NCBI GenBank assembly: GCA_021108435.1
Contig: JAIOQY010000198.1
Coordinates: 5,507 to 69,506 of the forward strand
Direction of reading: 5' to 3'
Length of the DNA stretch: 64,000 nucleotides
Origin: Candidatus Aegiribacteria sp.
GTDB lineage: Bacteria; Fermentibacterota; Fermentibacteria; Fermentibacterales; JCC-6
This document shows positions 1 through 64,000 of the stretch, piece by piece; the stretch's first letter is position 1; every line of letters begins with the position of its first letter. Below the pieces are notes generated by a model. The model was not told the origin of the DNA and did not search any database. It worked only from the letters and a program-made list of their open reading frames with translations. The position numbers were made by a program, and so were the translations under genes.

Positions 1-2
1 AA

Positions 3-176
3 CCGGGTCTGACGGGATGGGCTCAGGTAAAGCTCGAATACGATACCGATCTGGAAAGCGTGGCAAGCAAATTGAAGTATGATTTTTTCTATATTGAGAA
101 CCAGTCAATCTTTCTCGACCTGGAAATTCTCGCCAGAACCCTGAAAGTAGTTCTGACTGGAGCAGGAGCTCACTGA
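3..176 (+). CDS. C-terminal fragment of a bacterial sugar transferase (WbaP/EpsL-type polyprenyl-phosphate sugar-1-phosphate transferase); 5' end lies outside the window
   Basis: Frame 3 reads PGLTGWAQVKLEYDTDLESVASKLKYDFFYIENQSIFLDLEILARTLKVVLTGAGAH*, the conserved C-terminal block of the Bac_transf family. Stop TGA at 174-176. Confidence 0.75.
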   Translation, partial: PGLTGWAQVKLEYDTDLESVASKLKYDFFYIENQSIFLDLEILARTLKVVLTGAGAH

Positions 177-215
177 AGCCGTAAAGTAACATCTGGCGTT
201 CGAAAGGATAAGCAA

Positions 216-1373
216 ATGGCAGTTCCCCTGTTGGACATAAGCAGACAACACATACCTATAGTTAAAGATCTCCGTAAGGTCTTCGATAAAGCGCTGGAAA
301 CTTCAGCATTTATTAAAGGTTCTGAACTGGTATCCCTGGAAGAAGAGTTTTCAGAATACTGCGAAACGGAAATCGCTGTTGGGTGCGCTTCCGGTACTGA
401 CGCACTTATTCTCGCTCTTATGGCTGCAGGCGTTAAGCCTGGAGAATATGTAATAACAACTCCCTTCACTTTCTTCGCAACCGCAGGAGCTGTTGTACGT
501 GCTGGCGGCATTCCGGTGTTTGTTGACATTCTGCCCGATACCTTCAACATGGATCCCGATCTCCTGTCTGACTGGCTTAGAAGTAATTGCGCTGTTACGA
601 ACAGAGGAATCGTTGATAAGAGCAACGGTACGCGAATTGCAGCGGTGATGCCTGTACATCTGTTCGGTCAGATGGCTGAAATGGACAGAATTATGATTAT
701 CTGCGATGACTGGCGGATTCCCGTTGTCGAGGATGCCGCGCAGGCAGTCGGCGCAAAATGGGATGGAAAGAAGGCTGGCTCTTTTGGTTCAGCGGGCTGC
801 TTCAGCTTCTTCCCCTCAAAAAATCTCGGCGCTCTCGGAGACGGAGGGATGGTAACAACCAGTGACCATGAAACCGCGGAGAGAATTGTCAGACTTAGAG
901 AACATGGAGGGCAGGGATACATTCACAGGGAAGTAGGCTTTAATTCCCGGCTGGATGCTCTGCAGGCGGGATTCCTCAGGGTAAAACTGTCCCATCTTGA
1001 AGAATGGCATAAAGGACGCAGAAAAAACGCGAATTTCTACAGGAGTGCTTTTAAGGGCGTGAAGCAGATAAAGACTCCCGTTATACGGAAGAAAGCATGG
1101 TCAATATACAATCAATACACCCTGAGAGCTGAAAACCGTGATGAGCTTCTTGCCTGGCTTCGTGAACGTAAAATAGGTTGTGCTGTCTATTATCCGCTTC
1201 CTCTTCACCTTCAGGAATGTTTTGAATGTCTGGGGTACAAAGAGGGAGATTTTCCTGTTTCGGAGAATGCATCCAAAGAGGTTATTTCCCTTCCCGTCTT
1301 CGGCGAACTGACCGAGACAGAACTGAATGAAGTGGTCGATTCCATAAAGGAGTTCTATGCTGAAAAAGCATAA
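216..1373 (+). CDS. DegT/DnrJ/EryC1/StrS-family PLP-dependent sugar aminotransferase
   Basis: 385-aa ORF with family-typical blocks (ASGTDALILAL, VEDAAQA, FSFFPSKNLGALGDGG around the PLP lysine). ATG 216 is preceded by AAAGGA. Confidence 0.9.
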   Translation: MAVPLLDISRQHIPIVKDLRKVFDKALETSAFIKGSELVSLEEEFSEYCETEIAVGCASGTDALILALMAAGVKPGEYVITTPFTFFATAGAVVRAGGIPVFVDILPDTFNMDPDLLSDWLRSNCAVTNRGIVDKSNGTRIAAVMPVHLFGQMAEMDRIMIICDDWRIPVVEDAAQAVGAKWDGKKAGSFGSAGCFSFFPSKNLGALGDGGMVTTSDHETAERIVRLREHGGQGYIHREVGFNSRLDALQAGFLRVKLSHLEEWHKGRRKNANFYRSAFKGVKQIKTPVIRKKAWSIYNQYTLRAENRDELLAWLRERKIGCAVYYPLPLHLQECFECLGYKEGDFPVSENASKEVISLPVFGELTETELNEVVDSIKEFYAEKA

Positions 1374-2094
1374 CTCTTCCTCAGGAGCGGTTCTTTTGTT
1401 CTTTCTGCTGCTTATTATGGTTTCGAACACCGCAGGTGATGATTTCCTCCGCTTTATGGGCAGAGATTTACGTGATCTGTTTTCCTCAGGTCCTCTTATC
1501 ACCTTTGCGTCCGGAGGAGCAATCGCCACGGGTACATACTTTCTTGAAGACAGTAAAGGCTATGAAGGATTCATGGGAGACGGCTTTCTCAAGGATTGCT
1601 CGAAAGGCTGCGATGTGGCTCTGGGTCTCCCTCTTCTCGCCGGAACATCTGTACTATGGGCTGTATCAGCTGCCTTCGGTTCCGAAAATACCGAGGAAAC
1701 AGGTCAGATGCTTACAGAGGGTCTGCTAATCACCTATGGCATTACCGGCATACTGAAGCTTGGCGCCGGTCGAGTTCGCCCTGACGGCAGTAATTCCAGA
1801 AGCTTCCCTTCCGGACACTCAGCCGGAACAGCCTGTTCTGCCTTCATCATCTGGGACAGGTACGGACCGGAAGCCGGAATTCCAGCAGCTGTAGTCGCTG
1901 GATTCACCGCTCTGTCAAGGATTACACTTGGAAAACATTATCCTTCCGATGTTATTGCCGGGGCAGCTATTGGTATTGCTGCTGGACTTGCTGTAACCAA
2001 GGCTCATAGCGAGTATCCTCCGGATGATCCGGGGCTGCAGCCTGTGGTCATGGTTCGCTGGAGTACTTCAAACGGTTTTGGAGTATATTTCTGA
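1357..2094 (+). CDS. PAP2-family membrane phosphatase (possible polyprenyl-diphosphate/lipid phosphatase)
   Basis: Carries the three PAP2 motifs: KLGAGRVRPD, PSGHS and SRITLGKHYPSDV. N-terminal hydrophobic segment. Start overlaps the DegT end by 17 nt. Confidence 0.85.
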   Translation: MLKKHNSSSGAVLLFFLLLIMVSNTAGDDFLRFMGRDLRDLFSSGPLITFASGGAIATGTYFLEDSKGYEGFMGDGFLKDCSKGCDVALGLPLLAGTSVLWAVSAAFGSENTEETGQMLTEGLLITYGITGILKLGAGRVRPDGSNSRSFPSGHSAGTACSAFIIWDRYGPEAGIPAAVVAGFTALSRITLGKHYPSDVIAGAAIGIAAGLAVTKAHSEYPPDDPGLQPVVMVRWSTSNGFGVYF

Positions 2095-2095
2095 A

Positions 2096-2440
2096 ATGAA
2101 GAAGAGATTCAGGAGTTTCAAATTCGCTTTCAGAGGCATCAACACGCTGCTTAGAACGCAGATGAATGCGAGGATTCATGTCTTCGCTCTCATAAGTGTC
2201 CTTATCCTCGGATTTATTGTCGGACTGGATTTGCTTGAATGGGCACTTATTTCTATTGCCGTTGCGATGGTGCTTTCCGCAGAGGCAATGAACAGCGCCC
2301 TGGAATTTCTGGCGGATCATACAGCACCTGAATGGCATGATAATGTTCAGAAAGCCAAGGACCTTGCTGCCGGAGCGGTTCTTCTTGCAGCAGCGGGCGC
2401 TCTGGCTGTGGGATTGCTGGTTTTCATTCCACATTTCTGA
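2096..2440 (+). CDS. dgkA: Diacylglycerol kinase / undecaprenol kinase family membrane protein
   Basis: 114 aa from ATG 2096, directly after the PAP2 stop. Three hydrophobic helices and the DgkA-like SAEAMNSALE block. The ORF-track start at 2024 would overlap PAP2 and adds non-homologous residues. Confidence 0.8.
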   Translation: MKKRFRSFKFAFRGINTLLRTQMNARIHVFALISVLILGFIVGLDLLEWALISIAVAMVLSAEAMNSALEFLADHTAPEWHDNVQKAKDLAAGAVLLAAAGALAVGLLVFIPHF

Positions 2441-2488
2441 CTTTCGCACTCGCTCAATGCTATAAGATGAAAAAGGAGAAGGGATACA

Positions 2489-3736
2489 ATGCTTGACAGG
2501 GGATTACTGAGAAACGAACCGGACAGGGTCCGGGAAGCCTCCTTGAACAAGGGAGAACCCTGCCCTATTGACAGGTGGCTTCTGCTCGATGAGGAACGAA
2601 GAGACCTGCTGGGCAGAACTGAAAGTCTGAGAAGACGGAGAAACGAACTTTCACAGGAAGTTTCCTCTTTAAAGAAGAGCGGTTCACAGGCTGATACTAA
2701 GATCGCTGAAAGCAAAAAAGTGGGTGACAGTATCGGACAGATCGATAAAGAACTGTCAGCAGTTAACAGAGAGATGGCAGAGGTTGAGCTCCAATTTGCA
2801 AATATTCCAGATCCCGATGTTCCCGTAGGTAAAGATGAATCCTTCAACAAAATTATCAGAACTTCCGGGGCAAGACCATCATTTGATTTCAAGCCTAAGC
2901 CTCATTGGGAAATCCTCGGCAGCCTCTTTGATCAGGAATCCTCCGGGGATATAGCCGGAGCAAATTTCATCCTTCTGCGAGGATGGGCAGCATGTTTACA
3001 GAGAAAGCTCATCAACTGGATGATGGATTTTCATTCTGAGGCGGGAATGGAAGAAATCTGGACTCCCTTTCTGGCAAACAGGGAAAGCATGACAACATCC
3101 GGACAGATCCCGAAGCTTGAATATGATATGTACCATATTGAAAAAGACGATCTTTTCCTGATTCCCACAGGAGAAGTTCCGCTCACCAATATCTATCGAA
3201 ACACTACTATGAATGAAAGTGTGCTTCCGGTTTCGATAGTCGGTTACACTCCCTGTTTCCGAAGGGAAGCCGGAAGCTACGGGAAAGATACCAGAGGTTT
3301 AAACAGGGTTCACCAGTTCGAAAAGGTGGAAATGGTGCGCTTCGAACATCCTGACCGGTCTGAAGAAGCTCTGGAAGAAATGGTTTCTCATGTCGAGAAG
3401 ATGCTCAGTCTTCTTGAACTCCCTTATAGAATCTCTGTTCTTTCGACTGGAGACCTCAGCTTCGCGGCGGCGAAATGCTACGATATCGAAGTATGGTCTG
3501 CGGGACAGGAAAAGTGGCTGGAAGTTTCCTCCATCTCAAATTTCAGGGATTTCCAGTCCAGACGGGGAAAGATCAGATTCAAACCCCTGGATGGCGGTAA
3601 ACCTCAATTCGTCCACACGCTGAACGGTTCGGGACTGGCTCTCCCCAGAATCATCGCCGCACTGATAGAGAACAATCAGACGGAGAATGGCAAGGTCAGA
3701 TTTCCTTCTGTCATTGCTGTAGATCCTGTTGTTTAA
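2489..3736 (+). CDS. serS: Seryl-tRNA synthetase
   Basis: 415 aa with an N-terminal coiled-coil arm, class II core TPCFRREAGSYGKDTRGLNRVHQFEKVEM and GSGLALPR. SD AAGGAGAAGGG lies upstream of the ATG. Confidence 0.95.
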   Translation: MLDRGLLRNEPDRVREASLNKGEPCPIDRWLLLDEERRDLLGRTESLRRRRNELSQEVSSLKKSGSQADTKIAESKKVGDSIGQIDKELSAVNREMAEVELQFANIPDPDVPVGKDESFNKIIRTSGARPSFDFKPKPHWEILGSLFDQESSGDIAGANFILLRGWAACLQRKLINWMMDFHSEAGMEEIWTPFLANRESMTTSGQIPKLEYDMYHIEKDDLFLIPTGEVPLTNIYRNTTMNESVLPVSIVGYTPCFRREAGSYGKDTRGLNRVHQFEKVEMVRFEHPDRSEEALEEMVSHVEKMLSLLELPYRISVLSTGDLSFAAAKCYDIEVWSAGQEKWLEVSSISNFRDFQSRRGKIRFKPLDGGKPQFVHTLNGSGLALPRIIAALIENNQTENGKVRFPSVIAVDPVV

Positions 3737-6492
3737 CCATGCTTATTTTCTCTCATTACATCTGCCAGTAACAGGGACAATTTCTCTATAGTCGGGGGTT
3801 TGAGTATCCATCCGGCTAATCCTTCTGAGCGAAGGTCTTCGAGTTCGTTCTCCATCGGATGACCGCTCATCATCACGATCGGAATATTCGAGCCTTGTTC
3901 TTTCAGCTGATTGAATAATGCTCGTCCACCCATTTCCGGCATTACGAAATCACTCAGAATCAATTCTATCTCAGGGTGTTCTTCCAGTCTTATCTGAGCT
4001 TCATGGCCGTTTTCAGCTTTCACAACCCGATAACCCATCATTTTCAGTGAGCTGACAAGAACTTTACGAACGATCCTGTCGTCTTCCACCACCAGTATAA
4101 CCTCGTCATGACCCCTGGTGATATCGGACTGCTTATTCCGATTCGATTTTTCCGTATAATGTTTCTTCAGGAGAGGTAGTCGAAGAATAAATGAGGTTCC
4201 TTCCCCTTCTGTCGATGCTACTTCTATATGGCCCTCATGCTGTTTGATTATTCCGAATACCTGTGCCAGTCCAAGTCCGGTTCCCTTTCCCGTCGGTTTT
4301 GTGGTGAAGAATGGTTCGAAAATATGTCCAAGTACATCGGATGGTATTCCGGAACCTGTATCGTTCACTGTTATACGTACCCATTCTCCGGCAGTGGTCT
4401 CTTTACACTTCGGACAACCGATGCTATCCGTTTCCTTCTGAAGCATCATTTTAAAATTCAGTTCTCCTCCATCCGGCATAGCATCTCTTGCGTTGACTGC
4501 CAGATTCAGGACTATCTGCTGTAACCTTGTCGGATCAGCGTTTATCCAGTATCTGTCCGCTCCATAATTCAGTTTCAGTTTGATATTCTCCGGCAGTGTT
4601 CGCTCAAGAAGTTTTTTCTGTTCCTTGAAAAAGGGCAGAAGATCCATCGGCAGGCGTTCCAGAACGGCTCGTCTGCCGAAATCCAGAAGCTGCTGGATCA
4701 ATTGTGCCGCTCTGTCAGCCTGACCGGAAATCGTTTCCAGATTCTCTCTTATATCGGAATGAGCGTCAGATGAAAGCAGTCCCATTTCTGTGCTGAGAGA
4801 GATAACTGCCATTATATTATTGAAGTCATGCGCTATACCTGCAGCCAGCTGACCAACAGCAGCAAGGTGTTCCTGCTGCTGGATCTGTTTTTGTCTATCC
4901 CTTTCCTGAGTTACTTCTCTGACCACCATCACCCAGCCCTGAGGACCGGGTTCCTTTTTCATCTGTCGTGCAATGATCTCGAAATATCTGTTCTCATATC
5001 TGATTTCATGCCATGATTCAGTGAGAGGTGAAATAAGAAGTTCATTCATAGAATGGTTCCCGATCTTATCAAGTATATCGCCAACCGCTGAATCCGACAG
5101 CAGACTCAGGAATTCCGCGGCAACGGGATTGGCAAGAATCACTTCATAATCCTCATTGAGCAGTATCATTCCCTCTGGAACCGTGTCGATTGTCTGCTGC
5201 ATCTGAAGAGCCTGCTCGTGTATCCGTTTGAGTAGAAGTTCCCGTTCCTCTTCAGTACGTTTTTGTTCGGTTATATCTCTGCAGATCCCTTCAAGAACGC
5301 TCATCTGCCCCTTATCATCGTAAACAGCGCTGTTTGACTGAAGTATCCACACCTCGTGTCCATCGGCATTGATAACCTTGTATTCAAAGGACGGAATCAA
5401 TTCACCATTCATAATGTCATGCCAATGACGCTCCATTGATGCTCTGAAGTCGGGATGTACTATTTTCATTATGAAAAGAGGTGTATCGAGGATTTCGTTC
5501 ATTGAATATCCGAAAACTTCCGAAACTACCGGAGATATGTAATCGAACTTCCCGTCAGACAGAGATATGCGAAAAACAGCTTCGCTCTGATTCTCAAGTA
5601 AATTTCTATACTTGCGTTCACTTTCACGCAGGGCGCAATCGCTTTTCCTCTGCCTGGATATATGTTTTGATGCCAGGAGTCCTCCCGCCAGACAGGCGAG
5701 TATGAAAAACATACGTATATACAGGTCATGCGGGGGAATATTCATTGCCAGAGAATCAAGAAAGGAATTACCTGAATGAAATGCGATTGACCCCACAATG
5801 CTGTCAGCAATCCAGAAAAGGACTCCAAGCAACAGAGCTATGCTGATAGCATAAACAGATTTTGAGTTATCGGTATCTTCTTTGAGTCCGAAGAATTTTC
5901 TTGGTTGTCCAAAATGCAGCAGTACATCTGCCAGGAGAAGGATGATATAGCCAACAACAGCCTGCTTTATGACTACGAATCTCGAAAATTCAATTGGGAC
6001 TGTAGCGGGTGAGGCTGAAGCCCAGCCCCAGGGTGGCGGATTCATTGATACAACCCACCTGGTAAGTGTTAGAAGATTGACTGAGGACAATATTCTGAAA
6101 GGGATCTCTACAAAATACTTGTTCAGCCACCATTTTCGGTTCCCTGTTTTTTCGCGAATGCCGGCGAATATTCCATGCCAGACAATCCATAAGGTAAATG
6201 GAGGAACGATTGCAAATATGGCATACCCGTTGCTTGGTCCCCAAAGCCACCACATTGACTGACATCCGCCGGTTATAGCTGACAGCAGTCCGTATTTCCA
6301 CCCCCATGCCTGCGTTACAAGCATAGGGAACAGTAAACCTATCAGCACAGTCGCTGTATACGGCGGGAAAGCGAAATTGATTGTATTGAAATTAAGCGCG
6401 AATCCGATCATTCCGAAAATGATCGATACTGCGACCTTATACGCAGCATTGATATTCCTGGGTTTACTCAGGCTGGAATACATGCTGTTCAA
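3733..6492 (-). CDS. Hybrid sensor histidine kinase (polytopic membrane N-terminus, PAS, HisKA, HATPase, C-terminal receiver)
   Basis: 919 aa. About 280 aa of TM-rich N-terminus, then a PAS-like region, H-box AAGIAHDFNNIM, G-box GTGLGLAQV, and a receiver (ILVVEDD...SDFVMPEMGG). Confidence 0.9.
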   Translation of the reverse strand: MNSMYSSLSKPRNINAAYKVAVSIIFGMIGFALNFNTINFAFPPYTATVLIGLLFPMLVTQAWGWKYGLLSAITGGCQSMWWLWGPSNGYAIFAIVPPFTLWIVWHGIFAGIREKTGNRKWWLNKYFVEIPFRILSSVNLLTLTRWVVSMNPPPWGWASASPATVPIEFSRFVVIKQAVVGYIILLLADVLLHFGQPRKFFGLKEDTDNSKSVYAISIALLLGVLFWIADSIVGSIAFHSGNSFLDSLAMNIPPHDLYIRMFFILACLAGGLLASKHISRQRKSDCALRESERKYRNLLENQSEAVFRISLSDGKFDYISPVVSEVFGYSMNEILDTPLFIMKIVHPDFRASMERHWHDIMNGELIPSFEYKVINADGHEVWILQSNSAVYDDKGQMSVLEGICRDITEQKRTEEERELLLKRIHEQALQMQQTIDTVPEGMILLNEDYEVILANPVAAEFLSLLSDSAVGDILDKIGNHSMNELLISPLTESWHEIRYENRYFEIIARQMKKEPGPQGWVMVVREVTQERDRQKQIQQQEHLAAVGQLAAGIAHDFNNIMAVISLSTEMGLLSSDAHSDIRENLETISGQADRAAQLIQQLLDFGRRAVLERLPMDLLPFFKEQKKLLERTLPENIKLKLNYGADRYWINADPTRLQQIVLNLAVNARDAMPDGGELNFKMMLQKETDSIGCPKCKETTAGEWVRITVNDTGSGIPSDVLGHIFEPFFTTKPTGKGTGLGLAQVFGIIKQHEGHIEVASTEGEGTSFILRLPLLKKHYTEKSNRNKQSDITRGHDEVILVVEDDRIVRKVLVSSLKMMGYRVVKAENGHEAQIRLEEHPEIELILSDFVMPEMGGRALFNQLKEQGSNIPIVMMSGHPMENELEDLRSEGLAGWILKPPTIEKLSLLLADVMRENKHG

Positions 6493-6559
6493 GATAATTC
6501 TATCTGATAAATATCAATGCTGGTCTCTCCGGACGTACCCTCCAGTTTTCCCCTATGGA

Positions 6560-6583
6560 GGACGGGCTCCGAAGAGCCCGTCC
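6560..6583 (-). terminator. Perfect 10-bp GC-rich hairpin with a UUCG loop (minus-strand sense) between the small ORF and the kinase gene; possible attenuator or RNA-stability element
   Basis: GGACGGGCTC-CGAA-GAGCCCGTCC on the plus strand, which gives cUUCGg on the minus strand. No U-tract follows on either strand. Confidence 0.3.
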
Positions 6584-6605
6584 CGCATGCACTGACGGTC
6601 TGCTC

Positions 6606-6875
6606 TCAGCGTGAAGCTACCATTAGCTCCATTACATTGTACTCCTCCATATGAGCCCTTGCCGCAAGGCGACCTGCAAGAGCTGCTGAAGAGTGGGGAT
6701 CTCTTCGAAGAGCACATTCGTAAAGAGCAAAAGCAGTAACGTAATTCCCGTCATCCATAGCCTCTCGCGCAATGGTGACAAAATTGTCAACATTGGCTGG
6801 GGTGGTCGATACGGTCACGCCTGCCAGCAGAACCGACGGTAGAAGTGCAACCAAAAGCAGTGGTATCCACCTCAT
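6606..6875 (-). CDS. Small secreted protein (89 aa) with a signal peptide and one TPR-like helix pair
   Basis: I prefer ATG 6875 (MRWIPLLLVALLPSVLLAG...) because GAGGAGG lies 8 nt upstream. The ORF-track start is GTG 6884. No homolog recognised. Confidence 0.6.
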   Translation of the reverse strand: MRWIPLLLVALLPSVLLAGVTVSTTPANVDNFVTIAREAMDDGNYVTAFALYECALRRDPHSSAALAGRLAARAHMEEYNVMELMVASR

Positions 6876-6914
6876 AGTGAGCACCTCCTCAATCCGCCGG
6901 CGGTTTCCCCCGAA

Positions 6915-7004
6915 CGGACGTCAGGTAACCCGGCTGTCCTTCCCGGTTTTCCGAGATGGGACCCGTGGTTTTGCGTCCCGGAATTCCTTCCGGTTTGCAA
7001 TGGT
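6915..7004 (-). promoter_or_regulatory. c-di-GMP-I (GEMM-I)-like riboswitch aptamer, gene-proximal unit
   Basis: Minus strand reads TTGCAAACC-GGAAGGAATTCC-GGGACGCAAAACCACGGGTCCC-ATCTCGGAAAACCGGGA-AGGACAGCCGGGTTACC. This matches the GCAAACC / GACGCAAA(G/A)CC / CCGGG / GGGUUACC signature and helix layout of V. cholerae Vc2. Boundaries are approximate. Confidence 0.8.
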
Positions 7005-7112
7005 CAAACGGCAACCCGGCTGTCCTTCCGCTGTCCCCAAACAGCGGCTGGGACCCGTGGTTTTGCGTCCCGGAATCTCGTCCGGTTTGCATGGCGGTGC
7101 TCTACCGCCTGG
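7005..7112 (-). promoter_or_regulatory. c-di-GMP-I (GEMM-I)-like riboswitch aptamer, gene-distal unit
   Basis: Minus strand reads GGCGGTAGAGCACCGCC-ATGCAAACC-GGACGAGATTCC-GGGACGCAAAACCACGGGTCCC-AGCCGCTGTTTGGGGACAGCGG-AAGGACAGCCGGGTTGCC. The core is the same as the proximal unit. The peripheral hairpin has a different sequence but still pairs. Confidence 0.8.
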
Positions 7113-7116
7113 TAAT

Positions 7117-7145
7117 ATTCTTACGACTTCTTCCAGTAATGTAAA
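7117..7145 (-). promoter_or_regulatory. Candidate sigma70-like promoter for the riboswitch leader
   Basis: Minus strand reads TTTACA, a 17-nt spacer, then AAGAAT, ending about 7 nt before the first leader hairpin. The -10 matches 4 of 6, so this is weak. Confidence 0.25.
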
Positions 7146-7246
7146 GGGAGATATACTACCACTAACAGAAATCGCTCTTTTTCAATTGATACCGGTAGTA
7201 TATATTGCGCTGAATATTTGGTTTTCTCTGCGAAGATTGGATTCTA

Positions 7247-8251
7247 TTGAATATCAGTGTAGTAATTCCGGTTCATAACGCTGAAGATACTCTGTTACGT
7301 GTTCTGAAATCCATTCTGCCTGAATTGCTTGATGGAGATCAGCTTATTGTAGCCGATGACCGTTCAGATGACGGTTCGGCAATAATCGCGAATGAAATAG
7401 AGCGGGTTGAATATGTATCCAGCAATCATTCAACCGGGGCAGCCGGTACACGCAATGCAGGGGCTTCTCTCGCTTTGAATGAATGGATTCTGTTTGTAGA
7501 CAGCGATGCGATCCCTCCAGAGGGATGGAGGAAATTGTTTGAAGACAAGATGTCCCTGGGATATCAGGGAATACAGGCAATATATGGAAAGACTGCGCCA
7601 GGTAACGATGCTTCCACTTTTTACAAGAATTACTACTATCACTATACTTTCACCAGGCGAATCAGGTCCGAGATCGTTCGAGGGTGTGCAACTTACTTCT
7701 TCGCGGTTAAAAGAGTTCTGTTCAATGAACTTGGAGGATTTGACGAAAGTTTTTCAGGTGCTTCTGTCGAAGATGCGGAATTTGCTGCAAGACTTATCAG
7801 TCATGGGGGGGAAATCCTGCTTGTTCCTGAAATTCAGATATATCATCTCAAGCAATACTCTTTTACTGAATTTCTGAGATACGAATGGATGATGATGAGG
7901 ACGAAAACCTGCCTTTTATTGCGGAATATGAAGGACCAATCCAGAGTCCCGTCGGTTTCAATGGCAAAACCGATTGAAATGCTCGGTGTTCTTTTATCAG
8001 GCATTTTGATCTGGTTCATCCCGGCGGGGTTTCTTCTGTATTCTCTTGGTGAACCTCTGGGACTTGTTGCAGCCAGTGCTGGAATTCTGTCTGTGGTGGT
8101 TAGCCATGGATTTTTCTGGGCTGCCATGCTCAAGGATGGAGGCTTACGCGGACTAAAAGCAGCTGCAGTCACTTTTCCCGATCTGATGCTGCTGCTGCCT
8201 GCGATCCTGTTTTCCTTCTATCAGGTTCTTATAAAGCGGAACGGAATCTGA
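7247..8251 (+). CDS. Family 2 glycosyltransferase with C-terminal transmembrane segments
   Basis: 334 aa. VVIPVHNAEDTL, ADDRSDDGS and FVDSDA (DxD) blocks of the GT-A fold, with a hydrophobic C-terminal third. TTG start. Confidence 0.85.
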   Translation: MNISVVIPVHNAEDTLLRVLKSILPELLDGDQLIVADDRSDDGSAIIANEIERVEYVSSNHSTGAAGTRNAGASLALNEWILFVDSDAIPPEGWRKLFEDKMSLGYQGIQAIYGKTAPGNDASTFYKNYYYHYTFTRRIRSEIVRGCATYFFAVKRVLFNELGGFDESFSGASVEDAEFAARLISHGGEILLVPEIQIYHLKQYSFTEFLRYEWMMMRTKTCLLLRNMKDQSRVPSVSMAKPIEMLGVLLSGILIWFIPAGFLLYSLGEPLGLVAASAGILSVVVSHGFFWAAMLKDGGLRGLKAAAVTFPDLMLLLPAILFSFYQVLIKRNGI

Positions 8252-8252
8252 T

Positions 8253-9980
8253 TTGAAGAAACTTATTCCCCTTATTCCAGGTATTATTCTGCTTGCTTTA
8301 TTTATCGCTTACTCTCTCTCCGGTATCAGATCAAGTGGTCCGCTGGATAAGCTTGTTCAGCTTCTGCTACTGGTTCCCTCTGTTATCCTCATCTCACTGT
8401 TCTATTCAGGTCAGACGGAAAAAGATCTTGCTGGAAAACTGCGTTATCTTATCATGCGTCCTTCTTCTGCCCTTTTCTGCGCTGCCGCCATGCTGCTGCT
8501 TCTGATCTTTTCCATCTGGATAGCCCTTGACGCGCTGGAGGAAATTCCCAAAGGTGGTGATGAGGTTGCCTACTTCTTCCAGTCAAAAGTATTTGCTTCG
8601 GGCAATCTTTCCGCTCCTGTGCCAGGGGTGTCTGACCCGAGGAATTACTTTCCTTTCAGGCATTTCATTTTCAGAAATGGCATGTGGTTCATCATGTATA
8701 CTCCAACCCATGCACTTGCGATGGCTCCTTTTACACTGCTGCGTATTTCCTGGCTCCTTGGTCCGATTGAAGGGATACTTATTCTTCTGGGTATTTACCT
8801 TCTTGTAAAAACCTGGTCCTGCGAACTGTATGCCAGAGTTTGTGTGATTCTCCTGCTTTTGTCCCCATTCTTCCTTCTCATGATACCTACCTATATGGCA
8901 CACAATTCTAATCTTCTTTTCGTAACCTGGGGTCTTCTGCTTCTTTCAAAGGGCTGGAAGGAAGACAGACTTCTTCTATCCATAATTTCAGGCTTTCTAC
9001 TGGGAACCGCTTTCACAACCAAGCCGTATCCTATTATCGCATGGGGGCTTTTCCTTACCGTGTTTCTGCTTCTTCGAGGAAAAAAGGGGATTCGACATCT
9101 TCTTTGTATGGCTGCCGGATCACTCCTGCCTGCTGCATTTCTTTTCACCACGAACTGGTACTACACCGGAAATCCCCTGCACACAACCTACGAACTGGCA
9201 AGGGGAGGCAGCCTGGTTGGTTTCGGGAAAGGAAGAGCGTATTACCCTGTTTACGGGAATTTCGACCACACTGTTTTCAAGGGAATAAAGAACGTAGCAC
9301 ACCAGTTCATTATTGGCAGCATAGCCCTTTTCGGATGGCCGGGTATCTCAGGCGTTCCTATTCTGATCGCATTTTGGAAAGGTCTTCGAACATCAACAGT
9401 GAGATGGCTTTTTGTTCCCCCTGCCATACTTGCTCTCCTTCTTGTGGCACACTACGCTCCTGCTATAGCCTACGGTCCGAGGCATTATTTCACCATGATC
9501 CCCATATTCATTTTTCTGTCTTCATTGGGGATTTCTATCTTCATTAAATACTATACGACTAAGTTCGGCCTGAGGGGGAGTAATTTCGCTGTCCTTGTAA
9601 TCGCCGGGTTATTCTGCATAACAATTTTCACCTACCTTCCGGAAGAAATTTCCCTGAGATCTGGTCCCTGGCAGGCAATAGACCGGGAACCCTCACGAAT
9701 GGCCTCTGAAGTTGTGGAGATACCCGCAGTAGTTTTTATGCAGGCAGATGAGCATGGATATCCAAACATATGCAGCGGGCTACTTTTGAATTCCCCTGAC
9801 CTCTCAGGAGATATCATATACTGTGCTCACCAGACGGAGGAGAGTGACCGAGCTTTCATGGAACTCTACCCTGACAGACAGTATTACCTGTTCTGGTTTG
9901 ATGGAAGGGAATCTCACATGGAGCAGTGGTCTGAAACCCGCGCAGATGCTCTTGAACCCTCCTACAGCATGAGAAAATAG
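8253..9980 (+). CDS. Polytopic GT-C-type glycosyltransferase (ArnT/PMT-like, GT39/GT83-like)
   Basis: 575 aa with at least 10 hydrophobic helices. A DEVAYF acidic motif follows the early helices, as in ArnT/PMT enzymes. TTG start lies 1 nt after the upstream stop. Confidence 0.6.
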   Translation: MKKLIPLIPGIILLALFIAYSLSGIRSSGPLDKLVQLLLLVPSVILISLFYSGQTEKDLAGKLRYLIMRPSSALFCAAAMLLLLIFSIWIALDALEEIPKGGDEVAYFFQSKVFASGNLSAPVPGVSDPRNYFPFRHFIFRNGMWFIMYTPTHALAMAPFTLLRISWLLGPIEGILILLGIYLLVKTWSCELYARVCVILLLLSPFFLLMIPTYMAHNSNLLFVTWGLLLLSKGWKEDRLLLSIISGFLLGTAFTTKPYPIIAWGLFLTVFLLLRGKKGIRHLLCMAAGSLLPAAFLFTTNWYYTGNPLHTTYELARGGSLVGFGKGRAYYPVYGNFDHTVFKGIKNVAHQFIIGSIALFGWPGISGVPILIAFWKGLRTSTVRWLFVPPAILALLLVAHYAPAIAYGPRHYFTMIPIFIFLSSLGISIFIKYYTTKFGLRGSNFAVLVIAGLFCITIFTYLPEEISLRSGPWQAIDREPSRMASEVVEIPAVVFMQADEHGYPNICSGLLLNSPDLSGDIIYCAHQTEESDRAFMELYPDRQYYLFWFDGRESHMEQWSETRADALEPSYSMRK

Positions 9981-10130
9981 TAATCTCTTCTTTCAGTTAC
10001 ACGCTGCACAATGTATATTCGGCACGTTAATCAGAAGTCTTATACCTGTGACTGTAACGGAAATATCCGCGGCAAACCAGGTTGAAAATAATACTGTTAC
10101 TATACTTACTAGTATCTTAAAGAGAGGAAA

Positions 10131-11561
10131 ATGAGGGTAGTTCTTTTCGTTCCAAACTGGAAATTCGCTGACATGAGGGCTCATGATACTCAGGGTATCG
10201 CTGGTGTATGGGCACCCACCGGTTTGATGTATGTAGCTTCCGTGCTGAGGGAGGCGGGACATCAGGTTTTCATTGAGGATGGCGCATTCTGGTCGGAGGA
10301 AGAGCTTACTGACAGGATTCTCAGCCATGAACCGGATATCGCAGGTGCCTTTGTAATAGCGATGTTCTGGGAACGGACAAAGAAACTTCTGACGAACCTG
10401 AAATCAGCCAGACCGGATATCAGGCTTTTGGTCGGGGGACACGCTCCATCCGCACTTGGAAGAAAGTGCCTTGAGGAATCTCCGGAACTCGATTCAGCGG
10501 TGCACAGTGAAGGCGAATACACTGTTAGAGAACTGGTTAATGCCTGGGAACAGGGCCTTGACACTGCAGGTATCCAGGGGTGTGTTGTTCGTGATGCAGA
10601 GGGGAATATCGTTGAGAATCAGCCCCGGAGACTGATAGAGAACCTTGACGAACTTCCTTTCCCCGCTGTTGATCTTGTTGATCTTGACAGATATCAGCCT
10701 TCCGCAGGCCAGGTTCTGCGCCTTCCCGTAATGCAGGTTATAAGTTCGCGTGGCTGCACCCATATGTGCCTTTACTGCTACAGACTCATGGGTGACCGCT
10801 GCCTTAGAATGCGATCACCTGAAAACGTAGTTGATGAAATTGAGCTTTATGTAAGGGAATACGGAGCAAAGGAAATCAAGTTCTGGGATGAACTGTTCAC
10901 GCATGATAAAGCCAGAGTCATGGAAATCTGCCGTCTCATCAATGAAAGAGATCTTGATATCACCTGGTGGTGCTCTGCCAGGGGTGACAGTGTAGACGAG
11001 GAATTACTCAGAACCATGAAGAAGGCTGGATGCTGGTGCATTAATTTCGGTGTTGAATCCGCAGTACAGAAGAACCTTGATACCCTCAGAAAAGGGATAA
11101 AAATAGAGACATCCATAGAAGCTATCAAGCTGACGCACAGAGTTGGTATAAAAACCTTCGGCACATACATCTTCGGAATTCCCGGAGAAACTTTCGAGGA
11201 GGGTCTTGAGACTATTCGTCTTGCCAGGAAGCTGAGATCGTACTACACTGAATTCTTTCCAATTACACCCTTTCCAGGGGCAGAACTCTACGAGAACTCA
11301 ACAAAATATGGAGTTGTTCTAAGGGATATGTCGGATTCCGGTATGCTAAAAGAGGAAATTCCCTTTGAGCCGTTCTCAATGAGCGCAAAACAGATAGCTG
11401 AACTTAGGAAACGGGCATTCAGGACAGTTTATCTCGATCCTGGATACATCCTTATGAGATTATGGTCTCTTAGAAGCTGGTATGAGGTCAGAACCGTTTT
11501 CAGGGGAGCAATTTCTCTTCTGATGATGCTGTTCAGGAAAAAATATCCTGCCGATTCTTAA
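10131..11561 (+). CDS. B12-binding-domain radical SAM enzyme (class B-like)
   Basis: 476 aa. N-terminal Rossmann-like B12 domain (MRVVLFVPNW...LLVGGHAPS), then SSRGCTHMCLYC (CxxxCxxC) and a TIM-barrel region. SD AGAGAGGAAAATG. Confidence 0.85.
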   Translation: MRVVLFVPNWKFADMRAHDTQGIAGVWAPTGLMYVASVLREAGHQVFIEDGAFWSEEELTDRILSHEPDIAGAFVIAMFWERTKKLLTNLKSARPDIRLLVGGHAPSALGRKCLEESPELDSAVHSEGEYTVRELVNAWEQGLDTAGIQGCVVRDAEGNIVENQPRRLIENLDELPFPAVDLVDLDRYQPSAGQVLRLPVMQVISSRGCTHMCLYCYRLMGDRCLRMRSPENVVDEIELYVREYGAKEIKFWDELFTHDKARVMEICRLINERDLDITWWCSARGDSVDEELLRTMKKAGCWCINFGVESAVQKNLDTLRKGIKIETSIEAIKLTHRVGIKTFGTYIFGIPGETFEEGLETIRLARKLRSYYTEFFPITPFPGAELYENSTKYGVVLRDMSDSGMLKEEIPFEPFSMSAKQIAELRKRAFRTVYLDPGYILMRLWSLRSWYEVRTVFRGAISLLMMLFRKKYPADS

Positions 11562-11576
11562 TATACAATCACATTC

Positions 11577-12650
11577 TCAGTATTTTCGCCCGGTGATATA
11601 CTGTGCTGTTCCTTTTATAATCCCTGCTCCGAGGGCAATCATATCAACGAGTATCATCCCAGAGAACCTTAACATGGTTACGAACCCGAACAGCTTTCGT
11701 GAAGCTATAAGAAATGGACTGTTGAGCAAAATGGTCAGAATGAGTATTACTGTCACAGCAAGAATCGATCCATGGAGCCAGCCCGAACCACACAGCGCGG
11801 TAATGACTCCTGACAGAAGGGTCAGAACTGCCGTCCAGACAAGGAAGATGCTTAATATGACAACAGGATTGTGATGCGTGCCGCTGTTCCTCACTGAAGC
11901 GTATCTACCAATCAACCTTGATCTGAATTTCCTCAGACCATTCTTAATCTGAGCACTGGACATTCTGATACGCCTTCTGAAAAACTGCTTAAGCGAGTAT
12001 TCAGCCAGATGCTTAACCTGCAACGATCTATTCAGAAGTATGCTTCCTCCCTCATCCACAAGATGATAGCCGAATTCTTCATCTTCAACAGTAGGTTCAG
12101 GAATAGAAGTATCAAATCCTCCCAGAAGAAGAAATATTTCCCTTTTGACTCCGACACAGTATGTGGAGAAGACTGCCGATTCCTCAGGGTTGCACCTGGA
12201 AGCGTAAAAATAGTAGTAGAAATTCTGATATCTGGAAACCGAATCTTCAGCCGGACATATCGGGTGATAGAGCGTCTGCACGGCAGTTATTTCCCTGTTT
12301 TCCACGAAATTGATCAACAAATGAGAAATTAAGTCTTCAGGGAGTACAACATCCGCGTCTATAAAAAGAATTATCTCGCTAGAGCATCTTGCAGCACCCA
12401 GATTTCTTGCGACAGCAGGACCTGAGTTCTTTTCAGTCGAGATAAGAGTAATTTCCTTGTATTTACGCACTATTTCGGCGGAATCGTCCTCAGATTTATC
12501 ATCAACTGCGATGATTTCTGCCGGGATGGAAGTCTGGGAGAGCACAGATTCAATGCATTGCCGAAGCGTATTGGCTGCATTGTATACCGGAATGATTACA
12601 GATACCTGCAGGGATGTTTTATCTTTCTTGATTTCCTGTACTACTTTCAT
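11577..12650 (-). CDS. Family 2 glycosyltransferase with C-terminal transmembrane segments
   Basis: 357 aa. VSVIIPVYNAANTL, VDDKSEDDS and FIDADV blocks, with a hydrophobic C-terminal 100 aa. Confidence 0.85.
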   Translation of the reverse strand: MKVVQEIKKDKTSLQVSVIIPVYNAANTLRQCIESVLSQTSIPAEIIAVDDKSEDDSAEIVRKYKEITLISTEKNSGPAVARNLGAARCSSEIILFIDADVVLPEDLISHLLINFVENREITAVQTLYHPICPAEDSVSRYQNFYYYFYASRCNPEESAVFSTYCVGVKREIFLLLGGFDTSIPEPTVEDEEFGYHLVDEGGSILLNRSLQVKHLAEYSLKQFFRRRIRMSSAQIKNGLRKFRSRLIGRYASVRNSGTHHNPVVILSIFLVWTAVLTLLSGVITALCGSGWLHGSILAVTVILILTILLNSPFLIASRKLFGFVTMLRFSGMILVDMIALGAGIIKGTAQYITGRKY

Positions 12651-12766
12651 GGGATCTTCAATGAGTTATCAGTTGTCTGTCTTAACCGTATGCATCAGGC
12701 TTTTATATATTACACTGCTTTTGTTTTGTCCAAGTCGAAGCATTCAAGAGAGAATAGAGGATTTCT

Positions 12767-13849
12767 TTGAAGTTAATCGGCATATTATCCAGCCTGCTGA
12801 GTGTAAGGCAGCCTTCCTTTGTAATTCTTTTCGTTACAGCTCGATGCAACGCAAAATGCTCTTTCTGTTTTTACGGGGATAATATTGCGCGGTCACAGCA
12901 TGATAAAGAACTTACTATCAATGAATTCAGAGCCATTTCGAAAACAGCTGGATCTGTTCCTTACCTGCTTATTTCAGGAGGGGAACCCGTCCTGAGAGAC
13001 GATCTGACAGAAATTATCGAATGTTTCGTGGAAAACGCTGGATCAAGATTTGTAACTGTACCCTCCAATGGTCTCTCTCCGGACAGAACTGCTGATCTGT
13101 TCCACTATCTCACTGACCATTATCCTGAAACTCATTTCAGAGCCTCTCTGAGTTTGGATTATATGGATGAGCGCCATGATGTTCTTCGAGGAGTGAAGGG
13201 GTGTGTCGATTCCGTCGTTGAAACTGCCAATAGAATAGCACAGCTGAGGGAAAGCAGGACAAACCTGTCAATGGATCTGGTCACGGTATTCATCAATCAG
13301 ACCGCCGGAGATCTTGCACTTCTCAGGGAATTCGCTCAGACTGAGATTCGCCCGAATAACCATGAACTTCACCTGCTGAGACCAGACGTGCCCGGAGAGG
13401 TTCCCGACCAGGTCGACATTGATCTTTTTCTGAGGGAACTTGAAATATTCGGGAAGAACGCCAGAACATCGGAGACAAGAACTCTTAGCCCTGTTTTCCG
13501 GGGGATTAACAATACATTCCTTCATTCCATGAGCAGACTCTGCAGGGGGAAATGGATAGGTCCATGCATGGCGGGAAGAAAATTCACTGTCATCAATGAA
13601 TTCGGGAAGGTGAGGTTATGCGAATTGAGAAACGAGCTTCTGGGAGACTTGAGGGAAAACGGGTATGATCTGCTGGAGATACTTCATTCAAAGAAGTCCG
13701 TTGAGACAGTGAGGAAGATGAACAAAGGAAGATGCACCTGTACATGGGAATGTGCTATGTCAGCGAATATTATTTACAATGCGATGTTCTATCCTGAGAT
13801 TCTGTTCAGAAGTGTTCGGGAAGTCTTTACGCGAAGAATTTCTCAATGA
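12767..13849 (+). CDS. Radical SAM enzyme with a C-terminal Cys-rich (SPASM/twitch-like) extension
   Basis: 360 aa. TARCNAKCSFC (CxxxCxxC) near the N-terminus, SGGEP block, and C-terminal cysteines (...GPCMAG...RLCE...GRCTCTWECA). TTG start with AGAGG 7 nt upstream. Confidence 0.8.
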   Translation: MKLIGILSSLLSVRQPSFVILFVTARCNAKCSFCFYGDNIARSQHDKELTINEFRAISKTAGSVPYLLISGGEPVLRDDLTEIIECFVENAGSRFVTVPSNGLSPDRTADLFHYLTDHYPETHFRASLSLDYMDERHDVLRGVKGCVDSVVETANRIAQLRESRTNLSMDLVTVFINQTAGDLALLREFAQTEIRPNNHELHLLRPDVPGEVPDQVDIDLFLRELEIFGKNARTSETRTLSPVFRGINNTFLHSMSRLCRGKWIGPCMAGRKFTVINEFGKVRLCELRNELLGDLRENGYDLLEILHSKKSVETVRKMNKGRCTCTWECAMSANIIYNAMFYPEILFRSVREVFTRRISQ

Positions 13850-15375
13850 AGGTAGTCCTTATAAAACCACCTGTGGTTAATTTCCGTAACAGCCCCTTTG
13901 GCTCTGTTCCTGGAGTTCCCACGAACATGGCCTACCTGGCTGCAGTTCTTCGTGAAACAGGACATCATATTGCAGTGGTTGATGCGTACGGACTGGCTCC
14001 GCACAGGTTTACAGAGTACAGGGGAAAATTCGAGATTCGAGGCCTGCTCCCGCATGAGATTGTTGAATGTATTCCCGAAGGTGTTGATGTTCTGGGAGTA
14101 TCCGTTCACTGCACCCTTGAACACAGTATATGTATCAGCATAATTGAAGAATGCGTAAAGGCGTTTCCGGGTGTTACTATTGTTGTTGGTGGATACCATA
14201 CAACATTTACTGTGGATCCTTTTCTGGAAGCAGGTGCTGACTATGTGCTTCAGGGTGAGGGTGAACACAGATTTCCAGCTCTCCTCAGATTAATTGAATC
14301 CGGTTGTGAGTTTGAATATGACGGCATTCATGGCCACGGATACAACAGGGATAGAGAACCAGAAGTATGCCCTATTGAAGATTTCCCTTTCGGATTTTTC
14401 GACCCCCTTCCTCTTGAAACGTACTGGAAACTAAGGTACGCACACGGTCCTGTTCAATCTGACAGATATCTCAGTATTTTCACGAGCAGAGGCTGTCCTT
14501 ACAATTGCGCCTTCTGTCAGACCCCTCAGATGTGGGGTTTGAAATGGATGGCTAAAAGTCCGGGCAGGATAGTTGATGAGATGGATTACTATCATTCGCG
14601 ATATGGAGTGAGTGATTTTCACATACAGGACGAAAATTTCTCTCTGTCCAGGGATAGAACACGCAAATTCGCTCTTGAACTTCTTAATCGGAAAAGGCAT
14701 TACAGGTATTGTTTTCCTTCCGGTGTGAAGGCGGAAACTCTCGGCAGAGAGGAGCTCGAACTGCTTCGATCGACCGGCTGCTACTATTTGTGCATTTCTC
14801 CTGAATCAGCTTCGGCAAAAGTACTGAAAGCAATGAACAAACCGGTTGACCTTGATCATATGGTAAATACTGTAAGGTGGTGCAATGAGCTTGGCATAAG
14901 GATTAATAGCAATTTCGTTCTTGGTTTTCCCGGAGAAGAAAAAATCGACAGAAAAATGACCTACCGCTTTGTCCGCAAGCTCACCAGACTTGGACTTGAT
15001 GAGATAATCACCTTCATGCTCACTCCTCTTCCTAAAACACAGATGGCATATCTCATGCCTAAGGGACTGGAATTTGAGGAGATTAATTTCTCGCCAACCT
15101 GGCGTGAGAATTACAAACTGATTACCCGCGCCAGATTATGGATATATCTGCAGTTTTTTGTAATTAAACTGCTTTATCATCCTGAGAAGATACTGGAAAA
15201 CATTCTGTGTGTTATTCGGCGTAAATTCCAACTTAAGGGTGATATGACAGTATACAGATTACTTGTGGATTTGTGGGATCGGCACATCCGTCCGCTGTTG
15301 CATGAGGATAATCCCGAGATAACCGACATTCCGAAGTTTTACCCTCCGGCAGAAAGAAACTTGCATGGGAAATGA
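13846..15375 (+). CDS. B12-binding-domain radical SAM enzyme (class B-like)
   Basis: 509 aa. MKVVLIKPP... B12-like domain, then TSRGCPYNCAFC. The ATG overlaps the upstream stop (ATGA). Confidence 0.85.
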   Translation: MKVVLIKPPVVNFRNSPFGSVPGVPTNMAYLAAVLRETGHHIAVVDAYGLAPHRFTEYRGKFEIRGLLPHEIVECIPEGVDVLGVSVHCTLEHSICISIIEECVKAFPGVTIVVGGYHTTFTVDPFLEAGADYVLQGEGEHRFPALLRLIESGCEFEYDGIHGHGYNRDREPEVCPIEDFPFGFFDPLPLETYWKLRYAHGPVQSDRYLSIFTSRGCPYNCAFCQTPQMWGLKWMAKSPGRIVDEMDYYHSRYGVSDFHIQDENFSLSRDRTRKFALELLNRKRHYRYCFPSGVKAETLGREELELLRSTGCYYLCISPESASAKVLKAMNKPVDLDHMVNTVRWCNELGIRINSNFVLGFPGEEKIDRKMTYRFVRKLTRLGLDEIITFMLTPLPKTQMAYLMPKGLEFEEINFSPTWRENYKLITRARLWIYLQFFVIKLLYHPEKILENILCVIRRKFQLKGDMTVYRLLVDLWDRHIRPLLHEDNPEITDIPKFYPPAERNLHGK

Positions 15376-15593
15376 AAACCGGAATCTCAGGATACTGGGG
15401 TCCGACAAAGGATGTTCCATACAGAGCAGAGGGGAATACTGGTTTGATTGCTATTCTGTTTGATGTGGTTAGAATTAATGAATAGTACACTGTGGATTGG
15501 TTTCCCTTTGAATCACCATGAGCCTCGGGTGTATTTCGGAATCCTTCTAGCTGCTATAGTTGGTCTAAAGCGTATGGAAATGGAGCAGTCCTG

Positions 15594-17039
15594 ATGAACA
15601 TCAGTCCTAACACTGAATCAAAAATGAAGGCTGTGCTGGTGAATCCACCTGCGATTATGGGCATGGATTTCATCAGGGAGGGGCGGTGCATGCAGAGTTC
15701 CAATTCCTGGGCAACCCCATGGCCCCCAATAACCTTAGCGATAATGGCTTCTATAGCAGAGTCTTATATGGAAGTCCATTTGTTTGATTTCATTATCGAG
15801 AAGACTGATCGAGAGGCTGCCAGGAAAATTGTTACAGAACTTGAGCCTGACCTGCTGGTGATAAATACCGGTTTCCCATCAATTGATGGTGATATGGAAT
15901 TCGCGACCGATCTGAAGCGGAGTATGCCCGACTGTTTCATACTGAGCTTCGGTGTCTTTTTTACATTGCTGAAAGAAGAGGGGCTGGAATACTGCCACTC
16001 TGTTGATATGGCTATTTATGGGGAACCAGAACTCACGTTTGAAAAATTTGTCAGGGAATTCAGCCTTACCGGTGAAGTTCCCATTACTGATGGTCTTCTT
16101 ATCAGGGATGGAGAAAGAGTGGTATCCACTCCAGCACGCTCCCTGATTCAGGATCTTGATCAGCTCCCTTATCCAAATCGAGCTCTTCTAAATAACGAGC
16201 TCTATGTCCTGCCCAGCAATGGAAAAAGATTTACTCTCATCAATTCCGCACGTGGCTGTCCCTTTAAATGTGTATTCTGTATTGCACCTGTTTACTATGG
16301 AAAAAGGGTAAGAAGACATTCCATTGCATACATTATTCAAGAAATTGTAACATGCATGAATGTTCACGGTATTGAAAGCTTCCTTTTCTGGGAGGAATCA
16401 TTTACCTCGGACAAATCTTTTTGCATAGAGCTGTGTAAGGAAATAATCAGGTTGAACCTGAATATAGAATGGGCTGCTACCACCAGAGCCGCCTCCCTTG
16501 ATAATGAAATTCTCTCTTATATGAAACAGGCCGGCTGCATGCTGCTTGGCCTGGGAATAGAAACAAGCAATCAAATAATTCTGAACAGAGCTAGAAAAAG
16601 CGAATCCGTCGAGGAGATTAACAGAGCTGTATCTCTCTGCAGAGATGCGAAGATACCTGCAATGGGACATTTCATATTCGGGCTGCCTGGAGAAACACCG
16701 AGTACAGCACAGCAGACCATTGAATACGCTATGCATCTTGGTCTGGATTATGTACAGGCTTACTGTGCTGTCCCGTATCCGGGAACCGAGCTTGGCGATC
16801 TGGCGAAGAGTAGCGGCTGGATAGAAGCAACAGGATGGTCTCAGTATGACTTCGGAGGCAGAAGCATAATGAGAATCGGCTCCATTAAACCAGAGGAAGT
16901 AAACAGAGCAAGGCAGAAACTGCTCAGGAAGTTTTACACGAGGCCTTCTTACATTATTGCTAGAATTATAGAAATTCGATCTTTGAAGCGGTTACTCAAC
17001 ATTTCCAGTTTTGTTAAGTGGATTATAGGCTCCCGATAA
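15594..17039 (+). CDS. B12-binding-domain radical SAM enzyme (class B-like)
   Basis: 481 aa. B12-like N-domain and SARGCPFKCVFC. An alternative start at 15624 (MKAVLVNPP) would match the N-termini of the paralogs. Confidence 0.85.
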   Translation: MNISPNTESKMKAVLVNPPAIMGMDFIREGRCMQSSNSWATPWPPITLAIMASIAESYMEVHLFDFIIEKTDREAARKIVTELEPDLLVINTGFPSIDGDMEFATDLKRSMPDCFILSFGVFFTLLKEEGLEYCHSVDMAIYGEPELTFEKFVREFSLTGEVPITDGLLIRDGERVVSTPARSLIQDLDQLPYPNRALLNNELYVLPSNGKRFTLINSARGCPFKCVFCIAPVYYGKRVRRHSIAYIIQEIVTCMNVHGIESFLFWEESFTSDKSFCIELCKEIIRLNLNIEWAATTRAASLDNEILSYMKQAGCMLLGLGIETSNQIILNRARKSESVEEINRAVSLCRDAKIPAMGHFIFGLPGETPSTAQQTIEYAMHLGLDYVQAYCAVPYPGTELGDLAKSSGWIEATGWSQYDFGGRSIMRIGSIKPEEVNRARQKLLRKFYTRPSYIIARIIEIRSLKRLLNISSFVKWIIGSR

Positions 17040-17041
17040 TC

Positions 17042-18205
17042 ATGAAAGAATATAAGATGGATCTTTCCGTAGTTATGCCCTGTCTGAACGAAGAGAAGAC
17101 CATAGGCAACTGTATTGATCTGGCTCTTGATACTATGCGCAGTGATGGAATAGAGGGTGAAGTTCTTGTAGTCGATAACGGTTCAGTCGACAATTCAGTA
17201 TCCATTGCCCTGGAACATGGTGCAAGAATTGTTCATGAGGATTCAAAGGGATACGGCTACGCTCTTAACAGAGGTTTTAAGGAAGCCCTGGGAAAGTACA
17301 TTGTCTTCGCGGACGCAGATGAATCTTACGATTTTTCATATGTTGGCGAATTCTGCAAACGCCTGAGAAATGGCAAGGATCTTGTTATAGGAAATCGTCT
17401 TACCGGAAGTATGGAGAAGGGAGCCATGCCCTGGCTGCACAGATTTCTTGGAACTCCAGTCCTCACTTTCTTTGTGCGGGTACTCTTCAAATTGCGGATC
17501 CGCGATATCAACTGCGGCATGAGGGGAATATCGAAGGAAGGGTATAACAAGCTGGAATTATTATGTGGAGGCATGGAGTTTGCCTCGGAGATGATGATAA
17601 AGGCAAAGATACAGGGACTGATTATTGACGAGTTCCCCATAGATTTCAAGAGAGATAAACGCAACAGACCACCGCATTTGAATACTTTCAGGGACGGCTG
17701 GCGGCACATGAGGTTTATATTTCTATTCGCGCCAAAAGCATTGTTTCTGTTACTCGGACTATCTTTGCTTTCAGCCGGTTTTATTCTGATGATTCTTATT
17801 CTTTTCAGTTTGCTGGGTGAGCTTGGTATTTTCACTATGCTGGTTTCACAGAGTCTGATTCTTCTTGGGGCACAGTTCATTCTTTATGGAGTAAGCAGCT
17901 ACGGTTTTTCTCAGTTCATCAATAGTAACCAGTACCCTGACAGGTTCAGTAAATTCTTCACAAATTTCACCATAGACAAGGGAGTTATTATTGGAGGTGT
18001 GCTTGTCCTCGCTGGAATCGTCATCTCTGTAATCGCGGCAGTCAACCTTTACGAGTATATGAAGAATGCTCAGGAAATCCTGTTTCAGGTTGAAACAACA
18101 AAATGGGGTTTTCTGGGTATCACACTGGTAATCTTGGGTATACAGACGGTTATATCATCATTTTATCTGTGTCTGTTCAACATCAAGAAAATTTATAATA
18201 ACTGA
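17042..18205 (+). CDS. Family 2 glycosyltransferase, polyprenyl-phosphate sugar synthase-like (DPM1/ArnC/GtrB architecture), with C-terminal TM helices
   Basis: LSVVMPCLNEEKTI, VVDNGSVDNS and FADADESYD blocks, plus four C-terminal hydrophobic helices. ATG 17042 follows the upstream stop (17037-17039). The ORF-track start 17018 would overlap it. Confidence 0.8.
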   Translation: MKEYKMDLSVVMPCLNEEKTIGNCIDLALDTMRSDGIEGEVLVVDNGSVDNSVSIALEHGARIVHEDSKGYGYALNRGFKEALGKYIVFADADESYDFSYVGEFCKRLRNGKDLVIGNRLTGSMEKGAMPWLHRFLGTPVLTFFVRVLFKLRIRDINCGMRGISKEGYNKLELLCGGMEFASEMMIKAKIQGLIIDEFPIDFKRDKRNRPPHLNTFRDGWRHMRFIFLFAPKALFLLLGLSLLSAGFILMILILFSLLGELGIFTMLVSQSLILLGAQFILYGVSSYGFSQFINSNQYPDRFSKFFTNFTIDKGVIIGGVLVLAGIVISVIAAVNLYEYMKNAQEILFQVETTKWGFLGITLVILGIQTVISSFYLCLFNIKKIYNN

Positions 18206-18259
18206 TTATAACCCGCTTTCAAAGAAAGCCTTAAACAAGAATATTTCGTTTTCCGGTTC

Positions 18260-19090
18260 TTACAACGGGAATAAATTCTCTGACTCAGGAATCCTTCCCG
18301 GTTTTCTGTTCCTGTAGAAGTAGCTTCCTTTGAATCCGGTTTCTTCTAGAAGCTTCTTTCCTTTTTCAAGACCGAAGAAAACATGCGGCTCCCTATGAGT
18401 ATCTGACCCGGTGGTAATAAGTTCTCCGCCAATCCTGTGATAGAGATCGAGGATTAGTGGTGTAGGGTATGTGATATTTTCCTTCCGGCGCAGACCGGAT
18501 GTGTTCAATTCAAGCGCGATATTCCTGTCTATAATGGTCTCGAGAATACGTCGTATTGTATCGGGCCACAGCTTCAGTTCGTTGATATCATGCTTCAGAC
18601 CGGCCAGCGCCAGCCCTCTTCTGAAAAGACCCATATGCGCAAGTATATCCATATCTGCTTCTTCAACCATCTGCAGCGTTTCAATATAGTACTGCTCAAC
18701 GATTTCAAGAGGGTCTGCGCCCGCATAGACCTCTTTGCCCAGAACCATACCGATTCCCTGCAGTGAATGGAGCGCTCCTGTTATGAAATCATAACTGGAA
18801 TAATCAACAATGCTCTTAACCTTTTCCTCGTAAATATGGGGCTCCCCTACTTCTATTCCTTTCAGAACAAGCAGTCCTCTGCCGGATTTCTTCCTGGCAA
18901 GATTTATGGATTGATTGTAAATACTTTCTTCAAATCCTCCATAACAGTGATCCTCCGGATTAAGATCAACATGAGCAACAAACCCGATTCCGGCAAGATT
19001 TATTTCCATCCCCCGTACGACCAATTCACCTGCGGGTATATCGGCATCGGGTGAATCATCCGTATGTACATGCATGTCAATCAAAAACAA
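18260..19090 (-). CDS. PHP-domain metal-dependent phosphoesterase (histidinol-phosphatase family)
   Basis: 276 aa. N-terminal IDMHVHTDDSPDA and later His/Asp metal ligands (HVD, GALH, GSDTH). Start uncertain: TTG 19090, TTG 19084 or ATG 19075. Confidence 0.75.
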   Translation of the reverse strand: MFLIDMHVHTDDSPDADIPAGELVVRGMEINLAGIGFVAHVDLNPEDHCYGGFEESIYNQSINLARKKSGRGLLVLKGIEVGEPHIYEEKVKSIVDYSSYDFITGALHSLQGIGMVLGKEVYAGADPLEIVEQYYIETLQMVEEADMDILAHMGLFRRGLALAGLKHDINELKLWPDTIRRILETIIDRNIALELNTSGLRRKENITYPTPLILDLYHRIGGELITTGSDTHREPHVFFGLEKGKKLLEETGFKGSYFYRNRKPGRIPESENLFPL

Positions 19091-19205
19091 GATATTTTTC
19101 CCTTCAAACTCCGTAAATATACTGGTTGTCTCATTTGCTCAAGTTCGCTGTAATATATATATATTGATGTTGTTATGTTTTGTAATCACTGAAAGGATAT
19201 GCAGC

Positions 19206-20036
19206 ATGAAGCTTGTTTTTGTTCTTTGTCTTCTTGTGTCCGCACTGGCTTTCTCTCAAGCTGATCACCTTCTTCTTACTGAAATATGTGATACTCCCAC
19301 TGACGGAGAGTTCGTTGAGATCTACAACCCTACCGTATCAACAATCCCTCTGTCACTCGTGCATCTTACAGATCTTTATGGTGACAGTTCCTGTGTCGAC
19401 GATTTCTATCCTCAAATTGCTCTGGGACCGATTTCATATCAGAGTTCTTATGATTTCCTTGTGCAGTTCCCTTTGGGTGACGTAATCGCCCCCGGGGAAG
19501 TAATCGTTATCGCCATGAGCGGGTTAGCATTTGAAACGGAGTATGGTGTCCAGGCCGATTACGACATCAGAAGCACAGGCGGTGGCGCAACTCCCATGGT
19601 TGTACCGACTAACGGTTTTGCCGGTTCATCCGCAGGTTTTACAAACTCTGGCGAGACTATTACTATGTTCTTGTTCGATGATGCTTCCGACAGTGGCGAC
19701 CTCTGCTACGATATCGATTACGCTGTATGGGGAGACGATGCCGGTGAATTCGTTGACAAAAGTTATATCACGATCAACACTGCCTCATATCTCAATGACA
19801 CTCCTGAAGCAAGCCAGGATGCCATTTACTATACAGGGCACGCTTATGGAATGACTTTCCAGAGGGTGGATATGTACGAGGGAACCGAAACCCTTACTGG
19901 CGGAAACGGTTTAACCGGCCATGATGAGACCAGTGAAAACCTTAGCGTGACATGGCTTGAAGGGGAGCCGACTCCCGGTTTTCTCTACACAGCCCTCGAA
20001 CGCGAAACCTGGGGATCGATAAAGTCAACTTTCTGA
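19206..20036 (+). CDS. Secreted lamin-tail-domain (LTD)-like protein
   Basis: From ATG 19206 (AAAGGA upstream): signal peptide MKLVFVLCLLVSALAFSQA, then LLLTEICDTPTDGEFVEIYNPT typical of LTD domains. Ends ...LERETWGSIKSTF. Confidence 0.7.
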   Translation: MKLVFVLCLLVSALAFSQADHLLLTEICDTPTDGEFVEIYNPTVSTIPLSLVHLTDLYGDSSCVDDFYPQIALGPISYQSSYDFLVQFPLGDVIAPGEVIVIAMSGLAFETEYGVQADYDIRSTGGGATPMVVPTNGFAGSSAGFTNSGETITMFLFDDASDSGDLCYDIDYAVWGDDAGEFVDKSYITINTASYLNDTPEASQDAIYYTGHAYGMTFQRVDMYEGTETLTGGNGLTGHDETSENLSVTWLEGEPTPGFLYTALERETWGSIKSTF

Positions 20037-20053
20037 CCTTCGGTTCTTAGACT

Positions 20054-20088
20054 GCATATCTACGGGGACATGCACGCTCTGGTGCGTG
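20054..20088 (+). terminator. Rho-independent terminator candidate between convergent genes
   Basis: GGGGACAtGCACGC-tctg-GtGCGTGTCCCC followed by GTTTTAT. Confidence 0.6.
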
Positions 20089-20103
20089 TCCCCGTTTTAT
20101 ATC

Positions 20104-20781
20104 TCAGTAGGTTACCGCTAACCCGACAAGTACCATGCCCCTTGCAAGATCAAGCGGAAAGGAGAACTGGAACAGGATGGATTCAGGTAAGTATGCCCTG
20201 TTTGCGTTCTGACCGCCAGAACCTCTCAGTTCATAGCTGCAGCCGGTTCGTATACAGGAAAAGAATGAATTTTCAACCAGATCCCAGTCATGTCCTCCGT
20301 CGTCCGTCTTCGGGATATTAGCAAGATCTGGCCCGTATCCTGCGTCACATCCTACAAAAATCTCCAGATCACGATCGAAGCGGTGTCCAGCGCAAAGTGA
20401 AATTCTCGGCAGCATGACCTGCATTGGAATAATGTAATTCATATTAAGCAGCGCAGATACCGCAGTTGGGTTCGAAGGCGGCATCAGGTTGTATTTTACG
20501 AAGGGGCCAACGCCATACCCGAACGACGATGCTCCAAGATCAATCCTGTCGGTCGCGCCTGTGGCAATACTTATTGATGGATATGCCTGAAGGAAATCTA
20601 TCCTGTTGTCTTCAGCCTCGCTTTTCGATTCGGCCGAAAAATAAGCCGGAAGTGTTACTCCTCCTGTCGCTGTAAGGTGATTCTCCCCAAGTGTGTGCGC
20701 CCCCTGCATGGCTCCATAGTAGCATGATGAAAGCATCATTAAAAGTACAAGAAAAGAAAAGAGTATTCTGCTCATGTTCAA
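20104..20781 (-). CDS. Putative outer-membrane lipoprotein / small beta-barrel-like protein
   Basis: 225 aa. Signal peptide with a lipobox-like LSSC, Gly/aromatic-rich alternating sequence, and aromatic C-terminus ...GLAVTY. No family recognised. Confidence 0.5.
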   Translation of the reverse strand: MNMSRILFSFLVLLMMLSSCYYGAMQGAHTLGENHLTATGGVTLPAYFSAESKSEAEDNRIDFLQAYPSISIATGATDRIDLGASSFGYGVGPFVKYNLMPPSNPTAVSALLNMNYIIPMQVMLPRISLCAGHRFDRDLEIFVGCDAGYGPDLANIPKTDDGGHDWDLVENSFFSCIRTGCSYELRGSGGQNANRAYLPESILFQFSFPLDLARGMVLVGLAVTY

Positions 20782-20917
20782 CCCTCCTGAATAATTCTTT
20801 TCGAAGATACTCTACTGACCGTTCGCTAGAAAGGGTGGAAAGCGCTGGACTGACTTTGTCTGATGTAGTATCTGTTCATTCAGACTGGAACTCTTGTTTT
20901 TTCGGAAAGGATTTCTC

Positions 20918-21568
20918 ATGAAAAGAAAAGTGGCATTTGTACTCAGCGGTAGTGGTGTAAAGGACGGCACGGAGATTCATGAAGCTGTTTCCGCTCTTAT
21001 CGCTCTTGACAGAGCGGGTTACGACATAATCTTCACCGCTCCGGATATAGAGCAGACAGCTTCTGTTGATCACTATGCAGAAAAGCCGGAACGTGAAACC
21101 AGAAATGCTCTTGTGGAAGCAGCAAGAATAGCCAGGGGGAATATTAAACCTCTTGCAGACCTCTCGCCTGATGAATACGATGCCGTTGTTTTCCCAGGAG
21201 GTTTCGGTGCGGCTCTGACGCTTTGCTCATTCGCACGGGATGGGGCTGAATGCTCCGTTAATCAGGAAGTCAGAAAGCTGATCAATGAAGCAATGAAAGA
21301 CGGAAAACCGATTGCGGCAATGTGCATCGCTCCTGTAATCCTCGCAAGAGTAATTCCGGGTGCAAGACTGACTATCGGTTCTCATCCTGAAACTGCTGAT
21401 GCCATTAATGTAATGGGAGCCGTTCATGTGAATTGTCCTGTCAACGACTCCGTTGTGGATATTGAAAGAAAAATTGTCACTACTCCTGCATATATGCTCG
21501 CGAGCGGTCCCGCTGAGGTCTTCGAGGGCGCTGTAAGTATGGTTGAAAAACTCGGGGAGCTTTTCTGA
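20918..21568 (+). CDS. elbB: ElbB-type DJ-1/PfpI-family protein (glyoxalase III-like)
   Basis: From ATG 20918: MKRKVAFVLSGSGVKDGTEIHEAV...ETRNALVEAARIARG...PGGFGAA...MCIAP...KIVTTPAYM. This is collinear with E. coli ElbB as I recall it. Confidence 0.88.
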   Translation: MKRKVAFVLSGSGVKDGTEIHEAVSALIALDRAGYDIIFTAPDIEQTASVDHYAEKPERETRNALVEAARIARGNIKPLADLSPDEYDAVVFPGGFGAALTLCSFARDGAECSVNQEVRKLINEAMKDGKPIAAMCIAPVILARVIPGARLTIGSHPETADAINVMGAVHVNCPVNDSVVDIERKIVTTPAYMLASGPAEVFEGAVSMVEKLGELF

Positions 21569-21585
21569 GACAGTCACATAGCGAA

Positions 21586-21616
21586 CTGCGGGGAAGCTTT
21601 TGCTTCTCCGCAGTTT
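21586..21616 (+). terminator. Rho-independent terminator candidate
   Basis: CTGCGGGGAAGC-TTTT-GCTTCTCCGCAG followed by TTT. It sits between convergent elbB and the secreted-protein gene. Confidence 0.6.
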
Positions 21617-21639
21617 CCTGTGAAAAGATGTTTCGGTGT

Positions 21640-22236
21640 TTAGAATGCAGCCTTGATATCAGCCCAGGTTCCGCTTTCTAGAGATACGGTTCCAGGCACG
21701 TAAATTGTCGCTCCATCGGGAGCAATAATCGTCATATCATCAACCCAGATGATGTCACCCGGATTTGAGTATACCCTTGCTTCAATAACAAGACCTGTAT
21801 GGCCTTCCACAACAGTCCAAGTATAGGATGTTTCATCCCAGCCTTCCCCGGTTCCGTATTCACCGTTGCCGCTTGCGCTTCCGTTGTGCCCGTACACGTC
21901 ATCCGGGTCGTCGTTCCAGTGCGCCCAGATTCGGCAGGAGGGTGGGACTCCCGGGGTTACGTCGTACCGCCAGAAACTTCCTGTAACTTCATCGCCATCC
22001 GAAAGTCCTACAATCCATGCTACAAATGCCTGGGGAGTACTTTCAGCAACACGCTCAAGGTAAAGAGACTGGGAGCCTCCGTGTACAGGGTCAGTAGCAA
22101 TCTGAGCTATTACACCGTTCTCCGGATACATGCCCAGAATTGTTTCGGTTCCTTCCCAGCCGTAGTTCACCGTTTGAACAGCGCTCGCAATCTGAACAAA
22201 TGCGAAAATCATAGAAAGCATTAATACTTTTTTCAT
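21640..22236 (-). CDS. Secreted protein, probable beta-sandwich (carbohydrate-binding-like) fold
   Basis: 198 aa. Signal peptide MKKVLMLSMIFAFVQIASA, Trp/Gly/Asp-rich mature part, and an end ...SLESGTWADIKAAF that matches the tail of the 19206-20036 product. Confidence 0.6.
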   Translation of the reverse strand: MKKVLMLSMIFAFVQIASAVQTVNYGWEGTETILGMYPENGVIAQIATDPVHGGSQSLYLERVAESTPQAFVAWIVGLSDGDEVTGSFWRYDVTPGVPPSCRIWAHWNDDPDDVYGHNGSASGNGEYGTGEGWDETSYTWTVVEGHTGLVIEARVYSNPGDIIWVDDMTIIAPDGATIYVPGTVSLESGTWADIKAAF

Positions 22237-22487
22237 TTCTTTCCTTTCGTGTTAATTTCAAAGCAGTTTTCAATCGCTAATTGATAAGCTATTCGAGCAT
22301 GAATATCAAGACCCGTTGCTTCGTTATCTGAATTCCAGAACATTCCATTCACAAACAATATGACAGCATTGTTAAGGGAGTATTAACAAAGGAACGATTA
22401 TTCAGAAGCAATTTTGTTTAATCAATTATATATTAGGATAAGTCTATATCAGGTCAATAAAGTTTAGATAGTTAAGTCCGACCTTGG

Positions 22488-23126
22488 TCAGGCGCGGTTT
22501 TTCTCCCGTTTTTCCTCCACCATTTCCTTAACCTTCATAAGCCTTGTAAGGTTTCCGCGCTCCATTTCGTCCAGCTTCAATCTGACAGATCTTATAGCTT
22601 CTTCAAGTTCAGGAATCAGCTTGTACTCAAGAGCGTTTACCCTCCTCCTGGTTGTATCAATTTCTCTTGCAAGAAGACTGATAGCCTTTTCCTGTTCCGC
22701 CAGTTTCACGATATGGGGCAGTATTCTTTTGTAAACTTCCAGAGCTTCATCAAGCTCCGCTGGTGTGTCAAATATTCCGTAATTACGAACATTCCCCTCT
22801 ATGGAGACCTCAAATACGGGAAGAATCAGGTTCATGATCTTCCTCTTGGAGGTCTGCACCTTCGCTGCCGCTCCGGGATATCTAAGAGCATCGAGAAGAC
22901 CCGGTTCCGTCATCGCGGCTCTCGCGAAGAGGAACTCGCCGTAAGCAATACTGAGTTCCTTTTCAAGCTTGCTCCTTGCTCCTTCATATTCCTTTATCAA
23001 TATTTTGAACTGGCGCATAAGTTCGTCGAGTTTGTCCTTCAGAAGTTTATGACCCCTCCTGGCCAGAGCAATTTTTTTCCGGAGCTGAAGAAGCTCCATC
23101 CTTGTGGCTCGAACCTTTATCGCCAT
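22488..23126 (-). CDS. ntpD: V-type ATP synthase subunit D
   Basis: 212 aa coiled-coil protein starting [32 protein letters not shown]. It is last in the ntp gene order. Confidence 0.9.
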   Translation of the reverse strand: MAIKVRATRMELLQLRKKIALARRGHKLLKDKLDELMRQFKILIKEYEGARSKLEKELSIAYGEFLFARAAMTEPGLLDALRYPGAAAKVQTSKRKIMNLILPVFEVSIEGNVRNYGIFDTPAELDEALEVYKRILPHIVKLAEQEKAISLLAREIDTTRRRVNALEYKLIPELEEAIRSVRLKLDEMERGNLTRLMKVKEMVEEKREKNRA

Positions 23127-24532
23127 CAGCTGCCCTCTGTCTTTTTCCTGTCGGAAGCAGGCCAGTATTTATCAAGACGTTTTGGATCAATTCGTTTCAT
23201 TTCTTCTCTTGGAAGAAGCTTCAGAAGCTCCCAGCCAAGGTCAAGAGTTTCATCTATATTCCTGTTTTCATGGTTTCCCTGGCTGATGTAACGCTTTTCA
23301 TATTCCTCAGCGAATTTCAGGTACTTCTGATCAAGCGGGCTCAATGCGGCCGCGCCAAGGATAACTGCCAGTTCTCTGGCGTCTTTCCCGGCCGAGTATG
23401 CTGCCATGAGCTGGTTGAAGAGGTCTGCGTGGTCTCCGCGTGTTTTTCCCTCGCCAATACCTTTATCCTTGAGTCTCGAAAGAGATTCCATAACATCCAT
23501 AGGAGGATAGATACCCTTCTTATGAAGTTCTCTGCTGAGGATCAGCTGACCCTCGGTGATATAGCCGGTAAGGTCGGGAATAGGATGAGTCTTGTCATCT
23601 TCCGGCATAGTAAGAATGGGAATCTGTGTAATTGATCCTTTTCTGCCCTTGATTCTTCCCGCCCGTTCGTAGATCGACGCAAGATCCGTGTAAAGGTAAC
23701 CTGGATAACCCCGCCTTCCGGGAACTTCTTTCCTGGCAGCGGCTATCTCTCTGAGAGCATCACAGTAATTAGTCATATCTGTCATAATAACAAGGATATG
23801 CATATCTTTCTCGTAAGCAAGGTATTCCGCTGCTGTCAGCGCCATTCTCGGTGTTGAGATACGCTCGATGGCAGGATCATCCGCCAGGTTCATGAAAACA
23901 ACCGCCCTGTCCATGGCTCCTGTCGAACGAAAATCACGGATGAAGTAATCGGCTTCCTCAAATGTAATTCCCATCGCAGCGAAGACCACAGCAAAACTTT
24001 CCTCACCTCCACACACATGGGCCTGACGTGCGATCTGAGCCGCAACAATGGAATGCGGAAGTCCGTTACCGCTGAATATCGGAAGCTTCTGCCCTCTCAC
24101 CAGCGTATTGATTCCGTCAATGGAACTGAAACCGGTTTGAATGAACTCGGCCGGATAATCCCTTGCGTAAGGATTGATAGGAGCTCCGTTTATGTTCACC
24201 ATCTTTTCGGGAACTATGGGAGGAGCTGTATCAAAAGGAGCTCTTGGACGTCCCTGTCCATCGAATACTCTGCCGAGCATCTCCTCTGAAACACCAAGCT
24301 CTACCTGCTTCCCGAGGAAGCGGACCTTGCTTCTGGAGATATCCGTACCGCTGCTCCCTTCGAATAGCTGTACGAGAGCCATGCGGCTGTCTATCTCGAG
24401 AACTTTCCCGTGACGGATCTCTCCATTGGGAAGCTCTATTTCCACCAGTTCTTCGTAAGCTACACCCTCAACGCTGTCAACAAGCATCAGAGGGCCGGAT
24501 ATCTCAACGGTCGTTGTGTATTCTCTGATCAT
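23126..24532 (-). CDS. ntpB: V-type ATP synthase subunit B
   Basis: 468 aa with A/V-type B-subunit blocks ([24 protein letters not shown]). Confidence 0.95.
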
Positions 24533-24546
24533 ATCCCATTGCCCCC

Positions 24547-26316
24547 TCAGGCGGTCTGTTCCTTCTCGATCAGACCGTTGATCTGTGAAGTTACATGTTC
24601 TTTGATTGCAGAAATATCGGAGAGATTATCCTCATGGATATATCTCATTCTGTTAATTTCCTCTTTCAGAGGCAGGGTGAACAGTTCTCTCGGATATACT
24701 CCTGCATGCAGTGCCTTTTCCATTTCACCGTGTGTGTGCATTATTACCTCCATCATGATCTTCTGTTTTGTGATGGATGTATAAGTATCAACTTCATGGA
24801 AAGCGTTCTGATGAAGGAAATCCTCCCTCAGAGATCTTGCAGTGTATAGAATCAGCTGGTCCTCGGGGGAAAGAGATTCGGCTCCGACCAGACGGGCTAT
24901 TTCCATAAGATTTGCCTCCCGCTGTAGAAGGGCCATTGCTTCCTTCATCATCAGAACCCATTCATCTCCAAGCTCTCTGTTGTAGTACTCTTTCAGATTG
25001 TCTGCGTAGAGAGAGTAGCTGTCAAGCCATCCAATAGCCGGGAAGTGCCTTGCATACGCAAGTTTTGCCTCCAGGCTCCAGAAGACCTTAACAACCCTGA
25101 GTGTTGCCTGTACAACCGGGTCTGAAAGGTCTCCGCCGGCAGGGCTGACAGCGCCGACAACCGTAAGGGCTCCGTTTCTGTCTCCTCCGATACATTGCAC
25201 ATTCCCTGCCCGTTCGTAGAATTCAGCAATCCTCGTTCCCAGATATGCGGGATATCCCTCTTCTCCCGGCATTTCTTCGAGTCTTCCGGACATCTCTCTC
25301 ATCGCTTCTGCCCACCTGCTTGTGGAATCAGCCATCAGAGCAACCGAATAACCCATATCCCTGAAATACTCACCGATGGTTATGCCGGTATAAACGCTTG
25401 CCTCTCGTGCAGCAACGGGCATGTTGCTTGTATTTGCTACAAGTACTGTTCTGAGAATCAGTGGTTTGCCGCTCTTGGGATCTTCAAGTTCAGGGAATTC
25501 CTGAAGAACGTCTGTCATTTCGTTTCCCCGCTCGCCGCATCCGACGTAAACGACTATTTCCGCGTCAGCCCACTTGGCGAGCTGGTGCTGGATAACGGTC
25601 TTTCCACTGCCGAACGGTCCTGGAACGCAGGCTGTTCCGCCTTTTCCAAGAGGGAAGAAAGCGTCAATGACTCTCTGGCCGGTTATAAGAGGTTCCACGG
25701 GAGCTCTTTTCTCAGCTACGGGCCGCGGTTTTCGAACAGGCCAGTTATGGTACATGCAAAGTTCCCTTGTTTCTCCTGAAGGCTCCTTAACCTTTGCTAC
25801 GATAGTGTCTATATTGTACACGCCTTCATCTATCATCCAGGTAATTTCCCCTTTGACCTCCGGGGGAACCATGACTTTATGCACAATTACTTCGGTTTCT
25901 GGAACTTCTCCCAATATCTCACCACCGGAGACTTCCATACCTTCATTTGCAACAGGCTTGAAATTCCATTCCTTCTTGTGATCAAGACCTCTGATGCTGA
26001 TTCCTCTTGTTATCCAGTCTCCCGCTTCTTCGCGTATCTTGTCCAGTGAGCGCTGGATACCGTCGTATATCGCCGTAAGAAGACCCGGACCGAGTTCAAC
26101 CGAAAGGGGTTCTCCTGTAGCTACGACAGGATCTCCCGGTTTAAGTCCTCCGGTTTCTTCATACACCTGAATAGACGCTCTGTTACCCTTCAGTTCGATG
26201 ATCTCGCCTATCAAAGAGTAGTCTGACACATAGACCAGGTCGAACATCCTGGCGTCTTTCATTCCGTCCGCGACAACAAGCGGACCCGCTATCTTATCGA
26301 TTGTTCCCTTTATCAT
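24547..26316 (-). CDS. ntpA: V-type ATP synthase catalytic subunit A
   Basis: 589 aa. Walker A GPFGSGKT, the non-homologous insert typical of A subunits, and GEEGYPAYL. Confidence 0.95.
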
Positions 26317-26352
26317 CCATCGCCTCCGGCAGGTTTTACCCGGTCCCTGAGC

Positions 26353-26682
26353 TTACTTCTGTTCATCTGACATCAAATCCACTCCAACAGCCCTTATTAT
26401 GAGTTCTCTGATTGTATCCTCGCCACGTTTCAGCGTTCCTGTTATACCCGGAAGAACCACTACAGCCGGAATGGCCATATGCATAACTTCTTCCATCTGT
26501 TCCTGCAGATAATCCATCATTTTCTCGGTAATCATGATAACCGAAGTTTTATGCTTCACTAATCTTTCGAATTGTTTCCTCGCGTCATCAGCGTCATCCG
26601 GGACGATAGTTTCGACTCCCAGAGCCCTGAAACCAAGTACGCTGTCAGCGTCTCCAAGAAAGGCTATCTCGCCATGCGGCAT
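26353..26682 (-). CDS. ntpG: V-type ATP synthase subunit F
   Basis: 109 aa (IAFLGDADSVLGFRALGV...). Its position between C and A matches the ntp operon order. Confidence 0.8.
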   Translation of the reverse strand: MPHGEIAFLGDADSVLGFRALGVETIVPDDADDARKQFERLVKHKTSVIMITEKMMDYLQEQMEEVMHMAIPAVVVLPGITGTLKRGEDTIRELIIRAVGVDLMSDEQK

Positions 26683-26691
26683 ACTGTGCTC

Positions 26692-27666
26692 CTATCCCCT
26701 TGGCAGGCGTTTCTGAAGCCTGCTCGAATCAACCCCGGCGATTTTCGCTGCGACCAGAAGCTTGAGATGTTTGATTTCCATCTCCCTTCTGATAACAAAT
26801 GCTGCCAGCGGGGATGGGCCGAAAACAGGGAAAGCCCCTTTTTCAAGTAGCTCCAGAAGCTGTCTATCGCACTCTTTTTCAAAAGCGAAGAAAGAACCGG
26901 AATCAAGAGCTTCTGCGAAAGCCCTGGCAGGTTCATCAAAACCGGGAGTCTCCGCTATGAGCATGGGAAGTGTATTCCTCTGATATGCTTCGGCAATTTC
27001 CTCTCCTGAATGGTATCCGCCCAGAAGCAGCAATTCCTGAACATTCTGTTTTGAAGATCCTGCAAGCTTGCATCGACCGGCGGTAAGGAAATTCTTCTGC
27101 TCAAGTCCTGTCATTACAAACGTCCTGAACCCGGAGCTTATGCGGGGAAGTTCTTCATATTCAACCTCTGCCGCAAGATTATCCATTGAACGATCCAGAT
27201 CGGGGCCACTGATCCCTTCCGTTTCAAGAAGCTCCTCCAGAGTTTCTCTGAAAAGACCCGGCAGCTCTTCCCTTGCGGAAGCGTTGTGTACCGCCTTTTC
27301 CAGTATATCCACAGGTATCAGCCCAGGTCGTTCAATTTCGATTTCCCCTGGAGTTCTCTGAACGGTAAGCTGATTCTTCCATATATATCTGGCATTTCTG
27401 ACGTCTCTTCTGTGAAGAAGCCCTCTGGTCAGTCTATCGTCTTCCGAAAGCTCTACAAGTTCTTCCTCTGTAACCTCCATTGCATTGATGAAGCAGCCTT
27501 CAAGGCTATGATGCTGCATGAAGCCTCCATACCAGGTGTCTCCAAGAAATCGAAGCACTTCTTCTTCATTCTGCGCGGATATGAGCATCTGCCACATTCG
27601 TTCGTCCAGCAATGTATTTTCCTTGCCGCTTATTCTTCCGTTGGCATATATGAAGCTATCCGGCAT
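26692..27666 (-). CDS. ntpC: V-type ATP synthase subunit C (eukaryotic d homolog)
   Basis: 324 aa all-helical protein in the conserved position between E and F. Confidence 0.8.
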   Translation of the reverse strand: MPDSFIYANGRISGKENTLLDERMWQMLISAQNEEEVLRFLGDTWYGGFMQHHSLEGCFINAMEVTEEELVELSEDDRLTRGLLHRRDVRNARYIWKNQLTVQRTPGEIEIERPGLIPVDILEKAVHNASAREELPGLFRETLEELLETEGISGPDLDRSMDNLAAEVEYEELPRISSGFRTFVMTGLEQKNFLTAGRCKLAGSSKQNVQELLLLGGYHSGEEIAEAYQRNTLPMLIAETPGFDEPARAFAEALDSGSFFAFEKECDRQLLELLEKGAFPVFGPSPLAAFVIRREMEIKHLKLLVAAKIAGVDSSRLQKRLPRG

Positions 27667-27669
27667 TTT

Positions 27670-28257
27670 TCAATCCATCTCCAGAGGTATAATCTGAGAA
27701 AGCTCCATTACAAGCTTTTCATGAATCAGTTCCGCTATCATCGGGAAAGTACCGTTCTGGCTTATCCTGCCAGCACGTAAGATGATGCCGCCTGTTTCTT
27801 TATGCCTGCTATCCGATAGGACATATTTCCTTGAATCCGTGGAATGTTTCTTCAGGAACTTCGCTGTAATTCGTGATTCATCCACAGAAGAAATCAGAAC
27901 TTCAATTTCTCCTTCAATATCACAGTTGTCAAGAAGCGATGCTATCATTTCAAGGTAACTCTCGGTGCTTTCTGATGACAGGTTCTCAACAGCCTTTCGG
28001 ATTGCTTCATCCATAAGAGCTCTCCGGGTATTCATCAGTTTTCTGACTGATTCCCTTTGAACGTGGTATTCCTTTCGCTTCTGCATATCCTGAACCTTTG
28101 TATTTATCCTGTCCAGATTTTTCCTGCGCTTTTCTTCTATCTCTCCGGCCTGTTTTTCTTTTTCTTTCTCTCTTTCTCTTTCCGCTTCCCCGCGGATGAT
28201 ATTCGCTTCCTTTTCCGCGTCTGCCTCTATTTTTGAAAGGATTGCTTCGAGAGACAT
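27670..28257 (-). CDS. ntpE: V-type ATP synthase subunit E
   Basis: 195 aa with a charged N-terminal helix (EAEREREKEKEKQ) and a globular C-terminal part, in the conserved position. Confidence 0.8.
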   Translation of the reverse strand: MSLEAILSKIEADAEKEANIIRGEAEREREKEKEKQAGEIEEKRRKNLDRINTKVQDMQKRKEYHVQRESVRKLMNTRRALMDEAIRKAVENLSSESTESYLEMIASLLDNCDIEGEIEVLISSVDESRITAKFLKKHSTDSRKYVLSDSRHKETGGIILRAGRISQNGTFPMIAELIHEKLVMELSQIIPLEMD

Positions 28258-28264
28258 TTCCTGA

Positions 28265-28714
<450 letters not shown>

Positions 28715-28755
28715 TCAATATCTCCTTTCTCTCTAAACGGAAAGAGTCTTATTTA

Positions 28756-30792
28756 CTATTTTTCTCTATCAATATGCACAAACTTCGGTTCATATCTCAG
28801 CGGTTTGAATGGAACCCCCGTACCATCGTAGAATTTTCCGAAGAACTCCACAAACTGCAGTCTTGCGGTATGGATAAAACCGCTCAGGGCTGCCATTGCT
28901 ATATTGAATAAATGCCCTGCAACAACAACCACAATGGCCAGAATTACACCGACAACAGGTATTCCAAGTTCGCTGACCAGCATTCCGGCCATCTGATTTA
29001 TAACCTGAGCGATTATCGCGCTCGAAAGGGCAAGAGCAAAAAGTCTTGAATATGACAGTACATCCCCGAGAATATTCACTATGCCGTACAGGGCGTATGC
29101 TCCGGTCCCTATCTTTCCGAATCCCTTTGCTTCCCTTCCTCCCATTATGAATATGAGGACAGCACCCGCGGCAAGCATCATGGTAAATACTTTATCAAGC
29201 GGCCCGTTAACGTTATAGAGCGCCCCGTTGAGCAGATAGTGATTGAAGAGCCATGGAAAAAGACCAGCCGTGGCAAGCAGCCAGCCGGATTGATCTACAA
29301 CGGCCGCTAATTTTTCTCCTGCTCTCCAGCGTTTCCTGAGATTGATAACGATACCTGCCGTAAGCTGCACCAGCCCCAGAGCAAGTGTTAAATAGAGGAA
29401 CTGCTTCGATACTCCGAAGCCTTCCTGCCCCTGCTCACCAACCTGATATCCCGGCACGAGCTTATTAAGCATCAGTGCCGGAGTCTGAAGAATACCTGGA
29501 AGATCGTCAAAGGAAATACCAAACCAGCCTCCGAGGAAGATTCCAACCAGAATGCTCGCTAATCCCCCCTGGAACAGAAGTTGGAATAATCTTGGATTTC
29601 CGTGTCTTCTGCGTACCAGATACCAGCCTAATGCGGACCCGAGAGCAAGAGCAATTCCGTATCCGGCATCACCGATACAGATACCGAAGAACAGGGCATA
29701 AAATGGCGCTATCAGGGGCGTTGGGTCGGGATCCCTTCTTGTTGGCTGGCCGTACATATCCGTAAGCAATGTATATGGTGAAGCCACAACGTTTTCAGTT
29801 ATCGGAGAGGGTGGTGTTTCGTCTTTCTCCGGTTCGATTTCCTCAACAGCTACTTCTCCAAGCTGAGAAAGATTCTCTCTCAACCTGTCAAGATCGGCGG
29901 TGCGTATCCATGCTCTGAACAGGAATACATGAGTACTGACACATGCTGTTCTTGCGGCATTCAGTCTTTCAAGAAGCAGTCCGGCAGCATCAAGAAGAAT
30001 GCGGAATCGAGTAATGAACGAAGACAGCTTCACCGCTTCTTCGTGAAGCGTGTTCATTTTACCGTCAACAAGTTCCAGTTCACGACAAACCTCTTCCAGG
30101 TTATCCTTTACCATCCCCTGTCTGGATCCGAAGTCCTGTTGAGAGAATCCCACCTCTCCGAGCGACTGCAGGACTTCTCTTGATACGGATTCATGAAAAG
30201 CCGCGATAACCCTCTCAAGTTTCTTCTTCTTCTGAATGACTTCGAGATGAAAGAGAGGATTGTCTTTTTCCCATTCCGGGGAATGCAATTGCTGAATTGC
30301 GTCTTTTTCGAGAATACCTGCCGCAAGCAGGTAGGATCCTTTCTTTCTAAGATCCTCAAATGGAACCGGCAGCTCTTCCCATTCCATCAGGAAATCTCTC
30401 TCCTGTTCAAGTTCTCTTTCCGCGCCTTCAAGCTTGGCTTTCCTGATTGCTATGAACCATGCTCTGCGTGCTTTCTCCAGAAGATTCTCATCCTCAGAAA
30501 GCGCCATGAGTTCCTTTTCAGAAAGAGAGGGAGGTATTGAGGGTTTTTGCTTCTTCTCCCCTGCAGTTTCTTCTTCGAGAAATTGAACTGCCTTTTCGAG
30601 GCTCGATATCCTTTCTGAAAGGTCATCTGTATTCAATGAAGCGGGTTTGAAAAATTTCATTGCCCCTGTCTGTTCGATTTCCGACATATCTATCAGATGG
30701 ACTTTCCCTGAGGATTCTATCTTCTCAAGAACCTTCTCACGGGTTTTTGCATGACACAGAACCTCTATCTTCGATATCGCATCAAGGCTCAT
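28756..30792 (-). CDS. ntpI: V-type ATP synthase subunit I (a-subunit homolog)
   Basis: 678 aa. Soluble coiled N-half and polytopic C-half with the conserved Arg-containing helix (LSYSRLFALALS). Confidence 0.9.
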   Translation of the reverse strand: MSLDAISKIEVLCHAKTREKVLEKIESSGKVHLIDMSEIEQTGAMKFFKPASLNTDDLSERISSLEKAVQFLEEETAGEKKQKPSIPPSLSEKELMALSEDENLLEKARRAWFIAIRKAKLEGAERELEQERDFLMEWEELPVPFEDLRKKGSYLLAAGILEKDAIQQLHSPEWEKDNPLFHLEVIQKKKKLERVIAAFHESVSREVLQSLGEVGFSQQDFGSRQGMVKDNLEEVCRELELVDGKMNTLHEEAVKLSSFITRFRILLDAAGLLLERLNAARTACVSTHVFLFRAWIRTADLDRLRENLSQLGEVAVEEIEPEKDETPPSPITENVVASPYTLLTDMYGQPTRRDPDPTPLIAPFYALFFGICIGDAGYGIALALGSALGWYLVRRRHGNPRLFQLLFQGGLASILVGIFLGGWFGISFDDLPGILQTPALMLNKLVPGYQVGEQGQEGFGVSKQFLYLTLALGLVQLTAGIVINLRKRWRAGEKLAAVVDQSGWLLATAGLFPWLFNHYLLNGALYNVNGPLDKVFTMMLAAGAVLIFIMGGREAKGFGKIGTGAYALYGIVNILGDVLSYSRLFALALSSAIIAQVINQMAGMLVSELGIPVVGVILAIVVVVAGHLFNIAMAALSGFIHTARLQFVEFFGKFYDGTGVPFKPLRYEPKFVHIDREK

Positions 30793-31112
30793 CAGTCTTC
30801 TTTCCCGCCTCTGAGGATATGTTCGTGAAGACTTCTGGTAGCCGCTTTCTCAAGGTTTGCTTCATGCTCCGCCAGTGATTTGAGCTTACTGTCCGTTTTT
30901 TCGTCGAGTTTTCCTTTCAGCTGAGTCACAACCTTCTCTACAGCCGCTTCAGCTTCGGATGTAACTTCCCTGAGATAATCGTCTTCCTTCCGCTTCATTT
31001 CCTCAATCATCTCCGGAATACTCTGTGTTATCCGCCGGGCATCCTTTTTAGCGTTCTCCAGTACCTGCCTGGCCTGATCCTCACCTTTGCGGAGAGCATC
31101 TATTTTTGCCAT
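30792..31112 (-). CDS. ntpF: V-type ATP synthase peripheral-stalk subunit (G/H-like)
   Basis: 106 aa highly charged single-helix protein, first gene of the operon. Its stop abuts the subunit I start. Confidence 0.55.
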   Translation of the reverse strand: MAKIDALRKGEDQARQVLENAKKDARRITQSIPEMIEEMKRKEDDYLREVTSEAEAAVEKVVTQLKGKLDEKTDSKLKSLAEHEANLEKAATRSLHEHILRGGKED

Positions 31113-31209
31113 TTAAATACCAGCCTTTCGATTAATCAACTTGGGAACACCGGTCTTTCAGACATTGAAATAACCGGGAACAGCGCTATACCTCCATGAC
31201 AGTGTCTGT

Positions 31210-31315
31210 TGTGGATACTACTTATGAAACTACTTTAAGTGATTGTGTATCCTTTTGAGTATCATACGGTTAGATAGTTTTCCACAGTTTTGTAACCTTT
31301 TCCACATTTTCCACA
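31210..31315 (+). repeat. Cluster of DnaA-box-like 9-mers (3x TTTTCCACA direct, 1x inverted TATCCACA)
   Basis: TTTTCCACA at 31278-31286, 31298-31306 and 31307-31315. TGTGGATA at 31210-31217. Located in the 203-bp gap between the bactofilin stop and the V-ATPase operon start. Confidence 0.5.
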
Positions 31316-31672
31316 TTAAGACTCTGACTCGTTGCCACGACTCATTTTGCAACTGCCCTCGAAGAAGACGCCATCCTCAATAACAAGAGATCGGGTAAAT
31401 ATGTCTCCCTCAAGTCTGGATCCGCTTTGAAGCTCAAGCTGTTGTTCAGCTCTAACCGTTCCCCGTATTGTTCCTCCGACAATTGCCTGGCTCACCGATA
31501 CATCACCTGATATTATTCCTTCCCGGCCAACGGTCAGGGTACCGGATACGGTGACTTCTCCTTCCACTGCACCATCTATTCTGAGACCTCCATCTACTTT
31601 CAATGAACCTTTACAAATACTGCCGGGTCCAAGAATGGAATCCATGGTGGAGGAATATTCCTTTTTCTGCAT
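31316..31672 (-). CDS. Bactofilin (polymer-forming cytoskeletal protein)
   Basis: 118 aa. Repetitive beta-helix pattern SLKVDGGLRIDGAVEGEVTVSGTLTVGREGIISGDVSVSQAIVGGTIRGTV...EDGVFFEGSCKM. Confidence 0.88.
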   Translation of the reverse strand: MQKKEYSSTMDSILGPGSICKGSLKVDGGLRIDGAVEGEVTVSGTLTVGREGIISGDVSVSQAIVGGTIRGTVRAEQQLELQSGSRLEGDIFTRSLVIEDGVFFEGSCKMSRGNESES

Positions 31673-31700
31673 GATTCCTGTTCCTCTTTTCTTTATTGCG

Positions 31701-32066
31701 TTACTGCTCCAGAGTATCCACTTGCAATGAAATAGTACTCGCTATGTTTTCTATTCGTTGTCTGAAGCTGCCCAGCTGTTCCAGATTCAATTCTATGCTC
31801 TCAAGGCGCGCTTCTATATTTCTCCTTACTGCAAGGGAATCCTGCAGCATGGAGATTTCTTCTCTCAGTCTGTCTGTTTCTCCCGTTTCCATTAACCCAA
31901 AAGCAACTATGGCTGCCGCCGCAGATACTACAAGCACAAACAGCGCCAGCATTACCCTTGTCAAATGAAGCTTCCACCCGCTTACATTAAACTGGTGATG
32001 TGTTTTACCAGAATTAGAAATGAAAGTCGCGGTAAAACCCTTCTCAGGCATATAAAACCTGCTCAT
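31701..32066 (-). CDS. Membrane-anchored coiled-coil protein (resembles the N-terminal part of bactofilin-associated M23 peptidases but has no peptidase domain)
   Basis: 121 aa. One TM helix (VMLALFVLVVSAAAAIVAFGL) followed by a heptad-like segment. Lies 28 bp upstream of the bactofilin gene. Confidence 0.5.
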   Translation of the reverse strand: MSRFYMPEKGFTATFISNSGKTHHQFNVSGWKLHLTRVMLALFVLVVSAAAAIVAFGLMETGETDRLREEISMLQDSLAVRRNIEARLESIELNLEQLGSFRQRIENIASTISLQVDTLEQ

Positions 32067-32129
32067 TCCGATGCAGCATGCGGTATACTAAGTCTGCGTG
32101 TTCTTGTTTGTCAACAAAGTCCGGCACTG

Positions 32130-33131
32130 TCAGAGCACCTTAAGCAGTTCTCTGATCTCCTGCCTGTTCATCTTCATGCTAATACATGCCATAAGCAGTA
32201 ATCTCAGCTTGTGACCCTGCATATCTCCCGCAAATATTGCGCCTTTCTGCTCCAGGTCTGCTCCTCCTCCTGAATAATCGTAAACACCAAGTACTCTTCC
32301 AACGTAACATCTGCTTGATACACAGACAATTGTTCCTTTACTTACCGCATATTCAACGGCAGAAGCAACATCTACCGGAACATTACCCCTCCCGAACGCC
32401 TCTATTACCAGCCCGCTGTCTTTACAGTCCGTACTGAATCTGATTTCTCTTGCTCCAAAACCTGATGCAATTCTGACAAGTCCTATGCTTCTGTTCATTT
32501 CAAGCTCTCCAGGCGGCAGATGAAGTCTCCATAAGGGCATTCGCTGCAGAAGAATCCTATCCTGGTCAACAAAGCCTAACGGCCCATAACCAGGTGAAGC
32601 AAAGCTGCTTACGTTACTCGTATAAGTCTTGGTGACTCTTCCTGCAGCGTGAATCTCATCATTAAGAACTACTGTAACTCCCAACTTATGAACTTCAGTA
32701 TTTGCAGCAACAAGCAGAGCTCCTCTCAGGTTTCTCGGCCCATCAACTCCCATCTCGGCATTACTTCGCATTGCCGCTGTAAAGACAACAGGTATCTGTT
32801 CCTTAAGGTATACATCCGCAAGAAAAGCGCTTTCTTCCAATGTATCTGTCCCGTGAGTCACTACAATTCCGTCAAATTTTCCACCGGATGCAAGCTCTTC
32901 AAGCTTGATACAGAGTTCTCTTATCATGCCCGGTGTCATATGAGGACTGGGAATGCTGCTGAATTTGATTTGCGTAACTCTGACATTGGCCGGAATAACA
33001 TCTCCATCAAGCAGACGTTGATTAATATCATCAGCAATAACCAGCCCTCTGCTTCCGGTCGTCATCTCGATTGTGCCACCGGTAGAAACAAGAGCTATTT
33101 CTCTGACAGCAGATTCGATTTGGTCAGACAT
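32130..33131 (-). CDS. ansA: L-asparaginase, type I family
   Basis: 333 aa. VSTGGTIEM (catalytic Thr motif) and VVTHGTDTLEESAF blocks. Confidence 0.85.
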   Translation of the reverse strand: MSDQIESAVREIALVSTGGTIEMTTGSRGLVIADDINQRLLDGDVIPANVRVTQIKFSSIPSPHMTPGMIRELCIKLEELASGGKFDGIVVTHGTDTLEESAFLADVYLKEQIPVVFTAAMRSNAEMGVDGPRNLRGALLVAANTEVHKLGVTVVLNDEIHAAGRVTKTYTSNVSSFASPGYGPLGFVDQDRILLQRMPLWRLHLPPGELEMNRSIGLVRIASGFGAREIRFSTDCKDSGLVIEAFGRGNVPVDVASAVEYAVSKGTIVCVSSRCYVGRVLGVYDYSGGGADLEQKGAIFAGDMQGHKLRLLLMACISMKMNRQEIRELLKVL

Positions 33132-36100
33132 ATTTTATACCGTTGTTCTTAGCTCTGGATTTTACTCCGAGATGATGAAGCAGACGATCTTTAAGTCTGT
33201 CCGGGCGATCCGCGAGTGATCTTATGTAAAGCCTTGCCTTGCCGTCACCCCAGAGATCATCTATAAGCTGTATCAGTTCGCTGTCACGGCTAACTGCTTC
33301 AAGAAGAGGGTGATGTGCTTCAACAAGAGCCAGAAGATCTCCACGGGTTGAATCCTGCGTCCATTTGATCAATATGGCTACCGTATTAGCGTTATCTCTA
33401 TATTTACGTCTCATGCCAAGGCTTATCGCTCCGGCCTCAGGAGCTGTTATAGCTCCTGTTCTGGCTCCGATCTCGAGGAAGAACTGTGTTATTGTTTCCA
33501 CTGCGTCTCTTGCTGTTTCTACGGCCGAGGATGGCCTGATCGCTTCTGAATTGAATATCCATATATGCTGCAGAACAGATCTGGCGGATTGTATCTCCGA
33601 GTTCTTTCTTTTCATTATCAGACTTTCAACCGACGCGAATATTCTTGCGAATTTCTTAGTGAAGAGAATTTGTTCCCGTGATGTTCTCTCTCTGGTAATT
33701 CTGTCAAAAAGCATATTCGTTATTTTTTTCTCAGGCACAAATTCACTTACAGATTCAGCTGTCTTATTCGTTGCTTTTCTGCGCCACATCAGCCTGTAGA
33801 TATTTTTTTCAAGGTTTCTCTCTACCATGTGAACGGTAAGTCTTTTCCCTTTTTCTGTCTTCGAAAGGGATTTTTCCAATGCAGTAAAAATTATGGAAGG
33901 TCTGAAAACCTCATCTGCGCCAAGATATCCTATAATCTCAACGAAATCATCCATCATCTGTTCAATCTTCGAGAGGCTTTCATTGCTTGTATAGAGAAGA
34001 ATGATATCAACCAGCACATTCTCCAGAGGGGAAAAGGCTTTACTCCTCCAGAACCTGCAGGGATTCTCTCCAGGAGGACAATCGCGAGAAAGAAAAAATT
34101 GCTCTACGTTCTCAGGAAGCTGTTTCTTCTTTCCAACAGGTTCTCTTCCTTCCATTATTCTGAAAATATCTATCAATTCGGAATCCCCCGCAGCCTTTTG
34201 CAGTTCAATGACTTCTTTTCTGTCCGGAGACACAGATACTTTTAAAATAAGTTCTTTACACCCATTTTCTATGAATCCTTCAACCAGTTTTCTTCCTTCT
34301 CTTATTACTATTTTTCTGTGAAGTATCTGCTGCGTTACCGCTTTCAGAGAACTAACCGTATCTCTCAGTATCTCTGATGAGCTGTCTCGGACAGCTCGCC
34401 AGGCATTCATCATCTGTGATCCCTCGATATCTCTCTGCACTTCTGAGGGAACAGAACCGTTATCTAGTTTTCTAGCATATTCATCAATGAGTTTTTTCTC
34501 CAGTCTGTGCGACATCCAGGAGAGAAAAGTAGCTCCTGCAAGCTCTCCATGCATCGAGCCGACAGCGAGTTCCGTAATATCTCGAAGATATGGAATCAGC
34601 AATTCAGGCTTGCCGGTGAGTATTTCCACCGAGTAAGGAATAGTCTCACCGAAAAACACCGACGCGGTTTTCAGCTGCCATAGCGCAACATTGCTGTCTT
34701 CCGTTTCCTTTGTAGGAATCATTCTGGTCAGCAATTCTCTCATCATGTTACCGCTTGTCAGGTGTTCCGAAATCTCCGGATACTCAACCAGTGTTTTAAC
34801 GAAAGCTGTTAATCCTCTTGAGAGAAATCTGCTGAATATCCTGTGGCCTGATTTCTCAAGCCATACGGCCTGCTGGGAGAGCGTTTCACAAAGCATACGG
34901 GCACAGTATATAAGATCGTTTGCGCTTTTTTCTTCTATTCCCGGTATCCGCAGCAGTCGATTCATTGAGACTTTAAGCGCTTTGCTCCTGTCTTCCGCTC
35001 TAAAGAGTCTGCCAAGGATGGCTATTTCTTCATTTCTCAGCTGCTCCAGACTCATTTCTCTATTATATGTGGATACAGCTGATGTAATTAACTCGCTGAA
35101 TATTAATTCATCTGCTCCGATCTCCTGAAAAAGAGGAGCTATTACTTTATCCATGAAGCGGCTTCGCAGAGATCGGTTTGAAATTCTCCCCATCGCTTCA
35201 ACAACTTTCCTGCAGGAATCAATGGTTGCATTTGAAAGGGGAGAAAGCCAGTGTGTCTGTTCTCCTTCAAGAAGTCTTCTTCGGTAGTTATCATCCAGCA
35301 GATCAAGTATCAGGACGAATATCTCGCTCTTGATAACGTGCTCATGCTTTAATTCCTCATTGGTTGATCGAAGCAGCAATATTATAGCAGGAAGAAGTTT
35401 ATCGAAATTGATTTCAGTTTCAGATATTAATTTCTCAAGTGATTCCAGTGATATGGACGGATCATTCTGGCTCAGTACTGCATCCATAAGTCGTCCAATA
35501 GAATTAGTAACTCGTCTGATATCCGGCGCTCTTTTCTGGTCTTCCAGAATTGAAAGAGCAATCGGTATAAATCTAAGATAGTACTCTGTCTTCATTTCAT
35601 CATAAAATGGAGTTTCCCTGCGTTCAGCCGACATCCTTGCAATTTCAATAATAAGATTGTTGCTATCGTTTTTCGCGCAAAGGTCGTAAATTCCATTGAA
35701 GATCTTTCTCTCTGCTTTCCCTCTACTCCTGAACAGCATCATCTCGGCAATAGCCTGTCCATATTCAAAAGGCGAACAGTCTCTCACCTGAATGGCCATT
35801 ATATCCAGGCACATATCTCTTTCAGTTCGTCTTGTAAGCGCTGTTATCGCTTCCTCTGAAAGCAGTTCAAGTGTTTCTGAAAGGACGGCCTTTTCCTGTG
35901 TACCGGCTATATTTTCTATCTCGTCGGGAATTGAGTCTTCCAGCAGATCTTGAAGCTGATCAGTATCCTCAAGACGTCCAAGAAATCCTGAAAGAATCTT
36001 TATAGACTCCATCTGTATGGAAAACCCCCTCAGCTTTCTCAGAAGAGATTCTCCATTTCTGCCAACAGCTCTCCAAACAGGGAGGTGCTCGTTTCCGAGA

Positions 36101-36666
36101 AGATACCATCCCGTTTCCAGAGCGAAATCAACCAGTGAATTTTCAGCAACAAGGGGGATTTCAGGTATCAGTTCCTGTGCTTTCTCAAGAGCGTGTATAA
36201 CATTTACTCCCCCTATTCTCGCTCTCTCGAGAATGAAACCAAAACGATCAGGCCAGTTAAAACCCATCTGTATCAGTTTCCTGATAAGAGATGCGTCTCC
36301 CTGCATTTCTGCAAGTACCTGAAACACTCTATAGAACAGACTGAGGAATTCCTTGAATGTTAAGCCTGTAGTCGGTCCTATCTGATTCCATGTCCAGCTC
36401 AGGTGGAAGAATTCAAGTACAGCTACAACAACAGCAGACGATGGAAGGTTGCTTACAGCGGAAAACCATTCCGTTGCTGTTTCCTGCTCTACCGGGGGAG
36501 GTTCGTTCATTCTGGACAGATTTTCGAGAAGTGCCTGGCCATCGACTTTTTTTATTGTTGAGAGAAGATAGGCAAGAATCTCTCCCGCTTCCGGCCAGTC
36601 TTTTGAGAACAGGGATATGTCAAAGATCCTGCCCCTTGCTTCAGGCTCAATAACAGATCTGTTCAA
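33124..36666 (-). CDS. Large (1180 aa) uncharacterised, apparently all-helical cytoplasmic protein
   Basis: One uninterrupted ORF with no signal peptide, TM segment, P-loop or other motif I recognise. Its stop overlaps the asparaginase start by 8 nt. It begins 107 bp downstream of gyrA. Confidence 0.7.
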   Translation of the reverse strand: MNRSVIEPEARGRIFDISLFSKDWPEAGEILAYLLSTIKKVDGQALLENLSRMNEPPPVEQETATEWFSAVSNLPSSAVVVAVLEFFHLSWTWNQIGPTTGLTFKEFLSLFYRVFQVLAEMQGDASLIRKLIQMGFNWPDRFGFILERARIGGVNVIHALEKAQELIPEIPLVAENSLVDFALETGWYLLGNEHLPVWRAVGRNGESLLRKLRGFSIQMESIKILSGFLGRLEDTDQLQDLLEDSIPDEIENIAGTQEKAVLSETLELLSEEAITALTRRTERDMCLDIMAIQVRDCSPFEYGQAIAEMMLFRSRGKAERKIFNGIYDLCAKNDSNNLIIEIARMSAERRETPFYDEMKTEYYLRFIPIALSILEDQKRAPDIRRVTNSIGRLMDAVLSQNDPSISLESLEKLISETEINFDKLLPAIILLLRSTNEELKHEHVIKSEIFVLILDLLDDNYRRRLLEGEQTHWLSPLSNATIDSCRKVVEAMGRISNRSLRSRFMDKVIAPLFQEIGADELIFSELITSAVSTYNREMSLEQLRNEEIAILGRLFRAEDRSKALKVSMNRLLRIPGIEEKSANDLIYCARMLCETLSQQAVWLEKSGHRIFSRFLSRGLTAFVKTLVEYPEISEHLTSGNMMRELLTRMIPTKETEDSNVALWQLKTASVFFGETIPYSVEILTGKPELLIPYLRDITELAVGSMHGELAGATFLSWMSHRLEKKLIDEYARKLDNGSVPSEVQRDIEGSQMMNAWRAVRDSSSEILRDTVSSLKAVTQQILHRKIVIREGRKLVEGFIENGCKELILKVSVSPDRKEVIELQKAAGDSELIDIFRIMEGREPVGKKKQLPENVEQFFLSRDCPPGENPCRFWRSKAFSPLENVLVDIILLYTSNESLSKIEQMMDDFVEIIGYLGADEVFRPSIIFTALEKSLSKTEKGKRLTVHMVERNLEKNIYRLMWRRKATNKTAESVSEFVPEKKITNMLFDRITRERTSREQILFTKKFARIFASVESLIMKRKNSEIQSARSVLQHIWIFNSEAIRPSSAVETARDAVETITQFFLEIGARTGAITAPEAGAISLGMRRKYRDNANTVAILIKWTQDSTRGDLLALVEAHHPLLEAVSRDSELIQLIDDLWGDGKARLYIRSLADRPDRLKDRLLHHLGVKSRAKNNGIKYV

Positions 36667-36773
36667 TGATTTCGAAGGAAGCGAAAAACCTTTTCCAACT
36701 TCCGGAGGGGGAGCTGAATAAATCCTGTTCTCTCTGCTCCAGGATTCTATCTCACGGACTATCTCACTTGCCT

Positions 36774-39263
36774 TTATTTCTGCTCCTCTGTTGGAACCTG
36801 TTCATCCTCCGGCTGGACTACAGCAGCGTCAACGACCCTGTCGTTCTCTGGTAGATTCATAAGTCTTACTCCCATAGTGCTTCTGCCCATTTCTCTTATC
36901 TGCTCAACTGGTAACCTTATAATCATACCGAGTGCTGAGACAAGTATTAATTCATCCTCTTCTTTCACCTGTGTGATTGAAATTACCCTGCCATTCCGCT
37001 GAATATTACGGATGTTAATAACACCGGCGCTTCCTCTGTGTGTAAGTCTATAATCCTCTGAACATGTCCGTTTCCCAAATCCATTCTCCGTTACTGTAAG
37101 TACACTCCCTGGTTCATTCATGATAACCATTCCCACGAGACTGTCATTTCCTGTAACTTTTATTCCCCTTACTCCTCTTGTATATCTTCCCATTGAACGA
37201 ATCTCTTTTTCACTGAATCTATTAGCTTTTCCGTTTGCCAGAGCAAGCAGAACCCGGCTGTTTCCATCTGTTAATGAGGCACTTACTAGTTCTGCGTTCT
37301 CATCAAGCTTTATCGCCCATATGCCGTTTCGTCGTGGATGACTGTAGTCGGAAAGAGGAGTCTTCTTAATAATACCATTGCTTGTTGACATCAGGATAAA
37401 GCGGTTCTCATCGAACTCTTTCACGCATACATTCGCGACGGGGCGTTCTTCCGGTTCAAGATCCAGGAGATTAACTATAGCTTTCCCTTTACTGATTCTT
37501 CCAGCTTCGGGAATTTTATAAACCTTCAGCCAGTAACATCTTCCCTGATTAGTGAAAAACAATATATAACTGTGGTTAGAGGATACAAATATCTGATCAA
37601 TTGAGTCCTCCTCCTTTGTTCGTGCTCCTGAAATTCCTTTTCCACCTCTGTGCTGACTTTTATAAGTATCTGTTGAAAGCCTTTTTACATATCCCTCTCG
37701 AGAGAGGGTGATTACCATTTCATCATCGGGTATCAGATCTTCTATATCAAATTCATCTGCAGCAAAAGGTTCAATTTCCGTTTTCCTGTCTTCACCGTAT
37801 ATATCGGCAACTTCCCTTAGCTCCTCTGACACTACCTTCATTCGTTCCAAGCGATTCGAAGCTAACAGGCGAAGTTTTTCAAGGAGAATACGGAGTTCTT
37901 CATATTCTTCTTCCAGTTCTTCCCGTTCCATTCCGGTAAGTCTTCTTAAACGCATCTCCAATATTGCCTGAGCCTGCAATTCGGAGAATTCGAATATTTC
38001 TATGAGTTTTTTCTTTGCTTCTTCACTGCTTCCAGATTCTTTGATAACCCTTATTACTTCATCTATAATGTCCTGAGCCTTTAACAAACCTTCAACTATG
38101 TGTGATCTTGCTTCAGCCTTTTTCAGGTTGAATGCAATTCTTCTCTCAATGACATTATGCCGATGTTCAATGTAGCAATCAATCATCTGCCTGAGATTAA
38201 GCCTTACAGGCCTTCCTCCAGCCAGAGCAAGACTGTTAACTCCGAATGTTTTTGCCAGTGTGGTATGTTTGTAAAGCTGATTAAGAACTATTTCAGTTAC
38301 TGCATCTCTCTTCAGTTCAATCACTATCCGCATGCCATCTCTGTCGGATTCATCACGAAGATCAGCTATCATCGTAATTTTTTTGTGTTTCACAAGATTT
38401 GCTATAGTCTCAATAAGTGATGTCTTATTAACCTGATAGGGAATTTCTGTAATTATGATTGCTTCCCTGCCTTTTTGTGTTACTTCCGTCATCACTTTGC
38501 CGCGGACATGAATCAATCCCTTTCCGGTACTGTAAGCCTCTCTGATTCCTCGAAGACCCATGATTATCCCACCGGTAGGAAAATCCGGTCCCTTTACAAT
38601 TTCAAAAAGCTCTCCATCTGAAAGATCAGGATTATTTATGATACTGCAGCAGGCATCTATAACTTCTCGGAGGTTATTAGGCGGGATGTTCGTTGCCATA
38701 CCTACAGCAATTCCAGACGATCCGTTAACGAGAAGGTTAGGTATGCCGGAAGGCAGAATGGAAGGTTCTTTAAGGCGATCATCAAAGTTGGGAGACATAT
38801 CTATTGTTTCGTTTTCGATATCACGAAGCATTTCTCCGCCTATTCTGGACATTCTTGCTTCTGTATATCTATACGCTGCCGCCGGATCTCCATCTATCGA
38901 CCCGAAGTTGCCCTGTCCATCAATAAGCGGATGTCTGAGTGAGAAATCCTGCGCCATTCGTACCATTGCATCATAGACAGCGCTGTCTCCATGAGGGTGA
39001 TATTTTCCAAGAACATCTCCCACTACTGCAGCGGATTTCTTATACGGTCGCCTGTATGTAAGTTTCTGCTCGTACATCGAATACAGAATTCGTCTGTGTA
39101 CGGGCTTCAATCCGTCTCTTACATCAGGAAGTGCTCTCGAGACGATAACGCTCATTGAATAATCCATATAGGAGCGTTTCATTTCTTCTTCTATATCAAT
39201 GATATCTATTCTTTTACCTGTGCTGCCGTTCAAATGACCGCCTCCAAGCCTGTATTCAGGCAA
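36774..39263 (-). CDS. gyrA: DNA gyrase subunit A
   Basis: 829 aa. [28 protein letters not shown] (QRDR region) and a C-terminal beta-pinwheel repeat region. Confidence 0.97.
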
Positions 39264-39278
39264 TAATCATGCGTTTTC

Positions 39279-41231
39279 CTAAACATCCAGGTTTCTCACT
39301 TCTGCCGCATGAAGCTGTATAAATTCTCGTCTTGGTCCTACATCATCACCCATAAGAACTGAAAATATGTGACTGGCCTCCATAGTGTTCTCAAGCCGAA
39401 TTTTTAGAAGTAATCTTGTTTCGGGATCCATAGTCGTTGCCCATAACTGATCCGGATTCATTTCTCCAAGACCCTTATACCGCTGTATTACTAAACCCTG
39501 ATCTCCGAATTCCTTTGTAATTTCTTTTCTTTCTTTCTCGTTATACGCGTAACGCTTAGTTTTACCTTTCCTAATCAGATATAGAGGTGGTTGAGCAACA
39601 TAGATGTAACCTTTTTCAATCAGCTCTATCATATGTCTGTAAAAGAAAGTCAACAGAAGAGTGCGGATATGCGAGCCGTCTACATCTGCATCGGTCATTA
39701 TTATGATCTTATGATATCGAACACTGCTTATATCGAAATCTTCTTCGATTCCTGTTCCAGCGGCAGTGATTATAGTTCTTATCTCATTGTTGTTCAGCAC
39801 TTTTCCAAGCTGTGCCTTTTCAACATTGATTATCTTGCCTCTCAGTGGAAGAATTGCCTGAAAATGCCTGTTTCTTCCCTGTTTTGCTGAGCCTCCAGCT
39901 GAATTTCCCTCTACAATAAACAGCTCTGCCTCTTCAGGTTCATTTACGGTACAATCCGCCAGTTTACCCGGCAGTGCAGCTGTTTCAAGAGCTGATTTTC
40001 TTCTTGTAAGCTCTCTCGCTTTCTTCGCGGCCTGTCTTGATCTGTTATTGAGCAAGCACTTCTGCACCACTTTTCGTGCTATAGAAGGATTTTCCTCAAA
40101 GTATTCGGCAAGACCTCTGTTCACAAGGGATAACACAGCTCCCTGTACGTTCCTGTTACCCAGCCTTGTTTTAGTTTGACCTTCAAACTGAGGGTCAGGG
40201 ATCTTAACACTGATTACAACTACAAGCCCTTCTCTTACGTCACTGCCTGAGAATGTATCATCCTTGTTGGTAAACATCTTATTCGTGGATGCGTAATCGT
40301 TCAGAGTTCTTGTAAGCGCTGACTTGAGACCTGAGAGGTGAGTTCCTCCATCAATCGTGTTGATATTGTTCACAAAGCTGAAAATGTCTTCTTTAAATGC
40401 CTTGTTGTACTGTAACGCTACATCGATCAGGAGAATTCCTTCATCACCCAGTTCAATTTCTCCTGCAATTCTTACAGGATCATGCAGTGTATGATTTGCC
40501 TCGTTAATATAAGAAACAAAAGAGCTTAATCCGCCCTCAAAACAGAATTCATCCTTTTTTGTATCTTTCGCAGTACGTTCATCATTCAGAAATATTTCTA
40601 ATCCGTTGTTAAGATATGCAAGTTCTCTTAATCTCCCGGACAAAGTTTCATACTTAAATTCAGAAGTTTCAAATATTTCCTTATAATCAGGCTTGAATCT
40701 TATTTTTGTTCCAGTAAGATTTGTTTTCCCCTGCTTTTCCTGTTCTGCCTGTGTTTTACCTCTTCTGTATTCCTGAAAATAGATATAACCATCTTTATGA
40801 ACCTCTACTTTCAGCCATTCCGACAGAGCATTCACAACACTTACACCGACACCATGCAGGCCTCCTGAGGTTTTGTACGCTGAATTATCGAACTTTCCTC
40901 CAGCATGGAGAGTAGTCATTACTACTTCAAGCGCAGGTTTTCCTGTTTCGTGCATACCGACCGGTATTCCTCTTCCGTCATCGTCAACAGAAACAGTTCC
41001 ATCTGCATGCAGTGTAACATCAATTCTTGTGCAAAACCCTGATTGCGCTTCATCAATACTGTTGTCAACAACTTCCCAAACCATGTGATGAAGGCCTGTC
41101 TGGGATGTTGAGCCGATGTACATGCTAGGTCTTTTTCTTACATGCTCAAGACCTTTTAGAACCTTAATAGAATCAGCGTCGTAATCTCTGTTCTTTTTGT
41201 CGTTTTCGGTCAATACTTCTCTGCCTTCCAC
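39279..41231 (-). CDS. gyrB: DNA gyrase subunit B
   Basis: 650 aa. DSIKVLKGLEHVRKRPSMYIG, the GHKL ATPase blocks and Toprim EGNSAGGSA. GTG start at 41231, with TTG 41213 as an alternative. Either start overlaps the upstream DUF721 gene. Confidence 0.95.
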   Translation of the reverse strand: MEGREVLTENDKKNRDYDADSIKVLKGLEHVRKRPSMYIGSTSQTGLHHMVWEVVDNSIDEAQSGFCTRIDVTLHADGTVSVDDDGRGIPVGMHETGKPALEVVMTTLHAGGKFDNSAYKTSGGLHGVGVSVVNALSEWLKVEVHKDGYIYFQEYRRGKTQAEQEKQGKTNLTGTKIRFKPDYKEIFETSEFKYETLSGRLRELAYLNNGLEIFLNDERTAKDTKKDEFCFEGGLSSFVSYINEANHTLHDPVRIAGEIELGDEGILLIDVALQYNKAFKEDIFSFVNNINTIDGGTHLSGLKSALTRTLNDYASTNKMFTNKDDTFSGSDVREGLVVVISVKIPDPQFEGQTKTRLGNRNVQGAVLSLVNRGLAEYFEENPSIARKVVQKCLLNNRSRQAAKKARELTRRKSALETAALPGKLADCTVNEPEEAELFIVEGNSAGGSAKQGRNRHFQAILPLRGKIINVEKAQLGKVLNNNEIRTIITAAGTGIEEDFDISSVRYHKIIIMTDADVDGSHIRTLLLTFFYRHMIELIEKGYIYVAQPPLYLIRKGKTKRYAYNEKERKEITKEFGDQGLVIQRYKGLGEMNPDQLWATTMDPETRLLLKIRLENTMEASHIFSVLMGDDVGPRREFIQLHAAEVRNLDV

Positions 41232-41517
41232 TTTTTCCAGGCATAATCGCTTTTATATCAGTAAAAAGCTCCTCGCCTGAAATCCTGTTTAAATTCGAGA
41301 GTATCTCTTCTTTTCTTAACCTTATTTCCATTCCGGCAGCCGGATGAAGAATCCTAACAAGAATTACCGATCTGTCACAGCCCGCAGGAATGGATAATTC
41401 TGCAAGCTCTGCTCCCACAATATCACTCCAGCAATCAAGGATATTTCTTCTTTTCTGGTATTTACCAAGTTCTAATCTTTTGAAGACATCAGTTATAAGA
41501 GTTTCGATCTTCTTCAT
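41173..41517 (-). CDS. DUF721-family protein (DciA-family candidate)
   Basis: 114 aa. ...WSDIVGAELAELSIPAGCDRSVILVRILHPAAGMEIRL... resembles DUF721 proteins commonly found between dnaN/recF and gyrB. Basic C-terminal tail. Confidence 0.6.
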   Translation of the reverse strand: MKKIETLITDVFKRLELGKYQKRRNILDCWSDIVGAELAELSIPAGCDRSVILVRILHPAAGMEIRLRKEEILSNLNRISGEELFTDIKAIMPGKSGRQRSIDRKRQKEQRLRR

Positions 41518-41554
41518 ATGACAACCGCTAATTATTCAATTTTTATCATTAATC

Positions 41555-42685
41555 TCATTCAGTCTGGCTCTCCAACGTCTTTGAGAGTTTAACCGGCATT
41601 ATCAGAGCCAGGTATGAGTCATCACCTTCAGTTTCTTCTTCATCGTTTAATAGAACAGCCGTATTGCTGTTCTTCATCCTCATTACAATTCTATCACAAC
41701 TCATATTACGAAGAATCTCCATAAGGAAATTACCATTAAAACCAATCTGGAATGGAATTCCGTCATATTCAGAAATAAGTGTTTCTTTTGCCTCACCCGC
41801 ATCAGCACTTTCCGCCTGAATAATTATTTTATCTTTTTCAAGAGAGAACTTTACCTGATGTGTTGATGGATTGGCCATGGTTTTGACACGTCTCAATACA
41901 GATATAAGATGTTCTCTTTCTGTATGAAGAATACAGTCATTATCTATGGGAATCACTTTCCTGTAAGGTGGATATTCACCATCTATAGTGCGGCTGAATA
42001 TCATTGTATCATCAAATTCAAAAGATATCTGAGAACCCTTGAAACGAATTTTTACATCACCATCAGTTGATAGTTTTGCAAAAAGATTAAGTGCTTTCTG
42101 TGTAATAAGTGCTTTAATATCATTATCAGATTTAATACTTCCAAGGCTTATACAACTTAATCTATGTCCGTCTGTAGCAACCATTTCAAAACCGTTTTTT
42201 CCTATGTCAAGCAATGCACCGTTGAGCGTTGCTCTGTAATCATCCTTGGCAACTGCGTATGATGTTTTCTTTATAGCTTCAGAAAAAACATCTACAGGGA
42301 CTACACACGGTTCCGTACTGCTTTTCGATGGAAGTGAAGGAAACTGCTCACTTGAATTGCCGCTTAAAGAAAATGATCCCTGACCACAGTTTATTGTTAT
42401 TCTGTTACCTGTAGCACTCATTCTTACCTCTTCTTCAGGTAATTCACGTACAATTTCATGCAGTTTTTTTCCTGGAAGTGTTATTGAACCTGCAGTTGTT
42501 ATAGAAGCAGGGATGATGGTTATCACTGTTGTATCAAGATCTGTCGCAGATAATTTCAGCCTGTCTCCTTCTGTTTCAAGAAGGACATTTGTTAAATATG
42601 GAAGACTGCTTCTTGCGGGAAGCGCAGTAGCTACAGAATTCAAACCTTTCAGCAAATCGGAATGGTTAACAAGAAGCTTAATCAT
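41555..42685 (-). CDS. dnaN: DNA polymerase III beta sliding clamp
   Basis: I prefer ATG 42685 (MIKLLVNHSDLLKGL...) with GGAGG 7 nt upstream. The result is 376 aa with three-domain clamp length and conserved position after dnaA. Confidence 0.93.
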   Translation of the reverse strand: MIKLLVNHSDLLKGLNSVATALPARSSLPYLTNVLLETEGDRLKLSATDLDTTVITIIPASITTAGSITLPGKKLHEIVRELPEEEVRMSATGNRITINCGQGSFSLSGNSSEQFPSLPSKSSTEPCVVPVDVFSEAIKKTSYAVAKDDYRATLNGALLDIGKNGFEMVATDGHRLSCISLGSIKSDNDIKALITQKALNLFAKLSTDGDVKIRFKGSQISFEFDDTMIFSRTIDGEYPPYRKVIPIDNDCILHTEREHLISVLRRVKTMANPSTHQVKFSLEKDKIIIQAESADAGEAKETLISEYDGIPFQIGFNGNFLMEILRNMSCDRIVMRMKNSNTAVLLNDEEETEGDDSYLALIMPVKLSKTLESQTE

Positions 42686-42727
42686 AAGTTTTCCTCCAGC
42701 CTGATGAAAACAGTTATAAGAGAACAA

Positions 42728-42888
42728 TAATGATAGTTATTATACACGTGGATATGTAGACATGTCACGTGTTATATGAATACATGTAAGTTCATGGCTG
42801 TTGAAAAAATGTTGAAAACTGAATAGTGAAAAATGAGTTATCAACAATGAATTATTTTCAACAGTTCAATAGTATAATTATACACAGT
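42728..42888. other. oriC candidate part 1: AT-rich dnaA-dnaN intergenic region with DnaA-box-like motifs
   Basis: TTATACACG at 42740-42748, overlapping the inverted GTGGATAT (42748-42755). TGTTGAAAA at 42799-42807 and 42810-42818. TTATCAACA at 42838-42846. TTTTCAACA at 42855-42863. TTATACACA at 42878-42886. Confidence 0.6.
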
Positions 42889-44238
42889 TCATATCGAGGT
42901 GAGTTTCCTTCTCAATTCGGCTATAGTTCTTTCAAGTTCGGGATCATGCTTTTTCAATTCATTTATTCTATCAATGGAATTAAGAACGGTTGAATGATCA
43001 CGGCCAGAGAAAAAAGAACCTATTTCCTTAAGTGACATAGAAGTGAGTTCTCTAATAAGAGACATGGCAACCTGCCTTGGAACAAGAACACTTCGTTTTC
43101 TCTGTTTTCCTTTCAACTGACCGGGAGAGACATTGAAAATCTCTGCAACTGCAGAGGTTATATTTCCTGCAGTAAGCCTTCTTGTTATTGAACCGAGTGA
43201 AGAACGGATCTCTCTCTGGGCGATATCCATGTTTATTTCACATTGTGTTAATCGTGAAATTGCAGCGAGTCTATGTACTACACCTGCAAGCTGACGAACA
43301 TTCTTTCTAATTGAAGAAGCGATAAAATCAAGGACATCATGTGAAACAGAAAATTTTTCATCTCGAAAAAGAAGTTGAAGAATTGCCAATCGTGTTTCGT
43401 ACTCAGGAGGTTTAATATCTGCAACAAGTCCCCATTGAAAACGACTGATTAACCGTTCATGAACATCCTGAAGCTCATGAGGCGGTCTGTCTGAAGTAAG
43501 TACTATCTGTTTGCCGTTCTGATGAAGTTCATTGAATCTATGGAAGAACTCTTCCTGGGTCTGTTCCTTTCCCTTTAGAAACTGAATGTCATCCATCAGT
43601 AGATAATCAATATTGTGAAACAGCTTCCTGAATTTAGAGAAGTCCTTCTGTAAAACAGATTTGATATAACGATCAACCATCAGTTCAGTGGACAGATAGT
43701 TAAATGTTCGACCTTTTCCTTCCTGACGAAGGCTATGTGCTATTGCTTGAATAAGATGTGTTTTCCCAAGCCCGACACCACCATAGATGAATAGAGGATT
43801 GTAGCTGGCTGCATTACTGCCGCGACTAACTGCAAGGGCTCCTGCATGAGCAAGCTGATTATTAGGACCAACAACGAAGTGATCGAAAGTATAATTAGAA
43901 CGTAGAAAAGCCGTATCGGATTGGCTGGAAGCGCTTCTGGCGGAAAGAGAGGTAGAAGATGAAGGACCTGGTTTAGCAGGATCACCGATAAATTGCAGCG
44001 CAAGATCTTTTCTACCTGAGATATCACGAATGAGTTCTTCAAGGAATCCGCCGAATCGGGATTTTGCATGACCTGCTACAAATGAATTTGGAAAACGGAT
44101 TACGAGAAGACTGCCATTAAGATCTTCGAAACTTGATTTTTTCAGCCAGGCCTCAAATTCAGTTGGTTCGAGGGAATTCTCCGCTTCGTTGAGACATTGA
44201 ATCCATAACTCGGCGGGGTTAAAATTGCCCATCTTCAT
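42889..44238 (-). CDS. dnaA: Chromosomal replication initiator protein DnaA
   Basis: 449 aa. Walker A GGVGLGKTHL, the AAA+ sensor regions and a C-terminal DNA-binding domain (...FSGRDHSTVLNSIDRI...). Confidence 0.97.
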   Translation of the reverse strand: MKMGNFNPAELWIQCLNEAENSLEPTEFEAWLKKSSFEDLNGSLLVIRFPNSFVAGHAKSRFGGFLEELIRDISGRKDLALQFIGDPAKPGPSSSTSLSARSASSQSDTAFLRSNYTFDHFVVGPNNQLAHAGALAVSRGSNAASYNPLFIYGGVGLGKTHLIQAIAHSLRQEGKGRTFNYLSTELMVDRYIKSVLQKDFSKFRKLFHNIDYLLMDDIQFLKGKEQTQEEFFHRFNELHQNGKQIVLTSDRPPHELQDVHERLISRFQWGLVADIKPPEYETRLAILQLLFRDEKFSVSHDVLDFIASSIRKNVRQLAGVVHRLAAISRLTQCEINMDIAQREIRSSLGSITRRLTAGNITSAVAEIFNVSPGQLKGKQRKRSVLVPRQVAMSLIRELTSMSLKEIGSFFSGRDHSTVLNSIDRINELKKHDPELERTIAELRRKLTSI

Positions 44239-44554
44239 TCCAATCGTTGGTGGAAGTCTAACGTAATAAGTTACAGTGATTTGTCATATATATCCACAGG
44301 GTAATCCACATAAACCGAGTATCGTATAGTATTGATAAACATATATATGACAGATTAACAGTAATTTAGTACAAACATAATGTTGAAAACCTTTTTCAGA
44401 TGTTTTGATGTTACCGCAAATACTTGACAGAAAGCAGTCTATTGGCTAACTTTCATAATCGGTGAACAAAGAAAATAATTAATTAACTTACTGATTATAC
44501 TGTTGCAGAAATCCAGACTGCGTCAAGTCCGGTTTTCGAGAGAGAGAGAAGGAA
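44239..44554. other. oriC candidate part 2 plus divergent dnaA/rpmH promoter region
   Basis: TATCCACA at 44291-44298, TAATCCACA at 44302-44310, TGTTGAAAA at 44381-44389, and an AT-rich stretch at about 44330-44380. TTGACA at 44424-44429 faces rpmH. Coding strand switches here. Confidence 0.6.
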
Positions 44555-44689
44555 ATGAAAAGAACATTTCAGCCGAGTAATATTTCAAAAGCAAGGCGAC
44601 ACGGGTTCAGAGCAAGAATGGCCAGCAAGAATGGCAGAAAAATACTGAATACAAGGCGACGTAAGGGAAGAAAGAATTTAATTCCCTGA
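44555..44689 (+). CDS. rpmH: 50S ribosomal protein L34
   Basis: 44-aa ORF, too short for the ORF track: [44 protein letters not shown]. Purine-rich SD GAGAGAAGGAA. Confidence 0.95.
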
Positions 44690-44700
44690 TATCAGCGGTA

Positions 44701-45057
44701 ATGAAGAATACCCTTAAAAAGGGATACCAGTTCAGAAGGATCCTGAGAACAGGTAATGTTTTCAGAGGAACTTCTATAAGAGCGGTGTACAGATTGAATT
44801 CCATGGGTATTATCCGCATGGGATTTTCATTGTCCGCAAAGAGCGGTAACGCTGTTAAAAGAAATCTTATAAGAAGAAGATTGCGGCATCTTTCAATAGA
44901 AAAAGGAATGAACACAGGAGCAGATGTTGTTATAATGCCTGAAGGTAAACTTTTGAAGGATAACTGGGAGAATCTTCGGAAGGATTTCATGGAACTACTG
45001 GTTTCTATAGAGAAAACACGGAAAACCATGCGGAAAAAGATAGATAAGAAAGAGTAA
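44701..45057 (+). CDS. rnpA: Ribonuclease P protein component
   Basis: 118 aa, basic, with a NAVKRNLIRRRLR motif (RNR motif). Follows rpmH. Confidence 0.9.
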   Translation: MKNTLKKGYQFRRILRTGNVFRGTSIRAVYRLNSMGIIRMGFSLSAKSGNAVKRNLIRRRLRHLSIEKGMNTGADVVIMPEGKLLKDNWENLRKDFMELLVSIEKTRKTMRKKIDKKE

Positions 45058-45096
45058 TGATAAAACAGAATAGCGTACAAAGAGAAATCAACCAGG

Positions 45097-45339
45097 ATGA
45101 AAAACAGTATTACCGTAATGCTTATTGCAGTTGTTAAAACTTACAGGAAGATTGTTTCACCATTGTTTCCACAGAGCTGCATTTATACACCAACCTGCAG
45201 CAGATATGCGGAAACAGCATTAACAAGGTATGGAGCGATAAAAGGAGGATGGCTAACTGTTCTTAGAGTTCTAAGGTGTCATCCATTTAAAAAAGGCGGA
45301 TACGATCCCGTTCCTGACAAATGGGAGAATCGCAAATGA
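45097..45339 (+). CDS. yidD: Membrane protein insertion efficiency factor YidD
   Basis: 80 aa. YRKIVSPLFPQSCIYTPTCSRYAETAL...CHPFKKGGYDPVP. Confidence 0.93.
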   Translation: MKNSITVMLIAVVKTYRKIVSPLFPQSCIYTPTCSRYAETALTRYGAIKGGWLTVLRVLRCHPFKKGGYDPVPDKWENRK

Positions 45340-46946
45340 GTGATCAAAAAAGGCTGCTTATAGCAGCAGTTCTAATGGCGGCAGTGTTGTTCATCAGCTG
45401 GCAGTTCATGGGGAAAGCCGCACCGGAAACCGAATCGATAAGCACACAGAGTACAATTGAAGAGCAAAGAATTCCTGAACAAGCAGTTATTCCTGAAGAA
45501 ACAGTGACAGTAAAAACCATTCCAGTGGATACTCTGTCAGTGAAAGTATATCAGGATACACTCATTACTGATGTTACCGAAAAAGCATCGGATGAGCCGG
45601 ATGAAAGATCAATTACGGTAATAATCAGGGGTGATAGCGAAGATTTAGTACATGCGGAGTTAACAACATACGGCGGAGCAATTAGAAGCTGGGAACTTCC
45701 GCAGTTCGAAGATATGCCTGGTGCCGGTGAAGGAAACTGTATAAACTTCAATGGAAACAGCTGGCTCGATAGAGATGTAGTATTTGAAACTGATTCACCG
45801 GATACTCTAATAATAGATGAAGAACCAGAGACACTTGTATTGTTCACAGATGACGAAAGAGAAATAAGATATACATTTGTACCTGATCATTACGGGTTCA
45901 GTATTGAAACAATCGGATTTGAAGAAATGATAAGCATTCCAGCAGGAATACTCCCTGTGAGTGAGATGAATGTAAATACATCAAGATATTTCAAAGCGCA
46001 ATGGAACGCGGAAAAGGTTAAAGACAGAAAATCCGGTGATATCAATGAAGTAGAGCAGGTTGGAAATGTCAGATGGATTGCGGCAAGATCGCATTACTTC
46101 GCGATTATTCTGATGCCGGAATCATTCGAAAGGGCATATGGATATATCTTCCCATCAGGATCGGATGAATCTCCATCAATTGGAATTCAGGACACAAGGG
46201 TAAATGTATTCGCTGGACCCCTTGATTACGGAAGATTGCGGAAACTTGGAGGAGACACCAGCAGACTGGTGGATTTCGGATGGCCATTCATAAGGGAAAT
46301 AGGAAGATTGCTTTTCTGGTTCTGTACTAATGTAATTGCTACAATAAATAACTGGGGAATAAAGATAATAGTCCTTGCGATAGTGCTGAAACTGGTGCTT
46401 TTGCCTCTTACAAGCAAGAGTTTCAAATCAATGGCAAAGCTTAAACAGGTTCAACCGAAGATGAAAACCCTTCAGGAGAAATTCAAAAGTGATCCGAAAG
46501 CTCTCCAGACGGCAATGCAGAAACTATACCGTGAAGAGGGTGTCAATCCTCTGGGCGGATGCCTCCCGATGCTGATGCAGATGCCGGTGTTCTTTGCCCT
46601 CTACAGGGTACTTGCGAACTCGGTTCAGCTAAGAGGCGCTCCATTCATGCTGTGGATTCAGGATCTTTCACATCCTGAGATCCTCATCAGACTTCAGCCC
46701 CCTATACTGGGCCTGCATGGAATAGGACTGCTGGCTGTACTTATGGGTGTAGCAATGTTCTTCCAGCAGAAAATGACAATGACAGATCAGAAGCAGAAAG
46801 GAATGATGTACATGATGCCGATATTCATGACATTCCTGTTCATGCGCTTTCCAGCTGGTTTGACTCTTTACTGGTTCACTAATAATCTGCTGACAATAGC
46901 CCAGCAGGAGATGATCAAGCGAAAGCTGGAAAAAGAACAGACCTGA
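45336..46946 (+). CDS. yidC: Membrane protein insertase YidC
   Basis: N-terminal TM, a large periplasmic domain and the C-terminal 60-kDa insertase core (KMKTLQEKFKSDP...LYREEGVNPLGGCLPMLMQMPVFFALY). ATG 45336 overlaps the yidD stop (ATGA). The ORF-track start is 45321. Confidence 0.93.
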   Translation: MSDQKRLLIAAVLMAAVLFISWQFMGKAAPETESISTQSTIEEQRIPEQAVIPEETVTVKTIPVDTLSVKVYQDTLITDVTEKASDEPDERSITVIIRGDSEDLVHAELTTYGGAIRSWELPQFEDMPGAGEGNCINFNGNSWLDRDVVFETDSPDTLIIDEEPETLVLFTDDEREIRYTFVPDHYGFSIETIGFEEMISIPAGILPVSEMNVNTSRYFKAQWNAEKVKDRKSGDINEVEQVGNVRWIAARSHYFAIILMPESFERAYGYIFPSGSDESPSIGIQDTRVNVFAGPLDYGRLRKLGGDTSRLVDFGWPFIREIGRLLFWFCTNVIATINNWGIKIIVLAIVLKLVLLPLTSKSFKSMAKLKQVQPKMKTLQEKFKSDPKALQTAMQKLYREEGVNPLGGCLPMLMQMPVFFALYRVLANSVQLRGAPFMLWIQDLSHPEILIRLQPPILGLHGIGLLAVLMGVAMFFQQKMTMTDQKQKGMMYMMPIFMTFLFMRFPAGLTLYWFTNNLLTIAQQEMIKRKLEKEQT

Positions 46947-47166
46947 TCTGAAAAGGTTTAGAGAGAACACCGCAGATGGTGAAATATGACGGTAAATCCG
47001 CATATTTCAACAGGTTGCTAAACGAAACGGTGTAGAAGCGCTTGCAGACAAGGCATACGAAAGAGGTCGACGCAGATGTATTGTATATACTTCAAGGAAG
47101 GCCGATTGAGCATAACGCAGTATGCGAGTGTCTTATGCAACGTTGCAGTAGTAACTTTGGTGAGAT

Positions 47167-48444
47167 ATGCGGATTAAAGTCTCACCTGAGATAATATGCG
47201 CACCTGCCACACCTGAAGGACATTCAGCGCTTGCAGTGATAAGAGTAAGCGGAAACGGTTCCTTCGACCTTATAGAGAGAATAATGACTCTGAAAACCGG
47301 AAGACTCCGGGGAATGAGAAGAAAACTTGGAATTATCTCTGAAAAAGGAGAGGTTATAGATGAAGTTATAGCTTTTTCATGGCCCGCAGACCGAAGTTAC
47401 ACAGGGGAGGAAATGGTCGAGATAACATGTCATGGAGTTCCGGAAATAGTCAGAAGGATTATGGATATTCTCATAAGACATGGAGCTGGAAAAGCAGATA
47501 ACGGTGAATTCACGCGAAGAGCATTCTTATCGGGAAAGCTGAATGCAATACAGATAATGACACTTGCTTCAATCTGGAATGAAAGAAGAGAAAAAGGGAA
47601 TATATCAGGCAGATTCGGCAGGGAATGCGAAGAATTCATGATTCGTATAGAAAAAGCAAAAGAGTTGCTTGAAGGTGATATTGAATTCGGGGAACCTCAT
47701 CTTGACTCTGAGAGAATAGTAATTCTAAAGGAATTTTCTGCATTACTTAAAGCGTCAGAAACACTCGTGAAGAGAGCAGGAAAAATCGAAGCGGGTCAGA
47801 AGGTTTTTATAATGGGTCCTGTCAACTCCGGCAAATCAACACTTTTCAATATACTGGCAGGAGCAAAAGCTCTTGTGTCTGATATTCCGGGAACAACAAG
47901 GGACGGGACAAGAAAGAACATTGAGATCAGAGGACGGGTTGTTCTTCTATGCGATACTGCTGGAAGCGGTGGTGAAGGCCTTGATCTACAGGCATCAAGG
48001 ACGATATTGGATGAAATACAGGAATTCGACAAAGTAATATGGATGTCGCAGGAAGGAATAGAAAAGCCTCCTGAAGAGCTTACAGGTAAATCTCCTGAAA
48101 TCCTGGAAGTGGCAAGCAAAAGCGACCTGAACACAGCTTCTGCCAGGTCTTCGGGGGAGAATAGTAATAAGATAATGAATCTGTCTTCTTTAACAGGAGA
48201 AGGAATACATTCAGTAGAAGAATGGATTTCTACATCCCCCGGAAACATGTCTCTATCAGGAGCAGTAGACAGAATAGTGAACCATATATTGAAAGCGGAA
48301 GAATTTGTAACTGGAGATGAATTCGGTATAGCGTCGGAGCATCTTAGTGAAGCGGAAAGAGAGATACGGAGTATACTAGGAAAAGGAGAGAATCTGACGT
48401 TAAGCGTAGAAAGAGCTCTTTCAAGCATGTGTGTAGGGAAATGA
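47167..48444 (+). CDS. mnmE: tRNA modification GTPase MnmE
   Basis: 425 aa. N-terminal THF-binding-like domain, G-domain GPVNSGKST / DTAG, and the C-terminal CVGK tetrapeptide. Confidence 0.9.
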   Translation: MRIKVSPEIICAPATPEGHSALAVIRVSGNGSFDLIERIMTLKTGRLRGMRRKLGIISEKGEVIDEVIAFSWPADRSYTGEEMVEITCHGVPEIVRRIMDILIRHGAGKADNGEFTRRAFLSGKLNAIQIMTLASIWNERREKGNISGRFGRECEEFMIRIEKAKELLEGDIEFGEPHLDSERIVILKEFSALLKASETLVKRAGKIEAGQKVFIMGPVNSGKSTLFNILAGAKALVSDIPGTTRDGTRKNIEIRGRVVLLCDTAGSGGEGLDLQASRTILDEIQEFDKVIWMSQEGIEKPPEELTGKSPEILEVASKSDLNTASARSSGENSNKIMNLSSLTGEGIHSVEEWISTSPGNMSLSGAVDRIVNHILKAEEFVTGDEFGIASEHLSEAEREIRSILGKGENLTLSVERALSSMCVGK

Positions 48445-50285
48445 ATATTTCTGAAAATACTTTTGACGTAATAGTAATTGGAGGAGGACACGCAGGAATA
48501 GAAGCGGTGCTTGCCGCTGAAAGAATGGGTTGCAGTGTACTGCTTATAACGGCAAAGTATAACAGAATTGGTGAGATGTCATGTAACCCGGCAATAGGGG
48601 GTATAGCGAAAGGGACACTGGTTAAGGAAATAGACTCTCTTGATGGATCAATGGGGAAAGCAGCTGACGCCACAAGGCTTCATTTCAGGATGCTTAACAG
48701 GAGAAAAGGACCAGCGGTATGGGGTCCAAGAGTGCAGTCTGATGCAGCTGCTTACGCTCATTTTCAGCAGCTGAATCTGGAGAGTAAAGCAATTGGAATA
48801 GTAGAAGATGAAGTAATAGCGCTGGAGGGAAGTACAGAAAAGCCAGAGGGAATAAGGTGCAGAAAGAACGGAGTAATACTTGGGAGAGCAGTAGTGCTGG
48901 CAACAGGAACTTTTCTAAGGGGAAGGCTCTTCAGGGGGCAGAGCGAATGGAGAGGAGGCAGAATTGGAGATATTGCCGCTGATAGCCTCGAGGAAGATAT
49001 AAAAAGAAGATTGTTCCACGTGGAACGTTTCAAAACAGGGACACCGGCCAGGATAGTCAGAACATCTGTAGATACGAGAGATCTCAGTATACAGGAATCA
49101 GAAGAAACAGATTTCAGATTCAGTGCTGATACAGTAGACATGCCAATAGGACATGAAATATGCTATTTAACAAAAACGAACAAAAACACGATGATAGCAG
49201 CAAAAGAGTACATGCATCTTTCTCCGCTTCTTGCCGGTCGAATTGACGGAATAGGACCGAGATACTGTCCGAGTTATGAAGACAAGGTGGTTAAATTCCC
49301 GGAAAGAGAGCAGCACAATATTTACGTTGAACCTATGGGTCACAGATCAAGGATGTTTTACCTTAACGGACTTTCAAGCAGCCTGCCGGCAGAAGCTCAG
49401 GAAAAGATGATTCGCACTCTTCCAGGCTTCAAAAAGGCAGTTATCGCCGATTATGGTTATGCTGTGGAATATTCATTTATTCATCATACAGAAATAACAC
49501 CATCCCTACGATTGAGAAGAACTGAGAACGTTTTTGCCGCAGGACAGATGTGCGGGACATCAGGATACGAAGAAGCAGCAGCGCAGGGGTTGCTTGCAGG
49601 GGCAAACGCAGCAAGAGCTGTAAAGGGTATCCAGCAGCTTTCTCCTTCGAGAAGCAATTCGTACCTGGGCGTGATGATCGATGATATAGTCTCAAAGGGA
49701 ACAGACGAACCTTACAGACTGTTTTCTTCCAGGGCAGAAAACAGATTGTATATAAGACAGGACAATGCGGACAAGCGTCTGTATGAGTTCGGGAAAGCAC
49801 TGGGTGTTCTTTCAGAAAGAAAAACATTACAGCTCGAATATAGCTTAAAAGAGGCAGCGGAAATAGAAACAGTAATGAAAACCAGTATCATTGACGGATG
49901 TCAAACCGATTTATGGTGCAGAAGGCAGGGTGCGGAAGCAGAAAGACTGGTTGAATTGATACCATTACTTTCCTCTTTCAGCAAAGAGGCCGTTTTCTCA
50001 GTGATGCTTGATGAGAAATACAGAGGTTATATAAAGCGAAGCATGAAACGGGACGAATCGAGAAGAAGAGCCTCATCAGTGAATCTGAGCGGTATAGATT
50101 CATATATGGAGATAAAAGAAATATGCTGGGAAGCAAGGGAAGTATTGGAGAAGACGAGACCCGACACACTCGCAGAAGCAGAAAGGATTCCGGGGATCAG
50201 ACCGACCGATCTGGAAGGATTGCTGCTGTATCTTGCGGGAAAACGTTCCACGTGGAACAGTTCCATGAAGAAAGAAATGAATTAA
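48441..50285 (+). CDS. mnmG: tRNA uridine 5-carboxymethylaminomethyl modification enzyme MnmG (GidA)
   Basis: FDVIVIGGGHAGIEA FAD motif and the conserved GidA core. ATG 48441 overlaps the mnmE stop (ATGA). The ORF-track GTG is 48429. Confidence 0.95.
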   Translation: MNISENTFDVIVIGGGHAGIEAVLAAERMGCSVLLITAKYNRIGEMSCNPAIGGIAKGTLVKEIDSLDGSMGKAADATRLHFRMLNRRKGPAVWGPRVQSDAAAYAHFQQLNLESKAIGIVEDEVIALEGSTEKPEGIRCRKNGVILGRAVVLATGTFLRGRLFRGQSEWRGGRIGDIAADSLEEDIKRRLFHVERFKTGTPARIVRTSVDTRDLSIQESEETDFRFSADTVDMPIGHEICYLTKTNKNTMIAAKEYMHLSPLLAGRIDGIGPRYCPSYEDKVVKFPEREQHNIYVEPMGHRSRMFYLNGLSSSLPAEAQEKMIRTLPGFKKAVIADYGYAVEYSFIHHTEITPSLRLRRTENVFAAGQMCGTSGYEEAAAQGLLAGANAARAVKGIQQLSPSRSNSYLGVMIDDIVSKGTDEPYRLFSSRAENRLYIRQDNADKRLYEFGKALGVLSERKTLQLEYSLKEAAEIETVMKTSIIDGCQTDLWCRRQGAEAERLVELIPLLSSFSKEAVFSVMLDEKYRGYIKRSMKRDESRRRASSVNLSGIDSYMEIKEICWEAREVLEKTRPDTLAEAERIPGIRPTDLEGLLLYLAGKRSTWNSSMKKEMN

Positions 50286-50905
50286 TGAGTCCCCTGGAAC
50301 AATCATTTCCGGATAATTGCAGGATGAAGAAGGACTGCGGGATGATAGGGTTCGATTTGAACGATAAACAGGCAGAATTACTAAAGGAATATGCAGAAAT
50401 TCTTTTACGTAGATCATTGGAAACAAATCTGATAGGACCTTTGGAAAAAGACAGGTTATGGGAACGGCATTTCCTGGAATCAATATCATATCGAAAGATG
50501 CTTGACAGGAAAAGCAAAGTTGTTGATATAGGCAGCGGGGCAGGATTTCCAGGGCTTGTACTGGGAATTCTTGGTTTGGATATGATTCTTCTGGAACCAA
50601 GAAGGAAGAGATATCTTTTCCTGTCTCATGTGATAGAAAAACTTGCTCTGGAAAGAACCGAAGCAATTCCCCTTAGAATAGAAAAAACAGATCCGGGAAT
50701 TCTTGGAGATCAATTCATTGCGAGAACCGTTTCACCTCCGGAAGTACTTCTGGAATTGATCAGGAGGAAAAAAGAAGGACAGTCAAAACTTGTTTATAGA
50801 GTACCGCCTGATATAGAACTTCCGAAGGGAAATAAGTACATAGAATTGGAATGTCCTCCGCTTGACCGGCCGGGATTTCTGGTGCAGTATCGAACCTGCT
50901 TATAA
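50285..50905 (+). CDS. rsmG: 16S rRNA (guanine527-N7)-methyltransferase RsmG (GidB)
   Basis: 206 aa from ATG 50285 (TAATG overlap with the mnmG stop). NLIGPLEKDRLWERHFLES and VVDIGSGAGFPGL SAM motif. The 50123 start in the track lies inside mnmG. Confidence 0.88.
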   Translation: MSPLEQSFPDNCRMKKDCGMIGFDLNDKQAELLKEYAEILLRRSLETNLIGPLEKDRLWERHFLESISYRKMLDRKSKVVDIGSGAGFPGLVLGILGLDMILLEPRRKRYLFLSHVIEKLALERTEAIPLRIEKTDPGILGDQFIARTVSPPEVLLELIRRKKEGQSKLVYRVPPDIELPKGNKYIELECPPLDRPGFLVQYRTCL

Positions 50906-50957
50906 TCAGGAACGGATATTGACGGTTTGACAGGATATAGTCTGAAAAGAGTAATAG

Positions 50958-51719
50958 ATGAAAGAAACCAGAATCATCGCGGTAGCAAACCAGAAAGGTG
51001 GAGTAGGAAAAACAACTACAGTCATTAACCTTGGTACGAGTCTTGCGATGAATAATAAAGATATCCTTTTGATAGATTTCGATCCACAGGCAAATGCTAC
51101 AAGCGGTTTTGGCATGGATAACGGGCGCGGAAAAAATGTATGTTCACTTCTTCTTGGAAAGCACAGCCTGGAAGAGGTTATTGTGAAGACAGATGTGGAT
51201 GGTCTTTCTTTTGTGAAAGGATCTCGCGATCTTGCAGGTCTTGAGATAGAGCTTGCAGGTGCGGAGGAAAGAGAATTCCTTTTAGCAGAATCTATGGAGG
51301 AAGAAGTAGATAGATTCGACTATGTACTTATTGACTGTCCTCCGTCACTGGGATTACTGACAATTAATGCTCTCGTTGCGGCAACAGAAGTACTTATTAC
51401 CTTGCAAAGTGAATATTATGCGCTTGAAGGATTGTCGCACCTGATGAACACGATCAAGAATATTCGAAAACGCTGGAATTCTGATCTTTCAATTAACGGT
51501 GTTGTGCTGACAATGTTCGATGGTCGTCTGAAACTCAGTCGGGAAGTCGCTCTGGATGTAAAAGAGCACCTTGGTTCAATTCTATATGAAACGTGTATAC
51601 CAAGAAACGTAAAACTAAGCGAGGCACCTAGTTACGGTATGCCAGCGCTTCTTTACGACGCTGGATCAAAGGGAGCCGCAAGTTATCTCAATCTTGCGAA
51701 GGAGGTGCTGCAAAGGTGA
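50958..51719 (+). CDS. parA: Chromosome partitioning ATPase ParA/Soj
   Basis: 253 aa with deviant Walker A NQKGGVGKTT and the D-rich motifs of the ParA family. Confidence 0.93.
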   Translation: MKETRIIAVANQKGGVGKTTTVINLGTSLAMNNKDILLIDFDPQANATSGFGMDNGRGKNVCSLLLGKHSLEEVIVKTDVDGLSFVKGSRDLAGLEIELAGAEEREFLLAESMEEEVDRFDYVLIDCPPSLGLLTINALVAATEVLITLQSEYYALEGLSHLMNTIKNIRKRWNSDLSINGVVLTMFDGRLKLSREVALDVKEHLGSILYETCIPRNVKLSEAPSYGMPALLYDAGSKGAASYLNLAKEVLQR

Positions 51720-52600
51720 CAGCAAGGAAACGAAGAGCTCTTGGCAAGGGTCTTGAAGAAATATTCCCCGGAATCGGTAATGAAGATGACCTCTTTAAGT
51801 CTATGGAAGTTGATATCAATCTGATAGATCCCAATCCCTTCCAACCGAGAAAGGAATGGAAACCCGAAGAAATAGCTTCACTGGCAGCCTCTATAAGATC
51901 GCAGGGAATAATTCAGCCCCTTATTCTTAGAAAAGAGGGTAAAAGATACCAGCTGATAGCAGGTGAAAGGCGTCTCAGAGCAGCCAGAGAAGCAGGACTC
52001 GATAAAGTTCCGGTTGTTGTCAGAGAAGCCAGCAAAGAACAGATGCTTGCTCTCGCACTGATCGAGAATATACAGCGACAGGATCTTGGCCCCATGGAAA
52101 AGGCGGAAGCCTTTAAAAGATTATCGAGCGAGTTTGACCTTACTCAGGAGGATATGGGAAACAGGGTGGGTATGAGCAGATCCTCTGTTGCTAACTTCAT
52201 GCGATTGCTTGAGTTGCCTGAATCAGTGCAGAAAATGCTCAGGAAAGGGCAGCTTCAAATGGGACACGGAAGAGCTATTCTGGCTCTTAATGATATTTCA
52301 ACCATGCAGAGGATAGCGATAGTAGCGTTCAAAAGAAACATGTCAGTAAGACAGCTTGAAGAAAAAATCCGCCTGCTTGCTGCGGGAACAAAGAGAAAAT
52401 CTGCAGCAGTCGTAAAAGGGACTACTCCGGAGGAGAAAGAACTGGTGGAGACTCTCCAGAGACTTCTTAAAACAAGAGTGAGAATAAAAGGGAAAGGGAA
52501 AAAGGGCAGAATTGAAATCAGTTATCATAGCCTTGATGAACTGGAAAGAATTCTTGATCTTATAAGATCAGGAGCAGGAAGAAGCGCTAAAAGAAGTTGA
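51716..52600 (+). CDS. parB: Chromosome partitioning protein ParB/Spo0J
   Basis: 294 aa. PFQPR, LIAGERRLRAAR (ParB box / CTP-binding region) and an HTH. Start overlaps the parA stop. Confidence 0.93.
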   Translation: MTARKRRALGKGLEEIFPGIGNEDDLFKSMEVDINLIDPNPFQPRKEWKPEEIASLAASIRSQGIIQPLILRKEGKRYQLIAGERRLRAAREAGLDKVPVVVREASKEQMLALALIENIQRQDLGPMEKAEAFKRLSSEFDLTQEDMGNRVGMSRSSVANFMRLLELPESVQKMLRKGQLQMGHGRAILALNDISTMQRIAIVAFKRNMSVRQLEEKIRLLAAGTKRKSAAVVKGTTPEEKELVETLQRLLKTRVRIKGKGKKGRIEISYHSLDELERILDLIRSGAGRSAKRS

Positions 52601-52683
52601 CCGGCTATTTGGCAATAGATATAGTCGCTTACCTGTAGTTGTTAAAAGTAGAAGTATGCATGCAGAAAAGAAAAGGAGAAAGA

Positions 52684-52851
52684 ATGGCACACACCATTAA
52701 TGATGATTGTATTGCTTGCGGAGCATGCAAGCCGGAATGCCCTGTTGACGCTATTAGCGAAGGGGAGAAGTACACGATAGATCAGGATGCCTGTATAGAC
52801 TGCGGTGCGTGTGTTCCCGCATGTCCTGTTGGAGCAATAGAAGCTCCTTAA
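52684..52851 (+). CDS. fdx: 2x[4Fe-4S] clostridial-type ferredoxin
   Basis: 55 aa from ATG 52684 (AAAGGAGAAAGA upstream), with CIACGACKPECP and CIDCGACVPACP. Confidence 0.9.
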   Translation: MAHTINDDCIACGACKPECPVDAISEGEKYTIDQDACIDCGACVPACPVGAIEAP

Positions 52852-52916
52852 TCAGGCAGAATAAGCATGGAAGCCCGGAGTTTTTCATTCCGGGCATCTA
52901 TCTCAAATCCCCTGGC

Positions 52917-55742
52917 TCAATCACCCAGAGATCCAAGTTTGAAAAGCTTTCGATCTTTCATTTCAAAGGCAAATTCACCAAGAGTAACGCCACTGTATAT
53001 TCGGAGTATTCGTTTTAACCTGGCAGTGGTCTTTCTGCCCGAATTATGATGTTGCCTGAAACGTTGAACAGCACTCATTCTATTTGAAATATTGAGGGAA
53101 TCAATTTCCCATGGATGAAAATATAGAACTGGAATTCTACCGGTTCTGGAAATACTCCTGATAATCAATCTGTGAAATACGCCAGGATAGAATCTCATAT
53201 AAGCACCGCCAGCTGCAGGCAGCTTTACTCCAAGCAGTTGAATGGACGCCAGAGGTAATTCAAGAATAGAGCTTTTCTCACCCTCAAGCTCAAAAGGAGA
53301 GAGCGGTGCGCAGGGAATGCCGTAGCGATGTCTGAACATAGGATAAACACTGCTGTCATACTTGTAACCTCGAGCAACAATTTCATCAATAACCCATTTA
53401 GTTCTGGAAGTTACAGAAAAACTGGGAGCCCTGAATCCAATCGTTTGAGGGATAGATAAAGTATCAACAAGTTTCTGGAAGCGATCGATGTTTCTGCAGA
53501 ACTCATCGCGCGACTGCATGGAGAGTTCAAGATGATAATAACCGTGGTAACCTATTTCGTGTCCTTCCAGGATTATTTTATGAGCGATTTCGGGATGACG
53601 CTCAAGAAGCCATCCGAGAAAGAAAAATGTCGCTTTAGCCTTATGAGCTTTCAGAAGGTCAAGAATATTATTCAGTGCTTCAGGAGCCCTGGAATCCATG
53701 CTGTCCCACTGGTTTTGCGGATACCACCTTCTTGCAGCGTAGGTCTGGAACCATTCCTCCATATCAAATGACAGGGCAACCCTTGGTCTGGCGGTTTTTG
53801 TGCCGGTTATGTCTCCGCCCATATCAAGGAAACGGCTGACATCATTCTTTGAAGGAAAGTAATTGAAATTTGCTTTACAGGAGGAGTTTTCTATCAGTTG
53901 ATAATCACCACGCTGTATAATTGAAAACCCCTCAGAAATAATATCGGCAGTAATCCTTTTTGATTCCGCCTGAAGCTGTTGAACAGATGTATTCTCTCTG
54001 GAAGCATTAACGGGTTTCTGAAGAAGAATTCCTCCCGCATCGAGTTTCCTCTCCATCCTGTGAAGAGTAACGCCAGGTTGATCACCACGGAAAAGAGACC
54101 AGAAAGACGGCATCATCCCCCTGTTTGCGGGAAGAAGAGAAGAATGAACATTCCAGGCTCCCAGCCTTGGGATTGCAAGTGTACTTTTTCTGAGAATCTG
54201 AGGACATGCAAGAGAAAGAAAAATATCCGGATCAAGGCTTTTAAGCAGATCATGGGAATCAGGGGTATTAATCTTATTCAGCTTAATGTACTTCGCATGT
54301 TCTCTGGACGCTGTCTGTTTCAACGAATGAGGAGAACGGGTGGGTAGCCTCATTAAACCGGCTGCCTTAAAAGATATAAAACGGATAAGTTCCCTTAAGA
54401 ATCCAAAAGGACCGTAAAGGGCTGAATAGCGCTTAAAATTCAATATAGGATTTTTTATTGAACCGTGCCCGGGGAGAGAAATGATAGTGTACCTGTTAAA
54501 AGGTTCTTTTCTAATGATGCTGGCGACAGTACCGGGGATATTAAAAGGTTCATTATCGCAGAGAAAAACCACATTCATAGCTGAAGTAGTTATTTTGGTA
54601 TAGAGATCAAATAGCTGATCTACCATCTGACGTGCAGAAAAAGGCTCTATGTCATCATCTACAGATGATAAAAGATCAGAGGCAGTAGAAGGGGAATCCA
54701 GCAGGCTTATTACGCCGCCGGCAAGAGCGGTTACATCACCTTCGTTCATCAACAATCCGTTTCGTTTTCCATCGACAAGTTCATGAATGCCGCCAACATC
54801 GGTAGATACAACAGGAATCCCGGCAGCAAGGCATTCGAGCAAAGCTCTTGGAAGCCCCTCTGTTCGCGATGTTATCAGGAACAGGTCGAATGCCGGCAGA
54901 ATTTCCGCTATATCCTTTCTGCTTCCGACAAGAAGAAAATTATCTTGAAGACCGCGCGAATCAATCCACTTTTCTGTCTGTTTCATAAGGGGACCGTCAC
55001 CGACAAGAATAAACAGAACATCGGGTTTATGCTTGATAACGGAAGCCGCGACATTAACAAAAATGTCTGGTGCTTTCTCCTGACAGAAACGCATAACGGA
55101 CCCGACAACAGGAACGTCAGTCGGCAGATCAAGCTTGGATCTTGCTTCAGTTTTTCTGCCTCTTGTCTTTCTGAATTCGTCGAAATCAACACCGCTTCGT
55201 ATTATACTGTAACTGTCCTTGTATCCGATTCCGCATCTGACAGCTTTATCGCGGTCTCTGGGGCTAACGGCGATGTTGGCGTGAGCATATCGGAAACCGA
55301 TCTTTTCAAGCGAGATGTAAAACCATTTTTTAAAAGGGTGCATGGAATCATAGAAAGGCCAGCCATGGGCAGTCTGTATTATTTTTACTTCAGGGAATGA
55401 GGCGGCTGCAAGCCTTCCGAGGAATCGGGCTTTTGATCCATGTGTATGAACGATATCATAATTTCCGCTTTTTATAACTTTTCGAATCTCGAGAAAAGCG
55501 AGCAAATCATTAACAGGAGATATCTCTCTTTTAAGATGAGGAGCAAGAAGAACATTGATATTCCATTTTTTGACAAGATCGTATAAATCCCCTTCAGAAG
55601 GCTTCTCAGGCCCTGTGAGGATATCTGAAGGATAACCTTTTTCAGAAATATCTCTGGTGGAAATAAGCGTATTCATCTGGGCTCCACCAACAGCAATTTT
55701 AGTGATTATATGAAGTACTCGCACTTTTCTTTCAGACATCAA
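52917..55742 (-). CDS. Tri-domain fusion: GT4-type glycosyltransferase + formyltransferase domain + DUF3473-type polysaccharide deacetylase
   Basis: 941 aa. The N-terminus is a GT-B/GT4 fold (VLHIITKIAVGGAQ..., TSRTEGLPRALLECLAAGIPVV). The middle is Fmt/ArnA-N-like (NVHSSLLPANRGMMPSFWS, GVTLHRMERKLDAGGIL). The C-terminus is deacetylase-like (ALSFDMEEWFQ, FRAPSFS, YDSSVYP). Confidence 0.8.
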   Translation of the reverse strand: MMSERKVRVLHIITKIAVGGAQMNTLISTRDISEKGYPSDILTGPEKPSEGDLYDLVKKWNINVLLAPHLKREISPVNDLLAFLEIRKVIKSGNYDIVHTHGSKARFLGRLAAASFPEVKIIQTAHGWPFYDSMHPFKKWFYISLEKIGFRYAHANIAVSPRDRDKAVRCGIGYKDSYSIIRSGVDFDEFRKTRGRKTEARSKLDLPTDVPVVGSVMRFCQEKAPDIFVNVAASVIKHKPDVLFILVGDGPLMKQTEKWIDSRGLQDNFLLVGSRKDIAEILPAFDLFLITSRTEGLPRALLECLAAGIPVVSTDVGGIHELVDGKRNGLLMNEGDVTALAGGVISLLDSPSTASDLLSSVDDDIEPFSARQMVDQLFDLYTKITTSAMNVVFLCDNEPFNIPGTVASIIRKEPFNRYTIISLPGHGSIKNPILNFKRYSALYGPFGFLRELIRFISFKAAGLMRLPTRSPHSLKQTASREHAKYIKLNKINTPDSHDLLKSLDPDIFLSLACPQILRKSTLAIPRLGAWNVHSSLLPANRGMMPSFWSLFRGDQPGVTLHRMERKLDAGGILLQKPVNASRENTSVQQLQAESKRITADIISEGFSIIQRGDYQLIENSSCKANFNYFPSKNDVSRFLDMGGDITGTKTARPRVALSFDMEEWFQTYAARRWYPQNQWDSMDSRAPEALNNILDLLKAHKAKATFFFLGWLLERHPEIAHKIILEGHEIGYHGYYHLELSMQSRDEFCRNIDRFQKLVDTLSIPQTIGFRAPSFSVTSRTKWVIDEIVARGYKYDSSVYPMFRHRYGIPCAPLSPFELEGEKSSILELPLASIQLLGVKLPAAGGAYMRFYPGVFHRLIIRSISRTGRIPVLYFHPWEIDSLNISNRMSAVQRFRQHHNSGRKTTARLKRILRIYSGVTLGEFAFEMKDRKLFKLGSLGD

Positions 55743-56282
55743 TCAATCCGAACCGGAGTCTCCGACATTTGTGGAAGGTCTGCAGAAAAGGGCGTAAAGG
55801 TAGAAAAGAGCAAGAATCACAGTAAGGCCGGAGTAAAACAAAGGACTGATGAAAAGACAACCGATAGCCCAGAATGCGAGAAGAGGTATCAATATGATGC
55901 GGAAATGCTTTTTTCTGGTCCAGGTGCGGTCGGAGGGATATGAAGAAAATAATCTGAAGAGATCTTCAGCAATGCTGAAAAGAACAACTGAAAAAGCAAC
56001 GAGCAGAAGATGAAACACCATTCCTCCGGTCAGTTGCTGATTATCAATGAGGGTAAAGGCAGAGGTAATGAAAGGAAGGAAAATCATGCCCGTAAGCAGA
56101 GTTATGAAACCTGTAACCATAAGCCTGTCAGCCGTCAGTATCGGATATTTCTCTTTCAGGTGACGAAGCATTACATGCATAAGAACACGTGAAAGACGAA
56201 ATAGCCCAATGATTACAAGAATGACAAGAGCAACAAGACCGTAGTCAATTAATCTTTCACCCAACTGAATCCTCCCGCTCAA
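55743..56282 (-). CDS. Polytopic membrane protein, function unknown
   Basis: 179 aa with about 5 hydrophobic helices. Its stop abuts the start of the tri-domain gene. Confidence 0.5.
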   Translation of the reverse strand: MSGRIQLGERLIDYGLVALVILVIIGLFRLSRVLMHVMLRHLKEKYPILTADRLMVTGFITLLTGMIFLPFITSAFTLIDNQQLTGGMVFHLLLVAFSVVLFSIAEDLFRLFSSYPSDRTWTRKKHFRIILIPLLAFWAIGCLFISPLFYSGLTVILALFYLYALFCRPSTNVGDSGSD

Positions 56283-56342
56283 TGAAAAGCCTCATTTCAG
56301 ACAAAGCAATATACAATTCAGTCAGTTCAAGACACAAACCAT

Positions 56343-56939
56343 TCAATCCTTGAGTTCTCTTGTCTGGTAGAAGTAACCAATAATCGCAAAAATCGCTGTC
56401 AGGACTATCCCTATAATGAATCCGCTGTTCCCGCCTTCAGCGTACAACCCAATTGTCTTGAGAAATCCAGAGCGTTCAAGAAGAGCCAGAGCTGACGTTC
56501 CGGCGATGTAGCCTCCGGCAAGAGCGGTTATGAATGAAATGACAGGAGTTCTGTATACCTGTACAAGAACACCGGCAGTAAGAGCTATCGCCACATGAGC
56601 AATGCCTGGAATTCCAGGAAGGAGACCTCTTACTGCAAAAAGGCCGATAACGGTACCGGCAAAGAACATAGATACTTTCCAGGCAACCAATGAAAGCCCG
56701 GCCGATACGAATCCGGTCACCCATGGAATCCAGGGGGAACTGCTGAGAGTTTTATTGAGAACATCGCATACGACCTGAGCGCCAAGCGAATAACCGATCA
56801 GGAATCCAAAAAGGACTATAACGAAACCAAGCAATTTCTTTCCAAAGAAACAGAACAGAAGTCCAATAAGCAGTCCAGCAATAGAAATAGTAAGCAGATC
56901 TGTATCAAAAATAAGATGCATGTTTCTTTCCTTTCTCAA
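56343..56939 (-). CDS. Polytopic membrane protein, function unknown
   Basis: 198 aa with about 6-7 Gly-rich hydrophobic helices. Its start overlaps the upstream HAD stop by 4 nt. Confidence 0.5.
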   Translation of the reverse strand: MRKERNMHLIFDTDLLTISIAGLLIGLLFCFFGKKLLGFVIVLFGFLIGYSLGAQVVCDVLNKTLSSSPWIPWVTGFVSAGLSLVAWKVSMFFAGTVIGLFAVRGLLPGIPGIAHVAIALTAGVLVQVYRTPVISFITALAGGYIAGTSALALLERSGFLKTIGLYAEGGNSGFIIGIVLTAIFAIIGYFYQTRELKD

Positions 56940-57628
56940 TTCCTGTCTGCTGTATCAAGGAGCGCAAGAATAGCTCCTATACCGTTTATTATATATCCTG
57001 GCTTAATGTCAAACCCGCGATTAAGGTCGTTAAGCACAAGAACACTTTGAAAACCGCCTTCCTCCGCTGCCCTGATGCCTTTCCAGGAATCCTCGAAGAC
57101 CAGGGTATCGGAAGGTGAAACTCCCAGCTTTGAAGCGGCAAGCAGGAAAATGTCAGGAGCCGGCTTTTTCCTTAAACCCTCTCCTCCTACAAGAGCAGGG
57201 ACATGAGCATGGGAATGCTGAAGAATTTCCTTAACAATCCATGAAGGCGTATTTGAAGCAATACAGAACGATCGCGCGGAAGTTCCTTCTTCTGAGGAAA
57301 GCCTGTCCAGCAACTCCCGTACCCGTGGGAATAGCGGGATATCACCCCGCCTGCAATAGCCCTCATATATCTTCCTCTGAGAAGAAACTGCCTGATCAAC
57401 ATCTATATTCCTGAGTCCATGTCTCCGAATTTCACCTTCAAGTCCTTCACCAAGGGAAGACCAGTAGAGCCAGTAATCCTCAGGAGAAATTGAATGGTCC
57501 CATGGCTCCAGGGCAACATTCCAGGATCTTCTGAAAAAAGGCTCGCTGTCCGCCAGAACACCGTCAAAGTCGAAAAGGACAGCGTTGCATTTATCCCATG
57601 CCTCAGCCAGTCCGTCAAATCTGATCAT
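56936..57628 (-). CDS. HAD-superfamily hydrolase (beta-phosphoglucomutase/phosphatase-like)
   Basis: 230 aa. Motif I AVLFDFDGVLADSE, and later SNTP and FEDSWKG motifs. Confidence 0.8.
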   Translation of the reverse strand: MIRFDGLAEAWDKCNAVLFDFDGVLADSEPFFRRSWNVALEPWDHSISPEDYWLYWSSLGEGLEGEIRRHGLRNIDVDQAVSSQRKIYEGYCRRGDIPLFPRVRELLDRLSSEEGTSARSFCIASNTPSWIVKEILQHSHAHVPALVGGEGLRKKPAPDIFLLAASKLGVSPSDTLVFEDSWKGIRAAEEGGFQSVLVLNDLNRGFDIKPGYIINGIGAILALLDTADRN

Positions 57629-57774
57629 TATTCACCATACCGTTCCTTTCACCTTGGCCTTGAGTGAATCTGGTTACATAATACAAAATCCGACAGCCCG
57701 GAGACCACTGTACTATTTGATCGATAGTTTACACCGCATTTCTAGTAAGAGGATAACAGGTTCGGGGGGTTGAT

Positions 57775-58677
57775 TTGTTCAAGAATTTCTTTGAAATCAG
57801 ACAGGCCGCAAAAGACATTTCCGATGCCAGGGTGGCCGTTCCGATGGGACATGATCCGGCTTCTATGAAAGCCCTGATTACCGCTGTGGAGGAGGATCTG
57901 GCCTCGGCTGTTGTTTTTGGTCCCGCATCGGGAGTGAAGGATACGCTTTCGATTCTGGGGATGAACCTTCCATCAGGAATAGAGATTGTTGATACGGAAG
58001 ATCAGGAGAAAGCAGCAGCAGATGCTGTAAGGATGGTCAGATCGGGAGAGGCTTCAATCCTTATGAAGGGCATGCTGAAAACTTCGATATTTCAGAAAGC
58101 CATGCTTGAACGTGATACAGGTCTTCGTACAGGTCGGGTTCTGAGCCATGTAGCTGTTGTGAGTGCGCCTGACATTGACAGATTGATCATAATCACCGAT
58201 GGAGGCATGAACATACGGCCTGAAGCTGACGAAGTCGTACAGATAGCACTCAATGCGTCCGATGTAATAATGAAACTGGGCGCGGAGAAACCCCTTGTTG
58301 CTCTGCTTGCCGCGATCGAGACAGAGAATCCCAAAATGCCCGAGACAATCCGCTTCTCTGAAGTAGCCAGGAGGGGTATTCCCGGACTGGAAGTTCTTGG
58401 ACCGGTGGCAGTTGATGGGGCTCTGGATCCTGAATCCGCGGCAGTGAAGAACATTACGGGACCGGTTGCCGGAAAAGCAAACATACTGATCACACCTGAT
58501 ATCGCATGCGGCAACATCCTGGCGAAAGGATTGATGTATATGGCTGGAGCGGAGATAGGGGGCCTGATCATGGGAGCGGCTGCTCCGGTGGTTATGCTTT
58601 CACGCTCTGATAAACCTCTGACAAAACTGAATTCTCTCGCTCTTGGAGTAGTAGTTTCCGGAGGATGCAATGTCTGA
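57775..58677 (+). CDS. ptb: Phosphate butyryltransferase / phosphate acyltransferase
   Basis: 300 aa of the PTA_PTB family (ASILMKGMLKTS, IITDGGMNI, PDIACGNILAK). TTG start. Immediately upstream of buk. Confidence 0.85.
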   Translation: MFKNFFEIRQAAKDISDARVAVPMGHDPASMKALITAVEEDLASAVVFGPASGVKDTLSILGMNLPSGIEIVDTEDQEKAAADAVRMVRSGEASILMKGMLKTSIFQKAMLERDTGLRTGRVLSHVAVVSAPDIDRLIIITDGGMNIRPEADEVVQIALNASDVIMKLGAEKPLVALLAAIETENPKMPETIRFSEVARRGIPGLEVLGPVAVDGALDPESAAVKNITGPVAGKANILITPDIACGNILAKGLMYMAGAEIGGLIMGAAAPVVMLSRSDKPLTKLNSLALGVVVSGGCNV

Positions 58678-59752
58678 GGAAGGAAGACTGATTCTTGCAA
58701 TCAATCCGGGAGGAACTTCTACAAAACTAGGTCTCTTCCGGGAAACAGAGCAGCTGTTTGAGAAAAACATCAGGCACCTGCCGGAAGAACTGGGCAAGTT
58801 TGAAACCACATTCGCTCAACATGAATTCCGAAAGAAAATTGTACTGAATACCCTTGCTGAAGCGGGACATGATATTTCAGACCTGAAGGCTGTTGTTGGT
58901 AGAGGCGGAGCTTTCAAACCATTGAAAAGCGGAACCTACAGGGTAAACAGAAAACTTGTTGATGATATACGGGAAGGAACAACTCTGCAGGCTGATCATC
59001 CGTCAAATCTCGGAGCCCTTCTTGCCTTCAGTATAGCGGAGCCTTTAGCGGTAGCCGCTTTTATTGTCGATCCTGTGTGCGTTGATGAAATGATTGACGA
59101 GGCAAGACTTTCCGGCCTCCCATGCCTTCCAAGAATCAGCCTGAGCCATGCTCTCAATATCCGGATGGTGGCGTATAAGGCAGCCGAAAGGCTTGAGAAA
59201 AACCTTGATGAAATCAATCTGGTTGTACTGCACCTCGGGAGCGGGATATCGGTAAATGCTCTGAGAAAAGGAAAAATGATTGATACCAGCCAGGCAAATG
59301 ATGGAGGTCCGTTCAGCCCTCAGAGAGTAGGGGCGCTTCCAACTACGGGCCTTGCCAGACTATGTTTTTCGGGAGACTATAACTGGAAAGACATGAAAAG
59401 AATGCTCCTGAAAGAAGGGGGCCTTTATGCCTATACGGGAACAGACCATGTCGGAGAAGCGGTGGAAAGAGCAGAAGAAGGAGACGAAACCGCCGATCTT
59501 GCGCTCAGGGCAATGGCTTATCAGATAATCAAGGAAGGTGGCGCGATGGCGGCTGCTCTTCACGGAGATGTAGATGCTGTTGTAATTACCGGAGGAATTG
59601 CGCATAACAGATGGATGACGGACAGGCTGAGGGAAGGCCTGGGATTCCTCGGAGATATGATTGTCTTCCCTGGCGAGGAGGAGCTGGAAGCTCTTGCCAG
59701 AGGAGTGCTGAGAGTTCTGGACTCAGTTGAGGAAGAAAAAACTTACGATTAG
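58670..59752 (+). CDS. buk: Butyrate (short/branched-chain acyl) kinase
   Basis: 360 aa. ILAINPGGTSTKLGLF (ASKHA phosphate-1) and VITGGIAHN. Overlaps the ptb end by 8 nt. Confidence 0.9.
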   Translation: MSEEGRLILAINPGGTSTKLGLFRETEQLFEKNIRHLPEELGKFETTFAQHEFRKKIVLNTLAEAGHDISDLKAVVGRGGAFKPLKSGTYRVNRKLVDDIREGTTLQADHPSNLGALLAFSIAEPLAVAAFIVDPVCVDEMIDEARLSGLPCLPRISLSHALNIRMVAYKAAERLEKNLDEINLVVLHLGSGISVNALRKGKMIDTSQANDGGPFSPQRVGALPTTGLARLCFSGDYNWKDMKRMLLKEGGLYAYTGTDHVGEAVERAEEGDETADLALRAMAYQIIKEGGAMAAALHGDVDAVVITGGIAHNRWMTDRLREGLGFLGDMIVFPGEEELEALARGVLRVLDSVEEEKTYD

Positions 59753-59769
59753 TTTCAGAAAGGCGGCAT

Positions 59770-61554
59770 ATGAGAAAAAAACTCAATACGATTGTAGATG
59801 GAACTCTCCTTCTCTCAGGAAACGAAGCCATCGCAAGAGGCGCCTGGGAGTCCGGCGTGCATTTCGCGTCAGCCTACCCCGGCACTCCTTCAACAGAGAT
59901 CCTTGAAGCAATTGGAGATGACTACGACGAGATTGACGCTCAATGGGCTCCCAATGAGAAAGTCAGTCTTGAGGTTATTGCGGGAGCGTCGTTTGCCGGA
60001 GCGAGAGTGTTATCCGCAATGAAGCATGTGGGGCTCAATGTAGCCGCTGACCCTCTTTTCACGCTCAGCTACATAGGAGCAACAGGTGGAATAGTCATAA
60101 TATCCGCGGATGATCCGGGTATGCATTCCAGCCAGAACGAACAGGACAACCGTCTTATGGCGAAAGCGGCAAAAGTAGTCTGCCTTGAACCTTCCGACAG
60201 CCAGGAAGCCAAAGACATGGTTGGAGAGGCTCTTTCGATATCAGAGGATTTCGACACCCCTGTTCTCATCAGAGTCACTACCAGAATCTGCCACTCAAAG
60301 AGTATCGTGAAGGTGGGCCCCCGCCGGGAAGTTCCAGTGAAGGGGTATGTGGCTGACATAGCAAAAAGAGTTCCTATCCCGTCGAACGCGAGGAAAATGC
60401 ATTCAAGAGTCGTTAAAAGACTCAAAGACCTTTCCGCCTGGGGTTCTGAAAGCTCTCTCAACTGGATTGAGGACGGCGACCGCTCTGTAGGTATCATAAC
60501 CAGCGGAATTTCGTACCAGTATGTAAAAGAGGTCTGCCCGGAAGCATGCCTGCTGAAGATAGGCATGTCTAATCCATTGCCCTGGAACCAGATAGAAAAA
60601 TTTGTCGGTATGGTTGACAAAGTGATCTTCGTTGAGGAAGGAGAGCCATTCCTTGAAGAAAGAGTACGTTCAAAATTCCTAATTCCCGCGATCGGCAAGG
60701 ATATTATTTCAAATGAGGGGGAACTGAATCCGGAATTAGTCAGGATAGCTCTCCATCCGGGTACGACAAAGACGATCACATTTTATGAACCGGAACTTCC
60801 CGCCAGACCTCCGGCGCTTTGCCCCGGCTGTCCCCATAGAGGCGCTTTTTACTGCCTGAGCAAGCTGAATGGCAGTTCCACCGGGGATATAGGCTGTTAC
60901 ACTCTGGGAATGATGCCGCCATATAATGCGCTTGAGACAACTGTCTGCATGGGCGCTTCTATTGGAGTACTGAGCGGGATTGAAAAAGCTGTTGGCAGAG
61001 AAGGAATGGGAAAACTCGTTGCCGCAATTGGAGAATCAACGTTTGTACATTCAGGGATTACCGGACTCATCGACATGGTTTACAATGGAAATACCGGTAC
61101 TGTAATGATAATGGACAACAGTCTTACTGCAATGACCGGCGGCCAGGAAAACCCCACGACAGGCAAGAATCTGAGGGGAGAACCCGCGCCAGTACTTGAT
61201 CTGGTCAAAATAGTTGAAGCCTGCGGAGTAAAGTATATCAAAGTTGTCGACCCTCATGACCTTGCGGAGATGGAGAAAACCTTCAAGGAGGAGTTCGAAA
61301 GAGACGAACTTTCAGTGATTATCACCAGGCGTCCCTGCGTGATGTGCTACAGACCCGTGAAGAAGAGCGTAGCCCTACTGGATCCGGAGAAATGCATAGG
61401 GTGCAAACTCTGCATGAAACTCGGATGTCCTGCTATCAGCTGGGAAGAGGACAAACCTGATATAAGCAAGCTTCTCTGCTGGCCTAATTGCGACCTTTGC
61501 GTTCAGGTTTGTCCTGTTGACGCTATCTCGAAGGACATGGAGGGATTGGAATGA
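59770..61554 (+). CDS. iorA: Indolepyruvate:ferredoxin oxidoreductase subunit alpha
   Basis: 594 aa. TPP-enzyme N-domain, GCPH/GDIGCYTLG region, and a C-terminal double CxxCxxC...CP ferredoxin-like insert (CIGCKLCMKLGCP; CDLCVQVCPVDAI). Confidence 0.88.
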   Translation: MRKKLNTIVDGTLLLSGNEAIARGAWESGVHFASAYPGTPSTEILEAIGDDYDEIDAQWAPNEKVSLEVIAGASFAGARVLSAMKHVGLNVAADPLFTLSYIGATGGIVIISADDPGMHSSQNEQDNRLMAKAAKVVCLEPSDSQEAKDMVGEALSISEDFDTPVLIRVTTRICHSKSIVKVGPRREVPVKGYVADIAKRVPIPSNARKMHSRVVKRLKDLSAWGSESSLNWIEDGDRSVGIITSGISYQYVKEVCPEACLLKIGMSNPLPWNQIEKFVGMVDKVIFVEEGEPFLEERVRSKFLIPAIGKDIISNEGELNPELVRIALHPGTTKTITFYEPELPARPPALCPGCPHRGAFYCLSKLNGSSTGDIGCYTLGMMPPYNALETTVCMGASIGVLSGIEKAVGREGMGKLVAAIGESTFVHSGITGLIDMVYNGNTGTVMIMDNSLTAMTGGQENPTTGKNLRGEPAPVLDLVKIVEACGVKYIKVVDPHDLAEMEKTFKEEFERDELSVIITRRPCVMCYRPVKKSVALLDPEKCIGCKLCMKLGCPAISWEEDKPDISKLLCWPNCDLCVQVCPVDAISKDMEGLE

Positions 61555-62129
61555 AACCCGTAACAAACGTGATCATATGCGGTACTGGAGGCCAGGGAAT
61601 TCTGCTTGCCAGCGAGATCTTATGCGAAGCGGCCAGACTGGCCGGGAATGACGTAAAGAAGAGCGAAGTTCACGGGATGGCTCAGAGAGGCGGAAGTGTT
61701 TCCAGTCATGTCAGATTCGGAGAGAAAGTGTACAGCCCGCTGGTGGAAAAAGGAACGGCCGATCTTATCCTTTCAATGGAGAAGATGGAGGCATTGAGGT
61801 GGGCGCCCTTCCTGAAACCCTCCGGAATCCTTCTATCATGTGATCTCGAGATCACACCTATGACAGTTAACACAGGATATGCTGTATATCCCGATGTGTT
61901 ATCCATGATGAAAGAGCAGGACATTCAATGCAAAATGATACCGGCGCTGGAGATAGCCGAGGAACTCGGTAACCTCAGAGTTGTCAATGTAGTGCTGATA
62001 GGAGCAGCATCTCCCTTTATTCCGATAAATGAGGATTACTGGTACAGGGCTGTCGAGGAAAGAGTTCCTCCAAAAGCTCTTGACGTGAACATTGAAGCGT
62101 TCAGAAAAGGAAGACATCTGTCAGTATGA
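61551..62129 (+). CDS. iorB: Indolepyruvate:ferredoxin oxidoreductase subunit beta
   Basis: 192 aa. ICGTGGQGILLAS...HGMAQRGGSV, typical of the gamma/IorB-type domain. Start overlaps the iorA stop. Confidence 0.88.
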   Translation: MKPVTNVIICGTGGQGILLASEILCEAARLAGNDVKKSEVHGMAQRGGSVSSHVRFGEKVYSPLVEKGTADLILSMEKMEALRWAPFLKPSGILLSCDLEITPMTVNTGYAVYPDVLSMMKEQDIQCKMIPALEIAEELGNLRVVNVVLIGAASPFIPINEDYWYRAVEERVPPKALDVNIEAFRKGRHLSV

Positions 62130-63532
62130 AGGTTCTGTTCCTGGTTCATGACCACATAACAATACCTCTGGGTATTGGCTACCTTGCATCGATTGTCAGT
62201 GATCTCGGGCACGAAATCAGAGCTCTTTCGATGAACACGAAGAATCTTACAGACAGCGTTCTGGAAGAGGTACCGGATATTCTGGCTTTTGGAACCACCA
62301 CAGGATTCCACAGGAAATACAGCGAAGTAGTGAAAAGGCTTAAAGAAGCAACGGGAGTTCTCACGATAATGGGAGGAGCACATCCGACTTTCTTTCCCGA
62401 GGTGCTTCTCGAGAATCCATGGCTTGATTACGCCATGCGTGGTGAAGCTGAGACAGCGTTTCCACAGTTTCTGGAGGCGCTGGAGGGAAGAAGATCGATC
62501 AGAGAGGTCGGTAACATTCTCTATCGGGAGAATGGACAGATACTTGAAAACCGAATCCTTCCATTAGTTGAAGACCTCGATACGATCCCGTTTCCCTATA
62601 GAGATCTGCTTCCTGGTGCGAACAGAAAGGCTGTATTCTGCATAACCGGCCGGGGATGTCCCTACGATTGCAGTTACTGTTTCAATGAGAGTTTCAGACA
62701 GATGTACAGAGGTCTCGGAAAGTACTGCAGAAGAAGATCAGTCGGAAATGTTATCGATGAACTGAAAGAACTGAAGGAAGGAAATACCGAACTTCAGATG
62801 ATAATTTTTCAGGATGACATCTTCATTCTTGATCACGACTGGGTCAGAGAATTCTGCAGGAAATACAGTATTGAAATCGCTCTCCCGTTTCACTGTCATC
62901 TCAGAGCCAATCTGGTCACGGATGAGATTATGGGGTTGCTGGCGAAAGCGGGATGCATCAGTGTGAAAATGGCGCTGGAAACCGCAAGTCCACGCCTGAG
63001 GAAGGAAGTGCTTAATCGAGATCTCAGTACTGAGGAACTGCTGAATGCCTGCCGGGCAGTGAAGGAAAGCGGCATCAAGCTGGTAACACAGAATATTCTC
63101 GGGATCCCCACCGGTACACTTGAAGATGACCTGGATACTCTCAGACTGAACTATGAAATACAACCGGATTTTGCTTTTGCGACACTGATGCAACCCTATC
63201 CACGCACAAAAATCTGTGAATTCAGCAAGGAACAGGGACTTCTGGGCGAAGAGGCATATATACCTGATTCTTTTTTTGATGATTGCATTCTGAAACTTCC
63301 TGACAACGACAGAAGAAAACGACTGCGTCAGTTATTCGCGCTCAGTATAGAATTCAAAACTGTACGGTACATGTTGAAAACACTGATAAGGTTGCCTTTT
63401 GATGGTCTTTACGAATTTCTGGATAAATTATGGAAGGGTTACTGTATCAAACAGAGAGAATTCCCCTACAAGCTCTCATTCAGAGAATACGTATCCAGTA
63501 TGATGACATATTTCAGAAGCAGGTACTATTAA
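62126..63532 (+). CDS. B12-binding-domain radical SAM enzyme (fourth class-B-like paralog in the window)
   Basis: 468 aa. MKVLFLVHDH... B12-like domain, then TGRGCPYDCSYC. The ATG overlaps the iorB stop (ATGA). Confidence 0.85.
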   Translation: MKVLFLVHDHITIPLGIGYLASIVSDLGHEIRALSMNTKNLTDSVLEEVPDILAFGTTTGFHRKYSEVVKRLKEATGVLTIMGGAHPTFFPEVLLENPWLDYAMRGEAETAFPQFLEALEGRRSIREVGNILYRENGQILENRILPLVEDLDTIPFPYRDLLPGANRKAVFCITGRGCPYDCSYCFNESFRQMYRGLGKYCRRRSVGNVIDELKELKEGNTELQMIIFQDDIFILDHDWVREFCRKYSIEIALPFHCHLRANLVTDEIMGLLAKAGCISVKMALETASPRLRKEVLNRDLSTEELLNACRAVKESGIKLVTQNILGIPTGTLEDDLDTLRLNYEIQPDFAFATLMQPYPRTKICEFSKEQGLLGEEAYIPDSFFDDCILKLPDNDRRKRLRQLFALSIEFKTVRYMLKTLIRLPFDGLYEFLDKLWKGYCIKQREFPYKLSFREYVSSMMTYFRSRYY

Positions 63533-63537
63533 AAAGA

Positions 63538-64000
63538 CTACAGGCCTATGTCTTCAGCAATTCCTTTCATGGCGACAAGCGCAATACCGACAAAAACATC
63601 AAGATCGTATCCGGCCTTTGAACAGTCCCTGATCGTATCTCTGGGAACAGATCTGGCGAATGCTGACATGTTCATCCTTTTAAGAACGGATTTCGGTTTG
63701 ACTGAAGCCAGCTTCCTGTCCGGGTATACAAGAGCAACAGCGACTATAAGGCCGGTGATGGATTCACCCGCCGCAAGAAGATAGTCGAAATCAGATTCTC
63801 TTTCTATTCCTGTGTACTCCGAGTTGTGAGACTGGATAGCGTGGATCGATTCGGAAGGGAGGTAATCAGCCAGCATCTCCGCTGCGACCATACCGTGCTT
63901 CTCAGGTTCGTCTGAAGTGAGTTCGTAATCAATATCATGAAGCAGACCGGTCATTCCCCAGAGATCGGGATCTTCTCCTCTGTCTATGGCGAGGGCGCGG
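63538..64000 (-). CDS. HD-domain phosphohydrolase; N-terminus lies outside the window
   Basis: The frame stays open upstream of Met 63954 to the window edge (...RALAIDRGEDPDLWGMTGLLHDIDYE...), so the HD motif sits in a longer protein. Confidence 0.7.
   Translation of the reverse strand, partial: RALAIDRGEDPDLWGMTGLLHDIDYELTSDEPEKHGMVAAEMLADYLPSESIHAIQSHNSEYTGIERESDFDYLLAAGESITGLIVAVALVYPDRKLASVKPKSVLKRMNMSAFARSVPRDTIRDCSKAGYDLDVFVGIALVAMKGIAEDIGL

Follow-up and report, generated by a model that had tools for sequence, protein, structure and literature searches.

Two adjoining c-di-GMP-I aptamers with a variable position 20 in the leader of a small secreted protein gene of Candidatus Aegiribacteria sp.

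The window, i.e. the whole stretch of 64,000 nucleotides of Candidatus Aegiribacteria sp. DNA analysed here, contains on its minus strand a small gene whose 89-aa product has a signal peptide at the N-terminus and a TPR-like domain of three helices, and the leader of this gene carries two abutting aptamers of the c-di-GMP-I (GEMM-I) class (Table 1). A preliminary description, made from the letters alone, had proposed two GEMM-I-like units on this strand. When the whole 64-kb window was scanned by cmscan at gathering thresholds, exactly two matches were obtained, both on the minus strand, both belonging to RF01051 (c-di-GMP-I/GEMM-I) and both scoring above its gathering score of 35. They cover model positions 1-87/87, so that the two units are GEMM-I members by covariance-model score over the full model, and the orthologous aptamers of relatives score between 53.8 and 68.1 bits. 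The c-di-GMP-II model, suggested as control, gave no match even in a permissive scan (E up to 10), in which other Rfam families also yielded nothing credible between positions 6300 and 7600. The identical cores of 26 and 17 nt that had been described lie inside longer repeat copies of 43 nt (93% identity, 6957-6999 and 7049-7091) and 20 nt (95% identity, 6924-6943 and 7010-7029), and the peripheral hairpins of the two units indeed differ in sequence while their pairing is kept. The presence of two genuine, adjoining c-di-GMP-I aptamers in this leader is thereby confirmed.

Table 1. Features of the riboswitch-controlled unit, with positions in the window.
Feature	Positions	Strand	Basis or remarks
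Promoter-like site, TTTACA (7145-7140), 17-nt spacer, AAGAAT (7122-7117)	7117..7145	-	Consensus scan
5'-terminal hairpin GGCGG-UAGAGCA-CCGCC	7093..7109	-	Nearly invariant in 22 leaders, including the 3' half of the loop; 98.5% of cells paired
Proposed anti-SD GAGCACCGCC (loop and 3' arm of the 5' hairpin)	7093..7102	-	Best duplex partner of the SD region, 11 leaders tested
Distal c-di-GMP-I aptamer	7007..7101	-	RF01051, 59.6 bits, E=3.9e-9; pocket U20 = 7091, A47 = 7064, C92 = 7011
Linker CGUUUG, immediately 3' of the distal C92; candidate 5' strand of P1 in the proximal aptamer (shared P1)	7005..7010	-	5/6 positions invariant
Proximal c-di-GMP-I aptamer	6921..7006	-	RF01051, 61.3 bits, E=1.5e-9; pocket U20 = 6999, A47 = 6972, C92 = 6925
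CUGACG, immediately 3' of the proximal C92; candidate 3' strand for the shared P1	6919..6924	-	
Platform hairpin between aptamers and SD	6893..6918	-	Variable sequence, compensatory changes
SD GAGGAGG (6890-6884) with invariant spacer	6879..6890	-	
Regulated gene, 89-aa protein	6606..6875	-	ORF
GC-rich hairpin GGGACGGGCUC-UUCG-GAGCCCGUCC, without U tract	6559..6584	-	Probable 3' end of the riboswitch-controlled unit

In 22 distinct leaders of Candidatus Aegiribacteria/Fermentibacteria the doublet stands before this 89-aa gene, and no orthologous locus with sufficient upstream sequence lacks it, in agreement with the earlier view that the aptamers lead the gene for the signal-peptide protein. 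All 22 leaders have the doublet, the promoter-like site, the 5'-terminal hairpin, the covarying platform hairpin and the SD in common. Across the leaders 95.5% of the cells of the fold are paired, with compensatory changes in 13 pairs and 48 cells; none of 500 shuffles matched the observed covariation, and pairing fell to 25-48% in slid controls. Double changes were found in helices 3, 5, 8 and 10. In the distal aptamer the compensatory changes affect the distal stems of P1a and P1b, in the proximal one covariation occurs in P1a and the tip of P1b. The P1a stems end in a GNRA tetraloop (GAGA, GAAA, GGAA or GUAA) in nearly all units, the GAGA loop of the window's distal unit being closed by a C.U mismatch. 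Hence, covariation in P1a and P1b as well as the tetraloop, both marks of family membership, are present. Furthermore, A47, C92 and C93 are invariant in 44/44 aptamers, so that the ligand contacts A47 and C92 exist in both units of all 22 leaders, and GCAAA and GACGCAAA are likewise invariant. The units thus share with Vc2 of Vibrio cholerae, the prototype, and other GEMM-I RNAs the GC/GC junction pairs, P1a with its GNRA tetraloop, P1b, GACGCAAA with A47, C92 in the 3' tail and the location in a 5' UTR before a secreted-protein gene, which is typical for GEMM. They differ, however, in two points: position 20 is U here and hypervariable in the orthologous family (G in 114/125 cores listed from a general sample), and the flanks of the distal unit do not form a conventional P1.

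The same region is overlapped by the ORFs 6772-7278 (plus strand) and 6889-7092 (minus strand), which exist mechanically, and some public gene calls for the small ORF are 131-156 aa long and run into the riboswitch, which could mean that the region is protein-coding and the RNA match incidental. Such a coding function is exceedingly improbable given two independent full-length covariance-model matches with E about 1e-9, loop indels of 1-2 nt and compensatory stem changes among orthologs, and the lack of any single frame open across the leader in all orthologs. The preliminary description had named conserved and translated overlapping ORFs as evidence against its proposal; they do not point to coding, because chance keeps most reading frames open in a leader this rich in GC and no single one stays open in all orthologs. 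Open-reading-frame conservation is accordingly uninformative as a coding test here. Other public calls give the small ORF only 75 aa and begin roughly 14 codons after the conserved AUG, and the starts of both kinds of calls are misplaced.

The small protein has 39 homolog clusters at >=60% identity, which are confined to the same lineage, and shows no Pfam match at E <= 1e-3. Its AlphaFold model reaches a pLDDT of about 90 over residues 31-70 and finds TPR-type folds as matches, none of them at E <= 0.001. The SD, the ATG at 6875 and the 89-codon ORF ending at 6606 were located exactly where they had been placed before. About 25 nt past the stop codon, the GC-rich hairpin was found in 18/18 loci examined with compensatory changes, also where a convergent serS comes next. 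Because it is conserved and covaries in all 18 loci, it probably marks the end of the unit. This partly changes the picture of a U-tract-less hairpin lying between the small gene and the following hybrid histidine kinase: the hairpin exists and has no U tract, but it represents a conserved and covarying element at the probable end of the unit. The possible co-regulation of the kinase did not stand, since the kinase gene comes next after the small ORF solely in the closest relatives of the window (L003, L004 and L006), and there it lies beyond the conserved hairpin. The next gene is a convergent serS in 13 loci (L136, L137, L140, L142-L144, L146-L151 and, truncated, L145) and a peroxiredoxin or sulfatase gene in L139 and L141; synteny is limited to the small ORF. 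Kinase co-regulation as a conserved feature is rejected on the basis of this survey of next genes and the conserved hairpin, and the kinase should not be placed in the riboswitch regulon during annotation.

The leader itself is compact. TTTACA and its distance to the 5'-terminal hairpin are kept in orthologous leaders, the stretch of 7 nt that separates the -10 element from this hairpin is variable, and the sequence suggests that transcription starts near 7110/7109. The two Rfam matches abut at 7007/7006, and the distance from the distal C92 to the proximal U20 amounts to 11 nt (7010-7000), which therefore leaves no room for an expression platform between the aptamers; a terminator-like site was also not found between the two units. 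The linker following the distal C92 reads CGUUCG in L142, and the CUGACG site after the proximal C92 reads CAGACG or CAAACG in most relatives. The shared P1 that these segments could build (7010-7005 with 6924-6919) forms in the minimum free energy (MFE) folds of most orthologs. Four of its pairs are invariant, one changes from U-G to U-A and one is broken in 5/22 leaders (U.U in the window and L004-L006, C.U in L142), and no compensatory change occurs in it across the leaders. An alternative 3-bp helix GAC/GUC between linker and tail, to which an apparent A/U swap in L146 had pointed, was rejected, since the U-to-A change of the tail is compensated inside the platform hairpin (ACCG...CGGU).

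Downstream of the second aptamer, all 22 leaders have a single platform hairpin and a single SD. One pair of this hairpin occurs as CG in eight, UA in seven and UG in five cases in A2 and as CG in five and UA in five cases in A1, and its closing U-A is replaced by A-U in L139 and L146 (by eye in the raw sequences). No intrinsic terminator was found in the platform by the scan, whose nearby matches are weak or lie inside coding sequence. This confirms the earlier impression that a canonical terminator is missing, and it makes translational control likelier.

Collectively, these data lead us to propose, with moderate confidence, that the gene for the small secreted TPR-like protein is monocistronic and that its 5' UTR forms a functional two-aptamer c-di-GMP-I riboswitch with a shared translational platform. 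In each pocket C92 would read a guanine of the ligand, most likely c-di-GMP, the alpha-site contact would be weakened or tuned by base 20, and a single translational platform would serve both aptamers. The arm GGCGG is proposed to act as an SD mimic, i.e. as anti-anti-SD, in the 5'-terminal hairpin; alternatively, GAGCACCGCC may pair with GGAGGUGCUC (6888-6879), which comprises SD and spacer and is complementary to it at 9/10 positions. Such a long-range helix would take the place of the distal aptamer's P1 and enclose the proximal aptamer, the P1 of the latter (CGUUUG/CAGACG) and the platform hairpin. P1 of canonical GEMM-I RNAs becomes more stable when the ligand is bound. If the analogy holds, ligand in both pockets would shift the balance towards the long-range helix, in which the SD is hidden, i.e. 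the element would work as an OFF switch, and the response might be steep and dependent on both sites.

How well the anti-SD helix is supported differs between the tests applied. Both of its strands are invariant, one being the hairpin loop and the other the SD-AUG spacer, next to which the 3 nt before the AUG include the leader's most variable column. The pairing potential is kept in 96.5% of cells, the terminal pair being lost in L144, and no compensatory change was found among the leaders; covariation is unable to test this helix because it is invariant. The same 5' segment was the best SD partner in 11/11 leaders tested. In the SD-partner shuffle test of these 11 leaders, p was about 0.02-0.04 in eight and 0.08 in one and not significant in two, the test failing where the SD is G-rich. 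Unconstrained MFE folding chose the long-range helix in 7/11 orthologs, and the energy difference between the two states ranged from -3.7 to +3.4 kcal/mol in the 22 leaders. A plain thermodynamic model gave the same SD accessibility in the window with the aptamer helices enforced or free (0.30 vs 0.30), and hence the coupling of ligand and platform is argued by analogy.

Several of these values would also fit another output of real aptamers, namely an ON switch, Rho-dependent termination or control of mRNA stability, with the 5' hairpin acting as a stabilising cap. 5'-terminal hairpins commonly protect mRNAs. Moreover, Vc2 has been reported to act via RNA stability without intrinsic termination. 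The long-range helix without covariation support, the modest shuffle test and the unchanged computed accessibility speak in the same direction. However, the 3' half of the loop is complementary to the SD-proximal spacer, and both are invariant amid freely varying neighbours; the constant choice of the 5' segment as SD partner as well as two near-isoenergetic states in 22/22 leaders likewise speak for sequestration of the SD. Hence, we regard an output other than 5' anti-SD sequestration as possible rather than probable. Other pairings of the SD region were discarded. It could be asked whether GGAGGUGCUC is simply the ordinary extended SD of this genome, but GGAGGUG occurs upstream of 0/42 other gene starts in the window. 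A local SD hairpin UGAG/CUCA obtained from RNAalifold is broken without compensation in L008, L136/L137 and L138, and pairing of the linker CUCAAU with AUUGAG of the SD is limited to L007-type leaders and lost in the window group, i.e. it is not general.

The most unusual feature of the element is position 20. As noted before, both units have a U directly 5' of GCAAACC (at 7091 and 6999), which falls on the conserved G of the model in the cmscan alignment, so that the window's pocket state is U20/A47/C92 twice and G20 is absent. It has been shown that G20 makes a Hoogsteen contact to G-alpha, A47 intercalates and C92 pairs with G-beta, and that A20 marks cGAMP sensors. The earlier naming of position 20 as a specificity determinant thus agrees with the published roles of G20 and A20, and the U is a real departure from them. 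In Vc2 the G20U exchange weakened the binding of c-di-GMP to a low-micromolar affinity, and replacement of G20 or C92 by U is described to disrupt binding; therefore, the U/U pockets of the window may bind c-di-GMP poorly or prefer another ligand. Among the 22 leaders, the distal position 20 is C in eight, U in seven, G in five and A in two cases, the proximal one U in 15, C in four, G in two and A in one. A20 is restricted to L010 (distal, A/U) and L137 (both units, A/A), the canonical G20 occurs in one or both aptamers of some relatives (e.g. G/C in L138 and G/G in L139) before the same downstream gene, and in the window's sublineage U/U is fixed, with G in neither unit of any leader. With 1.86 bits, position 20 ranks third in variability among 259 columns. 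Even two loci whose encoded proteins are identical have different bases at this site in both aptamers, and L136 and L137 show seven differences, of which two fall on position 20. Mutual information with other columns revealed lineage-wide co-variation only and no specific partner.

A site that evolves as if unconstrained could indicate a decaying or ligand-independent relic, in which the loss of G20 abolished binding and the leader is merely structured. This is very unlikely, because the other pocket and junction nucleotides stayed invariant in the 44 aptamers, the GNRA tetraloops are kept and the stems change by compensation only, which argues for purifying selection on a ligand-binding fold.

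A more serious alternative is that aptamers of the state U20/A47/C92 have switched their ligand, C92 reading a guanine and U20 an adenine, so that 3'3'-cGAMP or another G-containing cyclic or linear dinucleotide would be bound; by our own reasoning, the adenine may be read via a U.A Hoogsteen-type pair. The established switch of specificity at this position, the micromolar affinity of Vc2 G20U, U20 in the proximal aptamer of 15/22 leaders, the G-free sublineage of the window and A20 in both aptamers of L137 would fit this assumption. Furthermore, position 20 was G in 114, A in ten, C in one and U in none of 125 cores among the matches listed from an unbiased metagenome sample, so that U20 is not random drift within the wider family. 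On the other hand, all four bases, including G/G, occur before one orthologous gene and even differ between the identical-protein loci; owing to this variation among orthologs, tuning or relaxed constraint fits better than a clean ligand switch. In this regard, the only cyclase seen beside the element in the lineage, a PAS-PAS-GAF-GGDEF protein encoded immediately upstream of the riboswitch in L138, has an intact GGDEF and the canonical Asp at the position that we aligned to the Hypr-Ser site. No cGAMP synthase was seen in 246 kb of lineage DNA, enzymes of the DncV/CD-NTase type being covered only in the window, by a loose CD-NTase motif, and genes for GGDEF, EAL or HD-GYP proteins were not found in the 64-kb window. 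We take c-di-GMP, read with a weakened alpha site, as the probable ligand; cGAMP or a different dinucleotide containing G may be bound instead, and we consider a switch of this kind rather unlikely.

Known variant families do not accommodate the pocket. The 3'3'-cGAMP sensors of the GEMM-Ib type from Geobacter share the fold, the effect of position 20 on specificity and C92, but they have A20 whereas the window has U20, so that the combination of A20 and C92 is absent. RF03168 (c-di-GMP-I-UAU) shares U20 and A47 and, at permissive thresholds, had the best E-value in the clan; its scores of 60.2 and 43.3 bits, however, are both below its gathering score of 65.9, and its consensus has U92 in a GUC tail instead of C92 in ACC or GCC, i.e. 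the triplet U20/A47/U92 is not present. The C at position 92 and these scores rule out filing the aptamers under RF03168. Thus, no curated family describes the U20/A47/C92 pocket.

It might be speculated, although we give this idea a rather low probability, that GEMM-I aptamers with a pyrimidine or another non-G base at position 20 form a natural subclass found mainly in abutted tandem arrays, in which pre-organisation by the shared helix frees position 20 and creates a cooperative, evolvable sensor. The two pockets would then sit at the two ends of the shared helix, nested in the SD/anti-SD helix; binding at one site would pre-organise the other and release the constraint on position 20, and lineages could retune affinity or alpha-site base preference (G, A, pyrimidine) by single substitutions. 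If true, the element would be a cooperative cyclic-dinucleotide sensor and not a pair of independent c-di-GMP switches.

GEMM-I is a textbook riboswitch whose ligand changes by one pocket nucleotide, G20 for c-di-GMP and A20 for cGAMP. The lineage provides a natural series in which the rest of the pocket is frozen and four bases occur at position 20 before one orthologous gene. This series could show whether a pyrimidine 20 natively serves weaker c-di-GMP sensing, cGAMP sensing or something new, and whether a weak site can be made up for by the close packing of the two aptamers. Moreover, we know of no earlier handle on cyclic-dinucleotide signalling in the uncultured Fermentibacterota, and the element points to the small secreted TPR-like protein as output.

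The tandem arrangement as such is of an already known kind, since 347 doublets and 12 triplets of c-di-GMP-I riboswitches were described by Sherlock et al. (2022). Bc3-5 of Bacillus thuringiensis likewise has several aptamers of the same class in one leader, from which a sharper dose response is expected, but there a terminator follows each aptamer and the class is filed in the review under multiple expression platforms, whereas the 11 nt between the pockets and the single platform found here exclude separate platforms. The glycine riboswitch, which is cooperative, offers a functional analogy, since two joined aptamers of the same class feed one platform; its fold and ligand are unrelated, and cooperativity in the present element would follow only from the possible shared helix. 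In terms of anatomy alone, two aptamers before a single platform are found in 22/22 leaders. Abutting GEMM-I arrays also occur elsewhere (L026, L045 and L088), and the ORF downstream of the L045 array is unrelated to the small protein.

When the full 64 kb of the window were compared with 4227 Rfam families at the gathering threshold, only one family matched, RF01051 (c-di-GMP-I), which was found twice on the minus strand, each time with E ~1e-9. The tandem of GEMM-I-like aptamers that the preliminary description had proposed is thus borne out by two full-model matches, and the c-di-GMP-II control suggested there was negative in the riboswitch region even at permissive thresholds. The units also share the direct repeats noted there, one of 43 nt (93% identical) and one of 20 nt (95%), and the Shine-Dalgarno sequence (SD, 6890-6884), the ATG at 6875 and the ORF of 89 codons, which ends at 6606, agree with that description. 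Only 11 nt lie between the distal C92 (7011) and the proximal U20 (6999; Vc2 numbering), hence there is no expression platform between the two aptamers.

Features of the riboswitch locus in the window and, in the last line, a gene of the relative GCA_977971045.1
Feature	Position	Strand	Remarks
Promoter-like TTTACA-17-AAGAAT	upstream of 7109	-	consensus scan; fixed distance conserved
5' hairpin GGCGG-UAGAGCA-CCGCC	7109-7093	-	invariant
Distal c-di-GMP-I aptamer	7101-7007	-	RF01051, 59.6 bits, full model
Proximal c-di-GMP-I aptamer	7006-6921	-	RF01051, 61.3 bits, full model
GC hairpin, 10-12 bp	6584-6559	-	no U tract; precedes the hybrid kinase; equivalent site in 18 of 18 loci
PAS-PAS-GAF-GGDEF protein, 631 aa	L138:1-1896	+	immediately upstream of the riboswitch, same strand

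Among species-representative genomes, 11 loci with a homologue of the small protein were found (67-93% identity), all in MAGs of Candidatus Aegiribacteria or Fermentibacteria, and each of those having enough upstream DNA carries an abutting RF01051 doublet. Two Bdellovibrio matches from the same search are weak and without riboswitch. The protein search gave 39 clusters at >=60% identity, and the addition of contigs of divergent members led to an alignment of 22 distinct leaders. On this alignment, a hand-written structure comprising the 5' hairpin, both aptamers, a linker helix and the platform hairpin was tested by counting pairs. Standard pairs occupy 95.5% of the cells, and compensatory changes occur at 13 pairs (48 cells), with the double changes located in the platform hairpin and the peripheral stems of both aptamers. 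None of 500 shuffles matched the observed pairing and compensation, and sliding the partners left 25-48% paired. These comparisons show selection on the fold of the leader RNA. The overlapping ORFs, which had been raised as a possible objection, are mechanical and uninformative in themselves, and loop indels among the orthologs contradict coding.

Of the ligand-pocket bases in Vc2, G20 recognises G-alpha, C92 forms a pair with G-beta and A47 intercalates; cGAMP sensors are marked by A20. Both window aptamers show U20/A47/C92, a state described by neither the RF01051 nor the RF03168 model. They agree with RF01051 in score, helices, A47 and C92 but not in G20. From the consensus lines of these two models, the 'UAU' class is defined by U20, A47 and U92 (GUC tail). 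RF03168 was best by E-value in the clan comparison, yet its 60.2 and 43.3 bits are below the gathering score of 65.9 and U92 is lacking, so that this class was rejected for the window aptamers, as was GEMM-Ib for lack of A20. Across the 22 leaders A47, C92 and C93 are invariant. Position 20 reads C8/U7/G5/A2 in the distal and U15/C4/G2/A1 in the proximal unit, its distal column being the third most variable among 259. The relatives L136 and L137 encode an identical protein and differ at seven leader positions, two of which are both position-20 sites. Metagenomes were scanned with a P1a-core pattern that allowed any base at position 20, and the 125 cores among the matches listed gave G114/A10/C1/U0. 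For Vc2, published work reports that the G20U mutant needs low micromolar c-di-GMP to bind, and that binding is disrupted when either G20 or C92 is replaced by U. Together, the 125 cores and these mutants show that the U in place of G noticed in the preliminary description is a real departure, specific to the lineage and functionally relevant. In the literature consulted, we found no description of a U20/A47/C92 pocket fixed in both units, nor of an orthologous family in which position 20 varies freely.

The conservation of C92 argues for a guanine-containing ligand, and the chances that it is c-di-GMP appear slightly better than even. We regard cGAMP or another G-containing dinucleotide as rather improbable. 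The results for Vc2 G20U speak against c-di-GMP, as do the fact that no leader of the window's sublineage has G20 and the finding of no cyclic-dinucleotide enzymes within the 64-kb window. In favour of c-di-GMP, some relatives have G20 in one or both units ahead of the same gene, and the occurrence of all four bases at position 20 would fit a tuned affinity or a relaxed constraint better than a clean change of ligand. c-di-GMP is also favoured by the GGDEF protein beside the riboswitch in L138, which has an intact GGDEF motif and, in an alignment with PleD, an Asp at the probable equivalent of the site where the cGAMP-making Hypr enzymes carry Ser. It might be possible that this protein is a local ligand source in that relative.

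Regarding the expression platform, the promoter-like site places the predicted transcription start at the foot of the 5' hairpin. The SD and spacer, GGAGGUGCUC (6888-6879), are complementary to the loop and 3' arm of this hairpin (GAGCACCGCC), with 9 matches in 10 positions. This 5' segment is the best partner of the SD region within the leader in all 11 orthologs tested; against dinucleotide shuffles, eight of them gave p ~0.02-0.04 and one gave 0.08, whereas the two with a G-rich SD showed no significance. Unconstrained MFE folds adopt the helix in 7 of 11 orthologs, and the hairpin and long-range states lie -3.7 to +3.4 kcal/mol apart in all 22 leaders. GGAGGUG is not the general SD form in this genome. 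Also in favour of the helix, both strands are invariant between variable flanking positions. However, no compensatory change occurs among the 22 leaders; hence, the long-range helix between the anti-SD and the SD plus spacer stays a prediction. In computed folds, CGUUUG just after the distal C92 pairs with CAGACG just after the proximal C92, which would form the P1 of the proximal aptamer with C93 of one aptamer at each end; this helix is conserved without covariation and has a mismatch in 5 of 22 leaders, including the window. The SD/anti-SD helix would then take the place of the distal aptamer's P1, with the proximal aptamer nested inside. The P1 of GEMM-I aptamers is stabilised on ligand binding, and by analogy the ligand would favour SD sequestration, resulting in an OFF switch that needs both sites. 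Plain secondary-structure calculation reproduced no ligand coupling, therefore this direction and mechanism are put forward tentatively, at somewhat less than even chances.

The genes following the small ORF are variable. Convergent serS follows directly in 13 loci (L136, L137, L140, L142-L144, L146-L151 and L145, where it is truncated by the locus end), a peroxiredoxin gene in L139 and a sulfatase gene in L141; only the closest relatives of the window, L003, L004 and L006, have the hybrid kinase there. The strong GC hairpin lies ~25 nt past the stop codon and shows compensatory differences between the loci examined. Given the variable neighbours and the closing hairpin, the conserved unit consists of promoter, leader, small ORF and hairpin. 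From this gene order, the kinase seems to have been inserted past the end of the unit in one lineage only, and the earlier suggestion that the riboswitch might also lead the kinase is not upheld. Such a hairpin may be how transcripts usually end in this lineage, or it may act in both directions and terminate serS as well.

The kinase (3733-6492, minus strand) has a membrane N-terminus, PAS, HisKA, HATPase and REC domains, and only in the window's sublineage does it separate the small ORF from convergent serS. In L136, L137 and L146 a PAS/GAF hybrid kinase is located upstream of the riboswitch instead, with ~28% identity to the window's kinase for those of L136 and L137. The small protein has a signal peptide, in many orthologs with a lipobox-like VSSC, and is modelled as three helices (pLDDT ~90 across residues 31-70); TPR domains are the best PDB matches, none at E <= 0.001. 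Public gene calls often give this ORF another start, which lies inside the leader for the 131-156-aa forms (P0009, P0013, P0019, P0025, P0028) and ~14 codons past the conserved AUG for clusters of 74-75 aa (such as P0029-P0039); both are likely start-site errors. Divergent from the riboswitch promoter (7247-11561, plus strand) is a glycosyltransferase-2 gene, after which come a gene for a 575-aa polytopic membrane protein (no Pfam match in the window, a weak PMT_2 match in L141) and a B12-binding radical-SAM gene; two tandem B12/radical-SAM genes are often upstream of the riboswitch in relatives.

Of tandem c-di-GMP-I elements, 347 doublets and 12 triplets are already known, and metagenome contigs of unrelated origin contain abutting RF01051 arrays too, so the arrangement itself is ordinary. 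The Aegiribacteria doublet differs from Bc3-5 and the tandem c-di-GMP-I elements as filed in the review in having no platform between its aptamers. Whereas the literature consulted reports doublets and triplets only, an array of seven RF01051 aptamers (62-74 bits) without gaps fills ~740 nt of the metagenome locus L026 (Ga0079305_1000707, 5308-6045, plus strand); an SD and ATG follow directly, and position 20 along the array is A, G, A, G, C, G, C. Among the matches listed for 120 metagenome loci (L016-L135), non-G20 occurs in 11/40 array units versus 9/102 singletons (Fisher p ~0.007) and a pyrimidine in 4/40 versus 1/102 (p ~0.02); since the units of one array depend on each other, both enrichments are only leads. 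An abutting doublet from another organism (L045:4210-4383, minus strand) combines one unit with G20 and one with C20, the latter having a P1a very similar to that of the Aegiribacteria units; the ribosome-binding site of the doublet is likewise AGGAGGUGCU, with a complementary GGAGCAC in the linker, and the downstream ORF encodes a secreted protein unrelated to the Aegiribacteria one. Finally, c-di-GMP-I-GGC (RF03167) matches above the gathering score were found at L095:110-184, L095:1124-1203 and L027:308-406; in L095 each adjoins an upstream GEMM-I-like core with A20, the first of which alone reaches the RF01051 gathering score.
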